A stretch of DNA of 64,000 bases from an uncultured Candidatus Rokubacteria bacterium (GTDB lineage Bacteria > Methylomirabilota > Methylomirabilia > Rokubacteriales > CSP1-6): assembly GCA_963789955.1 (NCBI GenBank), contig CAWBMV010000006.1:320001-384000 (forward strand). Reading direction: 5' to 3'. Under the pieces are notes generated by a model. The model was given only the letters and a program-made list of their open reading frames with translations, was not told the origin of the DNA and searched no databases. Below are positions 1 to 64,000 of this stretch, piece by piece; positions within the stretch are counted from its first letter, which is position 1, and each line of letters begins with the position of its first letter. The position numbers and the translations under genes are program-made.

Positions 1-1950
<1,950 letters not shown>

Positions 1951-1963
<13 letters not shown>

Positions 1964-3135
1964 AGCCACGCCGCAGGCGCCTCGACGTACGAGCGGTCGA
2001 GCGCGCCGACCGACGCGCATCCCAGGAGCTTGAGCGTCCGGACCAGATCGGCCCGTAAGATTTGAATCGCCCGCGCCACCCCGGCTTCGCCGCCCGCTCC
2101 GAGCCCGTAGGCATAGGCGCGACCGCACAGCACCGCGCGCGCGCCGAGACAGAGCGCCTTCACGATATCGCTGCCGCGGCGAATGCCGCCGTCGAGCAGG
2201 ACCTCGGCCCGGCCGCTGGTCGCGCTGACGATCTCCGGCAGCGCCCGCAAGGTGGCCGAGACGCCGTCGAGCTGGCGGCCACCGTGGTTCGAGACGACGA
2301 GCGCCTCGGCGCCTTCGTCGACGGCGCGACGCGCGTCGTCGCCCGTCAGCACGCCCTTGATGACGATCGGTCCCTTCCACGCGTCACGGATCCACTTGAG
2401 GTCCGACCAGGCGACCGTCGACTGCTCGAGCGCGGCCGCGACGTCGGCGTAGGGCATCGGCCCCTGGCCGGGCAGCACGACGTTCGGGAACGACATCAGG
2501 CCGCCGTCGGCGAGAAATCCCGCCAGCCAGCGCGGCCGAGCCAGGAATTGTGAGAGGAAGGGGAGCTTCGACGTGACCTTCGAGCCCAGGAGCTCCTTGG
2601 TGCCGTTCCGGGAGTCGCGCTCGCGCAATCCCGACACGGCCGTATCGATCGTGACCGCGAGGGCCGAGAAGCCGGCGGTTCGCGCCCGCGCGATCGCCGC
2701 GCCGGCGACCTCGCGGCCGCCGACCAGGTAGAGCTGGTACCAGACCGGCTTGCTCGACGCCGCCTTCACGTCCTCCAGCCGGCATCCCGACAAGGTCGAC
2801 AGAATGTACGCCGTCCCGGCGGCGCCGGCGGCACGGGCCGCGGCTTCTTCACCCCGCGGATAGAACATGCGACTGCTGCCGACCGGTGCCAGCAGGAACG
2901 GAAGCTCGAGGCGCTGACCGAGGACGGTCACGCGCAGATCGCACTGAGGGATCGCGACCGCGTTGCGCGGGCGGAGGATCACGTCGTCGAAGACGCGGCA
3001 GTTCTCCCGCAACGTGAATTCGGCGTCGGCACCGCCGTCGATGTAGTCGAACACCGCGCGCGGCAGGCGGCGCTCGGCCATGAGCCGGAGATCGGCGATG
3101 TTGACGACGCGAGGCGAGTCGACGGCACGCGCCAT
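1951..3135 (-). CDS. FMN-dependent alpha-hydroxy-acid oxidase/dehydrogenase (lactate/mandelate/glycolate oxidase family)
   Basis: FDYIDGGA, WYQLY, IVIKGV, VSNHGGRQLD, DGGIRRGSDIVKALCLGA motifs. Confidence 0.93.
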
Positions 3136-3156
3136 CGTGTCCGACCTATCTCACGC

Positions 3157-3402
3157 TCAGATGCCGAAGAGAGGACGCGACCATCTGGCCAGGATGTAGA
3201 GGAGCAACACGAGCAGGATCGCCACCATCCCACCGCCGACAACCAGGATTCGCCGGTAGAGATGCCCGAATTGCTCCTGCCGGGTGACGGCTCGCTGCTG
3301 AAGCTCGAGCGAGCGCTCGGTCACGCGGCGATACTCGGCGAGGTGCTCGCGCTGGGTATCGCGGATCTCCTGCAGCAGCCGGCCGATCTCGTCATTGTCC
3401 AT
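3157..3402 (-). CDS. Small hypothetical protein, coiled coil plus one C-terminal TM helix (81 aa)
   Basis: MDNDEIGRLLQEIRDTQREHL...ILVVGGGMVAILLVLLLYIL; GGAG upstream of the ATG; co-oriented between neighbours. Confidence 0.75.
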   Translation of the reverse strand: MDNDEIGRLLQEIRDTQREHLAEYRRVTERSLELQQRAVTRQEQFGHLYRRILVVGGGMVAILLVLLLYILARWSRPLFGI

Positions 3403-3427
3403 TCGCTGTCTCCGACTCCTGGACTCG

Positions 3428-5707
3428 CTACCGCCCAGCCCCGTCGCGACGGGACCGGGCGCTCTCGAACACGCGCGCGGCGGTGAGCGGAAGCGCCGTG
3501 ATCGAGACGTCATGCGGGCCGAGCGCATCGCACACCGCGTTGGCGGTCGCGGCCCCCAGGCCGGGGTTGCCGCATTCGCCGAGACCGCGCAGGCCGAGCG
3601 GATTGGTGGTCGCGCGCACCTCCTGATAGAAGCCGTCGACCGGCGGGACGTCGGTGGCCGCGGGCAGCGCGTAGTCCATCAAGGTCGACGAGAGTAGCTG
3701 GCCCTCCCCGTCGTAGACGAGGCTTTCGTGCATCGTGTTGCCGATGCCGAACGCGACGCCGCCGACAAGCTGGCCGTCGACCAGCGCCGGATTCACGGCG
3801 CGACCGACATCGGCGCCGACCACGACCCGGCGCAGGCTCACGGCGCCGGTCTCCGGATCGACGTCGGCCACGACGGCCGCCGCGCACCCGGCGTAGGTCA
3901 CCTTCGGCACCTCGAACGAGGCGCCGACGGCCAGCCGTCGCTCACGCGCCAGCTCGGCCAGGGTGACGCGCCGGCCCCCTGCGCTCAGGACACCACTCGC
4001 GTAGGTCACCTCGGTCTCGGGCACCGCCAATCGCTCCGCCGCGCGCTGGCGCGCCTCGGCGATCAGCTTCGCGGCCGCGAGATGGGCGGCGTTGCCGGCG
4101 GTGACCGTCCCGCGGGAGCCGTAGGTGCCGACACCGCTCTCGACGGTGGAGGTATCGGTGTGCCGCACGTCAAAGCGTGAGGCGGGAAGCCCGAGCGCCT
4201 CGCCCAGGATTTGAGCCAGGACGGTCTCGAGTCCAGGCCCCATCGACGAAGCACCCGTGTCGACGACGAGCCGACCGTCTGGTCGTGCCTCGACCTGCGT
4301 GGTCTCGAAGGGGCCGAGGCCGGTCTTCTCGACGTAGATCGCGAGCCCGATCCCGCGGCGTGGTCCCGACGGCTTCGAGTTCATCACCGTCTGCTCGGCC
4401 CGCACGCGAGCGTAGTCCAGGCGGCGCAGCAGCTCGTCGAAGAGCCCGGGGAAATCACCCGAGTCGTAGACGGTGCTGACGCCGAACGACCTGGTCCCGC
4501 AGTCGTACGGCATCTCGTGGGGGCGGATCAGATTCCTGCGGCGGATCTCGGCCACGTCGATGCCGAGCCTCGCGGCCGCCTGGTCGAGGAGGCGCTCGCG
4601 AACGAAATTGCACTCCGGGCGTCCGGGCGAGCGCAGGGTCCCGGCGGGCGTCTTGTTGGTCACGACCGACCAGAGATCGCACGCGTAGTTCGGCACTCGA
4701 TAGGGGCCGGGGAGGAGCGCCGCCCCGAACTCGGCGGGCACGAGCGCGGCGGTGCGGACATAGGCGCCGATGTCGGCGTGGATCACCGCGCGCATGGCCA
4801 GGATCCGGCCGTCGCCCGCGAAGCCCATCTCGATCTCGTACGCGACCTCGCGCGCGTGATTGGCCGACATGAGGTTCTCACGCCGGCTCTCGATCCACTT
4901 CACGGGCCGCCCGAGCTTCATGGCGGCCAGCGGCACCAGGATGTCCTCCGGGTAGAGCTCGCCGCGGACCCCGAAGCCGCCGCCCACGTCGACCTCGGTG
5001 AGCCGCAGCGCGCCCACCGGGATGCCGAAGATCGGCGCGAGGATCGTGCGGTTGATGTGGATGCACTTGGTCGAGCCGATCAGGTGCAGCTCGCCGCCTC
5101 GCGGATCGGGCGGCACGGCCACGAGGCCACGCGTCTCCAGCGCCGCCGCCGTCTGGCGCGGGTAGGTGAACCGCTCGCGCAGCCTGAGCTGAGCTCCGGC
5201 GAGCGCCTGATCGGCATCGCCCACGCGCATCGTGATCGTCGCGACGTTGTTCGAGTCGGTGGACTGAAAGAGCCGCGCGGCCCCGGCGGCGAGCGCTTCG
5301 GTGGTCGAGGCGCAGGCGGCCAGCGGCTGGTAGACGACGTCGATCCGGTCGAGCGCATCACGGGCGATGTACGGATCGTCGGCGACGACGAGCGCCACGG
5401 GCTCTCCGACGAACCGCACGACGTCGCGGGCAATCGCGGGCTGCAGATAGCGGTCGGTGCCCTTGGGAGCGGGGACGCGATTCGGGATGATCGCCGTCGC
5501 CGGCACATCGGCCGCGGTCAACACGGCATGGACGCCGGGCAGATCGCGCGCACGCTTCGTGTCGATCGACACCAGGCGCGCGTGCGCGTGCGGCGAGCGG
5601 AGCACCGCGGCGTGGAGCATGCCGGGCACGTGCACGTCGTCGACGAATCGCCCCGTGCCGGCGACGAACCGATCGCCGCCGAGGCGTGGATGAGCCTCAC
5701 CGATCAC
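3428..5707 (-). CDS. Xanthine dehydrogenase/CoxL-family molybdopterin-binding subunit
   Basis: GTGRFVDD, LRSPHAHAR, DVGGGFG, PGPYRVP, GQLVGG, LMDYALP, GLRGLGE motifs. Confidence 0.92.
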   Translation of the reverse strand: MIGEAHPRLGGDRFVAGTGRFVDDVHVPGMLHAAVLRSPHAHARLVSIDTKRARDLPGVHAVLTAADVPATAIIPNRVPAPKGTDRYLQPAIARDVVRFVGEPVALVVADDPYIARDALDRIDVVYQPLAACASTTEALAAGAARLFQSTDSNNVATITMRVGDADQALAGAQLRLRERFTYPRQTAAALETRGLVAVPPDPRGGELHLIGSTKCIHINRTILAPIFGIPVGALRLTEVDVGGGFGVRGELYPEDILVPLAAMKLGRPVKWIESRRENLMSANHAREVAYEIEMGFAGDGRILAMRAVIHADIGAYVRTAALVPAEFGAALLPGPYRVPNYACDLWSVVTNKTPAGTLRSPGRPECNFVRERLLDQAAARLGIDVAEIRRRNLIRPHEMPYDCGTRSFGVSTVYDSGDFPGLFDELLRRLDYARVRAEQTVMNSKPSGPRRGIGLAIYVEKTGLGPFETTQVEARPDGRLVVDTGASSMGPGLETVLAQILGEALGLPASRFDVRHTDTSTVESGVGTYGSRGTVTAGNAAHLAAAKLIAEARQRAAERLAVPETEVTYASGVLSAGGRRVTLAELARERRLAVGASFEVPKVTYAGCAAAVVADVDPETGAVSLRRVVVGADVGRAVNPALVDGQLVGGVAFGIGNTMHESLVYDGEGQLLSSTLMDYALPAATDVPPVDGFYQEVRATTNPLGLRGLGECGNPGLGAATANAVCDALGPHDVSITALPLTAARVFESARSRRDGAGR

Positions 5708-5771
5708 CGCGACATCCTAGCACTGTGCCCGGCGAGGCTCTACCAGGCGGGCACGGCCTGCCGCGTCGACG

Positions 5772-7332
5772 TCAGCGTGCGCCGATGAACGCCTTCGCGC
5801 GCGCGATCTCCGGACGCGCGGTGTCGGCCTTGCTGGCGAGGGCGACGAGCTTCTCGTAGTAGCCCACGGCCTTCGGCCGATCGCCGGCCATCTCGGCCGC
5901 GCGCGCGGCACCGTAGAGCCCGCGGTAGCGGTTCGGGTTCTCCTTGATGGCCGCCTCGAACTCGCGCAGCGCCGCCGGCGCCTGCCCCTGCTGGAGCAAG
6001 AGCTCACCGAGCAGCTCGCGCATCGGATAGAGCCGGTTCTCCATCGCCACGTGCTTGACGCTGGCATCCTCGCTGTCGGCGGCGCCTCGCATGAACTTCA
6101 GCGCCTCGTCGCGCGAGCCCTCCGCGAGGGCCACCCAGCCGGAGACGGCGAGCATCTGCTCCTCGGTGCGATCGGCCCAGTAGCTCTGGTTCGATTTCTC
6201 CAGCGCGGCGCGAAGCTCCTGCATCGCCTGGATCTCGCGCTTGGCGCCGGCCAGATCGCCCGTGCGGGCCATGCCGAGCCCTCGGGTGAACCGCACGAGC
6301 GAGTCGGCCTGCGGCCATCCCGTCGACACGACGGGAAGCGCGGCGGCCCCCGCCCAATCGCCCCGCTCGAGCACGTAGCGCGCCGGCACCGCCGCCAGCG
6401 CCGTGAATCCGGGAACGGCCCCGCCGCTCAGCCGCGGCATGGCGGCGATCGGGTCGACCAGCGCCTTGGCCTTGGCGTCCTGGGCGAGCTGGAGATGCGC
6501 GTACACCATGAAGTCGGTCGCGTGGTAGTAGTCGGGCTGGATCTCGATCGCCGACCGGTTCGAGGCGATCGACTCCTCCCACATCCCCACCATCGAGTAG
6601 ATGTGCGAGGGCATGTGGCGGGCGTGCGGCGCCGCCGGCGCGATCCGGCCGTACGCGACGGCGATCTTGATGCCCTTGTCGGCGAGCGGCGGATAGTCGT
6701 AGGCGTGAACCAGATAGTGCGCGACCCCCGGGTGCTCGGGGTTCTGCTTGAACAACCGCTCGAGGATCTCGGCCGACTTGAGCTGGTTCGCGTACGTCTT
6801 GTCGCTCTTCGACGCCGAGGCCTGCAGGGTCAGTGCGTAGTAGGTCCACGCTTCGAAGTCGTCGGGGTAGCGCTGCGTCATCTGCTCCATCGCCTTGGTA
6901 TAGGCGGCCAGCCGCGCGCTCACCGGCGTCTTGTCGGCGTCGCGATAGTAGACGCCGATCGCCTCGATCCAGTCCCGCTCGCGCTGGGTCTTGGCGCCGA
7001 TCGTCCGCGCCTTCTCGAGGGCCTCGGCCGCCGCGGCCGCGTCCTTCGCCGACGGCGCCGCCGCGAGCGAATTGCCGAGGTAGTTCACGGCCAGCCCCCA
7101 GTACGCGATCGCGCAGGTCGGGTCCTGCTGCAGGACACTCTCGAAGACCTTGCGCGCCTCCGTGAACCAGTAGGAATGCAGCATCGCCACGCCGCGCTCG
7201 AACTGGCGCCTGCACCTTCGCGTCGCACGAGGTCGGGAAGGTGACCTTGCCCAGCTTCTCCTGCTGGGCCGCGGCCGGGACGACCAGCGCGACGACACAT
7301 GAGATTGCGAGCAGCCCTGCCTTGGTTCTCAT
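5772..7332 (-). CDS. Secreted TPR-like helical protein with conserved His cluster; one indel near 7210
   Basis: Signal peptide MRTKAGLLAISCVVALVVPAAA and LGKVTFPTSC in one frame, joining FERGVAMLHSYWF...HPGVAHYLVHAYD...PHARHMPSHIY in ORF 5772..7298. Confidence 0.8.
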
Positions 7333-7357
7333 CGAGACCTCCTCGAGCTGATCCAGA

Positions 7358-7909
7358 TCACGGCGTGTCCATGGTACCGCGCTCGTTGGCCACCGCATAC
7401 GCCCGCCGGGCGCGCTCCACATCGAACGGGCGCTCCTCGAGCGTGTCGGGCGCCCACTCGCTGCGGGGCGTACCGAAGAAGTCACCGCCGTAGACGTGGA
7501 TCGCTCCCGTGAATCTTCCAAGCGGATTGACGACGGAATGGATGACTGCCTCGTCGAGCCGCGCGGTCTCCGAGCACTCGAGGCGCTGGCCGCCGGCCGC
7601 CGCGAGGCCGCGCGCGCCACGGCGGTAGAAGGTGTTGTCCTCGCGACCCCCGTACAGGCCGATCACGGCCCACATTCGGTGCTCGTGGGGATAGATGGCC
7701 ATGCCCGGTGCCCAGACCACATTGAGGATGGTCAGCTCCGGGGAGTGATGAAGGGTGATGAGACCGCCGAGGCGCGGAGTGCCGAGCGCGGCTTCGACGG
7801 CGGCCGGCGCGGCCACCGCGCGCTCGGTGAGCTCGCCGATCGCCGCGGCCGGACAGCTGGTCGTGAGGGCCGTCCGACAGTCGGCGATGAAGCGGTCGAG
7901 ATCGAACAT
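7358..7909 (-). CDS. Cysteine-dioxygenase-like cupin (putative metal-dependent enzyme)
   Basis: MFDLDRFIADCR start; VWAPGMAIYPHEHRMWAVIGLYGGREDN, IHSVVNP, AIHVYGGDF. Confidence 0.85.
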   Translation of the reverse strand: MFDLDRFIADCRTALTTSCPAAAIGELTERAVAAPAAVEAALGTPRLGGLITLHHSPELTILNVVWAPGMAIYPHEHRMWAVIGLYGGREDNTFYRRGARGLAAAGGQRLECSETARLDEAVIHSVVNPLGRFTGAIHVYGGDFFGTPRSEWAPDTLEERPFDVERARRAYAVANERGTMDTP

Positions 7910-7989
7910 GCCGTCACGATATGCGGGTCGCCGGTGATGTGTCCAATGCATTTCTCCTCGTATAATCCATGCACGGAGTGCATCGCACC

Positions 7990-8945
7990 ATGGACCTGCG
8001 ACACCTGCGCGCCTTCGTGACCATCGTCGACGCCGGCGGCTTCGCGCGCGCCGGCACCAGGCTGCACCTGAGTCAGCCGGCGTTGTCGCGACAGATCCGG
8101 GCGTTCGAGGTCGAGCTCGGTGTTCGGCTGTTCGACCGTATCGGTCGCCGCGTTCAGCTCACCGCCGAGGGCCAGGATCTCCTGCGCCGGGCTCGCGAGC
8201 TCTTGACGGGAGCCGACTCATTCGGGGAGCGGGCCCGGGCTCTCAAGGGCGGCAAGACCGGCGTGCTGCGGGTCGGGGCCACGCCACAGGCGATGGAAAC
8301 TCTGCTGGCCGGCTTCCTTCCACGCTATCGGCGCGGTCATCCCGGGGTCGACGTGCACCTCGTCGAGGACGGCGGAATCCGGCTGGCCACACGCCTCGAG
8401 CACGGCGACGTTCATCTCGCGCTCACGGCGTCCACCGATGCGCGCTTTCGCCGGCGCCTGCTGGCTCCGCTCTACGTGCTGGCCGTGTTGCCCAGGTCAT
8501 TCCGGCTCGGCCGCCGGACCACCCTGGAGATCGCGGAGCTGGCGGACTCGCCGCTGCTCCTCACGCGTCGCGATTTTGCCTCTCGCGAATGGTTCGACGC
8601 CGCCTGCCAGCTCGCGCACCTGCGACCGCGCGTGCTGCTCGAGAGTGGAGCGCCGTCCACCCTGGTGGCGCTGGCTCGCGTCGGCTACGGCATCGCCGTC
8701 GTGCCGTCCAACGTTCGGATTCCGCGGAACGGTGTCCGGGCCGTGCCGCTCGTGCAGCGGGGCGCCCCATCGGACGATGGCTGAGTCTGGCCTGGGACCC
8801 GCGGCGATTCCTGGCCCCGTATGCGGAAGACTTCGTCGAGGAGCTCGTCGTGTACACGACGCGCGCGTCGGCAAAGCCGGCCTTTGCCAGACGCGCGCCG
8901 GCCTTGCCGCGTCCGAAGGAGACGCCGTCGGACCAGTCGCTCTAG
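7990..8945 (+). CDS. LysR-family transcriptional regulator, divergent from the cupin; indel near 8770
   Basis: MDLRHLRAF...LHLSQPALSRQIRAFEVELGVRLFDR HTH; C-terminus (WLSLAWDPRRFLAPYAEDFVEEL) continues in another frame. Confidence 0.9.
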
Positions 8946-10621
8946 TGCTGGCCGGCGCGGAGCACGCGTCCCGGGAACGCGCCCGTGTGCTTGCCGTGCT
9001 CGAGCACGACCTGGCCGCCCACGACGACGTGGCTCACGCCCTCAGCGCCTTGCACACGCCGAGGCGTTCCCGACGGTCCGTCGAGGGTGACCTCGTCTTC
9101 CTTCACGCCGATACTCGCGAGGTCGAACACCATGAGGTCGGCCGCCAGCCCCTCGCGGATCATGCCGCGGTCACGCAGGCCCATGATGCGGGCGGGCTGG
9201 AAGGTGTACCGACGGATCGCGTCCTCGAGCGTGAGCAGCTCGCGGTCGCGCACCCACTGGCCCAGCACGTAGCTCGACTCGCCGGCGGTGCAGAAGTTGG
9301 TGTTCAGGTGAGCGCCGGCGTCCGACTGGGTCGGCAGCGCGTGGCCGCTCTTCACCATGTCGGCGATCTGGGTCTCTTCCTCGTTCGAGCGGGTCATCAG
9401 CTGGAACTCGGTGTCGAGCCCTTCCTCGAGCGCCAGGTCGAGCATGACGTCGGCGACGTGCTTGTTCTGCTTCTCGGCGAGCGCGGTGAGGCTCTGGTCG
9501 ACGAGCCCCTGGTTCTTGGCGAGCTTCACCTTGCGAACGAAGATCGAGCTCCAGGGCACGAGCCGGCCCGGCACGCCCGGCCGCCGCCGCTGGGGCTTCA
9601 GCGCCTGGTCGCGCATCTTCGCGCGCCGCTCGGGGTCGGCGAGCGCGGCCAGCCGATCGGCGGGGCGCAGTTGCATGACGACGTCCCACACGTCGAGGTT
9701 GTGGAAGAACGTCGTCTTCTTCAGGGTGAACCTCGGATTGAAGGGGATGGCCCGCAGCAGGTTGAAGAGCTGAGCTCCCTCGCGTGAGGCCTTCTCGACG
9801 TACGGCCAGGCGTTCGTGTCGAAGCTCAGGAAGAACACCGGGCGCCCGCTCGCCACGGCCACGTCGCGCAGGTGGTCGAGATCGGCCGGGCTCGGCTTGC
9901 CGGCGCCCTTGGGCAGGATCTCGATGATCCCGCGGTTGAACTCGCCGAGCGTCCGGCCGAGGGCCACGCGCTCCTCGTCGGCGGCGAGCCGAGTCGGCAC
10001 GGGCTGACCCTGCGGCCCGGCGTGGGTCGGGGAGTCCGTGGTGCTCCAGCCCCACGCGCCGGCCTCGAGCGACTCGCGCAGCAGCCGCTGCATGTGAGCG
10101 ATCTCGTCCGGCGTCGCGGCGCGGTCCCAGGCGGCCTGGTCCATCGCCGAGAGGCGCAGGGGGTTGTGGCCGACCAGCGGCATCAGGTTGAGCCCGAGCC
10201 CGATGTCGATCGCGTTCAGGTACTCGTCGAAGTTCTCCCAGTTCCACGGCACGACCGACGCGAGCGAGCGCACCGGGATGTCCTCGACGCAGCAGAACGT
10301 CGCCAGCATCGCGTCGCGATGCTCCGGCCGCAGCGGCGCCAGGGTCAGCCCGCAGTTGCCCATGAGGACCGTCGTCACCCCGTGCCAGATCGAGGAGGTG
10401 CAGAGCCTGTCCCAGAAGGGCTGAGCATCGTAGTGCGTGTGGGTGTCGATGATGCCCGGCGACACGAACTGTCCCTCGGCGTCGATGGTCGAGGCGGCCG
10501 CGCCCCGGATCTTGCCGATCTCGACGATGGTGCCGTCCTTGACCGCGACGTCGGCGCGATAGCGGGAGAAGCCGGAACCGTCGACGACCATGCCGTTCTT
10601 GATGACCAGGTCGTAAGGCAT
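8942..10621 (-). CDS. N-acyl-D-amino-acid deacylase / D-aminoacylase-family amidohydrolase
   Basis: YDLVIKNGMVVDGSG, PGIIDTHTHYD, HGVTTVLMGNCG, SDAGAH, RGMIREGLAADLMVFD. Confidence 0.9.
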   Translation of the reverse strand: MPYDLVIKNGMVVDGSGFSRYRADVAVKDGTIVEIGKIRGAAASTIDAEGQFVSPGIIDTHTHYDAQPFWDRLCTSSIWHGVTTVLMGNCGLTLAPLRPEHRDAMLATFCCVEDIPVRSLASVVPWNWENFDEYLNAIDIGLGLNLMPLVGHNPLRLSAMDQAAWDRAATPDEIAHMQRLLRESLEAGAWGWSTTDSPTHAGPQGQPVPTRLAADEERVALGRTLGEFNRGIIEILPKGAGKPSPADLDHLRDVAVASGRPVFFLSFDTNAWPYVEKASREGAQLFNLLRAIPFNPRFTLKKTTFFHNLDVWDVVMQLRPADRLAALADPERRAKMRDQALKPQRRRPGVPGRLVPWSSIFVRKVKLAKNQGLVDQSLTALAEKQNKHVADVMLDLALEEGLDTEFQLMTRSNEEETQIADMVKSGHALPTQSDAGAHLNTNFCTAGESSYVLGQWVRDRELLTLEDAIRRYTFQPARIMGLRDRGMIREGLAADLMVFDLASIGVKEDEVTLDGPSGTPRRVQGAEGVSHVVVGGQVVLEHGKHTGAFPGRVLRAGQH

Positions 10622-11322
10622 CAGTTTCCTCCGGGACTGCGCTGGCACTGCTCGATTTGCGCGCAATTGTCCCACATTACTCGGCACTTCGTCAGGAGTC
10701 TCTTCATCGCGCCGATCGCACCGGCAAGCAGCGGCTTCTGGCCGGGATGGAGCTGCTGATCGACCGCGTCGAGGACGACGGCCGTCATCGCGTAGTTGCC
10801 CATCAGGGCCGCGAGCTCGAGCACTCCGCGCCGGCCGAAGAGGTCAACCGCCCGCGCGAACGTCGCGGCGCTGAGCTTCCGGCTACGGAACAGCTCTCGC
10901 CCGAACGCGATGATGACGGCCTCCTTCCTTCCGAGCCGCTTGCCCAGCCGCGCGATCGGCTTCCGCCGCTTGACGATCTCGATGATCTTCGCGTCGAGGC
11001 CTTCCGCGAGCGCCGCCGGCTCGTGCGCCGTCCACTCGAACTGGTTGTCGAGCTCCCGAGCCGTCACCAGGATCGCCAGCTCGGTCAGCCGCCGGTCCAG
11101 GGCGGTCTCGAAGCGCAGATATTGATTGGCGGCGCGCAGATGTCCGGCGAGCTTCGGCGAGTGCAGCCAGATGCCGCTCGGGCCGCGCAGTCCGACCAGG
11201 GTGCGACTGCCGGGACTCACGACCGAGTCGTAGTGCTGCTGGCCCTCTGCGTCGAGCTCGTGCCGCTCGAGGAGCGGCAGGCGCGACAGGGAAGCCCGGT
11301 GCACGTCCCGCGGCAGTCTCAT
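10621..11322 (-). CDS. Carboxymuconolactone decarboxylase / AhpD-like family protein
   Basis: GPSGIWLHSP, ELAILVTARELDNQFEWTAHEP, ELAALMGNY. Confidence 0.8.
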   Translation of the reverse strand: MRLPRDVHRASLSRLPLLERHELDAEGQQHYDSVVSPGSRTLVGLRGPSGIWLHSPKLAGHLRAANQYLRFETALDRRLTELAILVTARELDNQFEWTAHEPAALAEGLDAKIIEIVKRRKPIARLGKRLGRKEAVIIAFGRELFRSRKLSAATFARAVDLFGRRGVLELAALMGNYAMTAVVLDAVDQQLHPGQKPLLAGAIGAMKRLLTKCRVMWDNCAQIEQCQRSPGGN

Positions 11323-11416
11323 CGCGCCGATCGTGCGCCTTTCGGCCCTCACGCGCAACACGCCGGGCCGGAGTATGATTCGGGCACCGCCGACCGAACG
11401 GAGAAAGGAAGACCCC

Positions 11417-12056
11417 ATGGCAGGCAACACGGACCTGTTCGAGATCATGCAGACCATGCGCGCGATGCGCCGCTTGAAGCCGGACCCGGTTCCCGACGAG
11501 CTGATCAGGAAGATCCTACAGGCCGGCACCTGCGCGCCCGAACGGCGGCAACACGCAGCGCTGGCGCTTCCTGGTGATCAAGGATCGGAAGATCAAGCAG
11601 GGCGTCCAGGTCTGGTACAAGAACGCCTTCGACGAGGTCGTGGGCCCTCGCTATCTCAAGAGCTCGCCGCCCCCGGGCGTCACGCGCGAGCAGTACAACC
11701 GGCAGCACGCGGCGGTGGAGTATCTGACCGATCACTTCCACGAAGCGCCCGTGTGGATCGTCGCATGCCTCGAAGAGGCCGCGGCGCCGACCCGCGGGTC
11801 CGGCGCGTCGATCTATCCGGCCGTGCAGAACATGCTGCTGGCGGCGCGGGCGCTCGGGCTCGGCGCCACCCTGACGACTCGGCACCTTCTGTACGAGAAG
11901 GAAGCGGAAGCCGCCCTCGGACTGCCGCCGGGCGTGCACTCCTACGCGATCATTCCCATCGGCTATCCGATGGGGAAGTTCGGCCCGGTCGGCCGCGGGC
12001 CGCTCAAGGAGATCGTGTACCAGGACCGCTGGGGTACGCCGTATCAGGGCGTCTAG
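11417..12056 (+). CDS. Nitroreductase-family protein; indel near 11540
   Basis: TMRAMRRLKPDPVPDELIRKIL..AP / NGGNTQRWRFLVI, ASIYPAVQNMLLAARALGLG, IPIGYP. Confidence 0.88.
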
Positions 12057-12065
12057 GTAGCCGCC

Positions 12066-12086
12066 GGGGGCCCGTCACGGGCCCCC
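12066..12086. terminator. GC-rich hairpin (terminator or REP-like) after the nitroreductase gene
   Basis: GGGGGCCCG-TCA-CGGGCCCCC, 9-bp perfect stem, no U tract. Confidence 0.45.
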
Positions 12087-12104
12087 TCCAAATCGTAAAG
12101 TCTC

Positions 12105-12133
12105 TTGACACAACCTCTGTTTCGACAGATTGT
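12105..12133 (+). promoter_or_regulatory. Possible sigma70 promoter for the giant-protein leader
   Basis: Perfect TTGACA at 12105, 17-nt spacer, weak -10 (GATTGT). Confidence 0.35.
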
Positions 12134-12558
12134 GAGCCAGCATTGCGCCCGCTGAGTGATCGAGCGGGCGACCCGTTTGGAGAAGCTCACCAATTGGTGG
12201 CTCCAAGACGGGGCTAGTGAACCGGGGCGTCTCTGTCCTCATTTCCTCGTGCCCCGACAGCGAGCTCGTGATTGAGCTATGGAGTTATCGATATAGAGGC
12301 TCGGTGCGGTAGTCCGCCGGGCCCCGGAACATCGGGGCATCCGTGGATCAGCCGGCCCGAATCGTTCGGCCTGATAGCCCTGCCATCTCACATCGGCGCC
12401 CCGGAATGCCTCGGCGGCGCCGGCCATCTCCCTAAACCGTCGACGAAGCCGGCCGTGTGTCTCTCCATCACGGTGCGGCGAACGGGGGGGACCTGGTCGA
12501 CCTGACGTAGCAGCGATTCCAGCGTGTCCTCTTCCCCTTCGACTCGCCCGGGAGGGTC

Positions 12559-15500
12559 ATGAAGAGCGATAAGCGGTTTGGGATTTTTGCGGTTGCCGTT
12601 GCTGTTGTCCTCGCGCTGTTCGGCTCGCCTCGGACCGCCAGCGGAGCTGTCACTTTCGTTCAGGCCGTGGGCGCGACCGATGACGCCGCTGCCGCTTCAG
12701 TAGCGCGCGCTTTCACCAGCACCAATACGGCCGGCAACCTCATCGTCGTTGCTGTCAGCTGGGGCGACCGGACGGCGCCCGCTGTCAGCGCGACCGACAC
12801 CCTCGGCAATATCTACTTCCTCGCCACCAACGACTTCGACCCGGGCAAGCGCCAGGGCCTCGCGATCCTCTTCGCCCCGAACATCCGAGCCGGAGCGAAC
12901 ACGGTCACCGTCAACTTCGGGGCGGCGAACGGCTATCGGCGAATCATCGTCAGCGAGTACAGCGGAGCCGCGACCGCGTCCCCGCTGGATGCCACGGCCA
13001 AGAATCGCGCGAACGGCACGAAGACCGCCAACGCCGTCACCAGCGCCTCGGCCACGACGACCGCGAACGGCGACCTGATCTTCGGCGCGGTCATGGACGA
13101 TTCGGGGTTTTTCGGCACGATCACGGCTGGGACCGGGTTCACGCGACGGGCGATCGTCAACAACGTAGACATGGCGACCGAGGACCTGGTCCAGGCCGCC
13201 GCCGGTCCGGTTGCCGCAACGTTCACGTTCAGCCGGGCCGACACCTATCTGGCCCAGATGGCCGCCTTCAAGGCGGCGCCGGCGGGGGGTGGAGGCCCCG
13301 CCGCCTCTTCGCTCGTCTGCGCTCCCTCGAGCCTGACGGCGGGCGCCTCGACGACTTGTACCGTCACGTTGAGCGCTCCGGCGCCGGCGGGGGGAAGTAC
13401 CGTCGCGTTGTCGTCCAACAACGCCGCCGCGCTGCCGGTGCCCGCATCTGTGACCGTACCGGCCGGGGCGACGTCTGCTGCCTTCACGGCAACGGCTGCG
13501 ACGGTCACGGCGGCTCAGACAGTCACCGTCTTCGCCACCCTTGGCGGCAGCGCCACCGCGACGGTCACCGTCACGCCTCCACTCCGGGTGTCCTCGCTCG
13601 TCTGCAATCCGACGAGCATCACCTCGGGAGCGTCGACGACGTGCACCGTCAATCTGAATCAGGCCGCCCCCACCGGGGGGAGCGTCGTCGCGCTCAGCTC
13701 GAACAACCCGTCAGTCCTGGGCGTGCCGACGTCTGTGACGGTGCCTGCCAGCGCGACGTCGGCCGCGTTCACGGCGGCCGGCGGCTCGGTCGCGACGACG
13801 CAAACGGCCGTCGTGACAGCGACGCTCGGCGCCAGTGCCACGGCAACCGTGACCGTCAAACCAGTCCTGAGCGTCTCGTCGCTGGTCTGTAGTCCGACGA
13901 GCGTCACATCAGGCGCCTCGACCACCTGCACGGTCAGCCTCAATCAGAACGCACCCGCGGGCGGCAGCGTTGTGGCCCTCGGCTCGAACAGCGCAGCGCT
14001 ACCCGTCCCGGCCTCCGTCACCGTTCCGGCCAACGCTCAGTCGGCGACATTCACGGCGACAGCCGCGTCGGTGGGCGCGGCTCAGACCGCCACGGTGACC
14101 GCGACGCTCGGCGCCAGCACCACCGCGACCGTGACGGTCACACCGATCCTCAGCGTGTCGTCGCTCGTCTGCAGTCCGACGAGCATCACGTCGGGCGCGG
14201 CGACCGCGTGCACCGTCAATCTCAATCAGAACGCCCCAGCAGGCGGGGGAGTAGTGGGGCTCGCTTCGAACAACGCGGCATTACCCGTTCCGGTTTCGAT
14301 CACCGTGCCGGCCGGCTCGGCGGCGACTACGTTCACGGCGACCGCCGCGTCGGTCGCGTCCCCTCAGACGGTGACCGTGACCGCCACGCTCGGCGCCACT
14401 GCCACGGCGACCGTGACCGTCGCCCCCATCAACCCCAACGTGTCCTCGCTGGTCTGTAGCCCGACGAGCGTGACGTCCGGTGCCTCGACGACGTGCACCG
14501 TCACCCTGGATCTGGCGGCGCCGGCGGGTGGGAGAACCGTTGCGCTCGGCTCGAACAATACGACGGTACTGCCCATCCCGGCCTCCGTGACGGTCGCTGC
14601 TGCCACGAATTCGGCGACGTTCAGCGCCACGGCCGCATTGGTAGCGACGGCGCAGATTGTGACCGTCACCGCGACGCTCGGCGCCAGCAGCACGGCAACC
14701 GTGACCGTCACACCTCCAAGCCCGAGCGTCTCGTCGCTCGCGTGCGCTCCCGCGAGCCTGCCGTCGGGCGCGACGACCACATGCACGGTCACGCTGAATC
14801 TGGCGGCGCCCGCGGGTGGAAGCACCGTCGCGCTCGGGTCCAACAACCCCGCCGCGCTGGCGGTCCCGGCGTCCGTCGTCGTACCCGCGAGCACCACGTC
14901 GACGACATTCGCGGCCAGCGCCGGAACGGTAGCCGGGGCTCAGACGGTCACCCTGAGCGCAACGCTCGGCGGCAGCACGACCGCGACCGTGACCGTCACG
15001 CCCGTTCTCGGCGTGTCCTCTCTGGTCTGCTATCCGGCGACCGTCACGTCGGGCGCTTCCACGACGTGCACCGTCACGTTGAACCAGGCAGCCCCCGCCG
15101 GCGATGGCACCGTCACGCTCGCCTCGAGCAACACCACGGTGCTGTCGGTGCCGGCCTCGGCGACCGTCGCGGCCGGGGCGACGTCGGCCACCTTCACGGT
15201 GACGGCCGGCTCGGTCGCGGCGCCTCAGCCCGTCACCGTGACGGCGACGCTCGGCGGAAACGTCGCCGCGACCGTCACCGTCACGCCCATCACCATCGTG
15301 TCGACGCTCGCGTGCACCCCGTCGAGCGTGACCGCGGGCACGTCGACGGCGTGCACTGTCACGTTGAATCAGGCCGCGCCGACCGGCGGAACCGCCGTCA
15401 CGTTAGCCTCGAGCAATGCCACTGCGCTGCCGGCGCCGGCGTCGGTGACCGTGCCGGCCGGCGCGGCGTCGACCACGTTCACGGCGACGTCCGGCTCGGT

Positions 15501-18500
15501 GGCGACGCTGCAACCCGTGACCTTGACCGCCACGCTCGGCGCCAGCAGCGCGACCGCCACCGTGACGGTCGCGCCGAGCCCGAGAGTGTCCTCGCTCGCA
15601 TGTGCGCCGGCCAGCCTGACGTCGGGCGCTGCGACGACGTGCACGATCACCTTGGATCAGGCGGCGCCCGCCGGCGGCAGCACCGTCACGCTCGCGTCGA
15701 ACAACACCACCGCGTTGCCGGTCCCGGCTTCGCTGACCGTACCGGCCACCACGACCACGGCGACGTTCACGGCCACCGCGGGCTCCGTCGCGGCCTCTGA
15801 GACCATCACCGTGACCGCAACGCTCGGCGGCAGCACCATCGCGACCGTGACCATCACGCCAGCCCTCGGCGTGTCCTCGCTCGTCTGCAGCCCGACGAGC
15901 GTGACATCGGGCGCCTCCACGACTTGCACCGCGACCTTGAATCAGGCGGCGCCGACCGGCGGAAGCGCGGTCATGCTCGCGTCGAGCATCCCGGCCGCGC
16001 TGCCGGTGCCCGCCTCGGTGAGCGTACCGCCCGGCGCGACGTCCGCGACGTTCACGGCACCCGCCGGCACGGTGGCGACGGCTCAGACCGTGACGGTGAC
16101 CGCAACGCTTGGCGGGACCACCACCACCACCGTCATCGTCACGCCCATCACGAGCGTGTCGTCGCTGGCGTGTGCGCCGCCGAGCCTCGCCCCCGGCGCC
16201 GCCACCACATGTACCGTCACGTTGAACCAGCCGGCGCCCGCCGGCGGGAGCGTCGTCGCGCTCGCCTCCAGCAACGCCGCCGCGTTACCCGTCCCGCCGT
16301 CGGCCACTGTGCCGGCGAGCGCGACGGCGACCACGTTCACCACGACAGGCGGCGCAGTCGCGACGTCGCAGACCGTGACGGTGACCGCGACCTTGGGCAG
16401 TAGCGCGACCGCGACCATCACCGTCGCGCCGAACCCGTCCGTATCCGCGCTCGCGTGCGTGCCGACCACCGTCGCGTCAGGCGCGGCGACGACATGCACC
16501 GTCACCTTGGATCAAGCGGCCCCGGTCGGCGGAAGCGCTGTCATGCTCGCGTCGAACAACACAGCCGCGTTGTCTGTGCCCGCCTCGGTCGCGGTCGCAG
16601 CTGCGGCAACGTCCGCCACATTCACGGCGACGGGCGGCTCGGTCGCGACGCCGCAAACCGTGACCCTGACGGCGACGTTCGGTGGGAACAGCACCGCGGT
16701 GGTCACCGTCACTCCCAATCCCGCCGTGACATCCCTCGCATGCGCGCCAACGAGCGTGACCTCAGGCACGTCGACGACGTGCACCGTCACGCTGGATCAG
16801 CCGGCCCTCGCCGGCGGGAGCACCGTCGGGATCTCGTCGAACAACACCACCGCGTTACCGGTCCCGGCTTCGGTCACGGTGCCGGCCAGCACGACGTCGA
16901 CCACGTTCACGGCCACTGCCGGCACGGTGGCCGCGTCTCAGACGGTCACGCTCACCGCAACACTCGGCGGCAATACCACCGCGACGGTGACCGTCACGCC
17001 GAGCCTCGCGGTGTCGTCGCTGGCGTGCGCTCCGGCGAGCCTCAACCCCGGCGTCGCGACCACATGCACCGTCACGTTGAATCAGGCGGCGCCCGCCGGC
17101 GGAAGCCCGGTGACGCTCGCCTCGAGCAACACCACGGCGCTGCCCGTTCCGGCGACCGTCACCGTGCCGGCCGCCACGACCTCGACCACGTTCACGGCGA
17201 CCGCGGGCTCGGTCGCGACATCCCAGACGGTCACCGTGACTGCGACGCTCGGAGGCAACACCACCGCGACCGTCACCGTGACGCCAGGCCCGAGCGTCTC
17301 GTCTCTCGCATGCGCGCCCTCGAGCGTGACGTCAGGGGCGAGCACGACGTGCACGGTCACGCTGGATCAGGCCGCGCCGGCCGGTGGAAGCGCCGTCACC
17401 CTGGCGTCGAGCAACACCACGGCGCTACCCGTACCCGCGTCCGTGACGGTTCCCGCCGCGACGAATTCGACGACGTTCACGGCGGTGGCCGGCTCGGTGG
17501 CCACCTCTCAGACCGTCACCGTGACCGCAACGCTCGGCGCCAGCGCTCCGACCTCGACGGTGACGGTCACCCCGAGCCTCAGCGTGTCCTCGCTCGCCTG
17601 CGCTCCGCCGAGCGTCGCTGGCGGCACCCCCACGACGTGCACCGTTGCCCTGGCTCAGCCCGCGCCGAGCGGCGGGAACACGGTCACGATCGCCTCGAAC
17701 AACACGACCGCGCTACCGGTACCGGCGTCCGTCACCGTGCCGGCCGGTGCGACGTCCACGACCTTCACGGCCACGGCCGGCTCGGTGGCGACGTCTCAGA
17801 CTGTCATCCTGACCGCTACCCTCGGCGGCAGCACCACGACCGCGACCGTGACCGTCACGCCCGGCGGGGCGAGCGTGTCGACGCTCGTGTGCGCTCCCGC
17901 GAGCGTTGCGTCGGGCGTCTCGAGCACGTGCACGATCACATTGACCCAGGCGGCGCCGAGCGGTGGAAGTGTCGTCACGCTCGCTTCGAGCGACACGTCC
18001 GCGCTGACCATCCCGGCTTCGGTGACCGTACCCCCCGCGATGAGCACCACCATGTTCACGGCGACCGCGGGGACGGTCGCGGCGACCCAGGCGGTGACGG
18101 TGACCGCGACGCTGGGTGGCAGCACGACCGCGACCGTGACCATCAACCCGGTCGCGCTGGTCTCGCTGGCGGTGACCCCCGCCAATCCGTCGATCGCGGC
18201 GGGCACCACGGTGCAATTCACCGCCACCGGCACGTACAACAATGGCGGCTCCCAGAATCTGACGACGTCGGTCACGTGGAGCTCGTCGGCGACCGGCGTG
18301 GCGACGATCAGCGGCACCGCCGGCAGTCAGGGACTCGCGACCAGCGCGTCGCCGGGAACCACAACGATCAGCGCGGTGTCCGGCTCGGTCTCCGGATCGA
18401 CGCCCCTGACCGTGACCCCGGCCATCGTTCCGATCACCTTCGTGCAGGCGGGCACCGCGACGAGCGACACCGCGGCCACGTCGATCGCTCGGGCCTTCAC

Positions 18501-21320
18501 GGCCAACAACACGGCGGGCAATCTCATCATCGTCGCGGTGAGCTGGGGAGATCGCACGGCCGCGTCCATCAACGCGACCGATACCCTCGGCAATACCTAT
18601 TTCGTCGCCACCAACGATTTCGACACGAACAATCGCCAGGGCCTCGCGATCCTCTTCGCTCCGAACATCCGGGCCGGCGCGAACACCGTCACGGTCAACT
18701 TCGGCGCGTCGAACGCCTACCGTCGGATCGTGGTCAGCGAATACAGCGGGATCGCCACCTCGTCTCCGCTCGACGGGGTCGCCAAGAATCGCGCCATCGG
18801 AACCACCGCCGCCAACGCGATCACCAGCACGGCGGCCACGACCACCGTGAACGGTGATCTGATCTTCGGCGTCGCCATGGACGACTCGGGCTTCTTCGGG
18901 ACGATCACCGCCGGGACGAACTTCACCCGGCGGGCGGTCGTCAACAACATCGACATGGCCACCGAGGACCGGGTTCAGGCGACGGCCGGCTCGGTCGCGG
19001 CCACCTTCACGTTCAGCCGGGCTGACGCCTACCTGGCGCAGATGGCCGCCTTCAAGCCGATGTCAGCGGGTGGGGGAGGCGGCGGCGCGCCCAGTGTGTC
19101 ATCGCTCGCGTGCGCGCCCGCGAGCCTCGTCTCGGGCGGCACGACGACTTGCACGGTCACCCTGACGCAGGCAGCCCCGACCGGTGGCAGTGTCGTGACC
19201 CTCGCGTCGAACAATCCGAGCGCGCTGCCCGTGCCCGCCTCGGTGACGGTCCCTGCCGGCTCCGGGTCGGCGACCTTCACCGCGACGGCCCCGACCGTGA
19301 CCTCGCCGCAGACGGTAACCGTGACCGCCACACTCGGCGGTACCGCCGCCGCGACCTTGACGGTGGGCTCCAGCAGTACGAGCGTGTCGTCACTCGCGTG
19401 CGCACCTGCGAGCCTGGCGTCAGGCACCTCGACGACGTGCACGATCACGCTGACCCAGGCGGCGCCTGCCGGCGGCAGCACCGTTACCTTGTCCTCGAAC
19501 AGCGTTGCGGCGCTGCCCGTGCCCGCGTCGGCCACCGTCCCTGCGACCGCGACGTCGATCACTTTCACGGCGACGGCCGGCGCAGTGCCCACCCCGCAAA
19601 CAGTCACGGTGACGGCAACACTCGGCGGCAGCGCCAGCACGACTGTGACCGTGACCCCCGGGAGCCCGAGCGTCTCGTCCCTCGTGTGCTCGCCGTCGAC
19701 CCTGACGTCCGGCGCGTCGACCCTTTGCACGGTGAACCTCACGCAGTCGGCCCCGGCCGGTGGGAGCACGGTCTCGCTGTCGTCGAACAACACACCCGCA
19801 CTGCCGGTGCCCGCGTCCGTGACGGTGCCGGCCAGCTCGACGTCGGCCACCTTCACGGCGACGGCCGGAACGGTGACGACGCCACAAGCGGCGAAGGTGA
19901 CGGCGACGCTCGGCCCGACCTCCACCAGCACGACCTTGACCGTGGCCTCGAGCCAGGCGCAGCTCAAAGGGGCGTGGTCCGGGCCGTTCACGTGGCCGAT
20001 CGTCGCCGTGCACATGGCGATGCTGCCCACGGGCAAGGTCATGGCGTGGGACCTGGACAACAACGCAGTGCAGCTCTGGAATCCGGCCACGGACGTCTTC
20101 ACCGACGTCACGAACACCGCCGAGAGCTTCTCGTTCTTCTGCACGGGTCAGACGGCGCTGGCCGACGGGAGAATCCTGATCGACGGCGGCCACGTCAACT
20201 GGGACGTCGGGAGCCGTCACGCCAACGCGTTCAATCCCGTGACGCAAACGTGGACCCCGCTGGCGCAGATGGCGGTCGAGCGCTGGTATCCCACCGTCAT
20301 CACGTTGGCCGACGGGCGTGTCCTGGCCGTGGCGGGACACACGACCTGCAAGACATGCGTGGCGCAAACGCCGGAAGTGTACGACCCGGTCGCGAACACC
20401 TGGACGCAGCTCCCCGGCGCCAAGACAGGGATTCCGACGCAGTATCCGCACATGTACGTCCTGCCCGACGGGCGTGTCCTGCAGGTCGCCTCGTCGGAAG
20501 AAGTGATTCCCACGAGGGTCCTGGACCTGACGACACAAACGTGGACGACGGTCGATCCCAATCCTCTCGACGGCGGAAGCTCGGTGATGTACTTGCCCGG
20601 GAAGGTGATGAAGTCCGGCGCGGCGTGGGACGACGGCAACGGCAATCCAACCAACGGCACGTATGTGCTCGACATGACTCAGCCCGCGCCGACCTGGCGA
20701 CAGACCATCGGCATGACGTTCCCGCGACTCACGCACAACCTGACGCTCTTGCCGGACGGCACCGTGCTGGTCACCGGCGGCTCCACCAACTCGTACATCT
20801 CCGATCCGGCTTCCGTGGTCTATGACGCCGAGCTCTGGTCACCGGTGACCGAGACCTGGACGACGATGGCGTCGAGCTACAGGTACCGCGGATGTATCAC
20901 TCGACGGCCCTGCTGCTGCCCGACGGCCGTGTGCTGAAGGCCGGCGGCGGGCGATTTGGCGGCACGGGACCCGGCGCCGACCAGTTCAGCGCGGAGATCT
21001 ATTCGCCGCCGTACCTGTTCAAGGGTGTGCGGCCAACCATCACGTCGGCTCCGGCCGCGATCGGGTACGGGTCGACGTTCACGATCGCCACCCCGGACGC
21101 GGCACAGATCGCCGCGGTGTCCCTCGTCCGCCTCGGAAGCGTGACCCACACGTTCAACAGCGGTCAGCGCTTCCTGCCCTTGGCCTTCCAGCCGATCGCC
21201 GGAGGCTTGAGCGTGACGGCGCCGCTCAGCGGGAACCTCGCGCCGCCCGGCTACTACATGCTCTTCATCGTGAACACCAATGGCGTGCCGTCGGTCGCGC
21301 CGTTCGTGCAGATTCAATAA
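12559..21320 (+). CDS. Giant secreted protein (~2,900 aa): signal peptide, duplicated 208-aa domain, 20 Ig-like repeats, Big_2-like domain, C-terminal galactose-oxidase-like kelch + DUF1929 domain; indel near 20875
   Basis: ORF 12559..20937 plus 20892..21320; GGAGG RBS; FFC, RWYP, RMYHS, VTHTF and PPGYYMLF motifs of AA5 copper-radical oxidases. Confidence 0.9.
13306..18150 (+). repeat. 17 tandem ~95-aa (~285-nt) intragenic Ig-like repeats
   Basis: Consensus SSLxCxPxSxxSGxxTTCTVTLxQAAPAGGSxVxLxSNNxxALPVPASVTVPAxxTSxTFTATAGxVAxxQTVTVTATLGGxxTATVTVTP, counted by eye. Confidence 0.9.
19099..19950 (+). repeat. 3 further copies of the ~95-aa Ig-like repeat
   Basis: Same consensus, located between the second 208-aa domain and the oxidase domain. 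Confidence 0.9.
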
Positions 21321-21345
21321 GCGGACCACCGCGCCGTCAGGCGAC

Positions 21346-21374
21346 TTGACTCCGCGCCGGCCGCGCACTACGGT
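21346..21374 (+). promoter_or_regulatory. sigma70-type promoter for the VOC gene
   Basis: TTGACT-N17-TACGGT. Confidence 0.5.
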
Positions 21375-21409
21375 CGGGGCAACGTCATCCCGAGCGGCGG
21401 AGGTCGTCC

Positions 21410-21928
21410 ATGGCCATCAAGCTGATCCATCACGTCAACGTCCAGGTGAGCGACCGCGAGCGCACGCGCGCCTGGTACGAGAAGGTCCTCGGCGCCGAGT
21501 TCCTCGACCGCGGTCCGGCGCTCAACAGGCGGCAGCTCCAGCTCAGGCTCGGCTGCGGCGAGATCCATTTCACCGTGACGCCGCGGCCGGTCATCCCGGC
21601 GTCGAGCCACTTCGCGATCGAGGTCGACGACTGGGACGCCACGATGGCGCACCTCGACACGCTCGGCATCCAGCACGTGCGGACGTCGGCCGCGAGCACC
21701 GGCACCGACATCGGCGGCACGGACCCGCGGCAGGGGCGGCGGGAGGACAGCAGCGAGCACTACGCGTACATCGAGGACCCCGACGGGAACTTGATCGAGC
21801 TCGTCAACCATCCGCTCGGGCTACAGGATTCTCAGGGCCGCAAGGTCGAGGTCACGCACGATCCCAAGGGGCTCCGCTGGGTCCAGATTCCCGGCTTCGT
21901 CGAGGCAGAGACCGCGCGCGAGCGCTGA
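21410..21928 (+). CDS. VOC/glyoxalase-family protein
   Basis: IHHVNVQVSD..RAWYEKVLG, HFAIEVDD, YIEDPDGNLIEL; GGAGG RBS. Confidence 0.88.
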   Translation: MAIKLIHHVNVQVSDRERTRAWYEKVLGAEFLDRGPALNRRQLQLRLGCGEIHFTVTPRPVIPASSHFAIEVDDWDATMAHLDTLGIQHVRTSAASTGTDIGGTDPRQGRREDSSEHYAYIEDPDGNLIELVNHPLGLQDSQGRKVEVTHDPKGLRWVQIPGFVEAETARER

Positions 21929-21941
21929 AGCAGAAGCCCCG

Positions 21942-22877
21942 GTGAAGATCGCGACGCCCGATCTCGTCACGAACTCGTATTTCCCCGCGCTGGCGGCCGA
22001 AGAGCTCGGGCTGTATCGCGACGAGGGGATCGACGCCCACGTCGAGTTGTTACCCTCGCTCGACGCCGTAAATGCCCTGCGCGATGGCGCCGTCGACTTC
22101 GTGGCCGGTGGCGCGCACACCACGTTGCTCGCCTTCCCGGGCTGGAAGGGCGCGAAGCTCGTCGTCGCCCTGTCTCAGGGGACTCCGTGGCTCCTGGTCC
22201 TGCGTGCCGACCTGCCGGCGCGCCGCGGCGACGTCTCGGCCGTCAAGGGCCTCCGCATCGGTGCGGCGCCGGGCCCCGACCGAGTGTTCCTGCGGCTCCT
22301 CCAGGAGTCCGGCATCGATCCCGCACGCGACGGGATCGCGATCGCTCCGGTGCCCGGCGGGACGGATCCGGGCGCGTCGTTCGGCGTCACCGCCGCCGAA
22401 GCGCTCGAGCGCGGCACGGTCGATGGGTTCTGGGCGAACGCGCTGGGCAGCGAGACCGCCGTGCGGCGCGGCGTCGGCAAGATCGTCGTCGACGTCCGGC
22501 GCGGCGACGGCCCGCCCGGGGCCGGTCAGTACACGCTCGCGGCGCTCTCGACCACCGAGGCGCTGATCGCGCGCCAGCCGGAGCGCGTCGCGGCGGCGGT
22601 GCGCGCGATCGTTCGCGCGCAGGACATCCTTCGAAAAGATCCGGGCCGGGCGACCGAGATCGGACGCAGACGATTTCCGCCGGCAGCGTCGGAGATCATC
22701 GCCGCGGTCGTGGAGCGCGACCTTCCGTTCTACGATCCTGCGATCGGCGAGCCGGCGGTCTCCGTCATGAACGGCTTCGCCCGCTCGCTCGGGCTCCTGA
22801 CTGCGCCGGTCTCCTACGAAGACACGGTCGCCACGCGCTTCCGAGATCTCTGGCTTCCCTCGAGCCGTCCGCGGTAG
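21942..22877 (+). CDS. NitT/TauT (NMT1/THI5-like) substrate-binding-fold protein, no evident signal peptide
   Basis: YFPALAAEELGLYRDEGID, ALRDGAVDF, VKGLRIG, PERVAAAVRAIVRA. Confidence 0.8.
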   Translation: MKIATPDLVTNSYFPALAAEELGLYRDEGIDAHVELLPSLDAVNALRDGAVDFVAGGAHTTLLAFPGWKGAKLVVALSQGTPWLLVLRADLPARRGDVSAVKGLRIGAAPGPDRVFLRLLQESGIDPARDGIAIAPVPGGTDPGASFGVTAAEALERGTVDGFWANALGSETAVRRGVGKIVVDVRRGDGPPGAGQYTLAALSTTEALIARQPERVAAAVRAIVRAQDILRKDPGRATEIGRRRFPPAASEIIAAVVERDLPFYDPAIGEPAVSVMNGFARSLGLLTAPVSYEDTVATRFRDLWLPSSRPR

Positions 22878-22897
22878 ACCGCGCGGCGCCCTCGGTC

Positions 22898-23536
22898 TCA
22901 GCCCTCGAGGACTTCGACCGGATCTCCGAGGGCAACGCGTCCGGGCTCGATCACACTGCAGTCGAGCGCCAGCCGGCCACCCCGCTCGCGGACGATGCGG
23001 CGCAGCACGGAAACGTCCTGGACCTGCGTGTCCGGATCGTACGTCGTCATCACGCACCGCTGGCGAAGCGACGCGACGGCGATGATCGCCTTGCCGATCC
23101 GCAACCGCTTGCCCGGCCACGACTGCTCGGCGTCGGCGGTGGCACCGCTGACCAGGATGTTCGGGCGGAATCGCCGGCGATCCATGCCGAGCGCGGCGAT
23201 GGCGCCATCGGTCGCGACCAACAACGGGAGCACGTCGAAGCGCTCCGGCCCGTCGAAGCGCGCCAGCCGAGCCTGCTCGCCGACGGCCCGGCGAACTCGC
23301 GCGGCGATCGTCTCCGAGCTCCAGGGCTCGCCGTCCACGAGCGGCTCGCCGTCAGGCCCGAGGCTCACCCGAAATCCGAGCAGGGCCGGATGGCTTCGGG
23401 CCGTGAGGACCTGACGGTCGTCTCGCGCGTGAACGACGCGATCGCCCGGGACTCCGTCGGGCGTGAGCAGGGTGACCTCGAGCTGCTCACCGCCCATCGA
23501 CTTCACGGGATAACGCCAGATCTCGCCGACGACCAT
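22898..23536 (-). CDS. MOSC-domain protein
   Basis: VGEIWRYPVKSMGGE, GVPGDR, RRFRPNILV, RCVMTT. Confidence 0.9.
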   Translation of the reverse strand: MVVGEIWRYPVKSMGGEQLEVTLLTPDGVPGDRVVHARDDRQVLTARSHPALLGFRVSLGPDGEPLVDGEPWSSETIAARVRRAVGEQARLARFDGPERFDVLPLLVATDGAIAALGMDRRRFRPNILVSGATADAEQSWPGKRLRIGKAIIAVASLRQRCVMTTYDPDTQVQDVSVLRRIVRERGGRLALDCSVIEPGRVALGDPVEVLEG

Positions 23537-23626
23537 CGCCTTTTCGCGCTCCTTTTGGAGCGAGACGGGCTCGCTCCACCGTTTAGACCGCCGCTGGCCG
23601 CCGAGGGATTCGGGCGCGACGACCCG

Positions 23627-24924
23627 TGATGCCTCAGCCGTAGGTGTTACCGGGGACCGACGGCAATGCCTCACAATGGAGTTACCGAAGATTCGGCGAC
23701 CCGGCGGCGCGAGTCGCCACATTTCCAGAGCCGATCGAGAGTATCGCCGATGTGGGTGGCGAGCGTCGCAGGGTCCACGGCCAGAAACTGAGCCTCGAGG
23801 GCACGACGGCCGTCCGCCGCGAGGGCGCCGGCGGCGAGCAAGCGCTGATACGGCGTCTGGGCGCGGTCATAGGCGCGCACGCGTTTACTGCCGACGCGGC
23901 GGGTGTGCAGCACTTTGCGAAAGGGCCGGAAGAAGTTCAGTTGCACGCGCAGCAAGTCGTACAGGCGTCGGAGCAGGCCGAAGGCGATGTGCGAGCTGTA
24001 GCGATCCCGACCCACGAGCCGACGCACCGCCAGCCAGTTGCGCAGTTCCACCCACGCCTGATCGTTCTTGCGATATTGCCGGCCGCGGGTGACACGGATG
24101 TTATGCCGACGGCAATAGCGCAGTAGTCCCCGGTTGAGGAATTCGCTGCCGTTGTCGGTGTGCCATTCGCGCAGGGGGACGGGCAGGCGCTGGTGCACAT
24201 GCTGCACGCCGGCGCCCACGCGGACGGCGCCCACGCCCCAGATCGGCTCGAGCTCGATCCAGCCGCTGGCGACGTCGACCGCCACCAGGCTCGCGAGGTG
24301 AAAGCCCTCGGTCGACTCCCCACAATGCAGGACCAGATCGGCCTGGACCGCGCCGGGCTGGCTGCCGGCCCATTCGCTCCACGTCCGCACCGGGATCTGC
24401 TGCTTCAACGCGCTCGCCGCCAGGGAGACGCGATACGGCTGCCGGCCCAGACGCGTGCGGCACGGCCGGAGGAAGCGATCGAGGGTGGCCGGACTGAGCG
24501 CGAGCAGCTGGCGGCGGTGGTCGGGGGCGATCCGCAGTCCGTGGCGTTCGAGCGCGGGGACGAGGGTCGGCAGCGCCGCCGCGAGCAGCTTGCCACACAG
24601 CCGATCGCTGATGTGCCAGAGGCGCTCGAGCGTGGGCACGAGGCTGCGATCGTACTGCACCCGGCGACCGGCGCGCCGCCGTGGCCGCGGCGTCCGAGCC
24701 AAGGCGCGGATCGCCGCCTTGCGATGACAGCGCAGCGTGCGGCAATACTCATCCAGGATCCGGCTCTTCATTTCGCGCTCCGCGGCCACGTATCGCCGCC
24801 GAACGGCTTCCGTGTACTCCGCACGCGCTGGCTTGGTCACCGGGCCTCCCTTCGGGTGTCCTGCTCGGTAACACCCTTTGTGAGGCATCGACCTCTTCGC
24901 CGGTAACAGTTCTAATGAGGCACA
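23627..24924 (-). mobile_element. Insertion sequence (~1.3 kb) with TG...CA ends and paired sub-terminal GGTAAC-N7-9-TGAGGCA repeats
   Basis: Motif on the - strand at 23630-23652 and 23667-23687 and on the + strand at 24866-24887 and 24901-24922, enclosing a single transposase. Confidence 0.75.
23671..24840 (-). CDS. DDE transposase, integrase-core type (family not assigned; ISNCY/IS481-like)
   Basis: GTG start after GGGAGG; N-terminal HTH-like ILDEYCRTLRCHRKAAIRAL; VQADLVLH (D), HTDNGSEF (D), KNDQAWVE (E); QTPYQRLL. Confidence 0.88.
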   Translation of the reverse strand: MTKPARAEYTEAVRRRYVAAEREMKSRILDEYCRTLRCHRKAAIRALARTPRPRRRAGRRVQYDRSLVPTLERLWHISDRLCGKLLAAALPTLVPALERHGLRIAPDHRRQLLALSPATLDRFLRPCRTRLGRQPYRVSLAASALKQQIPVRTWSEWAGSQPGAVQADLVLHCGESTEGFHLASLVAVDVASGWIELEPIWGVGAVRVGAGVQHVHQRLPVPLREWHTDNGSEFLNRGLLRYCRRHNIRVTRGRQYRKNDQAWVELRNWLAVRRLVGRDRYSSHIAFGLLRRLYDLLRVQLNFFRPFRKVLHTRRVGSKRVRAYDRAQTPYQRLLAAGALAADGRRALEAQFLAVDPATLATHIGDTLDRLWKCGDSRRRVAESSVTPL

Positions 24925-25056
24925 TCGCGACCTTGCGGCGCGCCGTTCGGGCGGAGTACGCTGGCGGGGCTCGCGGCCCCGGCCGCGCGTCGCCCCGAAA
25001 AACGTCAAGACGCCGGTGCCCTCCGAGGCGGACGGCGAGACAGGCGGAGTACGACG

Positions 25057-26841
25057 ATGAAGCCGACCATCCTGCCCGAGACCCCGCAGCCGTCACAAGC
25101 GCACGAGGAGCTCTGGTCGAGCGACGCGATCGCGCGCATGCTCCAGGCGCTCGACGTGCCGTGGGTCTCACTGGTGCCCGGGGCGAGCTTTCGCGGGCTC
25201 CACGACAGCCTGGTGAACCACACCGGCAACCAGCGTCCCCAGATGATCCTGTGCCTGCACGAGGGCGCCGCGGTCTCGGTGGCGCACGGCTACGCGAAGG
25301 CGAGTGGTCGGATGATGGCCACGATTCTCCACTCGAACGTCGGCTTGCTGAACGGCAGCATGGGCATCTTCAACGCGTGGTGCGACCGCGTGCCGATGCT
25401 GATCCTGGGCGCGACGGGACCGTGGGACGCGGCGAAGCGGCGCCCGTGGATCGACTGGATCCACACCGCGTCCGACCAGGGGGCGCTCGTGCGCGGCTAC
25501 ACCAAGTGGGACAACCAGCCGGCGTCCGTTCCGGCGGCGTACGACGCGCTCCTGCGCGCCGCCCAGATGGCGACCACGGCCCCGCACGGCCCGACGTACG
25601 TCAACCTCGACGCGGCGCTCCAGGAGTCGAAGCTCGGCGCGCTCCCGCCGCTTCCAGACCCGTCGCGATTCGCCGCGCCGGATTCGCCGCGCCCCGCGCC
25701 CGAGCTGATCGCCCGGGCGGCGGCACTGTTGTCGGGCGCGACCGCTCCGGTGATCCTGGCCGGCCGCGGCCGGCGCACGCTCGATGCCTGGCGCGCGCGA
25801 ATCGCGCTCGCCGAGAAACTCGGCGCGAGCGTGATGACCGACCTCAAGACGGGCGCGAGCTTTCCGACGCGTCATCCGCTGCACCTCGGCCCGCCCGGCA
25901 CGTATCTCTCGGAGCCCGCGGCGGCGGCCGTGCGCGAGGCCGACGTGATTTTGGCGCTCGACTGGATCGATCTGGCGGGCACGCTCAAGCAGGTCTACGG
26001 CGAGCGCCCGATCTCTGCCAAGATCGTCTCGGCGTCGTGCGACGTCCACGTGCACCGGGGCTTCAGCATGGACTACTTCGGGCTCCCGCCGGTCGACGTG
26101 AATCTGCTGAGCGAGCCCGACATCGCCGTGCGGCTCCTCCTCGAGGCGGGCACGCCGCGCGCTCATGCCGCGGGTTCCGCGAGCGTGCCGGAAGCGAGCC
26201 GGCGCGTCCACGACGTCTTGAGCCTGCGCGCCGTGGCCGCGGCGCTCAACGACGCGACCGAGGGCGTGGAAGTCTGCCTGACACGGCTGCCGCTCGGCTG
26301 GCCGGGAGAGGCGAGACACTTCGCGCATCCGCTCGACTATCTCGGAGGCGACGGCGGCGCTGGAGTCGGCGCCGGACCAGGGATCACGGTCGGCGCCGGT
26401 CTGGCTCTGAAGGGCTCGGGACGGATTCCGATCGGTCTGATCGGCGACGGTGACTATCTGATGGGGGTCACCGCCCTGTGGACCGCGGCGCACTACCGGA
26501 TCCCGTGCCTGTTCATCGTCTGCAACAACCGCTCGTTCTACAACGACGAGGCGCACCAGGAGCGCGTCGCGCGGATGCGCGGCCGGCCCGTCGAGAACAA
26601 GTGGATCGGTCAGCGCATCAACGAGCCCGACATCGATCTCGCCGCGATGGCGGTGGCTCAGGGCGCCAAGGGCATCGGTCCCGTCACCGAGCCCGAGCAG
26701 CTACGGAGCGCGATCGCGCAGGGGCTACGCGCGGTGCGCGACGGTGAGGTGTGCGTGATCGACGCGCGCGTGCGACCCGGATACGACGCCGACATCAGCG
26801 GGGAGCGCGCGACGCGACAGGAGCCGGTCGGAAGAGCGTAA
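25057..26841 (+). CDS. Thiamine-diphosphate-dependent enzyme (acetolactate synthase/benzoylformate decarboxylase-like)
   Basis: PGASFRGLHDSLVN, HEGAAVSVAHGYAK, GDGDYLMG...CNNRSF ThDP motif. Confidence 0.9.
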   Translation: MKPTILPETPQPSQAHEELWSSDAIARMLQALDVPWVSLVPGASFRGLHDSLVNHTGNQRPQMILCLHEGAAVSVAHGYAKASGRMMATILHSNVGLLNGSMGIFNAWCDRVPMLILGATGPWDAAKRRPWIDWIHTASDQGALVRGYTKWDNQPASVPAAYDALLRAAQMATTAPHGPTYVNLDAALQESKLGALPPLPDPSRFAAPDSPRPAPELIARAAALLSGATAPVILAGRGRRTLDAWRARIALAEKLGASVMTDLKTGASFPTRHPLHLGPPGTYLSEPAAAAVREADVILALDWIDLAGTLKQVYGERPISAKIVSASCDVHVHRGFSMDYFGLPPVDVNLLSEPDIAVRLLLEAGTPRAHAAGSASVPEASRRVHDVLSLRAVAAALNDATEGVEVCLTRLPLGWPGEARHFAHPLDYLGGDGGAGVGAGPGITVGAGLALKGSGRIPIGLIGDGDYLMGVTALWTAAHYRIPCLFIVCNNRSFYNDEAHQERVARMRGRPVENKWIGQRINEPDIDLAAMAVAQGAKGIGPVTEPEQLRSAIAQGLRAVRDGEVCVIDARVRPGYDADISGERATRQEPVGRA

Positions 26842-27089
26842 CGCCGCGGCGCGGGCCGCCGGCGCTTACCGGCGGCTCCGCGTGCGATCCTCAGGGCGCC
26901 TGAATCTCGCGGACGCCGGCACCATGGAGAGCATGCTCTCCCGATTGCCGGTCTGAACGTAGCGCGCGTCGACTGCATCGCCCGGCCGGACGTCGTACAT
27001 CGCGATCTCCGCGGTCGGAGCGACGAAGACGCGGTCGCGGTCGCTCGATCGGGCTGCGGCTGGCGAGACCTGAACGGGAGGGAGCGATC

Positions 27090-28047
27090 ATGGCGCGATT
27101 GACTCGCGAAGACGTGCTGAAGAAAGCCGAAGCGCTCAAGAACTGGGGCAAGTGGGGACCCGACGACGAGATCGGCGTCCTCAACTACATCACGCCCGAG
27201 GACATCGTCAACGCGGCCCGGCTGGTGAAGAAGGGCAAGGTCTTTCGTCTCGGCCTCGAGCTCGACGAGAACGGGCCTCAGCGCGGCATCTTCGGCGGAC
27301 GCTGGAACCCGATGCATCAGATGCTCGCGACGGGCACCGACGCCGTCGCCGGCAAGCACGACGTGACGCCGGGCCTTCGCTACGCGGACGACGCGATCAA
27401 CCTGCCGACCCAGGCCGCCACGCAGTGGGACGCGCTGTCGCACGTGTTCCTCGTCGACAAGATGTGGAATGGCTATCCGGCGACCTGGTCGACAGTCGCG
27501 GCGCCCATCGGAACGGCATCGAGAAGTTCGCGAACAAGATGGTCGGCCGGGGTGTGCTGCTCGACGTGGCGCGCTGGAAAGGGCGTGGCCTGCCTCGCGG
27601 ACGGCTATGGGATCACGGTCGCCGACCTCGACGCGACCGCGCATGCTCAGGGCGTCACCGTGCGCCGCGCCGACTTCGTGATCATCCGCACGGGACAGAT
27701 GGAAGATCGGCTCGCGCGCGGCGAGTGGGGCGGCTACGCCGGCGGCGACGCTCCCGGGCTGGCGTTCGAGACGCTCGACTGGATCCACGGCAAGCAGATC
27801 GCCGGCATCTGCAGCGACACCTGGGGAATCGAGGTCCGGCCCAACGACACCGGCCCCGACGTCTTCCAGCCCTGGCACTGGGTCACGATCCCCGCGATCG
27901 GGATCGTGCACGGCGAGATCTTCTATCTGAAGGAGCTCGCCGAGGACTGTGCCGCCGACCGCGTCTACGAGTTCTTCTTCTGCGCGCCGCCGCTCGTCAT
28001 CTCCCAAGGGCACCGGATCGCCGATCAACCCTCAGGCGATCAAGTAG
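27090..28047 (+). CDS. Cyclase-family (kynurenine formamidase-like) metal-dependent hydrolase; several indels
   Basis: NWGKWGPDDEIGVLN, TQWDALSH, GRGVLLDVAR, IIRTG, FFFCAPPL, GSPINPQAIK* across frames. Confidence 0.88.
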
Positions 28048-28060
28048 CGCGGCGCGGCCT

Positions 28061-28810
28061 TCAGCCGCGCCCGAGATGACCGACGATCGTCTTCTGGTAG
28101 TCGAGGAACGCGACGCTCAGCGGATCGCGAGGGCGGGGGAGCGTGATGCGCGTCTGGGCGCGGACCGTGCCCGGGTGCGGCGAGAGGACGATCACGCGAT
28201 CGGCCAGGTAGACGGCCTCCGCCACGTTGTGGGTGACGTAGAGAACCGTCTTGCGCGTTTCCTCCCAGACGCCGACGAGAAAGCGCTGCATCTCGTCCCG
28301 GGTCAGCGCGTCGAGCGCCGCGAACGGCTCGTCCATCAGCAGGACCGACGGGTTGTAGGCGAGCGCGCGGGCGATGGCCACGCGCTGCTGCATCCCGCCG
28401 GAGAGCTCGTGCGGGTAGGCGGCGGCGAAGCGCTCGAGGTCGACCAGCTTGAGGAAGCGCCGCGCCGTCTCGGCGCGCTCCGCCGCGGCGACGCCGCGCA
28501 TCTGAAGCCCGAACTCCACGTTGCGCTGCGCCGTCCGCCACGGAAAGAGCTGGGCGAAGTCCTGGAAGACCACGCCGCGGTCGCCACCGCGACCGGTCAC
28601 GACCTCGCCGCCGATGCGGATCTCGCCCGCGGTCGGCCGGAGAAATCCCGCGACGATGTTGAGCAGGGTGGTCTTCCCGCAGCCGCTCCGGCCGACGATG
28701 CAGAGAAACTCCGAGGCGGCGACGTCGAAGCTGACCTCGCTCAGCGCCGTGACGGGGCCGTCGGTGCCGGCGTAGGCATACCCGACCTTGGAGAGCTCGA
28801 TGTGCGGCAT
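28061..28810 (-). CDS. NitT/TauT ABC transporter ATP-binding protein
   Basis: GRSGCGKTT, LSGGMQQR, LLMDEPFAALD, VTHN. Confidence 0.93.
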   Translation of the reverse strand: MPHIELSKVGYAYAGTDGPVTALSEVSFDVAASEFLCIVGRSGCGKTTLLNIVAGFLRPTAGEIRIGGEVVTGRGGDRGVVFQDFAQLFPWRTAQRNVEFGLQMRGVAAAERAETARRFLKLVDLERFAAAYPHELSGGMQQRVAIARALAYNPSVLLMDEPFAALDALTRDEMQRFLVGVWEETRKTVLYVTHNVAEAVYLADRVIVLSPHPGTVRAQTRITLPRPRDPLSVAFLDYQKTIVGHLGRG

Positions 28811-28817
28811 CCGCGGC

Positions 28818-29586
28818 TCAGGTCCGCACGGTCTTCACCATGCCCCAGCGGCCCACGGTCCGGTGCTCGAGCATCTGGAAGACCAGCCGCTCGATGCCGA
28901 GACCGAGCACGCCGATGACGAGCAGGCTGCCGAGCATGACGTCCGTGTCGAGGTATTCCTTGGAGTCGAAGATCACCCAGCCGAGGCCCCAGCTGGTCGC
29001 GGCGATCATCTCGCCGCCGACGACCGCGATCCACGCTCGCGCGAACGCCTGGCGCAGCCCGGCGATCACGAACGCCAGCGATCCCGGGAGCACGACGCTG
29101 GCGGAACACGGCGCGCTCACCGGCTCCCATCGTTTCGGCCGCGCGGATCCAGATCCGGTTCACCGACTTCACGCCGGTCCACGTGTTGAGGATCACCGGG
29201 AACGTGGCGGCGTAGAGCACGAGCGCGATGCTCGCTGCGTTGCCGAGGCCGAACCAGAGAATGAAGAGCGGCACCCACGCGAGCGACGGGATCGGGCTCA
29301 GCACGGTCACCAGCGGCAGCACGAACGATTCGACCCGGCGGAAGCGCCCCATGAGCATGCCGATCGGCACGCCGATGACCAGCGCCAGCGCGAGACCCAC
29401 GACGATCCGGAACATCGTGTACGCGATGTGCACGAAGAGGGTCCCGTTCAGCGCCATGCGCCCGATCGCGGCGCCGATCGCCAGCACGGACGGCGTGATG
29501 GCCGGAGGGAGCATGCCGCTGCGCGCGAACACCTCCCACGCCGCGGCCGCGAGGCCGAACGAGAGCACGATGCCGAGCGGGCTCAT
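28818..29586 (-). CDS. NitT/TauT ABC permease; indel near 29100
   Basis: PIPSLAWVPLFILWFGLG, AAETMGA, VVLPG, EMIAATSWGLG. Confidence 0.88.
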
Positions 29587-30383
29587 CGCGTGAGCATGCC
29601 CCAGCGGACCACGGTGTAGCGCTCGAGCCGCTCGAACACGAGCTTCTCCAGCACCAGGCCGACGATGCCGATCATCGCCAGGCCCGCGAGCATCACGTCG
29701 GTGTTCAAGAATTCGCGCGCGCCGAAGATCAACCAGCCGAGACCGAAGCCGACGGCCGTGAGCATCTCCACCGCGACCAGCACGCGCCAGGCGCGCGCCA
29801 GGCCGAGGCGCAGGCCCGTGAGCACGTAGGGGAGCGCGCCGGGCAGCACGACCGACCGGAAGAGCTGGTGCTCCTGCGCGCCCATCGACTGCGCCGCCCG
29901 GACCCAGATCTCCTTGACCGCACGCACGCCGGACCAGGTGTTCACCGCGATCGGGAAGGCGGCCGCGAACGCGACCAGCAGGATCGCCGGCAGGTTGCCG
30001 AGCCCGAACCAGATCACGAACAGCGGCGCGTAGGCGAGGCCCGGAATCGGGTTGCCGACGCTCACGATGGGCAGCAGCAGACGCTCGGCCCAGCGCGAAC
30101 GGCCCATCAGCATGCCCACCGTCACGCCCACGATCGCGCCGAGCACGAAGGCGACCGCCAGACGCCCGAGCGTCGCGAGCGCGTGAGCGGGCAGGATGCC
30201 GCTGACGATCAGGCGCACGAAGGTCGCGACGACCTTGTCGACGCCTGGGAAGAGCCGGGGCGGGAACGGACCGAACATCGCGAAGGCCTGCCAGAGGATC
30301 GCGACCGTGAGGAACGGCGCGGCGGCCCCCGCGGCGGACGCGAGCGCATGGCGCAGGGTGGTCGAGACCCCCCGACTGTACAA
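29583..30383 (-). CDS. NitT/TauT ABC permease
   Basis: PIPGLAYAPLFVIWFGLG, AAQSMGA, VVLPGALP..LTGLRLG. Confidence 0.9.
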   Translation of the reverse strand: MYSRGVSTTLRHALASAAGAAAPFLTVAILWQAFAMFGPFPPRLFPGVDKVVATFVRLIVSGILPAHALATLGRLAVAFVLGAIVGVTVGMLMGRSRWAERLLLPIVSVGNPIPGLAYAPLFVIWFGLGNLPAILLVAFAAAFPIAVNTWSGVRAVKEIWVRAAQSMGAQEHQLFRSVVLPGALPYVLTGLRLGLARAWRVLVAVEMLTAVGFGLGWLIFGAREFLNTDVMLAGLAMIGIVGLVLEKLVFERLERYTVVRWGMLTR

Positions 30384-30387
30384 GGCG

Positions 30388-31386
30388 TTAGCGGGCGGCC
30401 TTCGCCTTCGCCAGCAGATCCCGGTTGAGCGAGCGGCTCAGGTCGGGAACCGCCTTGATCCGGCCCTCGATCGTGCCGGCCACCAGATCCTTCGCCTGAT
30501 CCTTCAGGTAGGTCTCGATCGCCGGCGTGATATCCGGCTCCCACCGCATCCGGCGAAGCGCCTTGTCGATGACCGCGACGGGCACCTCGCGGCCGAGCGA
30601 CTTTTGTTCGTCCGTGTACACGGCGGCCGCCTTCTCGGGCTCGTCCTTGAGGAGCTTCACGGCGCGCAGCCAGCCGCGCAGGTAGGCGACGACGGCGTCG
30701 GGCTGCTCCTTGAGGATCTTGTTCGTCACCGTGAGCATGAACGGCATCTGATCGTACTTGCAGAAGTTGTCGATGGCCCGCACGAGCCCCTCGTGCTCGG
30801 CGATCGCCACGAAGGGATCGGCGACCGTCGCCGCGTCGATCGCCTTGGCCAGAAGGCTCGGGATGCGATCCTTCGCGTCCGGGATGTTCGGCGTCTCGAG
30901 GTCGCCGGGCTTGAGCCCGTAGCTCGGCATGACCTTCGACAGGAAAATGAACTCGGTGACCGTGCCCTTCGGGATCCCGACCTTCTTGCCCTTGAGCTGG
31001 CCGACGTTGTTGATGTCGGACTCTTTCCGCACGACGATGTGGTTGGTGCCGCAGAAGATCGAGTTCACCGCGACCGCGGTGTAGGGCACGCCCTTGTCGA
31101 GCCCGATCATGAACGGGGTCGTCGCCGTCGAGTTCACGTCGATGGCCCCGGCGATCATCGCGTCGCGCCCTTCCTTGCCGAGCGCGAACCGGCGCCAGTC
31201 GACCTCGAGCCCCTCCTGCTTGAAGTAGCCTTGCCGGATCGCGATCACGTCGGGCACGCCCATCAGCTGGGTGTGAACGCCCAGCCGGATCTTGAGCGGG
31301 CGCGGCTGGGCCGCGGCGATCGCGCCCGCGACCAGAACGAGTCCGAGCACGGCCGAAAGCGCCGCACAGCGTTTGCGCGTCATCAC
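30388..31386 (-). CDS. NitT/TauT (SsuA-like) ABC substrate-binding protein
   Basis: Signal peptide; QGYFKQEGLEV, LKGKKVG, DAATVADPF. Confidence 0.9.
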   Translation of the reverse strand: MMTRKRCAALSAVLGLVLVAGAIAAAQPRPLKIRLGVHTQLMGVPDVIAIRQGYFKQEGLEVDWRRFALGKEGRDAMIAGAIDVNSTATTPFMIGLDKGVPYTAVAVNSIFCGTNHIVVRKESDINNVGQLKGKKVGIPKGTVTEFIFLSKVMPSYGLKPGDLETPNIPDAKDRIPSLLAKAIDAATVADPFVAIAEHEGLVRAIDNFCKYDQMPFMLTVTNKILKEQPDAVVAYLRGWLRAVKLLKDEPEKAAAVYTDEQKSLGREVPVAVIDKALRRMRWEPDITPAIETYLKDQAKDLVAGTIEGRIKAVPDLSRSLNRDLLAKAKAAR

Positions 31387-31424
31387 GCTACCTCCGGGGG
31401 AAGAATCGAGCGGTAGTCGGGCGG

Positions 31425-31453
31425 ACTCTAGAAGCGCCCCGGAATCTTGTCAA
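31425..31453 (-). promoter_or_regulatory. sigma70 promoter for the ABC operon 31386->28061
   Basis: TTGACA-N17-TAGAGT on the - strand; a divergent extended -10 (TGcTACGAT, 31469-31477) serves the LVIVD gene. Confidence 0.65.
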
Positions 31454-31498
31454 GCCGCCGGCGGGAGGTGCTACGATCCCGGGCCGGGGAGAACTGCC

Positions 31499-32719
31499 AT
31501 GACACCGAACGGTGCCCTCTCGAAGAACATGCGGCTCCTGGGCCACAACGACCTCGGCGGGTTCGGCAACTGCGGCGAGGGCATGGCCGTCCAGCTCGCG
31601 CGCGACGGGCGGCGCGTGCTGTGGCTCGGCCACGAGTCGGCGCCGAAGAACTTCACCGCGGTGGACGTGACGGATCCGCGCAAGCCCTCGGTCATCGTCC
31701 AGACCGATCTGCCCCACGGCGACATGCGCTCGAACAACCTCGACCTGGTGGGCGATCTGCTGGTGGTGCCCTACCAGACGAGTCGCGCCGGCGCCCAGCC
31801 GGCCGGCGTCGAGTTCTTCGACGTGGCCGACCCGAGCAAGCCGCGCTCGATCGCGTTCTTCGACGCGTCCGGGCCGCACTCGCGCGGCGTGCACCATCTG
31901 TGGTTCGTCGACGGCGCCTATCTGCACCTCGCGAGCGGCGCGCCGGACTTCAAGCCCAGAAATCCGAAGGACGATCAGTTCTATCGGATCATCGACGTGC
32001 GGCAGCCCACGCGGCCGGTCGAGGTGGGGCGCTGGTGGCTCCCGGGTACGCGCGACGGCGACCCCGAGCCGCCGCCGGTCCGGCATCCGAAATTCGACGC
32101 CGGCTTTCGCGCGCACAACACGAACGTCTACCCGCGCCGGCCCGACCGCGCGTGGATCGGCTACATCGACGGCGGCGCGATCGTGCTGGACATCTCGGAC
32201 ATGGCGCGGCCGCGTCTCCTGAGCCGGTGGGACTACCACCCGCCGTACCCGGGCTTCACGCACACGTTGCTGCCGCTCTTCGACCCTCAGCTCGTGATCG
32301 TCTCCGACGAGGCGACCGCCGAAGCGGGCAAGGACTGGCCGAAGCTCGTGTGGGTCGTCGACATCCGTGACGAGACGAATCCGGTGCCGCTCTCGACCTT
32401 CCCGATCCCGGCGGTGGCCGAGTTCGGAGGGCGAGGCGGACGATACGGCGCCCACAACCTGCACGAGAACCGGCCCGTGGCGAGCAATCTGGTGTCGGAG
32501 AAGCTGATCTTCGGCACCTACTTCAACGGCGGCGTACGCGTCCACGACGTGTCGGACCCGTTCCGGCCCGAGGAGGTCGCCTACTACGTGCCCGAAGCGC
32601 CGCGCGGCTCGCGCGCGGGCGCCGTGCAGATCAACGACGTGCTGGTCGACGAGCGCCGCGTCGTCTACGCCGTCGATCGCCTGATCGGCGGACTCTACAC
32701 GCTCGAGCTCCAGGTCTAG
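31499..32719 (+). CDS. LVIVD-repeat beta-propeller protein
   Basis: KNMRLLGHNDLGG, repeated xDVxDPxKP units (VDVTDPRKP, FDVADPSKP, IDVRQPTRP, LDISDMARP, HDVSDPFRP). Confidence 0.85.
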   Translation: MTPNGALSKNMRLLGHNDLGGFGNCGEGMAVQLARDGRRVLWLGHESAPKNFTAVDVTDPRKPSVIVQTDLPHGDMRSNNLDLVGDLLVVPYQTSRAGAQPAGVEFFDVADPSKPRSIAFFDASGPHSRGVHHLWFVDGAYLHLASGAPDFKPRNPKDDQFYRIIDVRQPTRPVEVGRWWLPGTRDGDPEPPPVRHPKFDAGFRAHNTNVYPRRPDRAWIGYIDGGAIVLDISDMARPRLLSRWDYHPPYPGFTHTLLPLFDPQLVIVSDEATAEAGKDWPKLVWVVDIRDETNPVPLSTFPIPAVAEFGGRGGRYGAHNLHENRPVASNLVSEKLIFGTYFNGGVRVHDVSDPFRPEEVAYYVPEAPRGSRAGAVQINDVLVDERRVVYAVDRLIGGLYTLELQV

Positions 32720-32723
32720 GCGG

Positions 32724-32758
32724 TGCTGAAAAGGACCCGAGCCGGGTCCTTTTCAGCA
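32724..32758. terminator. Bidirectional hairpin between the convergent LVIVD and SOD genes
   Basis: TGCTGAAAAGGACCCG-AGC-CGGGTCCTTTTCAGCA, perfect 16-bp stem. Confidence 0.75.
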
Positions 32759-32772
32759 TCCTTATGAAGCGC

Positions 32773-33417
32773 CTAGGCGGCAGACGCCGGACGGATCGCG
32801 CCGGTTTCGCGCAGGCGCTGGTCCACGGCGGTCCAGTCGATATTCTTGAAGAACGCTTCGACGTACTTCGCGCGCTCCGAAGCCTTGTAGTCACGCATGA
32901 ACGCGTGCTCCCACACGTCCATGACCAAGATAGGCTTCCAGCGCGCCGGGATCCCGTCTTGATGGAGGCTGATCCACTGGTTGATCAAGCGGCCGTTGAC
33001 CGGATCCTCGTAGAGGATCACCCAGCCGATGCCGCGCATGCCGCCGATGGCCTGGAAGTTCTCCTGCCAGTGATCGACTGATCCGTAGCTCTCGGTGAGC
33101 GCTCGGCCGAGGCCCTGCCGGTCCGTGGGACGGGCTTCGCCGCCCGGCTTCAAGTTCGAGAAGTAGAGCTCGTGCAGGACCATGCCGTCGTACTCGTACG
33201 CGAGCCGACGAGTTCCCTCCGCGAGGCTGAAGTCTTGTCCTGTCTCGCCGCGCTCGGCCCGCATCTCGGAGAGCTCCTGCACCAGCGAGTTCACTTGCTT
33301 GACGTAACCGGCATAGAGATCGAGGTGCTCGGTGACCTGCGCGTCCGAGAGCCCGGTGAGCCCTCGCAGATGATCGAAGGATTTTGCGGTGTACACAGTG
33401 CGGCCGTCTTTCTTCAT
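32773..33417 (-). CDS. Fe/Mn superoxide dismutase family protein (divergent, ChrC/ChrF-like)
   Basis: EHLDLYAGYV, LHELYFSNL, GIGWVIL, ILVMDVWEHAF. Confidence 0.88.
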   Translation of the reverse strand: MKKDGRTVYTAKSFDHLRGLTGLSDAQVTEHLDLYAGYVKQVNSLVQELSEMRAERGETGQDFSLAEGTRRLAYEYDGMVLHELYFSNLKPGGEARPTDRQGLGRALTESYGSVDHWQENFQAIGGMRGIGWVILYEDPVNGRLINQWISLHQDGIPARWKPILVMDVWEHAFMRDYKASERAKYVEAFFKNIDWTAVDQRLRETGAIRPASAA

Positions 33418-33448
33418 CGTCTCTCAGAACCTCCTGCGCCCGGAATCC

Positions 33449-33502
33449 TGGAAGATCCGTGCCAGCCGGACCGAGCGCAGACGCACGGGCACGACCCATG
33501 CA
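33449..33502. promoter_or_regulatory. Back-to-back sigma54 (-24/-12)-like promoters
   Basis: - strand TGGCAC-GGATC-TTCCA (33449-33464, imperfect -12) toward SOD; + strand GGGCAC-GACCC-ATGCA (33487-33502) toward DUF1328. Confidence 0.5.
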
Positions 33503-33576
33503 GCACGATGACGGTGCGCCAACGGAGTTGTCGTGGCCAGCTGGAGTGAACGGATCGCAGACGGAGGGAGATCGCG

Positions 33577-33744
33577 ATGATCTACTACGCGCTTGTCTTC
33601 TTGGTCGTGGGGCTCGTGGCCGGTGCGCTCGGATTGTTCGGCATTGCCGCGCTTGCCGGGCAAATTTCGTGGATCCTGTTCCTGATCGGCATCGTCCTGC
33701 TCGTCATCCATCTCGCGAGCGGGCGCAGAGTGCCGATACGGTGA
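33577..33744 (+). CDS. DUF1328/UPF0391 (YtjA-like) small membrane protein, 55 aa, absent from the ORF track
   Basis: MIYYALVFLVVGLVAGALGLFGIAALAGQISWILFLIGIVLLVIHLASGRRVPIR*; GGAGGGAG RBS. Confidence 0.88.
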   Translation: MIYYALVFLVVGLVAGALGLFGIAALAGQISWILFLIGIVLLVIHLASGRRVPIR

Positions 33745-33866
33745 CGGGCGGGACCCTGTAGTTCTTTCCCGGTCGGCTTCACGGAGCGTGTAACAAGTAC
33801 ACGAGGCGCGGCGTCGCGAGGGCGGCGGCGAGAGTGTCGCCGCCGCCCTTTCGCGGACCGATCGAG

Positions 33867-34874
33867 CTACTTCTTGCCGAGCTCGGCGACCGCCCGGTCG
33901 CGATAGGTGAAGTTGAAGAGGCGAGTGGGCGGCATGAGGTCCTTGTACTTGAGGTAGCCGTACTCCAGGCTCAAACGCTGCATCGACTCCAGCACCGCGA
34001 GGTCCATCTCGAGGTTGGCATCGAGCACGTGGGCCCGCGCGCGCCGGATCACGTCGGCCTTGGCGCCGGTGTACTTCACCATCAGGTCGATGTTCCGCTC
34101 CTGCTTCCAGCCGTTGTCCAGCGCGAGGTCACGCGCGGCCTTGAGATAGGCGACCATGACCTTGTGCGCCAGATCCGGATTCTTCGCCGCCCAGTCCTTG
34201 TTCCAGAAGATCGCCGTGATCGGCGTGGCCTTCGCGCCGGCCGGGCGGGGCAGCGGCCGGAGCGCAACGCCGCGCTCCTCCGCCAAGGTCGGGAACGGCT
34301 CGGTGAGAATCGCCGCTTCGATCGCGCCGGACTCGAGCGCCGGCACCATATCGGGGAACGGCATGATCTTGATCTGCACGTCCTTCAAGCCGAGCCCGTC
34401 CCGCTTGAGTGCCTGGTCGAGCATCCATTCGACCGCCGCGCCCCGAACGTTCAGCGCCACCGGCTTGCCCTTCAGATCGCCGATGCGCTTGATCTCCTTC
34501 TCCCACGACGCCTTGCGTACGGTGAAGTAGTCCTCGATGTAGCCCGAGTGCAGGGGGGCCACGAACTCCACGGGCAGAGACGCCGCCACCGCATTGAAGC
34601 CGGCCGCGCCCATCCCGGTGCCGCCCACGTTGAGCTGGCCGGTCGCGACCTGCGAGAGAATCTCGCTCCCGCCGCTCAGGCGAACGATGTCGGCGGTGAT
34701 GTCGGCGGCCGGCAGGTGCCGGTCGGCCATGATGTACAGCGCCGCGAACGAGTCGGAAGGAATGTAGCCGACCTTGACGATAGGCTTCGTCTGCGGCGAC
34801 ACCGGCGTCGCGACGACGAGACCTGCCAGGGCGACCAGGGTCAACCAGACTCGCGGTTTATGCGTCACACTCAT
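33867..34874 (-). CDS. NitT/TauT ABC substrate-binding protein
   Basis: Signal peptide; VKVGYIP, DLKGKPVA, ALESGAIEAAILTEPF. Confidence 0.9.
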   Translation of the reverse strand: MSVTHKPRVWLTLVALAGLVVATPVSPQTKPIVKVGYIPSDSFAALYIMADRHLPAADITADIVRLSGGSEILSQVATGQLNVGGTGMGAAGFNAVAASLPVEFVAPLHSGYIEDYFTVRKASWEKEIKRIGDLKGKPVALNVRGAAVEWMLDQALKRDGLGLKDVQIKIMPFPDMVPALESGAIEAAILTEPFPTLAEERGVALRPLPRPAGAKATPITAIFWNKDWAAKNPDLAHKVMVAYLKAARDLALDNGWKQERNIDLMVKYTGAKADVIRRARAHVLDANLEMDLAVLESMQRLSLEYGYLKYKDLMPPTRLFNFTYRDRAVAELGKK

Positions 34875-34916
34875 GGACGCCTCCGTGTGATCGGTCGAAT
34901 TTCGGGGCGGTGACGC

Positions 34917-35147
34917 TCAGCCGAGCGACTTGACGAGCCGGGCGATTTCGCCGGGCTTCGGCGCGCGCCCCGCCTGGCGTCGTGAGAACACCGTGCGGCC
35001 GTCGACGAGCACGGTCAGCTCGCGGAGGCCGCCCCAGCTGATCTTCGCGGCGACCTGGAGCGTCGTCCGGAGCTCGTTGCGGAGGCGTACCGCCTCCCGT
35101 CTCAGATCCAATCAGATGCCGCAGCGCTTGATCTCGATGTTCAACAT
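34917..35147 (-). CDS. Rdx-family (SelW/SelT/SelH-like) selenoprotein, 76 aa, in-frame UGA = Sec
   Basis: MLNIEIKRCGI-U-LDLRREAVRLRNEL...ISWGGLRELTVLVDGRTVFSRRQAGRAPKPGEIARLV; CxxU motif; hairpin GGAGGCG-GTA-CGCCTCC just 3' of the UGA. Confidence 0.8.
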
Positions 35148-35211
35148 GCGCGGTTTTAGAACACATCGCGGACGAAGGCAAGCGCAAGGATATAATCCCC
35201 GGCGCCGTCCG

Positions 35212-36028
35212 ATGCCCACGCGCGAACCCAAAGTCCTCGTGAACGAGGTCAGCGTGACCTTCGAGAGCCGCGGGCGCTCGGTCGTGGCGCTCGATCGGAT
35301 CTCGCTCCAGGCTCACGCCGGCGAGTTCCTCTGCATCGTCGGACCGAGCGGCAGCGGCAAATCGACCCTGCTCCGGGTGCTGGCCGGTCTGCATCGCCAG
35401 AGCGCCGGCGAGGTCCGCATCGAGGCCGACCACCCGGGAACACCGCTCACCGCGATGGTCTTCCAGGAGCACGCGCTGCTTCCGTGGCGTACCGTCCGCG
35501 ACAACGTCACCTTCGGTCTCGAGAACCGCGGCGTCGCGCGCGCCGAGCGAGAGGCGCGGGCGCGCGAGATGCTGGCGATGGTCGGGCTCACGCGCTTCGC
35601 TCAGCACTACCCGCATCAGCTCTCGGGCGGCATGAAGCAGCGCGTGGGCATCGCGCGCGCCCTCGCCAACGACCCGGAAGTGCTCTTGATGGACGAGCCG
35701 CTCGCGGCGCTCGACGCTCAGACCCGAACCATCATGCAGGAGGAGCTGCTGCGGATCTGGGCGACCCTCGGAAAGACCGTCGTCTACGTGACCCACTCGC
35801 TCGAGGAGGCGCTGCTCCTGGGCGACCGCATCGTGCTCCTCACCGCGCGGCCCGGGCGGGTGAGCCAGGTCTACCCCGTCGATCTCGGCCGGCCGCGAGG
35901 GCTCGAAGTGCGCGGCTCGCCTGCGTACGGGGCGCTGCTCGAGACGATCTGGTCGCGGCTCCGCGAGGAAGTCGTCCGGGCGATGGCGGAGGACCGCGGC
36001 CCTGAATCCGAGCCGGCTCGGCGCATGA
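35212..36028 (+). CDS. NitT/TauT ABC ATP-binding protein (reads through into the permease in this assembly)
   Basis: GPSGSGKST, LSGGMKQR, LLMDEPLAALD, VTHS; TATAAT at 35191; probable ATGA junction at 36025-36028. Confidence 0.85.
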
Positions 36029-36804
36029 CGAGGCGAGGGCGCTGGGTCGCCGAGCACTGGATGGCGATCGCCTCGCCGATCGCGCTTTTGGCCCTGTGGG
36101 AGTGGGCGAGCGCCACGGGGCTCCTGCGCGAGGTCTTCTTCCCGCGACCGTCCACGATCGCCGTCCACCTCCGCGACCTCGCCGCCGACGGCACGCTGTG
36201 GGGCCATCTCGCGACGACCTTGGCTCGAATCGGCTGGTCGTTCTCACTGGCGGCGGTGCTCGGCGTCGCGATCGGCCTGGCGATGGGGCTCTGGCGGCGG
36301 CTTCGCGAGGGTCTCGATCCCGTCTTCGCGGTGATCTATCCGATCCCGAGCGTCCTGTTCCTGCCGCTCGTGAGCTTTCTGGTCCCGCCCGGCGAGGTCG
36401 CGCTGGTGGTGACGACGGCGGTGACGTCGTTCTTCCTGATCGCGTTCACCACGACGCACGGCGTGCGGCAGATCGACCCGCGCGTGGTCGAGGCGGCGCT
36501 CCACTATGGCGCCCGGGGCTGGCGGCTCTTCGCCACGGTGCTCCTGCCGGGGGCGTTGCCGTTCATCTTCACCGGGCTCCGCCTCGGCCTCGGATTCTCG
36601 CTGATCGTCGTCGTGGCCGTGGAGATCGTGGCCGCCAGCCGCGGGCTCGGCGCGCTCCTCTGGCTCTCCTGGCAGATCCTCAAGGTCGAGGACATGTACG
36701 CGACGTTCTTCGTCATCGCGCTGCTCGGCGCGCTCCTGTCCTACGGTCTGGCGGCGCTTCGCGCGCGGCTCCTGCCCTGGGTGCCCGACGTGGGGGATCG
36801 CTAG
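36025..36804 (+). CDS. NitT/TauT ABC permease
   Basis: LLALWEW, FPRPS, YPIPSVLFLPL, EAALHYGA, LLPGALPFIFTGLRLG. Confidence 0.88.
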   Translation: MTRRGRWVAEHWMAIASPIALLALWEWASATGLLREVFFPRPSTIAVHLRDLAADGTLWGHLATTLARIGWSFSLAAVLGVAIGLAMGLWRRLREGLDPVFAVIYPIPSVLFLPLVSFLVPPGEVALVVTTAVTSFFLIAFTTTHGVRQIDPRVVEAALHYGARGWRLFATVLLPGALPFIFTGLRLGLGFSLIVVVAVEIVAASRGLGALLWLSWQILKVEDMYATFFVIALLGALLSYGLAALRARLLPWVPDVGDR

Positions 36805-37546
36805 ATGGGCATCGCGGTGCCCGCGGCCGCTCTCGCCCTGTGGGAGCTCTGCGCGAGGCTCGCGATCATCTCGCCGCGGTACTTCCCTCCGCCCACCACG
36901 GTGGCATGGACCCTGGTCGATCGACTGGTCGCCGGGGACCTCGGCACGGATCTGCTGGTCACGTTGACGCGGCTCGCCGTCGCCTTCGCGCTGGCCGCTG
37001 TCCCCGCGGTCCCCCTCGGACTTCTCATGGGCATGGCGCGACCGGTGCGCGACCTCGTCGAGCCCTACATCGCGTTCATCTGTGCCCGTCCCGAAGATCG
37101 CCTTGCTCCCGTTCCTGATGATCATCCTCGGTGTCGGCGAGCCCGCCTTCGTCCTGACGGGCGCGAGCTCGGCCTTCTTCCAGATCGTCATCAGCACCCT
37201 CGCCGGCGTGCAGACGATGGACCCGCGCCTGATCGAGGTCGGGCGCAACTACGGCGCGCACGGCACACGTCTCTTCTGGAAGGTGATCCTTCCGGCCGCG
37301 CTCCCGGCGATCTTCACCGGTCTCAGGCTCGGCCTCGGCCTGTCGCTCGTCACGCTCGTCGCCGTCGAGTTCGTCGCCGCGAAGTCAGGCCTCGGCCATC
37401 TCGTCTATCGCCACTGGCAAATGCTGAGCACTCCGGAGATGTACGCGGCCTTCGCGCTCGTCGGCGCGCTCGGCCTGGTGCTCACGCGCGGGCTCCGCGT
37501 GCTTCAGGCGCGCGTGCTGAGCTGGCAGGAAGACATCGGGGTCTAG
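36805..37546 (+). CDS. NitT/TauT ABC permease; indel near 37085
   Basis: LALWEL, FPPPT, PVPKIALLP, VILPAALPAIFTGLRLG, EFVAAKSGLG. Confidence 0.88.
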
Positions 37547-37563
37547 GCTCGCGCGCGCGATGC

Positions 37564-38151
37564 TCAGAGAAGCGTGCACGCCTCGTCGAACTCCAGCCGC
37601 GGCAGCTTCGCCATGACCTTCGACGGGTCGCCGTGGCCGACGTTGCACAGAAAGTTCGACTTGATCCGGCCGTCCGGGAAGAACTCGGCGTCGACCTTGG
37701 CGTTGTCGAACCCGGACATGCCCCCGACGTCGAGCCCGATCGCGCGCGCGGCGAGCATGAAGTAGGCGCCCTGGAGCGTGCCGTTGCGGAACGCGACGGT
37801 CTCGGCCAGCTTCGCGTTCGCCTCGTACGGGTTCTTCATCTCGGGGCGGTGAGGGAAGAGCTTCGGGAGCAGCTCGAAGAACCGCGTGTCGTAGCCGATG
37901 ATCGCGGTGACCGGCGCGGCTTTCGTCTTGTCCACGTTGCCGGGAGACAGCGCCGGGATCAAACGCGCCTTCGCCTCCGGGGTCCGGACGAAGAGGACTC
38001 GCGCCGGACACGAGTTGGCGCTCGTCGGGCCCGACCGCATGATCTGGTAGATCGCCCGCAGCTGGTCGTCGGTGACCGGCGTCGGGAGCCAGCCGTTCTG
38101 CGTCCGGGCGTTGAGAAACAAGAGGTCGAGGGACTTCTCGTCGAGCGTCAC
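37564..38151 (-). CDS. rutE: Malonic semialdehyde reductase RutE-like nitroreductase
   Basis: LFLNARTQNGW, GPTSANSCPAR, KTKAAPVTAI, RNGTLQGAY, GGMSGFD, SNFLCNVGHGD, LPRLEFDEAC. Confidence 0.85.
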   Translation of the reverse strand: MTLDEKSLDLLFLNARTQNGWLPTPVTDDQLRAIYQIMRSGPTSANSCPARVLFVRTPEAKARLIPALSPGNVDKTKAAPVTAIIGYDTRFFELLPKLFPHRPEMKNPYEANAKLAETVAFRNGTLQGAYFMLAARAIGLDVGGMSGFDNAKVDAEFFPDGRIKSNFLCNVGHGDPSKVMAKLPRLEFDEACTLL

Positions 38152-40496
38152 GCAGCTCCTCCTGATCGTTGTCCGTTCTGCTTCGCGTCCTGGATGGCCT
38201 GCCATACGCGCTCGGGCGAGGCGGGCATGTCGAGCTGCCGCACGCCGACCGCGGCGAGCGCGTCGATCACCGCGTTCATGACCGCGGGCAGGGCGCCGAC
38301 CGTCCCGGCTTCGCCCGCGCCCTTGGCGCCCAGCGGATTCAGCTTCGTCGGCACCGGATTGCTCTCGATGTGCATGTCGGGGAACGTGTCGCCGCGCGGC
38401 ATCGCGTAGTCCATGAACGAGGCCGTCAGCAGCTGACCCGACTCGCGGTCGTAGACGACCTGCTCCATCAGCGCCTGGCCCACGCCCTGCGCCACGCCGC
38501 CGTGGATCTGGCCCTTGAGGGTCACCGGGTTGATGACGGTTCCGACGTCGTCGACGATCGCGTAGCTCACGATCGCGACGGCACCGGAATCGGGATCGAC
38601 TTCCACCTCGCAGACGTGGCAGCCGTTCGGCCACGTCGCCTGCTTGGGCGAGAAGGTGCCGGTCTCGTAGAGGCCGGGCTCGACGCCGGGCGGAAGCTGA
38701 TTCGGCTGGAAGGCCGCGCGCGCGACCTCCTTGAGCCCGACGGCGCGATCGGTCCCGACGACGCCGAACTGCCGTCGGCGAACGTGACGTCCGCTTCCGC
38801 GGCTTCCAGCAAGCGCGCCGCGATCTTCTTGCCCTTGGTGATGACCTTGTCGGCCGCCTGCCACAGCGCGGTGCCGCCGATGACGGTCGAGCGCGAGCCC
38901 ATCGTGCCCATGCCGAAGGCGACCCGGTCCGTATCGCCGTCCACGTACGAGCACGTCGGCCGGATCGAGGCCGAGCCGCTCGTTCAGGATTTGCTTGAAG
39001 GTGGTCTCGTGGCCCTGGCCCTGGTTCTTGGAGCCCATCAGGACCGTCGCGCTCCCGCTGGGCGCGAATCGGATCTCGGCGAACTCGGGCTGCGGCCCGG
39101 CCGCCTGCTCGATCGGGTTGACGATGGCCAGACCGCGCAGCTTGCCGCGCCGACGGGACTCGTCGCGGCGCCTCGCGAAGCCGGCGACATCGCCGAGCTT
39201 GAGCCCCTTTTCCATGTTCGTCGTGAAGTCGCCGGAGTCGTAGGTCGCGCCGAGCGGGTTCTTGTACGGCATCGCGGAGAGGGGAATCAGGTTCTTCCGG
39301 CGGAGCTCGACCGGATCGAGGCCGAGCTCGCGGGCGGTGTCGTCGATCAGCCGCTCGAGGACGTACGTCGCCTCCGGCCGGCCGGCGCCCCGATACGGCG
39401 CCGTCGAGTTCGTGTTGGTCATGACACTGGTCACGTGCACGTAGGCGGCGGCGAACTTGTAGACGCCGACCAGGGTGACCACGTTGCTGAACGTGGCGAG
39501 CAGATTCCGGTCCGAGGAGACATAGGCCCCGACGTTCGCGAGCGTATGCACGCGCAGGCCGAGGAAGCGACCCTCGGCGTCGAGCGCGATCTCGGCGTCG
39601 CTCACGTTGTCGCGCGCATGCTCGTCGGCCAGGATCGCCTCGCGGCGCTCGCACTGCCACCGGACCGGCCGGCCCAGCTTGCGCGCCGCCCAGAGGACCA
39701 GCTTGTGCTCGGGATACTGCCAGCCCTTGGTGCCGAAGGCGCCGCCGACGTCGCCCGCGACCACCCGGATCTTGTGCTCGGGAATCTTGAAGATGCTGCT
39801 CGCCAGCGCGTTCCGGACGCGATGCGGATACTGGACGTCGGCGTAGAGCGTGTACCGGTCGTCGTTCGGATCGTAGACACCGAGCGAGCCGCGCGGCTCC
39901 ATGAACTGGGCGTGCACCCGCGTGATCACGTAGCGACGGCGGACGATGCGATGAGCGTTCGCGAACGCCGCCTCGGTCGCCGCCTTGTCGCCCGACTCGA
40001 AGATGTTGCTGATATTGTCGGGACACTCGTCCCAGACGGGCGCGGCGCCGGGCTCGGTGGAATCCGCGGTGGCCGTCACCGACGGCAGGGGCTCGTAGTC
40101 GATCTGGACGAGATCCGCCGCATCCTCGGCCTGCGCCCGCGTCTCGGCCACGACCATCGCAACCGGGTCGCCGACGTAGCGCGCCCGATCGCGGCTCAGA
40201 CCGCGGTGCGGGCGGGCGAACATCGGGCCGCCGTCCGGGCGCTTGCGCTTCAAGGTCATGGACATCGTGCCCAGACCTTCGACGTCGGCGCCGGTGAACA
40301 CGGCCAGGACCCCGGGCGCTCGCAACGCGACCGCCGAATCGATCGCGCGGATCCGGGCGTGCGCGTGCACGGAGCGCAGGATCACGGCGTGCGCCTGACC
40401 CGGGACGTTGACGTCGTCGAGATAGCGGCCCTTGCCGCGCAAGAGCCGGACGTCCTCGACTCGCTTGATTCCCTGACCGATTCCAAACTCGCCCAT
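38148..40496 (-). CDS. Xanthine dehydrogenase/CoxL-like molybdopterin-binding subunit; two compensating indels near 38945 and 38770
   Basis: RVEDVRLLRGKGRY, MEPRG, DVGGAFG, PYRGAGRPE, QGQGHET, GTMGSRS (other frame), GQIHGG, GAKGAGE. Confidence 0.92.
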   Translation of the reverse strand: MGEFGIGQGIKRVEDVRLLRGKGRYLDDVNVPGQAHAVILRSVHAHARIRAIDSAVALRAPGVLAVFTGADVEGLGTMSMTLKRKRPDGGPMFARPHRGLSRDRARYVGDPVAMVVAETRAQAEDAADLVQIDYEPLPSVTATADSTEPGAAPVWDECPDNISNIFESGDKAATEAAFANAHRIVRRRYVITRVHAQFMEPRGSLGVYDPNDDRYTLYADVQYPHRVRNALASSIFKIPEHKIRVVAGDVGGAFGTKGWQYPEHKLVLWAARKLGRPVRWQCERREAILADEHARDNVSDAEIALDAEGRFLGLRVHTLANVGAYVSSDRNLLATFSNVVTLVGVYKFAAAYVHVTSVMTNTNSTAPYRGAGRPEATYVLERLIDDTARELGLDPVELRRKNLIPLSAMPYKNPLGATYDSGDFTTNMEKGLKLGDVAGFARRRDESRRRGKLRGLAIVNPIEQAAGPQPEFAEIRFAPSGSATVLMGSKNQGQGHETTFKQILNERLGLDPADVLVRGRRYGPGRLRHGHDGLALDRHRRHRAVAGGRQGHHQGQEDRGALAGSRGSGRHVRRRQFGVVGTDRAVGLKEVARAAFQPNQLPPGVEPGLYETGTFSPKQATWPNGCHVCEVEVDPDSGAVAIVSYAIVDDVGTVINPVTLKGQIHGGVAQGVGQALMEQVVYDRESGQLLTASFMDYAMPRGDTFPDMHIESNPVPTKLNPLGAKGAGEAGTVGALPAVMNAVIDALAAVGVRQLDMPASPERVWQAIQDAKQNGQRSGGAA

Positions 40497-40515
40497 CAGC
40501 GCATCGCTCCTCTGT

Positions 40516-41724
40516 TCACGGGGGGAGCAGGCGGGCGCCGGGCGCCGCGAACTCCTTGGGCCACACCACGACCCACTTGCCGTCCTGCACCTGCTTCACC
40601 TTTGAAAGATCGTCACCGTAGTTGTTGGGGCCGTCGAAGCGGAAGCGGCCGACGATCGTCTGCACCTGATTCTTTCGGAGCCACTGGGCCAGCACCTTGT
40701 CATCGAGGCTCTTGGTGGCGGTGACCGCCGCTTCGAGCATCTGCCAGGCGGCATACGAGCCGGCCGCCTGCGTGTCGACGTTCGTGTAGGGCACCCCGGC
40801 CTTGGCCGCGCGCTCATGGTAGAGCGTCGCGAACTTGGCCGCCGCGGGATTGTTCGTGAACGGCGGATGCTCCTCGAAGAACGTGTTCGAGAGCGCGAGC
40901 TTGGCTTCCGGAGCCACCGCCATCGGGCCCGGGGCCGGGAACAGGTGATAGTGGCGGCGCGGCGTGTAGTCGAGACGCTTCAGCTCCTCCAGGACAAGGT
41001 TTCCATCGAGGCCGAGCGCGCCGACCCAGAGGAGGTCCGGATTGGCGTCCTTGATGCGGGCGGCGATGGGGCCGAAATCGCGCGTGCCGAATTCGTACTC
41101 GAGATAGAGCACGACCTTGAGCCCGTGCTGCGGCGCGACGTCGCGCGCGCCGGCGGACTGGAACTGCGCCGACGGGAACTTGCTGGTGACGATCGCAACC
41201 GTCTTCGGGGGCGTCGCGGTCGCGGCCACGGCATCGAAGACGATTCCGGGTACCGTCTTGTTGGGCTCGGGCCCGAACGGCGCCGCCGGGAACTGCATCT
41301 CGTACTTCGCGAGATGCGGCATGCCGAAGCTATGATGGATGAGCAGCTTCTGGTAACGCTGCGCCACCCCCATCGCGGCGATGATGCCTCCCGTCGCGTA
41401 GGGGCCCATCAGCAAGTCGACCTTGTCCACCGTGATGAGCTTCTCGTAGAGACTCCGCGTCACCTCGGGCTTGGACTGATCGTCGAGCAGGATCCACTCG
41501 ACGGGACGGCCGAGCAGACCGTTGTTGCGGTTCAACTCCTCGACGTAGATCTCGGCGGTGATCTTGTGCAGGAGCGCGGTCGCCGCGAGCGGGCCGGTGA
41601 GCGCCAGGGTGCCACCGATCTTGATCGGCGGGCCCGAGGGCGCCGCCACTGCCCCGAAGGCGAGCGCCATGAGGAGGATGACGGCGAGGAGGCTCGTGAG
41701 AGCCGAAGTCCTGTGCGAGAGCAT
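40516..41724 (-). CDS. Branched-chain amino acid (LivJ-like) ABC substrate-binding protein
   Basis: Signal peptide; PIKIGGTLALTGP, GLLGRPVE..DDQSKP, DKVDLLMGPY. Confidence 0.9.
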   Translation of the reverse strand: MLSHRTSALTSLLAVILLMALAFGAVAAPSGPPIKIGGTLALTGPLAATALLHKITAEIYVEELNRNNGLLGRPVEWILLDDQSKPEVTRSLYEKLITVDKVDLLMGPYATGGIIAAMGVAQRYQKLLIHHSFGMPHLAKYEMQFPAAPFGPEPNKTVPGIVFDAVAATATPPKTVAIVTSKFPSAQFQSAGARDVAPQHGLKVVLYLEYEFGTRDFGPIAARIKDANPDLLWVGALGLDGNLVLEELKRLDYTPRRHYHLFPAPGPMAVAPEAKLALSNTFFEEHPPFTNNPAAAKFATLYHERAAKAGVPYTNVDTQAAGSYAAWQMLEAAVTATKSLDDKVLAQWLRKNQVQTIVGRFRFDGPNNYGDDLSKVKQVQDGKWVVVWPKEFAAPGARLLPP

Positions 41725-41881
41725 CGTCTGCCTCCTCTGACAGCGGGGAGAGTCGCGCCGGATCAGTCGTCGTCGCGCCGATCGGGCGACGTCATACGTC
41801 GGCGGGCGATATGCGCGAGCGATCGCGGCGAGCCTAACCGGGCGGGGAGTCGTGAGTCAAGGGGCCGGGCCCCCGAACTGA

Positions 41882-42253
41882 CTAGTGCGTGTGGTCGGCC
41901 AGCTCGAGGCGTAGCTGCGACAGCTCGACCGGCTTGTGGAGCACGGCGACGACACCAGGCTCCACCCGATAGCCGTGCGCGTCGTCATCGAAGCTGGTGA
42001 TGACGATGGCGGACGTGCTGGGCTCGTAGCGTCGCGCGAAGCGGAGGAGATCGAGCACGTTCAACGTGACGTGGCGCTCGGACTGCACGTTGTCGTCCAG
42101 CAACAGCAGGTCATAGGGACGCGAGAAGATCGACGCGAAGCCCGCCCACATGTCCTCGGCCAGCTTCACGTCGTGACCGTCCGCGCACAGAATCTCGCGA
42201 AGCCCTTCCCGGGCGTGACGCTCGCGCTCGACAACGAGGATGCTCAGCGACAT
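41882..42253 (-). CDS. Single-domain response regulator (receiver), degenerate acidic pocket
   Basis: SILVVERE, YDLLLLD, IVITS, LHKPV. Confidence 0.75.
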   Translation of the reverse strand: MSLSILVVERERHAREGLREILCADGHDVKLAEDMWAGFASIFSRPYDLLLLDDNVQSERHVTLNVLDLLRFARRYEPSTSAIVITSFDDDAHGYRVEPGVVAVLHKPVELSQLRLELADHTH

Positions 42254-42276
42254 GGTCCACCCCTGACCATTCCAGG

Positions 42277-42292
42277 AGCAACGACCGTGCCC
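42277..42292 (-). promoter_or_regulatory. sigma54 promoter upstream of the receiver gene
   Basis: GGGCAC-GGTCG-TTGCT on the - strand. Confidence 0.6.
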
Positions 42293-42399
42293 GGCGCGAG
42301 AGTGACGGTGACAAGGCGGCAAGTAGCGGAAACTACGGGCCGCCGACGGAGCCGGCGTCCCGCCGTCCGGGCGGGCGTGAAAGAACTACCTCGTACGAG

Positions 42400-42839
42400 T
42401 TACTTGGTTGCCGCGGCGAGGTCGTCGGTCAGCGCGCGAGCCTTACCGGCAAGGTTCGCGGCGCGCTGGTAGTCCTTCTGGTCGAGTGCGCTGCGCGCCT
42501 GATCGAGGAAGTTTTTCGCGGTCCGCAAGGATTCTTGCTGGGGCGGCTTCAAGGCGCGCCCTTCGAGCTCCCCCAGAGTTCGCGCGACATCGACAATGTT
42601 CTGCTGGGTGCTGTCGAGGAGCCGCTGCTCCTCAGCCGGCGGCACTTCCGGCCGGAGCGGGCCCGCCGGCGAGGTCGCGCCGGGTCTGGGCGCCGCGGTC
42701 GCGGCGCGCGTCGGCGCGGGGCTGGCGGCGGTCGTCGCGGCGCCGCCGGAGCAGCCGGTTTCTTGACGACGGCCTCGTTCCCGGCGCAACCGGACAGGAA
42801 CAACAGCGCCGACGCCGGAAGCAGGATCCGCTTCGTCAC
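42400..42839 (-). CDS. Lipoprotein with Pro/Ala-rich linker and C-terminal helical domain; indel in linker
   Basis: MTKRILLPASALLFLSG-C lipobox; C-terminus LRPEVPPAEEQRLL...AKNFLDQARSALDQKDYQRAANLAGKARAL. Confidence 0.75.
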
Positions 42840-44655
42840 ATCTGCACGCTTCCCGACGCCACCGGAAGCGTCAGGATCATCACCGTGCCGCGATCCACTT
42901 CGGATTCGACGTCGATCCGGCCGTCGTGCATCTGCACGATCCGATACACCATCGAGAGCCCGATGCCGGACCCTTGCGACTTGGTCGTGAAGTACAGGCG
43001 GAAGATCTTCTCGAGATCCTGCGCGGGAATGCCGACGCCCTCGTCGGCGATGCGGATCTCGACGGAGCCGTCGGGTCCCAGACGCGCGCCCGAGGGTGAC
43101 CGTCCCGCCCTTCGGCATCGCCTGAATCGCGTTCGTCACCAGATTCGTGAGCGCCTGCTGGAGCAGCTCGCGGTCGCCGGCGACCGGCGGCAGCTCGGGC
43201 GCCACGTCCTCGGTAATGCGCGCTCCGGCGCGCGCCGCCTCGGGCACCATGAGGCGCGCGATCTCGGACAGCAGCGCGTCGACCTGGACCGGCGCCAGCC
43301 GGATCTCCTCCGGACGCACGAACTTCAGAAACCCCTGAACGACGCGATCGAGCCGGACGATTTCCTGGGCGATCACGTCGAGATTCTCGCGGATCGGCGG
43401 CTGGCTCGCGCCCAGACGCGCCTTCAGGAGCTCGAGGTGAATGCGCATCGCGTTGAGGGGATTTTTCACCTCGTGCGCCACACCCGAGGTCAGCCGGCCG
43501 AGCGCCGCGAGCTTCTGCGAATACGTCACGAGCGACTGCACGGCGCGGACGGGCTCGAGGTTGCGGAGCGCGAGGACGCCGCCCCCCGCGCGCTCGCCAT
43601 CGGGAATACGGTAGCTCGACACCGCAAGCTCGCGAGACTGTCCGTCGGGACACCGCACTTTCACCGCGGAGTTTCGACGCTCGATCCCGGCGTCGAACAG
43701 CTCGGTGACCACCGGCCCCAGCGGGTGATCGGCCGGCAAGAGACCCGCGAGCGCCCCCTCGGGCGAGTCGAGCGATTGGCCGAGCAGCCCTTCGGCCGCT
43801 TGATTGCAGAACACGACCTCGCGCTTGGCGTTCAGCACGATCACGGCGTCTTCGAGGCTGTCGAGGATCCCTTCCATCCGCGCCCGGTCGTTCTGCCAGT
43901 GCGATTGCTCCGCGTGCACTCGCTCGCCGAGCTGGTTGACCCGCGCCGCGAGCTCTCCGAGCTCGTCGTCGCGCGTGAGCTCGACCGTGGCGCCGTACTC
44001 GCCGCGAGCCAGCCGATCCATCCCGTTGGCGATCTTCCTCAGCGACTGGAGCAGGAGATGGCCGACGACGAGCCCGACCGCGACGGCGATACCGAGAGCG
44101 GCCAGGGCGACCGCCAGGCTATAGAGCGCGGCCTGCGCCAGCTCCTGCTTGAGCAGGCTGGTCGAGACGCCAACCCGGACGGTGCCGAAGGGGCGCTCGC
44201 CCAGGCGCATCGGAACCTGCGCCTCGTACACCTCGGGCTGGCCGAACAGCGAGGCGACGATGGCGAGCGGTCGACCGGGTCTTCAGGCGCTCGACGCTCT
44301 CGCGCGGCGGCAGGATCTCCCCCTCGAGCTTGGGATTGCTGTGGGCGAGAATCCGGTCGCTCGGATCGACCACGGCCGCGTACACGACCGTGCGCGAGTA
44401 ACCGATCATGCCCTCGAGCAGGGCACGGATGCCTGGATCCTGCTGCAGGAGTGTGGGGGAGGGCGTCGGCGAGGCGGCGACGACGCGCGAGCTCTGGTGA
44501 TACAGCTGGCGCGCCATCAGCTCGCCCTCGTCCGCCGCGGACCCGAGCGCGAGCCGCGCCACGTTCGCCAGGTGCGCCACGGTCGACGCCACCACCACGA
44601 GCAGGACCACGAAGGCGAGCGCCAGGACCTGCCGCGCGCGGAGCGTCAGACGCAT
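42836..44655 (-). CDS. Membrane sensor histidine kinase (TM-periplasmic-TM-HAMP-PAS-HisKA-HATPase); indels near 44265 and 43085
   Basis: DELGELA HAMP; LGRLTSGVAHEVKNPL H-box; NLVTNAIQAM N-box; DEGVGIP, YFTTK, GSGIGL in shifted frame. Confidence 0.88.
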
Positions 44656-44660
44656 TCGCC

Positions 44661-46157
44661 TCAGGCGTTGTATTTGTGGAGCTTGTTGTGAAGTGTCTTG
44701 AGGCTGATGCCGAGAATCTCGGCGGCGCGGGTCTTGTTGCCTCCCGTTTGCTTCAGGGTCCGCAGAATCAGCTCCTTCTCGGCGTCCTCGACGGTCGTGC
44801 CGATCGGGAGCACCAGATCGGCGTCGGTGGCCGCGACGACCGGCTCCGTGGTCATGCCCAGGACAGGCAGGTGCTCGGCGCGGACCAGGTCGCCCGAGCA
44901 GATGATGACCGCCCGCTCGATCACGTTGCGAAGCTCACGAACGTTGCCCGGCCACCGATGGCGCCGGAGGACGTCGAGCGCGCTCTCGTCGACACCCCGG
45001 ACGTTACGGCCGTGACGATCGTTGAATTCCTCGACGAACGCCTGGGCCAGGTCCGAAAGGTCTTCCAGCCGGTCGCGCAGCGGCGGCAGCGCGATCGCGA
45101 AGACGTTGAGCCGATAGTAGAGATCCTCGCGCAAGGTGCCGTCCTGCAGCGCCTTCACCGGCTCCTTGTTGGTCGCCGCGACCACCCGGACATTGACGCG
45201 GATCTCGGCCTTGGCGCCGAGGCGACGGAACTGCCCCTCCTGCAGCACGCGGAGGAACTTCGCCTGGGTGCCCGGCTGCATCTCGGCGACTTCATCGAGG
45301 AAGAGCGTCCCCCCGTCGGCGAGCTCGAAGCAGCCCTGTCGCCGCTCCACGGCACCGGTGAACGAGCCGCGCTCGTGTCCGAAGATCTCGCTCTCCAGCA
45401 ATGTCTCAGGGATCGCCGCGCAGTTCACCGCAACGAAAGGCCCTCTCCGGCGCGGCGAGAGCTCGTGGACGGTGCGCGCGACCAGCTCCTTGCCCGTCCC
45501 GCTTTCGCCGGCGATGAACAACGTCGCGTCCGTGGGCGCGGACACTTCGACCTGTCGCATCACTTCCATCATGCCGCGAGAGCTGCCGAGCAACCGGCCG
45601 AACGCGCCGCGCTGCCGGAGCTGGCGCCGCAGCAGCTGGACTTCGCGCGCGGTCTCGGAACGCTCCAGCGCCCGGTCGAGCAAGAGCTGCAGGCGCGTGG
45701 GATCGACCGGCTTGGTGAGGTAGTCGTACGCGCCGTCCTTGATCGCCTGCACGGCGGTCTCGATGCTGCCCTGGCCGGTCAGGAACACGACCGCCGTGGT
45801 CGGAAAGTCGCGCTTGAGCCGCGTGAGCAGCTCGAGCCCGTCGATTCCGGGCATGACCAGGTCGGCGATCACGAGATCGGGAACCCGCACCGCCGCGCGC
45901 TCCAGAGCTTCCTGCCCGTCGCCGGCCGCGGACACGTCGTAGCCCCACACGGTCAAGAGCTCTTGAAGGCCCTTGCGCGAGGCGGGCTCGTCGTCGACGA
46001 CCAGGATTCGGTGATCCTTCATCCGGTCCGCATGCCCAAAACGCTCCGTCGCGACGGCAGCGCCCGCCGCCTCGGACGAGGCGCTCGAGTCGGGCCGCGA
46101 GCCACCCGGCGGGATGGCGTTGGAGGCCTCAGTGTACCCCAGCGGACTCTTGCTCAT
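44661..46157 (-). CDS. sigma54-dependent response regulator (REC-AAA+-Fis HTH; NtrC/AtoC family); alternative start at 46022
   Basis: ILVVDDE, DLVMPG, GESGTGKE, ESEIFGHERGSFTGA, FLDEV, WPGNVREL, GNKTRAAEILGIS. Confidence 0.93.
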   Translation of the reverse strand: MSKSPLGYTEASNAIPPGGSRPDSSASSEAAGAAVATERFGHADRMKDHRILVVDDEPASRKGLQELLTVWGYDVSAAGDGQEALERAAVRVPDLVIADLVMPGIDGLELLTRLKRDFPTTAVVFLTGQGSIETAVQAIKDGAYDYLTKPVDPTRLQLLLDRALERSETAREVQLLRRQLRQRGAFGRLLGSSRGMMEVMRQVEVSAPTDATLFIAGESGTGKELVARTVHELSPRRRGPFVAVNCAAIPETLLESEIFGHERGSFTGAVERRQGCFELADGGTLFLDEVAEMQPGTQAKFLRVLQEGQFRRLGAKAEIRVNVRVVAATNKEPVKALQDGTLREDLYYRLNVFAIALPPLRDRLEDLSDLAQAFVEEFNDRHGRNVRGVDESALDVLRRHRWPGNVRELRNVIERAVIICSGDLVRAEHLPVLGMTTEPVVAATDADLVLPIGTTVEDAEKELILRTLKQTGGNKTRAAEILGISLKTLHNKLHKYNA

Positions 46158-46375
46158 GATGTCGCGACAATGGCGCGCGCCGGCCGGGTCCGGACCAGCC
46201 GTACGTGCGAGTTCTGCCACGCCGGAATCGACCATTCGAGTCGCGCCTGGTGCTCCACCTGATGGCCGCAGGGACCGAGCGTGATCGACATCATCTCGTC
46301 CCGATCCTCCCGCCAGTCTTCCACCCACCGCAGCGCGTGACATCGAGCGCACATCATCGTCTTTGTCGGGTTCAT
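46154..46375 (-). CDS. Small hypothetical Cys-containing (zinc-ribbon-like) protein
   Basis: CARC...PCGH; ATGA overlaps with both neighbours. Confidence 0.55.
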   Translation of the reverse strand: MNPTKTMMCARCHALRWVEDWREDRDEMMSITLGPCGHQVEHQARLEWSIPAWQNSHVRLVRTRPARAIVATS

Positions 46376-46671
46376 TGGTCCCTCGTGTTGTCCGGAGCCT
46401 CGTCATCGTCGTCCTCGTCCGTTGCGACCGTCGCTAGAACCACGACATCCTGGAGCACCTGGATCCCGTCCACCCGAATTCGCGCGAATCCCATTGCCAC
46501 GGCGCCGCGCAGCGAGGTATCGAATGCTTCCTTCACGGCTCGCTTGACCGCTGGATCGGAGCGATCGGTCAGGTTCACCACCGTCTGCATGCGGACGACG
46601 CGAGCCCAGGCGGGCGTGGCGACGATCATCGCCATCAACATCGCCGCCACGAGCCCTGCGAGTGTGCGCAC
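46372..46671 (-). CDS. Small secreted hypothetical protein with acidic tail
   Basis: GTG after GGGGAGG; signal peptide ending ATPAWA; DEDDDDE tail. Confidence 0.7.
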   Translation of the reverse strand: MRTLAGLVAAMLMAMIVATPAWARVVRMQTVVNLTDRSDPAVKRAVKEAFDTSLRGAVAMGFARIRVDGIQVLQDVVVLATVATDEDDDDEAPDNTRDQ

Positions 46672-46717
46672 GGTGCCCTCCCCGATGAACCAGTCTGCTG
46701 CAAGCGTCGTCCGGGTG

Positions 46718-46852
46718 AGCATCGCCCGTGCCAGGGCTTGGAGAAACTCGACCAACTATCTGATTCTGTTTTGATTTGTCCCGATATGGATCGGCGTGGT
46801 GGGCAGCTTTCGACACGGCCTCGGAGCAAGAAATACGTTGTAAGATTTACAC
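46718..46852 (-). promoter_or_regulatory. sigma54 promoter with IHF-like site and upstream activator-like site
   Basis: TGGCAC-GGGCG-ATGCT (46718-46733); AATCAG-ATAG-TTG (46753-46765, - strand) in an AT-rich patch; TGTAAGATTTACA (46839-46851). Confidence 0.65.
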
Positions 46853-46884
46853 GAACGTCCGGGACACGTCAGGCTCGCGACAGC

Positions 46885-49233
46885 CTACCGGTCGCCTTGT
46901 GGTGGACTTTCCTTGGGCTCGCGCGAGCGGCGGAACCACTCGGTCAGGCGGTTCCATCCGTTCACGACGTGATCGATGACACCGCGATGCTCGTCGCAGA
47001 GAGGTGGCTCCGTCCCGACAAGGAATGCTTCACGAGCGACCACGGGGCAGGCGCGGGCGGCACGCTTGCCGTTCGTGACGTCGATATCCGCGAACGAGAT
47101 GCCCACGGGAACTTCGAAATCCGACTGCGGGTAGGCGTCGAACGCCTGCTTCATGAAGTCCACCCAGATCGGCAGCGCCGCGCGCGCGCCGCTCATGCCG
47201 TGCGGCTCGCCGCCGTCGAAGCCGACCCAGACCAGCGCCAGGAGCTTCGGCGTGTAGCCGACGAACCACGCGTCGCGGCCGTCGTTGGTGGTACCGGTCT
47301 TTCCCGCGACGACGTCGGGAAGCCCGCTCGCGCGCACCGCGCTGCCGGTCCCTGCCGTCACGACACCCTTGAGAAGCGACGTCACGAGCCAGGCTTCGGC
47401 AGGCGAGATCACTCGCACCGGCTCGTCCGCGCTCGATGGCTTGACCTCGTCGTCGCCGAACTGGACGGTGTGGATGCCGGAGATCGCGGCCGGCCTGATC
47501 CCGCCGTTCGCGAGCGGAAGATATGCGCGCGCCAGCTCGAGCGGCGTGACCTCGAACGCGCCGAGCGCCATCGCCGGAACCGGCGCGAGCTGGCTCTGGA
47601 GCCCGAGGGCGCGCGCCAGCTCGATCACGGTCGGCAGTCCAACCGTTTGGGCGATGCGGACCGTGGCCGAGTTGAGAGACTGCTCGAGCGCCTGTCGCAC
47701 GGTCACGATGCCTTCGTACCGGTCGTCGGAATTTCGGGGGCTCCAGGGTTGTCCGTTGGACTCCAGTGTGAGCGGCAAGTCCTCGACGCGCGAGGCGGCC
47801 GTGAAGAACGGCGAGCCGTCGCCGGCCCGGAGCGCGGCGAGATAGACGATCGGCTTGAAGGCCGACCCGGGCTGGCGGCGCGCCGAGGTGACTCGATTGA
47901 ACTGGCTCGCGAGATAGTCTCGACCGCCGACCAGCGCCCGGATCTCGCCGGTCGCCGGCTCGACCACGAGCATGGCGATCTGCAGACGCCGGCCCGGTTC
48001 CCGACGATAGCCGTGCGGCAGGCTCGACTCGAGCCGATCCAGGCCGCGTACGGCCGCGGCTTCGGCGAATCGCTGGAGGGTCAGGTCGAGCGTGGTGACG
48101 ATGCGAGCCCCGCGCACCCGCGAGACGCCGGGATCGAAGCGCTGCTCGATCTCCTGGCGCACGTAGTCGACGAAGTACGGCGCCGACTGGCCCGGATTCA
48201 CCAGCGAACGCACCTGCACCGGCGCGCGGCGCGCGCGCTCGTATTCGTCGGGCGTGATCATCTTCAGATCGCGCATCTGCGCGAGCACGGTGTTGCGGTG
48301 CTCGCGCGCACGGTCCGGATCGACCGCCGGGGAATAGATGTTGGGGCCGCGGATGATCGCGGCGATCAGGGCCGCCTCCGGCGTCGTCAGCTGGTGGACC
48401 TCTTTGCCGAAGTACGCGCGTGACGCCGCCCCGACGCCGCGGAGCGCGATGGGCCCGCGCTGTCCCAGATAGATCTCGTTCAGGTAGGCTTCGAGGATCC
48501 GCTCCTTCGAATAGCGCGACTCGATCAGCGCGGCCAGCCACGCTTCCCGCAGCTTGCGGAAGAACGTGCGCTGCGGGCTGAGCAGCCGGACCTTCACGAG
48601 CTGCTGCGTGATCGTGCTGCCGCCTTCCTTGACCCTGCCGGCGCGGAGGTTGGCCCACGCGGCGCGGAGCAGCGCGCGAGGATCGAGGCCGCCGTGCGCG
48701 AAGAATCGGTGGTCCTCGGCCGCCAGCACGGCGTCGATCAAGACCTTCGGCGTCTCGTCGAGCCGGATCGGCTTGTGGTCTTCACCCGGCCGGTCCGCCG
48801 CACTCGAGAGCACCTCGGGCTCGAGCGCCACCGCCCCCGCGTCCTGGCCGGAGCGCGTGACCTTGGTAATCCGATCGTCGGCGAGCTGCAGGCGGACGAG
48901 CTGAGCAGGACCGGCGCCGGTCTCGTCGCCACCTCGAAGATAGATGTCCCAACCCTCCGAGGAGCGACGGAAGAGACCGGGCGAGGGAGGGACCGAGCGC
49001 GTCTCCTTGTAGCCGAGGCGAGCGAGCGTGGCCACCAGGCCGACGCGCTGGACGTGCACGCCGGGCGCCAGGGTTTGACCGGCGGCGTAGATGAACGTCG
49101 CCCGGCGGGCGTCGGCGCGCTCGAACTTGTGGAGCTCGATCGCGGAGTAGATGAAGGGAGCGCCGGCCACGGAGACGATCGCCGCGATCAGAGCCCATCG
49201 TCGCCAGCGGCGGAATTGCTCGGTCAATTTCAC
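46885..49233 (-). CDS. mrcB: Class A penicillin-binding protein, PBP1B-like (TM, UB2H-like, transglycosylase, transpeptidase)
   Basis: EDHRFFAHGG, GGSTITQQL, RKLRE, YLNEIYLG; SAFK, SLN, KTGT. Confidence 0.9.
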   Translation of the reverse strand: MKLTEQFRRWRRWALIAAIVSVAGAPFIYSAIELHKFERADARRATFIYAAGQTLAPGVHVQRVGLVATLARLGYKETRSVPPSPGLFRRSSEGWDIYLRGGDETGAGPAQLVRLQLADDRITKVTRSGQDAGAVALEPEVLSSAADRPGEDHKPIRLDETPKVLIDAVLAAEDHRFFAHGGLDPRALLRAAWANLRAGRVKEGGSTITQQLVKVRLLSPQRTFFRKLREAWLAALIESRYSKERILEAYLNEIYLGQRGPIALRGVGAASRAYFGKEVHQLTTPEAALIAAIIRGPNIYSPAVDPDRAREHRNTVLAQMRDLKMITPDEYERARRAPVQVRSLVNPGQSAPYFVDYVRQEIEQRFDPGVSRVRGARIVTTLDLTLQRFAEAAAVRGLDRLESSLPHGYRREPGRRLQIAMLVVEPATGEIRALVGGRDYLASQFNRVTSARRQPGSAFKPIVYLAALRAGDGSPFFTAASRVEDLPLTLESNGQPWSPRNSDDRYEGIVTVRQALEQSLNSATVRIAQTVGLPTVIELARALGLQSQLAPVPAMALGAFEVTPLELARAYLPLANGGIRPAAISGIHTVQFGDDEVKPSSADEPVRVISPAEAWLVTSLLKGVVTAGTGSAVRASGLPDVVAGKTGTTNDGRDAWFVGYTPKLLALVWVGFDGGEPHGMSGARAALPIWVDFMKQAFDAYPQSDFEVPVGISFADIDVTNGKRAARACPVVAREAFLVGTEPPLCDEHRGVIDHVVNGWNRLTEWFRRSREPKESPPQGDR

Positions 49234-49276
49234 CTCGAGTCTATCAGGCTCGACGTCCTACGACGGCTGCGAACCG

Positions 49277-49292
49277 TGCACCGGATGTGCCA
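49277..49292 (-). promoter_or_regulatory. sigma54 promoter upstream of the PBP gene
   Basis: TGGCAC-ATCCG-GTGCA on the - strand, ~45 nt before the start codon. Confidence 0.55.
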
Positions 49293-49386
49293 GCGAGCGC
49301 CGGTCTTTGTCGAATGGACTTAGCGCGTGCTCGCAGGACTCATGCACCGAGCTCGACGTCAGATCGGTGACACCTGTCGAAGTCGG

Positions 49387-49794
49387 CTAGGAGGAACGGG
49401 GCGGAGCGAGCGGATCCGGCCGGCCGAGCGCCGCGGCAACGGTCTGGTGCAGCTGCCCGAGCCCGACCGGCTTCGCCACGTACGCGAAGGCGCCCATCTC
49501 CATCGCCTTCGGCCTGAGCGTCGCGTCGGGGCTGCCCGAGATCATGATCACGCGGATCGCTGGATCGAGCGCGCGAATGCGCTCGAGAACCTGGACACCG
49601 TTGAGGCCTTCCATCATGACGTCCAGCACGACGACATCTGGACGGTACTGCGAGACCGCGATGAGCGCGTCGCCGCCGTGCGCCGCCGCGTCGACCGCGT
49701 AGCCCGCTTCGGAGAAATACCGGGTCAGGATCGTGACGAGGTCCGGCTCGTCGTCCACCACGAGAATGCGGCCCTGGGACCCGGTGTCGCGCAT
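49387..49794 (-). CDS. Single-domain response regulator (receiver)
   Basis: RILVVDDEP, PDVVVLDVMM, IMISG, YVAKP. Confidence 0.9.
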   Translation of the reverse strand: MRDTGSQGRILVVDDEPDLVTILTRYFSEAGYAVDAAAHGGDALIAVSQYRPDVVVLDVMMEGLNGVQVLERIRALDPAIRVIMISGSPDATLRPKAMEMGAFAYVAKPVGLGQLHQTVAAALGRPDPLAPPRSS

Positions 49795-49862
49795 CTCCGT
49801 ACGATTATCGCCCCTGGGGCCTCGCCCTCGTATGTGGATTGCGAAGCTGTAGAATTCTGTCG

Positions 49863-50063
49863 TTACGCCATCGATCTTGCCTCGACCTCGTCGACCGGGG
49901 CGCCCAGGTCCTCGGGCGTCGTCGACTGGTCGAGCCAGAGCGAGTGGCCGCAGAGGCAGCACTTCCAGAGCAATCGAGTCGTCGCCAGGCATGCGAAGCG
50001 CCGCGCCTCGGAGATATGGGACTTGTCGAGCGTGAGTGGTCCGCCGCACCGGCACGTGATCAT
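49863..50063 (-). CDS. Small hypothetical zinc-ribbon-like protein
   Basis: CRCGG...WKCCLCGH; GGAGG RBS. Confidence 0.6.
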   Translation of the reverse strand: MITCRCGGPLTLDKSHISEARRFACLATTRLLWKCCLCGHSLWLDQSTTPEDLGAPVDEVEARSMA

Positions 50064-50217
50064 CGGGGCACCTCCGTTCCGCAGGGGAGGTGCATCCCTT
50101 GGGCCAGCGATAAGCCTCCGATTCCATTGCGCTCTTCGCCGCTCGACCTCGGGCGGATTGGCAACCTCGGGAAGCGGGGGTGACCGCCCTCGTCACGCCG
50201 ATAGCGCGTGGTACGCC

Positions 50218-51052
50218 GTGACCTCCCGCCGCCTCGTCGAGCGGCTGCAGTCGCTCTACCCGGAGGCCTCCCGTCGCAGCCTCAAACAATGGCTCACGGG
50301 CTCGCGGGTCAGGGTCAACGGTGCCGTGGTCGTCCGCGGCGACGTCGAGGTCGATCCGGCCGATCGGATCGAGCTGACGTCACCCGCGCCGCCCGCGTGC
50401 CCGGCGCCGCTGCGACTCGTCCACGAGGACGACGACATCCTCGTGGTCGACAAGCCCTCCGGCCTCCTGACCATCGCCACCGAGAGCGAGCGCGAGCGCA
50501 CGGCCTACCGGCTTCTTCGCGACTGGGTCGCGCGCCGCGACACGCGCGCGGCCCGGCTCTTCATCGTTCACCGGCTCGATCGGGAAACCTCGGGCCTGAT
50601 CGTCTTCGCCAAATCGGTGGCGGCCAAGGAGCATCTGCAGGCGCAGTTCGCGGTACGCACCGCCGAGCGGCTCTACATCGCCCTCGCCGAGGGCGTCATG
50701 CGCCAGGACGGAAGGCTCGCTGGTCTCGCGCCTCGTCGAGGACCGCGCGTTGCGTGTGCGGGTCGCGCAGCGCGGAGACGGCAAGGAGGCCATCACGCGC
50801 TATCGAGTCCTCGAGCGCCGGCGCGGCACGACCCTGGTCGAGCTACGGCTGGTGACCGGGCGCCGCGCTCAGATTCGCGCCCAGCTCGCCGCGGCGGGCC
50901 ATCCCATCGCGGGCGACGCTCAGTACGGCGGCCGGACAGATCCGATGAGGCGGCTGGCGCTCCACGCGACGCGACTCGCGTTCGTGCATCCGCGCGGCGA
51001 CCGAGTCAGCTTCGACAGCCCGCTGCCGACGGCATTCGGCCACCGGACGTGA
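50218..51052 (+). CDS. RluA-family pseudouridine synthase with S4-like N-terminus; indel near 50712
   Basis: VVDKPSGL, HRLDRETSGL, AITRYRVL, TGRRAQIR, GHPIAGD, LALHA. Confidence 0.9.
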
Positions 51053-51085
51053 CGGCGGTGCTATGATCCGCGGCGAAAGTCCATC

Positions 51086-51238
51086 ATGAACGATCCCGAG
51101 AAGCAGGTGAGCGCGGACGTCGCCGGTCTCGCCGCGGCCATCGAGCGGATGGCGGCTGATCTCGCGATCGGCGAGGAGCCGGCGGGCTTCGTGCTGGCGC
51201 TCGAAGGCGACGCGAAGTCCGAAGAGCCTCGTGACTGA
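51086..51238 (+). CDS. Small (50 aa) protein coupled to the amidase, possibly a GatC/AtzG-like partner; absent from the ORF track
   Basis: MNDPEKQVSADVAGLAAAIERMAADLAIGEEPAGFVLALEGDAKSEEPRD*, overlapping the amidase GTG. Confidence 0.55.
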   Translation: MNDPEKQVSADVAGLAAAIERMAADLAIGEEPAGFVLALEGDAKSEEPRD

Positions 51239-52633
51239 CTGGACGATCCAGACCCTCTCGCGCGCGATGGCGGCGCGCAAGATCTCGCCGGTCGAGGCGA
51301 CGCAGACCTGCCTGGACCGCATCGCGCGGCTCGATGGACGCATTCACGCGTTCATCACCGTCGACGCCGAAGGCGCGCTCGCGACGGCACGGGCGCTCGA
51401 AGACGAGCTGGCCGCCGGCCACAGTCGCGGCCCGCTGCACGGTGTGCCGTTCGCCTACAAGGACCTCTGCCACGTGCCCGGCCTGCCGACGTCGTGCGGC
51501 ACGAAGACCCGCGAGTACTTCACGTCGCCGATCGAATGCACCGCCGTCGCGCGGCTTGCGCGCCGCCGGCGCCGTCACCCTGGGCAAGCTCAACATGACC
51601 GAGCTGGCGATGGGTCCGTTCGGCGACAACGCCCATCACGGCGATGTGCAGAACCCGTGGAAATCCGGCCACTGCTCCGGCGGCTCGAGCAGCGGCTCGG
51701 GCGCCGCGGTGGCCGCCGGGTTCGCGCTCGGGGCGCTCGGCAGCGACACCGGTGGCTCGATCCGGCTTCCGGCGGCCTGTTGCGGCGTCGTCGGGCTCAA
51801 GCCCACCTACGGACGCGTGAGCCGCGCCGGGGTGATGCCGCTGTCGTGGTCGATGGATCACCTGGGTCCGCTGACCCGAACCGTCGCCGACGCCGCGCTG
51901 CTCCTCGAGGTCGTCGCCGGATACGATCCGCACGACGCGACGTCGAGCCGCCGGGGGGTTCCGTACTATCAGCGCATGCTCGAGAGCCCGATCGGCGGGC
52001 TGCGCGTCGGGATTCCAGAGAACTTCTTCTTCGACGGGATCACCCCGGACATGGACGCCGCCGTCCGTGCGGCCGCAGAGGTTCTCGGAGGCCTCGGCGC
52101 GCTCGTGTCGCCGATCCGCGTGCCCGATCCGCGGACCCTCACGGACATCGGCAACGTGATCTCACGCTCGGAGTCGGCCGCACTGCACGCGCGACTGGCC
52201 CGCGACCGCCCGCACGAGCTTCAGCCCGCCGTCCGGACGCGGCTCGAGATCGGCTTCCACATCTCGGCGCACGACTATCTGCAGGCGCTGCGCCTGCGGT
52301 CGCGCCTCGCGCGGGAATTCATCGCCGAAGTGTTCGCCGAGGTCGACGCGCTCGTCGTCCCGGTGATCCCCGAGCCGGCGCCGGCCCTCGAGACGGCGAA
52401 GGCCGGCTCCGTGGACGACGTCGTCACAAGGATGGGGCGATTCTCGCGGCTCACGCGTCCCTTCAATGCCCTCGGACTACCGGCGCTGACGTTGCCGTGC
52501 GGGTTTTCGTCGGACCGACGGCCGCTGGCCCTGCAGATCGTCGGCCGCGCGTTCGACGAAGCCACGACTCTGCGGCTCGGCCACGCCTACCAGCAGGCCA
52601 CGGCGTGGCATCAGCGAGGGACCACCGCTTTGA
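51231..52633 (+). CDS. Amidase-signature family protein (GatA/AtzE-like); indel near 51560
   Basis: GPLHGVPFAYKD, GKLNMTE, GGSSSGS, GSDTGGSIRLPA, GLKPTYGRVS. Confidence 0.9.
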
Positions 52634-53499
52634 CGGACACCGACAGCGGCCTCGTCGAGCGGCCTCGCCTCTGGCCGGTCTTCCTGTCGTGCGCGGCCGC
52701 CTTCGTGGCCATCGTCGCGTTCTCGCTCCTGGCGGCGGCGACGGTGCGATCGCTCTATCCGGACCTGTCCGATCAAACCGTGTTCGAGGGCCTTCCGGGA
52801 CTCCTCGCGGGCACCGTCGCGTCGTCCGCGGCATTCGTCCTGACGGCGCTGATCGCGAGCGGCGGCGCCGCACCGGCGGCGCTCCGCCTGCTGCCCGGGC
52901 GCGAGACGGGCCGCACACTCCTGCTGACCGTCATCGGGATGCTGTCGCTCGGGCAAGCGCTCGATTCGCTGACGGTGCTGGCCGGATTGGCGCAGCACGG
53001 CAACATGAAGATAATTCGCGGCGCGCTGTACCAGGTCGCCGGCCCCGATCTCGTTCTCGCCGTGCTGATCGTCGGCGTGCTCGCGGGCACCGCCGAGGAG
53101 ATCTTCTTCCGAGGCTACGTCCAGACCAGGCTCGTCCAGCGTTTGCCGCGCGGCGCGGCCGTGATCGTGACCAGCGTCTGCTTCGGCGCGTTTCATCTGG
53201 ACTGGCTCCACAGCCTGCTGGCGCTCGTTCTGGGCCTGTACCTCGGCTGGATCACCGAGCTGACGGGAAGCGCGCTGCCCGCGGTGGTCTGTCACGTCGT
53301 CAACAACGCCCTGTTCACGCTCGTCACCGCGCGGTGGGGCGGGATCGACGGCGTCCAGATCAACGTGGCGCTGGCCGCGGCGGGTGCTCTCGTGTTCGCG
53401 GGTGTCGTGGCCGGCTTGCGGCACGCTCCGTCCGCGCCGGTCGAAGGCGCGTGGTTCACGTCCGTCGCGCTGCGCGTCTGGAAGCGTCTGCGCCGGTGA
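52630..53499 (+). CDS. CPBP-family (CAAX/Abi) intramembrane metalloprotease
   Basis: AEEIFFRG, FGAFH, HVVNN motifs; multiple TM segments. Confidence 0.85.
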   Translation: MTDTDSGLVERPRLWPVFLSCAAAFVAIVAFSLLAAATVRSLYPDLSDQTVFEGLPGLLAGTVASSAAFVLTALIASGGAAPAALRLLPGRETGRTLLLTVIGMLSLGQALDSLTVLAGLAQHGNMKIIRGALYQVAGPDLVLAVLIVGVLAGTAEEIFFRGYVQTRLVQRLPRGAAVIVTSVCFGAFHLDWLHSLLALVLGLYLGWITELTGSALPAVVCHVVNNALFTLVTARWGGIDGVQINVALAAAGALVFAGVVAGLRHAPSAPVEGAWFTSVALRVWKRLRR

Positions 53500-54293
53500 G
53501 CGGCGCCGTCCATCAGCTGGCCGAGCTGTTCGTCCGCGCGCGCCGGGCCGTCGCCTTCACGGGCGCGGGGGCCAGCACCGAGTCCGGCATCCCGGATTTT
53601 CGGAGCCCGGGAGGCCTCTGGGACCGATTCGATCCGAGCGAGTTCACGTACCGGAACTTCATCGGCAGCGCGGGCGGTCGGCGAAAATACTGGGAGCTCG
53701 GCCGCGTGACGTATCCCGTGATCCGCGCGGCGCGGCCGAACGCCGCGCACGTGGCACTCGTCGAGCTCCATCGGCTCGAGCGCCTCGACTGCTGTATCAC
53801 GCAGAACATCGACGACCTTCACCAGCGCGCCGGCCTGCCGGCGGACCGCGTGATCGAGCTGCACGGCAACGCGACGCGCACGCGCTGTCTCGCGTGCGGA
53901 ATCCCCTACACGCGCGACGAGGTGCACGCGTGGATCGAGGCGAATGGCGAGCTTCCGGCGTGCCCGACGTGTGGCGGCATCGTGAAGCCGACCACCGTGC
54001 TCTTCGGCGAGGCGATGCCCGCGCTCGAGATGCAAGAGGCCGAGCGCCGGTCGCGCGCGGCCGATCTGTTCGTCGTCCTCGGATCCTCGCTGGTCGTCTA
54101 TCCCGCGGCGTACATGCCGGCGCACGCCAAGCACGGCGGGGCGACCCTGGCGATCGTGAACCTCGAGCCGACTCCGCTCGACGCGCAAGCCGACCTCGTG
54201 ATCCGCGACAAGGCGGGCGAGGTGATGGCACAGGTCGTCGAGGAGGTCCGTGCGCGGCTATTCAGGGCTCCGGAGCGCCAGCCAGTCCCGTGA
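53496..54293 (+). CDS. cobB: NAD-dependent deacylase (Sir2/CobB family)
   Basis: TGAGASTESGIPDFR, TQNIDDLH, ELHGN, CxxC..CxxC, VLFGE, GSSLVVYPAA. Confidence 0.9.
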   Translation: MSGAVHQLAELFVRARRAVAFTGAGASTESGIPDFRSPGGLWDRFDPSEFTYRNFIGSAGGRRKYWELGRVTYPVIRAARPNAAHVALVELHRLERLDCCITQNIDDLHQRAGLPADRVIELHGNATRTRCLACGIPYTRDEVHAWIEANGELPACPTCGGIVKPTTVLFGEAMPALEMQEAERRSRAADLFVVLGSSLVVYPAAYMPAHAKHGGATLAIVNLEPTPLDAQADLVIRDKAGEVMAQVVEEVRARLFRAPERQPVP

Positions 54294-54865
54294 CGCTCGA
54301 CGAGCTGGTCGCGCTCACACGGCAGCGGCTGGCGGCGCACGAGCGCCGTGTCGTTCCGCCCGGGCCGCTCGTGCGGGCGGCCGTCCTGATTCCCATCGTC
54401 GACCGCGGCGAGCCCCATCTCGTATTCGCGAAGCGGACCGACACGGTCGGGACCCACCGAGGCCAGATCGGCTTCCCCGGCGGCACGGTCGATCCCGGCG
54501 ATGCGTCGCTGCTCGAGGCCGCCCTGCGCGAGTGTGAGGAAGAGGTGGGGCTCCCGCGGGCGGCGGTCGAGCCGCTCGGCGCGCTCGACGACACCGAGAC
54601 CTTCGCGACGAACTTCGTGATCACGCCCTGGATCGGCGCGATTCGCCGGCCGGTCACCTGGCGGCCGGACGGTGAGGAGATCGAGCGCGTGATCGAGGTG
54701 CCATTCGCGGCGCTCGCCGCGCCGGGCGGACTGAGGGTCGAGCAGTGGGAGCGTGACGGCGTGCGGCGGCCCGTCTACTTTTTCGACTACAACGGCGACA
54801 CGATCTGGGGCGCCACCGCGCGGATCGTCAAGCACTACCTCGATCTCGTCGCGGACATCCGGTAA
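54290..54865 (+). CDS. Nudix hydrolase, CoA pyrophosphatase type
   Basis: AAVLIP, HRGQIGFPGG, AALRECEEEVG, IWGATA. Confidence 0.9.
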   Translation: MTLDELVALTRQRLAAHERRVVPPGPLVRAAVLIPIVDRGEPHLVFAKRTDTVGTHRGQIGFPGGTVDPGDASLLEAALRECEEEVGLPRAAVEPLGALDDTETFATNFVITPWIGAIRRPVTWRPDGEEIERVIEVPFAALAAPGGLRVEQWERDGVRRPVYFFDYNGDTIWGATARIVKHYLDLVADIR

Positions 54866-54907
54866 CTCGGCGCCGGACGCGTGTTGCAGAGCCGGCAGCG
54901 GTGCGGC

Positions 54908-57052
54908 TCAGCTCAAGGGCAGGCGAATACGGACGGTAGTGCCGGCACCGGGCTTACTCTCGATGTCGATGGTGCCGCCGTGGCTGCGGACGATGCCGAG
55001 GCTCACCGAGAGTCCCAAACCGGTGCCGCGCCCTTCGGCCTTGGTGGTGTAGAAGGGCTCGAAGATCCGCTCGATCTGCTCGGGTGAGATCCCATGGCCC
55101 GTATCGGTGAAGCTCACGCCCACCATCGGTCGGCCGTCATCACACTGCTGGAGCCCGGTCTCGACGATGAGGGAGCCGCCGCCATCCATCGCGTCGACGG
55201 CGTTCGTGACCATGTTGACGAAGACCTGGGTCAGCTGATCGCGGTCGCCCAGAATCGGAGGCAGCCCGACGTTGAAGACACGCTCGATCTCGACTCCCGC
55301 GGTCTTCAGCTTCGGCCGAATCAGGTCGATCGACCGCTCGAGCACCTCGTGCAGGGATACCGGCGCTCGAGTCGGCTCGCGCCGCCGGGAGAAGTCGAGC
55401 AAGTCGCGGACGATCTTCCCGGCTCGGTGCGCCTCGGTCTCGATGCTCGACGCTTTCCGATGCTCGACCGACTCGGGCGGGAGCTGGTAGAGCAGGAGCT
55501 GGCTGTTGCCGAGGATCACTGTGAGCGGGTTGTTGATCTCGTGGGCGACGCTCGCCGCCAGCTCGCCGATCGCGGCGAGCTTCGCCGACTGCACAAGGCT
55601 CTGCTGCGTGCGTCTGAGCTCTTCCATCCGCGTGCGCTGGTCCTCGTAGAGACCGGCGTTTCGAAGCGCGATCACGGTCTGGGCCGCCAGCATTTCGAGC
55701 AGCCGGATCTCGTCGCTGTCGAAGATCTCTCCCGAGAGCTTTTCGCCGACCACGAGCGCGCCGGCCACCTCACCGTCGGCCAGCAACGGCACGACGACGG
55801 CCAGGCGCTGGCGCTCAAGCTGCGCGACCGCGGCTCGTACCCGCCCGTCGGCCGCGCCCTGGAACGCCGTCTCTTCGACGATGAGCGTTCGGCTCGCCAT
55901 CTTGAGCCAGAGGAGGAGCGCCGAGCCGATCACGGGGCTCGTCGGGGCGGAGTCCGCCGCGTCCGACGTCGCGTGCGCTCGGCCCACCAGCTGATCGGCG
56001 GCCGGATCGTAGAGATGAAGCCCCGCGTAGATGACCGGGATCCGGGAGACGAGCCCCTCGGTGAGCTTGCGGCCGAGCGTGTCGACCTCGACCAGAGCGC
56101 TCAGCTCTCCAGTGAGATCGACGAGCGCGTCGCGCACGGCGTGCCGGCGCCGAAACATCAGATACTCGAGACCGCTCTCCAGCTTCCGGAGGAGCGGAAG
56201 CGCGATCGCAAACACGAGCAGCAGCAGCAGCGCGTCCCGGAAGAGGCGCTCCACGTCGCTCGGCGCATCGCGCTCGGTGCGAGCGCGGAACGCCTGGTCG
56301 ATCGCCCAGAGTCCGATGAACAGTATCGGCGCCAGCGCGCCGGACGTGAGCACGTAGAGGACGAGACGCTTGGCCAGTACGCCGATGTCCATCAGACGGT
56401 ATCGAACGATGGCGACCCCGAGGGCCAGCGCGAAGATCGCGTTGCTCGGGATGCCCACGGGATAGAGCCAGTCCCAGTGCAGCATGAAGCGGGCGATGTC
56501 GACGACGCCGCCGGCGAGGCTCACGCCGACACCGAGGATCACCAGCAGCGTCCGATTGCGCTTGAAGCTCGAGGGCTGAGAGCCGTAGGCCCGGACGAGC
56601 ATGACGAGACCGAACACGAGATAACTCTGGAAGTAGACGAAGAACGGCGCGTAGAGCGGGCCCGCCACCGGCATGAAGCCCCACTCCGAGTCGCTGACGC
56701 CGGCGAGAAAGGCGTGTGTCGGTCCGGCCGCCAGGAAGAAGCCGCAGAGCGCGTAGCCGATGATCAAGACCGGTCGGCGCCGCGGCACGTCGAGAAACGC
56801 CAGGACGTAGTGATAGAACAGCGGGGCGATCGGGATCACTCCGACGTGCAGCAGGCGCTCCCACAAGAGCGCGGTCTCCTGGCTCGATGCCGAGCGCAGG
56901 CCGAAGACGCCGAGGTTCCAGACGGCGAGTGCCGTGGCCAGATAGGCGAAGAGGAGATTGCGCTGGCTCTTACGCTCCGGGGCCAGCGCGCTCCCGAGGA
57001 GCAGCAGGTTGAGGCCCAGCGCGAGGAGAGGCAGGAGCTTATGAGCGAGCAT
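54908..57052 (-). CDS. Sensor histidine kinase, N-terminal 7TM (HisKA_7TM-like), GAF-like, HisKA, HATPase
   Basis: Multi-TM N-terminus ending AIVRYRLMDI; GEKLSGEIFD; AHEINNPL; NMVTNAVDA; DTGHGI; FYTTK; GTGLGL. Confidence 0.9.
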   Translation of the reverse strand: MLAHKLLPLLALGLNLLLLGSALAPERKSQRNLLFAYLATALAVWNLGVFGLRSASSQETALLWERLLHVGVIPIAPLFYHYVLAFLDVPRRRPVLIIGYALCGFFLAAGPTHAFLAGVSDSEWGFMPVAGPLYAPFFVYFQSYLVFGLVMLVRAYGSQPSSFKRNRTLLVILGVGVSLAGGVVDIARFMLHWDWLYPVGIPSNAIFALALGVAIVRYRLMDIGVLAKRLVLYVLTSGALAPILFIGLWAIDQAFRARTERDAPSDVERLFRDALLLLLVFAIALPLLRKLESGLEYLMFRRRHAVRDALVDLTGELSALVEVDTLGRKLTEGLVSRIPVIYAGLHLYDPAADQLVGRAHATSDAADSAPTSPVIGSALLLWLKMASRTLIVEETAFQGAADGRVRAAVAQLERQRLAVVVPLLADGEVAGALVVGEKLSGEIFDSDEIRLLEMLAAQTVIALRNAGLYEDQRTRMEELRRTQQSLVQSAKLAAIGELAASVAHEINNPLTVILGNSQLLLYQLPPESVEHRKASSIETEAHRAGKIVRDLLDFSRRREPTRAPVSLHEVLERSIDLIRPKLKTAGVEIERVFNVGLPPILGDRDQLTQVFVNMVTNAVDAMDGGGSLIVETGLQQCDDGRPMVGVSFTDTGHGISPEQIERIFEPFYTTKAEGRGTGLGLSVSLGIVRSHGGTIDIESKPGAGTTVRIRLPLS

Positions 57053-57989
57053 CCGTTTCCCACGACGTGAAGGACCCGTAATCGTCCCGGCGCCGCTGCT
57101 CTCGCATCTCGGACTCGAGAATCGAGAAGACCAGGATGTCCCAGCGCTGACCGCCGTACGTCTTCGCCTCGCGCAGGATGCCCTCCTGCTGGAAGCCGTT
57201 GCGCTGGAGCGCGTTGATGCTGATCACGTTGTAGGCGAAGACTTTCGCCTCGACCCGCCGGATCTCGAGCGCGTCCATCGCCCACGAGAGCGCCAGGCGC
57301 GAGGCCTCGATCCCCCAGCCCGCGCGCAGCGAGCGCGGGTTCACGATCGCCGTCTCCAGAAACGCGAACCGCTCGACCAGGTGGACGTCGAAGAGCCTGA
57401 CGAACCCGACCGGCTTCGCGTCCGATCCCGACGGCACCACGACGAGCGTGAGCGCGGAGGGGTCGTTCAAGACACGCGCGACGAAGTCCGGATGATAGGG
57501 GCCGACCTGCCGGCAGAGATAGAGCAGGTGGCTACCGACCATCTGATCGAGGAGCGAATCGTTCGCCCACTCGCCGAACGTCTCGAGCTCGTCCCACGTC
57601 GGCGGTCGCAGAGCCAGTCGCGCGGTGCTCGCCAGGAACTGCGGAGCCGGAGGGACGCCTTCGTACGGCACGTGCGGCGTCGCAGTCGCGGGCCCAGCGC
57701 CGATTCCCTCGAGAGGCAGCTCGTCGAGCAGGCAGGCCGAAAGAAGCGCGCGGTAGATCGCCGGGCTCGGCAGAATCGATACCTTGATTCCCAGCGCCTC
57801 GGCGCGCCGCGCCGTCTGCAGGAGCACGGCCAGGCCGGCAACGTCCGTCGCCTTCACGTCTTCGAGATTCAGCCAGAGACGCGAAGGCCGGAGCGCCAGG
57901 CCGGCCCGTACCCTCTGGCAAAAGGCCGGGAGGCCGAGGCTCGTTAACCCCTCGTGTACGACGATCTCGATTTCCGATGCGCCTGGCAT
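57039..57989 (-). CDS. STAS-like domain + RimJ/RimL-type GNAT acetyltransferase fusion
   Basis: LWLNLEDVKATDVAGLAVLL (STAS-like); RLALRP, VGFVRL, RAGWGIEA, NVISINALQRNGFQQEGILR (GNAT). Confidence 0.8.
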   Translation of the reverse strand: MPGASEIEIVVHEGLTSLGLPAFCQRVRAGLALRPSRLWLNLEDVKATDVAGLAVLLQTARRAEALGIKVSILPSPAIYRALLSACLLDELPLEGIGAGPATATPHVPYEGVPPAPQFLASTARLALRPPTWDELETFGEWANDSLLDQMVGSHLLYLCRQVGPYHPDFVARVLNDPSALTLVVVPSGSDAKPVGFVRLFDVHLVERFAFLETAIVNPRSLRAGWGIEASRLALSWAMDALEIRRVEAKVFAYNVISINALQRNGFQQEGILREAKTYGGQRWDILVFSILESEMREQRRRDDYGSFTSWETDARS

Positions 57990-58135
57990 TGGTCGCCCCA
58001 GGGTTGAACTGCAAGAGGAGCACCAATCCGGAATCGGGCCTAAGTCGTGATCGTTACGTGCCTTGGCCGGTCACAGCGCCCCGGTGTCGAACTGGACTGG
58101 CTCCGGCCTGACCAGGCCGTGTGAGAATTCTGGAC

Positions 58136-58334
58136 ATGATCGAGCGGAGCGGGCTGTGCGCGGGCTGCGCCCACGTGCGAGTGGTCACCTCGGCGAGGGG
58201 CGCCTCGTTCGTGTTCTGCGGGTTGAGCCGTACTCGACGAGCGCTTTCCGAAGTACCCGCGTTTACCGGTCGTGACCTGCGTCGGCTTCGAGGCAGCGGA
58301 GCGGCCGGGAGAGGCTCAGGGCCACCAGAGGTAG
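58136..58334 (+). CDS. Small Cys-rich hypothetical protein; indel near 58235
   Basis: MIERSGLCAGCAHVRVVTSARGASFVFCGLS / DERFPKYPRLPVVTCVGF. Confidence 0.65.
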
Positions 58335-59278
58335 AAGAAGCCCGGCCCGGAGCCCATGACCGACGCGAGCCGGGAGACGGTCGCGTCGAGGCTCCCGGAG
58401 GGTCCTTCGGATCGCGCGTAGTAGGTCGCGCGATACTCCGACGGGCGCTGATAGACGACGACCTTGACCTGGTCGACGCCGATCGCCTTGCGCGCGAGCT
58501 CGAGCGCGTCGTCCATGTAGCCGATCCGGTCGATCAGCTTGAGATCGAGCGCCTGCTGCGCGGTGTAGACGCGGCCGTCGGCGATGCGCTTCGCGGTGTC
58601 CATCGGGATCTTGCGCGACTCGACGAGCCGCGCGAGGAACTGGCTCTGCAGCCCGTCGATCACGGATTGGAAGATCTGATGCTCCTCCGGCGTCATGGCC
58701 CGGAACGGGCTGCCCATGTCCTTGCGCTCGCCCGACTTGATCGCCGCGGCCGAGACGCCGAGCTTCTGCAAGAGTCCTTCGGCGTTCACCGTCAGCATGA
58801 TGACGCCGATCGAGCCGGTGACCGTCGTGGGATGGGCGACGATCGTGTCGGCGCCGAGCGCCACGTAGTAGCCGCCCGAGGCGGCGACGTCCATCATGAC
58901 GGCCACGACGGGAACCTTGGCGGCGCGCTTGAACATCTGGAGCTCTTTGAACATGATGTCGGACGCCGTCACCGTGCCGCCCGGGCTGTTGATGCGGACG
59001 ATGACCGCCTTGACGTCCGAGTCCTCGGCGGCCTTCTTCAGCTCCTCGCGAAAGCGCACGAGCAGACCGACGCGCGGCGTCGGCGCGCCGATGACCAGCG
59101 TCTGCGACTGACCTTCCTCGGAGAGAAATCCCGAGATGTCCGTCAAGAGAACTTTCGTTCGGCCGCTGCCTTCGACGGTCCGCTCCTCGAGGGGCTTGAT
59201 GCGCGGCGTGAGATCGACCGAGATCAGCGAGCAGCCGGTCGCGAGCAGGAGCGAGACGAGTACGGTCACCGTGCGCAT
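58316..59278 (-). CDS. sppA: Signal peptide peptidase SppA (S49), lipoprotein form
   Basis: LATG-C lipobox; RINSPGG, AASGGYY, TGSIGV, KSGERKD, DGRVYT. Confidence 0.92.
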   Translation of the reverse strand: MRTVTVLVSLLLATGCSLISVDLTPRIKPLEERTVEGSGRTKVLLTDISGFLSEEGQSQTLVIGAPTPRVGLLVRFREELKKAAEDSDVKAVIVRINSPGGTVTASDIMFKELQMFKRAAKVPVVAVMMDVAASGGYYVALGADTIVAHPTTVTGSIGVIMLTVNAEGLLQKLGVSAAAIKSGERKDMGSPFRAMTPEEHQIFQSVIDGLQSQFLARLVESRKIPMDTAKRIADGRVYTAQQALDLKLIDRIGYMDDALELARKAIGVDQVKVVVYQRPSEYRATYYARSEGPSGSLDATVSRLASVMGSGPGFFYLWWP

Positions 59279-59338
59279 GGCGCGAGTATACCGCGAGGGT
59301 TGATCCAGGCTCGCCGGCTCTGTGATAATCGTCACGCC

Positions 59339-60309
59339 ATGGCCGCCGACACTCTTCTGACGATCGACGACGTGCGCGCCGCCGCGCAGCGGCTCGCCGG
59401 CCGTGTCGACCGCACGCCGGTGCTCACCTCGGCGGCATTCGACGACGCGAGCGGCTGTCGCGTCTTCTTCAAGTGCGAGAACCTCCAGCGCGCCGGCTCG
59501 TTCAAGATCCGGGGCGCCTTGAACAAGCTGCTGACGCCTCACCGCCGCCTGAGCGCGCGCGCGGCGTCGTCGCGTACTCGTCCGGCAATCACGCGCAGGG
59601 TGTGGCGCTCGCGGCGCGGGTGGTCGGGACGACCGCCATCATCTGCATGCCGACGGACGCGCCGGCCCTGAAGGTGGACGCGACCCGCGGTTACGGGGCC
59701 GAGATCGTCTTCTACGACCGCCTGAAGGACGACCGCGCCGCCGTGGCGCGACGCCTCGTCGACGAAACGGGACGTGTGCTGGTGCCTCCGTACGACGATC
59801 CGGCGATCATGGCCGGGCAGGGAACCGCGGCGCTCGAGCTCTTTCAGGACGTTCCGGCGCTGGACGCGATCGTCACCCCGGTCGGCGGCGGTGGCCTCAT
59901 GGCCGGGTGCAGCACGGTGGCGCGAAGCCTGTCGCCGGGGATCACCGTCGTCGGGGTCGAGGCCGAGACGGCGAACGACACGTACCTCTCGCTGAAGAAG
60001 GGCGAGCGAGTCACGATTCCCCCGCCGCCGACGATCGCCGACGGGATTCGGCCGCAGAGCCCGGGCGAGCTCACGTTCCCGATCCTCCGTGAGAACCTGA
60101 GCGAGGTGGCGCTGGTCAGCGACGACGAGATCATCGCGGCGGTTCGGTTCCTGGCGCTCCGCGTCCGCGTGATCGCCGAGCCGACGGGCGCGGTGGGCGC
60201 CGCCGCAGTGCTGAGCGGGAAGCTCGCCCGCGGCGCGCGAGTCGGGGTGGTGCTGTCCGGCGGCAACGTCGATCCCGGACTGCTGATCCAGATTCTGCAG
60301 AGCCGCTGA
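59339..60309 (+). CDS. PLP-dependent threonine/serine dehydratase (serine racemase-like), short form; indel near 59545
   Basis: FKCENLQRAGSFKIRGA, SSGNHAQG, GQGT, PVGGGGL, TIADG, EPTGA, SGGN. Confidence 0.9.
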
Positions 60310-60317
60310 GCCGACGC

Positions 60318-61259
60318 TCAGCGCGTGTGAAAGGCCGGAATCACCTCGGCGGCGAGCCGTTCGAGCTGCTCGAGCATCCGTTCGGGCGGACACATCGGTC
60401 GCAGAATGAACTTCGACCCGCCGCCCATCACGTACTGCTCCAGCCGTTCGCTGACGAGCTCGGCCGGCCCGAATGCCGTGCAGGCGTCGAGCGTCGGCGC
60501 GTCGACGCGCCCGCGCGGAATGAAGGGAAGCGCCATCGAGCGCGCAATCGCAGGGTTGGCGTCCAGACAGAACTGTACGAGCGTGCCGAAGTGATCGCCC
60601 GGCACCTCGCGCCCGGCCTCGGCGGCGAAGCCGAGCGTCTTGTCGACGCCGACGCGGAACTGATCGGGCGTGATGAACGACGGGATCCAGCCGTCGCCCA
60701 TCCGTCCGGTCCGGCGCATCGCGGCCTCGCTGTTGCCGCCGACCCACAGCGGCATGGGCTGCTGGATCGGACGCGGGAGTACCGTGATGCGATCGAGCCG
60801 CCAGAACTCGCCCGCGAACGTGACCTCGGACTCCTCCCAGCAACGCCGCATGACCTGGATCGCCTCGTCGGTCCGGCGCCCGCGCTCGCGGAACGGGACG
60901 CCCGCCGCCAGGAATTCGCGCTCCTGCTCCACGCCGATGCCGACGGCCGGCAGGACTCGACCACCCGAGAGATAGTCGAGCATCGCGATCTGGCGCGCCG
61001 CGAGCACGGGTGACCTGAACGGCGCGATCAGCACGCTCGGTCCGAACTTCAGCCGGCGGGTACGGGCGGCCACCGCGGCCATCGCCGTCATCGGCTCCAG
61101 GACCGGGAGCGGCGACGACAGGCGGTCCGAGAACCAGATCGAATCGATCTCGGTCCGCTCGCAGACATCGATCAGCCGCCAGAAGAAGTCCAGTCCTTCT
61201 CGGGGCGCGCCGACCGGCCACGGCCCGGGCATGATGCCGATCCGGTACTTGATCTGCAT
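60318..61259 (-). CDS. LLM-class flavin-dependent oxidoreductase
   Basis: DSIWFSD, AARTRRL, LDYLSGGR, LWVGGNSEAAMRR, GDGW. Confidence 0.9.
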   Translation of the reverse strand: MQIKYRIGIMPGPWPVGAPREGLDFFWRLIDVCERTEIDSIWFSDRLSSPLPVLEPMTAMAAVAARTRRLKFGPSVLIAPFRSPVLAARQIAMLDYLSGGRVLPAVGIGVEQEREFLAAGVPFRERGRRTDEAIQVMRRCWEESEVTFAGEFWRLDRITVLPRPIQQPMPLWVGGNSEAAMRRTGRMGDGWIPSFITPDQFRVGVDKTLGFAAEAGREVPGDHFGTLVQFCLDANPAIARSMALPFIPRGRVDAPTLDACTAFGPAELVSERLEQYVMGGGSKFILRPMCPPERMLEQLERLAAEVIPAFHTR

Positions 61260-61264
61260 AGGGC

Positions 61265-62899
61265 CTAGAACATCGAGAAGTCTTCGGCCTTCTCGGTGAG
61301 GAACTCGAGGAGCGCCGGCGTTCCCTCCTGCGTCTTCTTGATGGCGCGCCGGATGGCCGGCACGATCTCGCTCGGCTCGGACACACGCTCGCCGTGACCG
61401 CCGAACGCCCGCGCCATGGCCGCGTAGTCGCCGCTGATGTCGGTCGACCGATACTTGGCCGTGGCCGTCTTCATGATCTTCAGCTCGATCGCCATCGAGA
61501 AGTTGTTGAGCAGGATCGAGAGAATCGGGATCCGCTCGCGGACGGCCGTCTCGAAGTCCATCCCGGTGAAGCCGATCGCGGCGTCACCCCAGACGTTCAC
61601 GCAGAGCTTCTCGGGCGCGGCGAGCTTCGCGCCCATCGCGAGGCCCAGACCGTAGCCGAGTTGGGTCGTCTTGCCCCAGCCGATGTAGCTGAGCGGGGTG
61701 ATCGGCTCCCAGAACGGGGAGATCTGATCGCGCGGGCTGCCGGCGTCGTGCGTGATGATCGTGTTGGCGACGTCGACCGTGTGCATCAGGTCCCAGATCA
61801 CGCGGTACGGGGAGAGCGGCTTCGTGTCCTGCGTGAGCCGCGGGGTCCACTTGGCCAGCCACTCGCTCTTGAGATTCTTGATCTCCTGCGTGACGGCCGA
61901 GAGGCGGCCGCGCGGCCCGCCCTTGAGACGATCCTTCACTTCGACGAGCAGCGCCTGCAAGGTGAGGCCGGCGTCGCCGACCAGGGCGAGATCGGCCGGC
62001 ACGTCTTTGTTGATGTCGGTCGCGTCCAGGGTCGCGTGGGCGATCTTCTTGCCCTTCGGCATCGCGACGCCGTAGTTGGTCGTGGCGAAACTACAGCCGA
62101 TTCCGAAGATAAGGTCCGAGTTCGTCAGGAAGTGGTGGAGCTGCTGCGAGATGGAGCGGCCGCCCGAGCCGAGCGACAGCGGGTGGTTCTCGGGAAACGC
62201 GCTCTTGCCCTGGAGGCTCGTCGTCACCGGCGCTTCCAGGAGCTCGGCCAGGTCACGCAGCACCTGCCACGCGCGCGCATAGTGCACGCCCTGACCGGCG
62301 TAGATCACGGGCCGCTGGGCCGCCACGAGCGCCTCGGCCACGCGGGAGACGTCGCGCGGATCCGGGCCCGACTTGAGCCGCGGCGTCGGCGTGTAGTTGA
62401 TCGGCTCCGGGACGTCCTCTCGGAGCAGATCGACCGGGAACTCGATCAGCACCGGCCGCGGGCGACCGTTCTTCACCTGAGTGAACGCGCGGCGCATCGC
62501 GTCGACCACCGCGTCGGGGACGATGACCTGCTCGCACCACTTCGTGACGTGCTGGAAGTTCAGGAACGAGTTGAAGTTGGGCTCGATGTTCGTGATCCGC
62601 CGCGGGTAGCCCCCGGGGAGGACGATGATCGGTACCGAGTCGCCGTAGGCCTGAGCCACGCCGCCGAAGGCGTTCTCCGAGCCCGGGCCGTGCTGCATCG
62701 CGAACACGCCGATCCGCTCGCCCGAGGAGATGCGGCTGACGGCATCGGCCATGTGCAGACCGGTCCGCTCCTGGCGGACGATGATCGTGCGGATGTCGGC
62801 TTCCGCGGCGGCTTCGATGATCGGGTTGACCGGATAGCCGATGAGAAACTTCACGCCTTCACGCTTGAGGATTTCCGCGACGGCCGCTGCTGCCTTCAT
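61265..62899 (-). CDS. Thiamine-diphosphate-requiring enzyme (acetolactate synthase-like)
   Basis: RQERTGLHMAD, QHGPG, HDAGSPRDQ, GDAAIG...LLNN. Confidence 0.9.
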   Translation of the reverse strand: MKAAAAVAEILKREGVKFLIGYPVNPIIEAAAEADIRTIIVRQERTGLHMADAVSRISSGERIGVFAMQHGPGSENAFGGVAQAYGDSVPIIVLPGGYPRRITNIEPNFNSFLNFQHVTKWCEQVIVPDAVVDAMRRAFTQVKNGRPRPVLIEFPVDLLREDVPEPINYTPTPRLKSGPDPRDVSRVAEALVAAQRPVIYAGQGVHYARAWQVLRDLAELLEAPVTTSLQGKSAFPENHPLSLGSGGRSISQQLHHFLTNSDLIFGIGCSFATTNYGVAMPKGKKIAHATLDATDINKDVPADLALVGDAGLTLQALLVEVKDRLKGGPRGRLSAVTQEIKNLKSEWLAKWTPRLTQDTKPLSPYRVIWDLMHTVDVANTIITHDAGSPRDQISPFWEPITPLSYIGWGKTTQLGYGLGLAMGAKLAAPEKLCVNVWGDAAIGFTGMDFETAVRERIPILSILLNNFSMAIELKIMKTATAKYRSTDISGDYAAMARAFGGHGERVSEPSEIVPAIRRAIKKTQEGTPALLEFLTEKAEDFSMF

Positions 62900-63002
62900 G
62901 ATCCACTCTCCCAGGGTCGAGGTCAGAAGCTCGAGATTGCCCCGCGTCGGGGCGCGAGTCCGTCATATCCTACGCCAGGCCTGCAAGGCGGGGAGGACTA
63001 AG

Positions 63003-64000
63003 ATGACGCGCGACGAGCTCAAGCGACGTGTCGACGAGGCGATCGAGCGTCACGCCGATGAGATCATCGAGGTCGGCGAGACGATCCGCCGCCATCCGGA
63101 GCTCGGCTTCAAGGAATCGCGGACGGCCGCGCTCGTCGAGTCGAAGTTCCGCAAGCTCGGCCTGACGCCGCGCGCCGGGCTCGCGCTCACCGGTGTACGG
63201 GCCGACGTGGCCGGCGGACAGGGCCCGGGCCCCACGTTCGCGCTCCTGGGCGAGCTCGACGGGCTCGTGGTGACCGGTCATCCCGAGGCCGATCCCGTGA
63301 CGGGCGCCGCTCACGCCTGCGGCCACAATGCCCAGATCGCCGGGCTGATCGGCGCCGCGATCGGCCTGGTCACGACCAAGGCCCTCGAGCACCTCGCGGG
63401 TCGCGTGGCCCTGATGGCCGTTCCGGCCGAAGAGGGCGGCGATCTCGAATGGCGCCTCAACGAGGTTCGCGCAGGAAGACTCGAGTTCCTCGGGGGCAAG
63501 TGCGAGCTGCTGCGTCTCGGGCATCTCGACGATGTCGACATGGCGATGATGATCCACACGACGTCGCGTCCCGAGGACGGCTCGGCGTGCGTGCCCGGCT
63601 CCAACAACGGGCGCTTCGGCAAGACCGTGCGCTTCATCGGGCGCGCCGCGCACGCGGGCGGGGCGCCGCACATGGGCGTCAACGCGCTCTACGCGGCCCA
63701 GATCGCGCTGGCCGGGATCAATGCGGTCCGCGAGACCTTCCGCGACGACGACACGATCCGCGTTCACCCGATCCTGACCCACGGCGGCTCGCAGGTGAAC
63801 GTCATCCCCGGCGAGGCGCGCATCGAGACGTACGTGCGCGGCCGCACGCTCGAGGGGATCCGCGACGCCAACGAGAAGGTCGATCGCGCGCTCAGGGCCG
63901 GGGCCCTGGCGCTCGGCGCCGAGGTCGAGATCGAGACCCTGCCAGGCTATCTGCCGCTGCGCACCGACGCGACGATGGCGCGCGCCTTCCGCCGCAACGC
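63003..64000 (+). CDS. M20-family amidohydrolase, 3'-partial (not in the ORF track)
   Basis: MTRDELK..., HPELGFKE, GELD, HACGHNAQ, PAEE, GRAAHAG; GGAGG RBS. Confidence 0.9.
   Translation, partial: MTRDELKRRVDEAIERHADEIIEVGETIRRHPELGFKESRTAALVESKFRKLGLTPRAGLALTGVRADVAGGQGPGPTFALLGELDGLVVTGHPEADPVTGAAHACGHNAQIAGLIGAAIGLVTTKALEHLAGRVALMAVPAEEGGDLEWRLNEVRAGRLEFLGGKCELLRLGHLDDVDMAMMIHTTSRPEDGSACVPGSNNGRFGKTVRFIGRAAHAGGAPHMGVNALYAAQIALAGINAVRETFRDDDTIRVHPILTHGGSQVNVIPGEARIETYVRGRTLEGIRDANEKVDRALRAGALALGAEVEIETLPGYLPLRTDATMARAFRRN

Follow-up and report, generated by a model that had tools for sequence, protein, structure and literature searches.

Few bacterial copper-radical oxidases of CAZy family AA5 are known, chief among them Streptomyces GlxA, which together with CslA forms a cellulose-making complex (PMC11022532). 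The sequence-only reading of the DNA considered here had presented GlxA as the characterised bacterial AA5 enzyme, which is too narrow because two papers (PMC11611005, PMC11267884) also name SCO2837, Stigmatella FbfB and a Burkholderia enzyme. Consecutive Trp and Tyr residues in the second sphere are a mark of GlxA and of the fungal AA5_1 aldehyde oxidase (PMC13094651), and galactose oxidase activity is indicated above all by the Trp290/Arg330 pair (PMC11267884).

The window, a stretch of 64,000 nucleotides from an uncultured Candidatus Rokubacteria bacterium, contains one gene for an AA5 copper-radical oxidase that has its first-shell residues complete and stands on a long Ig-like stalk. The protein of about 2,900 residues carries the oxidase at the end of 21 Ig-like domains and two phage-tail-like modules (Table 1). 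Both the domain order proposed earlier, from signal peptide to E-set tail with domain A present twice, and the sites proposed for the five ligand codons proved correct. The signal peptide was called by eye and from homologue N-termini.

Table 1. The stalked oxidase gene and its surroundings (window coordinates)
Feature	Position	Strand	Evidence or remark
Left flank: nitroreductase, host gene, outside the unit	11417..12056	+	Frameshifted near 11537-11540 in this assembly
Upstream region, present or absent together with the gene; presumed promoter	12059..12558	.	Missing where relatives join nitroreductase to VOC gene
Sec-type signal peptide, about 29 aa	12559..12645	+	Basic-hydrophobic pattern; domain A starts there in homologues
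First copy of domain A, predicted all-beta double jelly-roll	12646..13287	+	Predicted structure, viral structure matches
Repeats 1-17, 95-aa invasin/intimin-type Ig (predicted), two invariant Cys each	13300..18156	+	
Big_2 Ig domain	18160..18432	+	PF02368, E 1.9e-12
Second copy of domain A, sharing 80% identity with the first	18433..19065	+	
Repeats 18-20	19093..19953	+	
AA5 kelch propeller	19957..21029	+	Cys 20140, Tyr 20287, axial Tyr 20895, His 20898
Propeller extras: second-sphere Trp 20284, CxxC 20347-20358	within 19957..21029	+	
Frame break, two extra bases	20871..20874	+	Missing from contigs of 5/8 runs; G006 orthologue intact
GO-like E-set (DUF1929) with His 21147, then stop codon	21030..21320	+	PF09118, E 2.9e-28
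Right flank: VOC/glyoxalase-fold gene, host gene, outside the unit	21410..21928	+	

Alignment to GlxA and to galactose oxidases gave a complete AA5 first shell, with the cross-linking Cys and Tyr, the axial Tyr and two His, three of these five ligands lying past a frame break that was repaired with reads of other strains. The kelch families and PF09118 score above their cut-offs in the order propeller then E-set, as in CAZy AA5. For the intact domain of the orthologue G006 the best solved match is GlxA (4UNM, E 5e-53), with RWYPT in common, so that Trp directly precedes the cross-linked Tyr as it does in GlxA, and about 120 GlxA residues (chain 112-233) are missing between query residues 83 and 85, which means that there is no lid. 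The GlxA family model NF052501 gives this orthologue 253.9 bits, and the related protein P0015 244.2 bits, against a cut-off of 800. At the position of galactose oxidase Trp290 there is a Thr (Tyr+18, GGSW being aligned to AGHT), the gapped alignment around Arg330 has no evident Arg, and Glyoxal_oxid_N reaches 33 of the 37.5 bits required, over its N-terminal part only. Judged by these alignments, the enzyme is neither GlxA (254 bits vs 800; no lid) nor galactose oxidase (no Trp290). Besides the second-sphere Trp-Tyr seen in aldehyde oxidases it has a clade-specific CxxC loop. It is probably an active copper-radical oxidase, and its site is rather more probably aldehyde-oxidase-like than galactose-specific. 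Of the galactose/glyoxal-oxidase label given earlier, the AA5 residues stand, but the second sphere favours an aldehyde-oxidase-like and not a galactose-oxidase-like site.

Each of the closest described enzymes shares part of this design. GlxA/SCO2837 (4UNM; NF052501) has the same first shell, Trp-Tyr second sphere and kelch plus E-set modules, whereas the protein described here has no lid of about 120 residues, no evident retained membrane helix and no linked cslA, possesses a CxxC loop, an Ig stalk and domain A in a diderm host, and scores far under the family cut-off. The fungal AA5_1 aldehyde (glyoxal) oxidases, such as FgrAldOx (9N3U), also have Trp right before the cross-linked Tyr and repeated binding modules (WSC in their case) ahead of a C-terminal catalytic module, but they match more weakly (E 1e-28), Glyoxal_oxid_N stays below its cut-off and the accessory domains differ. 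The AA5_2 galactose 6-oxidases (Fusarium GalOx 1GOF; 9G8H/9G43) agree in first shell and fold (E 3e-42 and 1.5e-51); unlike them, the window protein has neither a Trp290 equivalent nor a CBM32. Their CxxC, Cys515-Cys518 in GalOx, follows the axial Tyr-His (9G8H), whereas here it follows the cross-linked Tyr; a literature search for the GalOx disulfide gave nothing.

Great size by itself is not special: databases contain many modular AA5 proteins of giant length. Among the best 120 matches of at least 1,535 aa, all catalytic residues are kept in 111, Big_7 occurs in 102, LamG in 88 and the 95-aa repeat of the window in only 2; P0073, for example, has 3,175 aa and 20 Big_7 repeats. Domain A or LamG is present in 97 of 116 giant AA5 relatives, and the idea that the two exclude each other was unsupported (p=0.64). 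The giant relatives with the CxxC loop (for example P0073, P0003-P0012 and P0015) share the catalytic clade, signal peptides, Ig stalks and lectin-like modules, but most use Big_7 and LamG instead of the 95-aa repeat. Across 127 CxxC homologues, whose tree contained no characterised enzyme, the Trp290 position is never aromatic and the second-sphere Trp is replaced by Tyr in 28. The window protein is an unusually long member of this large bacterial enzyme group; its exact architecture is rare, and related versions vary from 1 to 20 repeats (G006 1, P0015 3, the partial P0013 7, the window protein 20). The literature search found nothing on the CxxC clade or on Rokubacterial AA5; subscription papers, CAZy pages or supplements may already classify them.

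At the DNA level the 20 repeats share 63-79% identity; an assembly unit that was collapsed, duplicated or inflated is excluded by this divergence and by contigs of other strains that tile most of the stalk. By sequence the repeat had no significant PDB match, and a two-repeat model (pLDDT 96.3, pTM 0.74) matches the invasin and intimin D00-D0 domains (Z 11.3) and LigA (Z 9.2), so an invasin/intimin-type Ig fold is predicted for the 20 repeats. With its pTM of 0.74, that model does not demonstrate a rigid rod. An Ig domain is about 4 nm long, and the 21 domains would, if extended, form a stalk of roughly 80-90 nm. The adhesin stalks of invasin, intimin and LigA are alike in repeat fold and in their tandem Ig-like domains, but here there is no inverse-autotransporter barrel or lipoprotein anchor, an enzyme sits at the tip, every repeat has a Cys pair and only 0.7% of stalk residues are charged. 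Domain A comes directly after the signal peptide, and no barrel family matched. The stalk is a tunable spacer, dispensable for the basic design, and its repeat belongs to an unnamed family of about 13,900 clusters.

The model of domain A (pLDDT 96.9, pTM 0.93) gives 78 viral structure hits at E<=0.001, with TMq up to 0.89, and the predicted fold is common to domain A and the minor tail proteins of mycobacteriophages and Gordonia phages. Among solved structures the best match is the TNF-like lectin PLTL (Z 7.3; rmsd 3.3, 97 aligned), none reaching Z 8, and comparison with a phage receptor-binding head gave Z 6.7. No Pfam, PHROG or NCBIfam family was found (PHROGs gave none for 11 proteins), PDB matches by sequence were not significant, Foldseek against the PDB gave TMq <=0.34, and peptide patterns confirmed 0/9 stretches in IMG/VR; such blank searches are not proof of a new fold. 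An internal repeat is weak by profile (E 0.02), and dN/dS between the two copies is 0.16. From the modelled fold, domain A is likely a binding module, and that it binds glycan and tethers the protein is about an even chance; a lectin function is not established because the solved-structure matches are middling.

The Rokubacterium host possesses an outer membrane, its genome encoding Omp85 and secretins. The sequence-only reading saw no T1SS, autotransporter barrel, RTX, LPXTG or PEP-CTERM signal; the genome nonetheless has an export route on another contig (C37), a type II secretion operon with GspE, F, G, K, D and pseudopilins, GspK having been found with PF21687 after PF03934 gave no match. 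A Sec signal peptide, a diderm host and a gsp operon are all present, and these are necessary, not sufficient, for a type II substrate; on this co-occurrence, export of the 280-kDa chain by that route is reasonably probable. The invariant Cys pairs would suit periplasmic folding. A crude test found no anchor motif in 120 relatives, the genome encodes two Sco copper chaperones, and a search of the genome, which is 87% complete, gave no DyP peroxidase.

The gene entered the site between the nitroreductase and VOC genes without companions, and a close strain (run X1) has since lost it. The position of the downstream glyoxalase-fold (VOC) gene was judged coincidental and a functional tie with the oxidase was rejected, because 7 relatives without the oxidase at this site have the VOC gene directly beside the nitroreductase. 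As had been claimed, no glycan synthase is linked to the gene. Upstream scans found no sigma-70 consensus and no match to the sigma-54 pattern, and a terminator scan found none. Near-identical contigs from RNA run X16 cover parts of the gene and were not counted as expression because the flanks are equally covered and contigs cannot show transcription.

What, then, is the stalked oxidase for? The explanation we favour, to which we give an even chance as a whole, is an exported enzyme bound to glycan via domain A and acting on small aldehydes or primary alcohols. The 2,919-residue protein would leave via Sec and then type II secretion, domain A would attach to a surface glycan, the head would oxidise small aldehydes or primary alcohols at the bound surface, and hydrogen peroxide would be freed as far as tens of nanometres away from the attachment point.

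Alternatively, the protein may be mainly an adhesin or biofilm scaffold whose propeller is a sugar-binding tip, with catalysis minor or dispensable. In P0013 the modules are unchanged and the head is 73% identical, but the Cys, both Tyr (cross-linking and axial) and one His are gone; four further CxxC relatives (P0043, P0052, P0106, P0121) have likewise lost at least two ligands, and the 95-aa repeat also builds stalks on which no catalytic head is recognised (of 20 scanned, 10 matched no Pfam family). We regard this as unlikely, given that the five residues are kept in 111 of the 120 giant relatives as well as in the window protein, G006 and P0015. Slightly less likely still is a GlxA-like role, in which the protein would team up with an unlinked cellulose-synthase-like enzyme to mature or cross-link the host's own glycan. 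GlxA is the best solved match, its complex with CslA makes cellulose, one cellulose-synthase-like gene lies on contig C4, and aldehydes in a matrix glycan could cross-link it by established chemistry; but there is no lid and no evident retained membrane helix such as GlxA has, the score is 254 bits against 800, the gene moves alone, and no synthase occurs among 26 large ORFs of 28000-64000, 10 scanned neighbours or 91 homologue loci (for the last, one GT2 query without a positive control). Improbable too is a contact-range oxidative weapon, in which domain A would grip another microbe and the head deliver hydrogen peroxide. The predicted phage tail fold of domain A and the patchy gain and loss typical of interaction genes would fit, but a common fold shows no function, no gene for immunity or peroxide defence is linked, hydrogen peroxide diffuses far past 90 nm, and published GlxA-type enzymes are narrow and weak in activity (PMC11611005).

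The favoured explanation depends on an intact reading frame. The window has an ORF of 2,792 aa (12559-20937) as well as another frame that ends at 21320; without the bases at 20871 and 20874, one at each site, a single frame of 2,919 aa is open, as had been proposed. Both bases are missing from contigs of five of eight soil runs (4/4 for X3, X5, X6 and X7, 1/4 for X4), these contigs being from other strains about 97-98% alike and not from the window's own reads; among the contigs listed for X1, X2 and X16 no long one spans the break. The gene is under purifying selection (dN/dS against G006 is 0.25 before the break and 0.22 after). The assembly has other indels, with a nitroreductase frameshift corrected by reads and Omp85 and Gsp genes split or fused. 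The break is most likely an assembly error, and a single ORF in the organism is very probable. That the frameshift is real in the window strain, leaving a recent pseudogene minus three copper ligands, is most unlikely: the correcting contigs do derive from other strains, and the gene is dispensable because the X1 strain deleted all of it, but dN/dS is equal on either side, no further lesion occurs across 8.7 kb and the assembly carries those other indels.

A stalked enzyme is a familiar adhesin-enzyme theme, which limits surprise. The gene nevertheless points to a large clade that spans soil phyla and has a distinctive active-site signature, for which no paper was found in the literature searched, and exposes two unnamed domain families, the Ig repeat and the phage-tail-like module. 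With a 450-residue domain from the intact relative G006, the range of substrates and the part played by the CxxC loop can be tested directly, with relevance to copper-radical chemistry, biocatalysis and extracellular hydrogen peroxide in soil. The features of the proposed subfamily are an open active site, a Trp/Tyr-Tyr second sphere and a CxxC loop shifted beside the radical cofactor. It is a tentative and on balance doubtful suggestion that this widespread, undescribed subfamily of bacterial copper-radical oxidases may serve as surface-targeted oxidants, of which the Rokubacterium version would aim at glycans of foreign cells or matrix through its domain A modules, while a recombining stalk would set how far it reaches, between a few and about 90 nm.

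The domain order proposed for the stalked oxidase in the sequence-only reading was borne out by translation and domain search (table), and the codons of all five cofactor residues were found at the positions it gave.

Coordinates of the features discussed (window positions unless a source-genome contig, G000:C, or an extracted locus, L, is named)
Feature	Position	Strand	Remark
LysR regulator	7969-8784		apparent frameshift
Nitroreductase	11417-12056		apparent frameshift
GC-rich hairpin	12060-12086		directly 3' of nitroreductase stop, at insertion's left edge
First ORF of oxidase gene	12559-20937	+	2,792 aa; overlapping second frame stops at 21320
Signal peptide, domain A, 17 repeats (94-97 aa), Big_2	12559..	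+	translation; signal by eye
Domain A copy 2, 3 repeats, kelch propeller, E-set tail	..21320	+	tail in other frame
Integrase-core (IS-type) transposase	23671-25008	-	2.3 kb downstream of oxidase gene
Cyclase	27090-28079		apparent frameshift
gsp operon (type II secretion), L153	G000:C37:282000-293500		gspF and gspG in one frame; gspD apparently split
Small secreted protein, L152	G000:C12:55550-56191		just two Cys-free copies of the Ig repeat
Stand-alone second AA5 protein, L155	G000:C8:42323-44182		620 aa; signal peptide; all five cofactor motifs (FCSG, RWYS, YHN, THAF)
Three AA5 genes in tandem, cyanobacterial genome	L113:8476-15008

Among solved structures, the intact oxidase domain of the same-genus relative G006 matched GlxA of Streptomyces best (4UNM, E 5e-53), followed by 9G8H (1.5e-51), galactose oxidase (GalOx, 3e-42) and the fungal AA5_1 aldehyde oxidase FgrAldOx (1e-28). 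This domain and GlxA both contain RWYPT, but some 120 residues of the lid of GlxA are missing from the G006 domain, and its score of 254 bits falls below the GlxA threshold of 800. According to the papers cited, the Trp directly before the cross-linked Tyr is stacked in AA5_1 aldehyde oxidase and GlxA, whereas GalOx takes Trp290 from a different loop (PMC13094651), Trp290 and Arg330 are key indicators of galactose activity (PMC11267884) and GlxA is active on glycolaldehyde only (PMC11611005). The window oxidase has Thr at the Trp290 position and a CxxC loop motif after it, and an aromatic residue occurs there in none of 127 CxxC homologues, whose second sphere is Trp-Tyr in 96 and Tyr-Tyr in 28. 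The CxxC of 9G8H differs in coming after the axial Tyr-His, where we take it to correspond to a GalOx disulfide; no paper on such a matching disulfide was found. In a midpoint-rooted tree of 211 domains, characterised enzymes not included, all 128 CxxC domains lay inside one clade of 134 (support 0.949), most CxxC rows having been chosen by likeness to the query. Judged by sequence, the oxidase is a real AA5 member and neither GlxA nor a galactose oxidase.

What would such an enzyme do at the end of a stalk? The protein would be exported by Sec, acquire disulfides and copper in the periplasm, leave by type II secretion and attach to a glycan through domain A, and the stalk tip would perform aldehyde-oxidase-like chemistry and release H2O2; we consider the chances of the whole chain, from Sec to tip chemistry, to be even. 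The source genome encodes Omp85 proteins, three secretins, two Sco proteins and a gsp operon, whose gspF/gspG fusion and gspD split are probably assembly indels; a pilM-Q cluster lies on its contig C34. A crude test for a C-terminal helix, PEP or LPxTG motif was negative in all 120 relatives.

The model of domain A consists of two beta sandwiches (pLDDT 96.9, pTM 0.93) and has 78 matches at E<=0.001 among predicted viral structures (best TMq 0.89), among them minor tail proteins of mycobacteriophage and Gordonia phage origin at TMq 0.56-0.72; in the Atlas it adjoins phage clusters (0.96). Solved structures gave middling matches, with the TNF-like lectin PLTL at Z 7.3 and a phage receptor-binding head at Z 6.7. 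These matches make a binding role likely. Domain A also closes many other secreted modular proteins that lack an oxidase, often as their last domain (loci L039, L044, L129-L131, L135).

The two copies of domain A in the oxidase protein are 80% identical, and its repeats share 63-79% of their DNA sequence. Ser and Thr together make up 35% of the stalk and charged residues 0.7%, and every repeat contains two invariant Cys. A two-repeat model (pLDDT 96.3, pTM 0.74) matched invasin and intimin at Z 11.3, with an rmsd of 7-8 over both domains and 2.2-3.0 in single-domain rows. The repeat profile found 13,899 clusters at E<=0.001; among the best 150 of these, none had an AA5 head and 48 had Cys-type repeats, and 20 scanned proteins included polysaccharide deacetylase, PIG-L deacetylase, LamG and DUF4082 heads, ten having no family match. 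This 95-aa Ig family (P0243-P0392) is large, reaches about 40 copies per protein, lacks a fitting Pfam model and bears deacetylases and lectin-like heads.

An adhesin in which catalysis is dispensable appears unlikely. Ligand loss in five CxxC relatives, P0013 among them, counts against catalysis; all five residues are kept in 111 of the 120 best relatives. That the protein is a GlxA-like partner of an unlinked synthase seems to us rather unlikely. GlxA partners CslA (PMC11022532) and reportedly requires a DyP (PMC4736821). The source genome has one cellulose-synthase-like gene, unlinked to the oxidase, and no DyP was found in it (87% complete). No synthase or peroxidase was seen among the window ORFs scanned, in keeping with the earlier statement that no glycan synthase is visible, and a single GT2 query, run without a positive control, had no match in 91 homologue loci. 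A contact-range weapon, to which the same predicted H2O2 release would belong, is quite improbable.

The single ORF expected across the break near 20875 is supported by contigs of five runs, all from other strains. At each of the positions 20871 and 20874, a single base is absent from contigs of all four runs of a first set and of one of four in a second, the remaining three having no long contig over 20871-20874 among the contigs listed. Removing both opens a frame of 2,919 aa, which exceeds every ORF listed for the assembly. An indel in the adjoining nitroreductase, the one of the three frameshift-looking genes (table) compared with reads, was likewise corrected, and Omp85 and Gsp genes elsewhere in the assembly are split or fused. 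Against G006, dN/dS is 0.25 before the break and 0.22 after it. A strain-specific lesion, and with it a pseudogene, keeps a very small probability because the correcting contigs come from other strains.

The runs containing the stretch were made on metagenomes from soil, rhizosphere and sediment. We surveyed the insertion site in other genomes of the genus through 14 loci of the VOC gene that lies downstream of the oxidase. The nitroreductase directly adjoins the VOC gene in seven, one different gene separates them in G015, and five more distant loci have neither nitroreductase nor oxidase within 1.5 kb; G004 has the oxidase tail at the VOC-gene site and, after its nitroreductase, domain A with three or more repeats. 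A contig of run X1, 96-98% identical at the flanks, joins 12058 to 21341 via 52 other bases. The simplest reading would be one insertion in the lineage of G004 and the source genome, with later deletion in X1's strain. The hairpin at the left edge lacks a T-run and was not called a terminator.

Stalk length varies among relatives. Across the phylum, 33 of 151 genomes encode the E-set family; the longest frame among those listed is 1,757 aa. The 826-aa protein of G006 combines domain A with a single repeat and an intact oxidase (head 68% identical), P0015 has three A-repeat units and the partial P0013 seven repeats; by eye, comparison with L124 makes repeat 4 of the window resemble a fusion of two, hence one unit more. 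In G013 and G015, too, an Ig stalk separates two copies of domain A and a further Ig stretch leads to the oxidase, the repeats being Big_7.

Several relatives carry further modules. P0003-P0012 and P0014 have two AA5 domains per chain; ten of these giants combine a Tyr-Tyr with a Trp-Tyr version, which suggests two specificities, and P0014 pairs an intact head with a ligand-less one. In P0025, P0046 and others a CxxC-clade oxidase is fused to 3-keto-disaccharide hydrolase (DUF1080)-like domains, over the Pfam cut-off, which could be lectin-like or point to oxidative glycoside breakdown.

A search of 8,000 candidates with the oxidase region yielded 640 hits at E<=1e-20 that are 1,535-4,886 aa long, plain kelch proteins included (four of the top 120). 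Among the 120 best relatives, CxxC is present in 110, Big_7-like domains in 102, LamG-like domains in 88, domain A in 32 and the 95-aa repeat in two; P0073 (3,175 aa) combines an intact head with 20 Big_7 repeats. By source names and record titles, CxxC-bearing proteins come from Acidobacteria, Eisenbacteria, Burkholderiales, Chloroflexi and Rokubacteria, among others. No paper on the CxxC clade was found in a literature search of the main texts of mostly open-access papers. From the 640 hits, the module counts and P0073 we conclude that the giant stalked AA5 protein is a common, unstudied design, of which the present module combination is a rare version.
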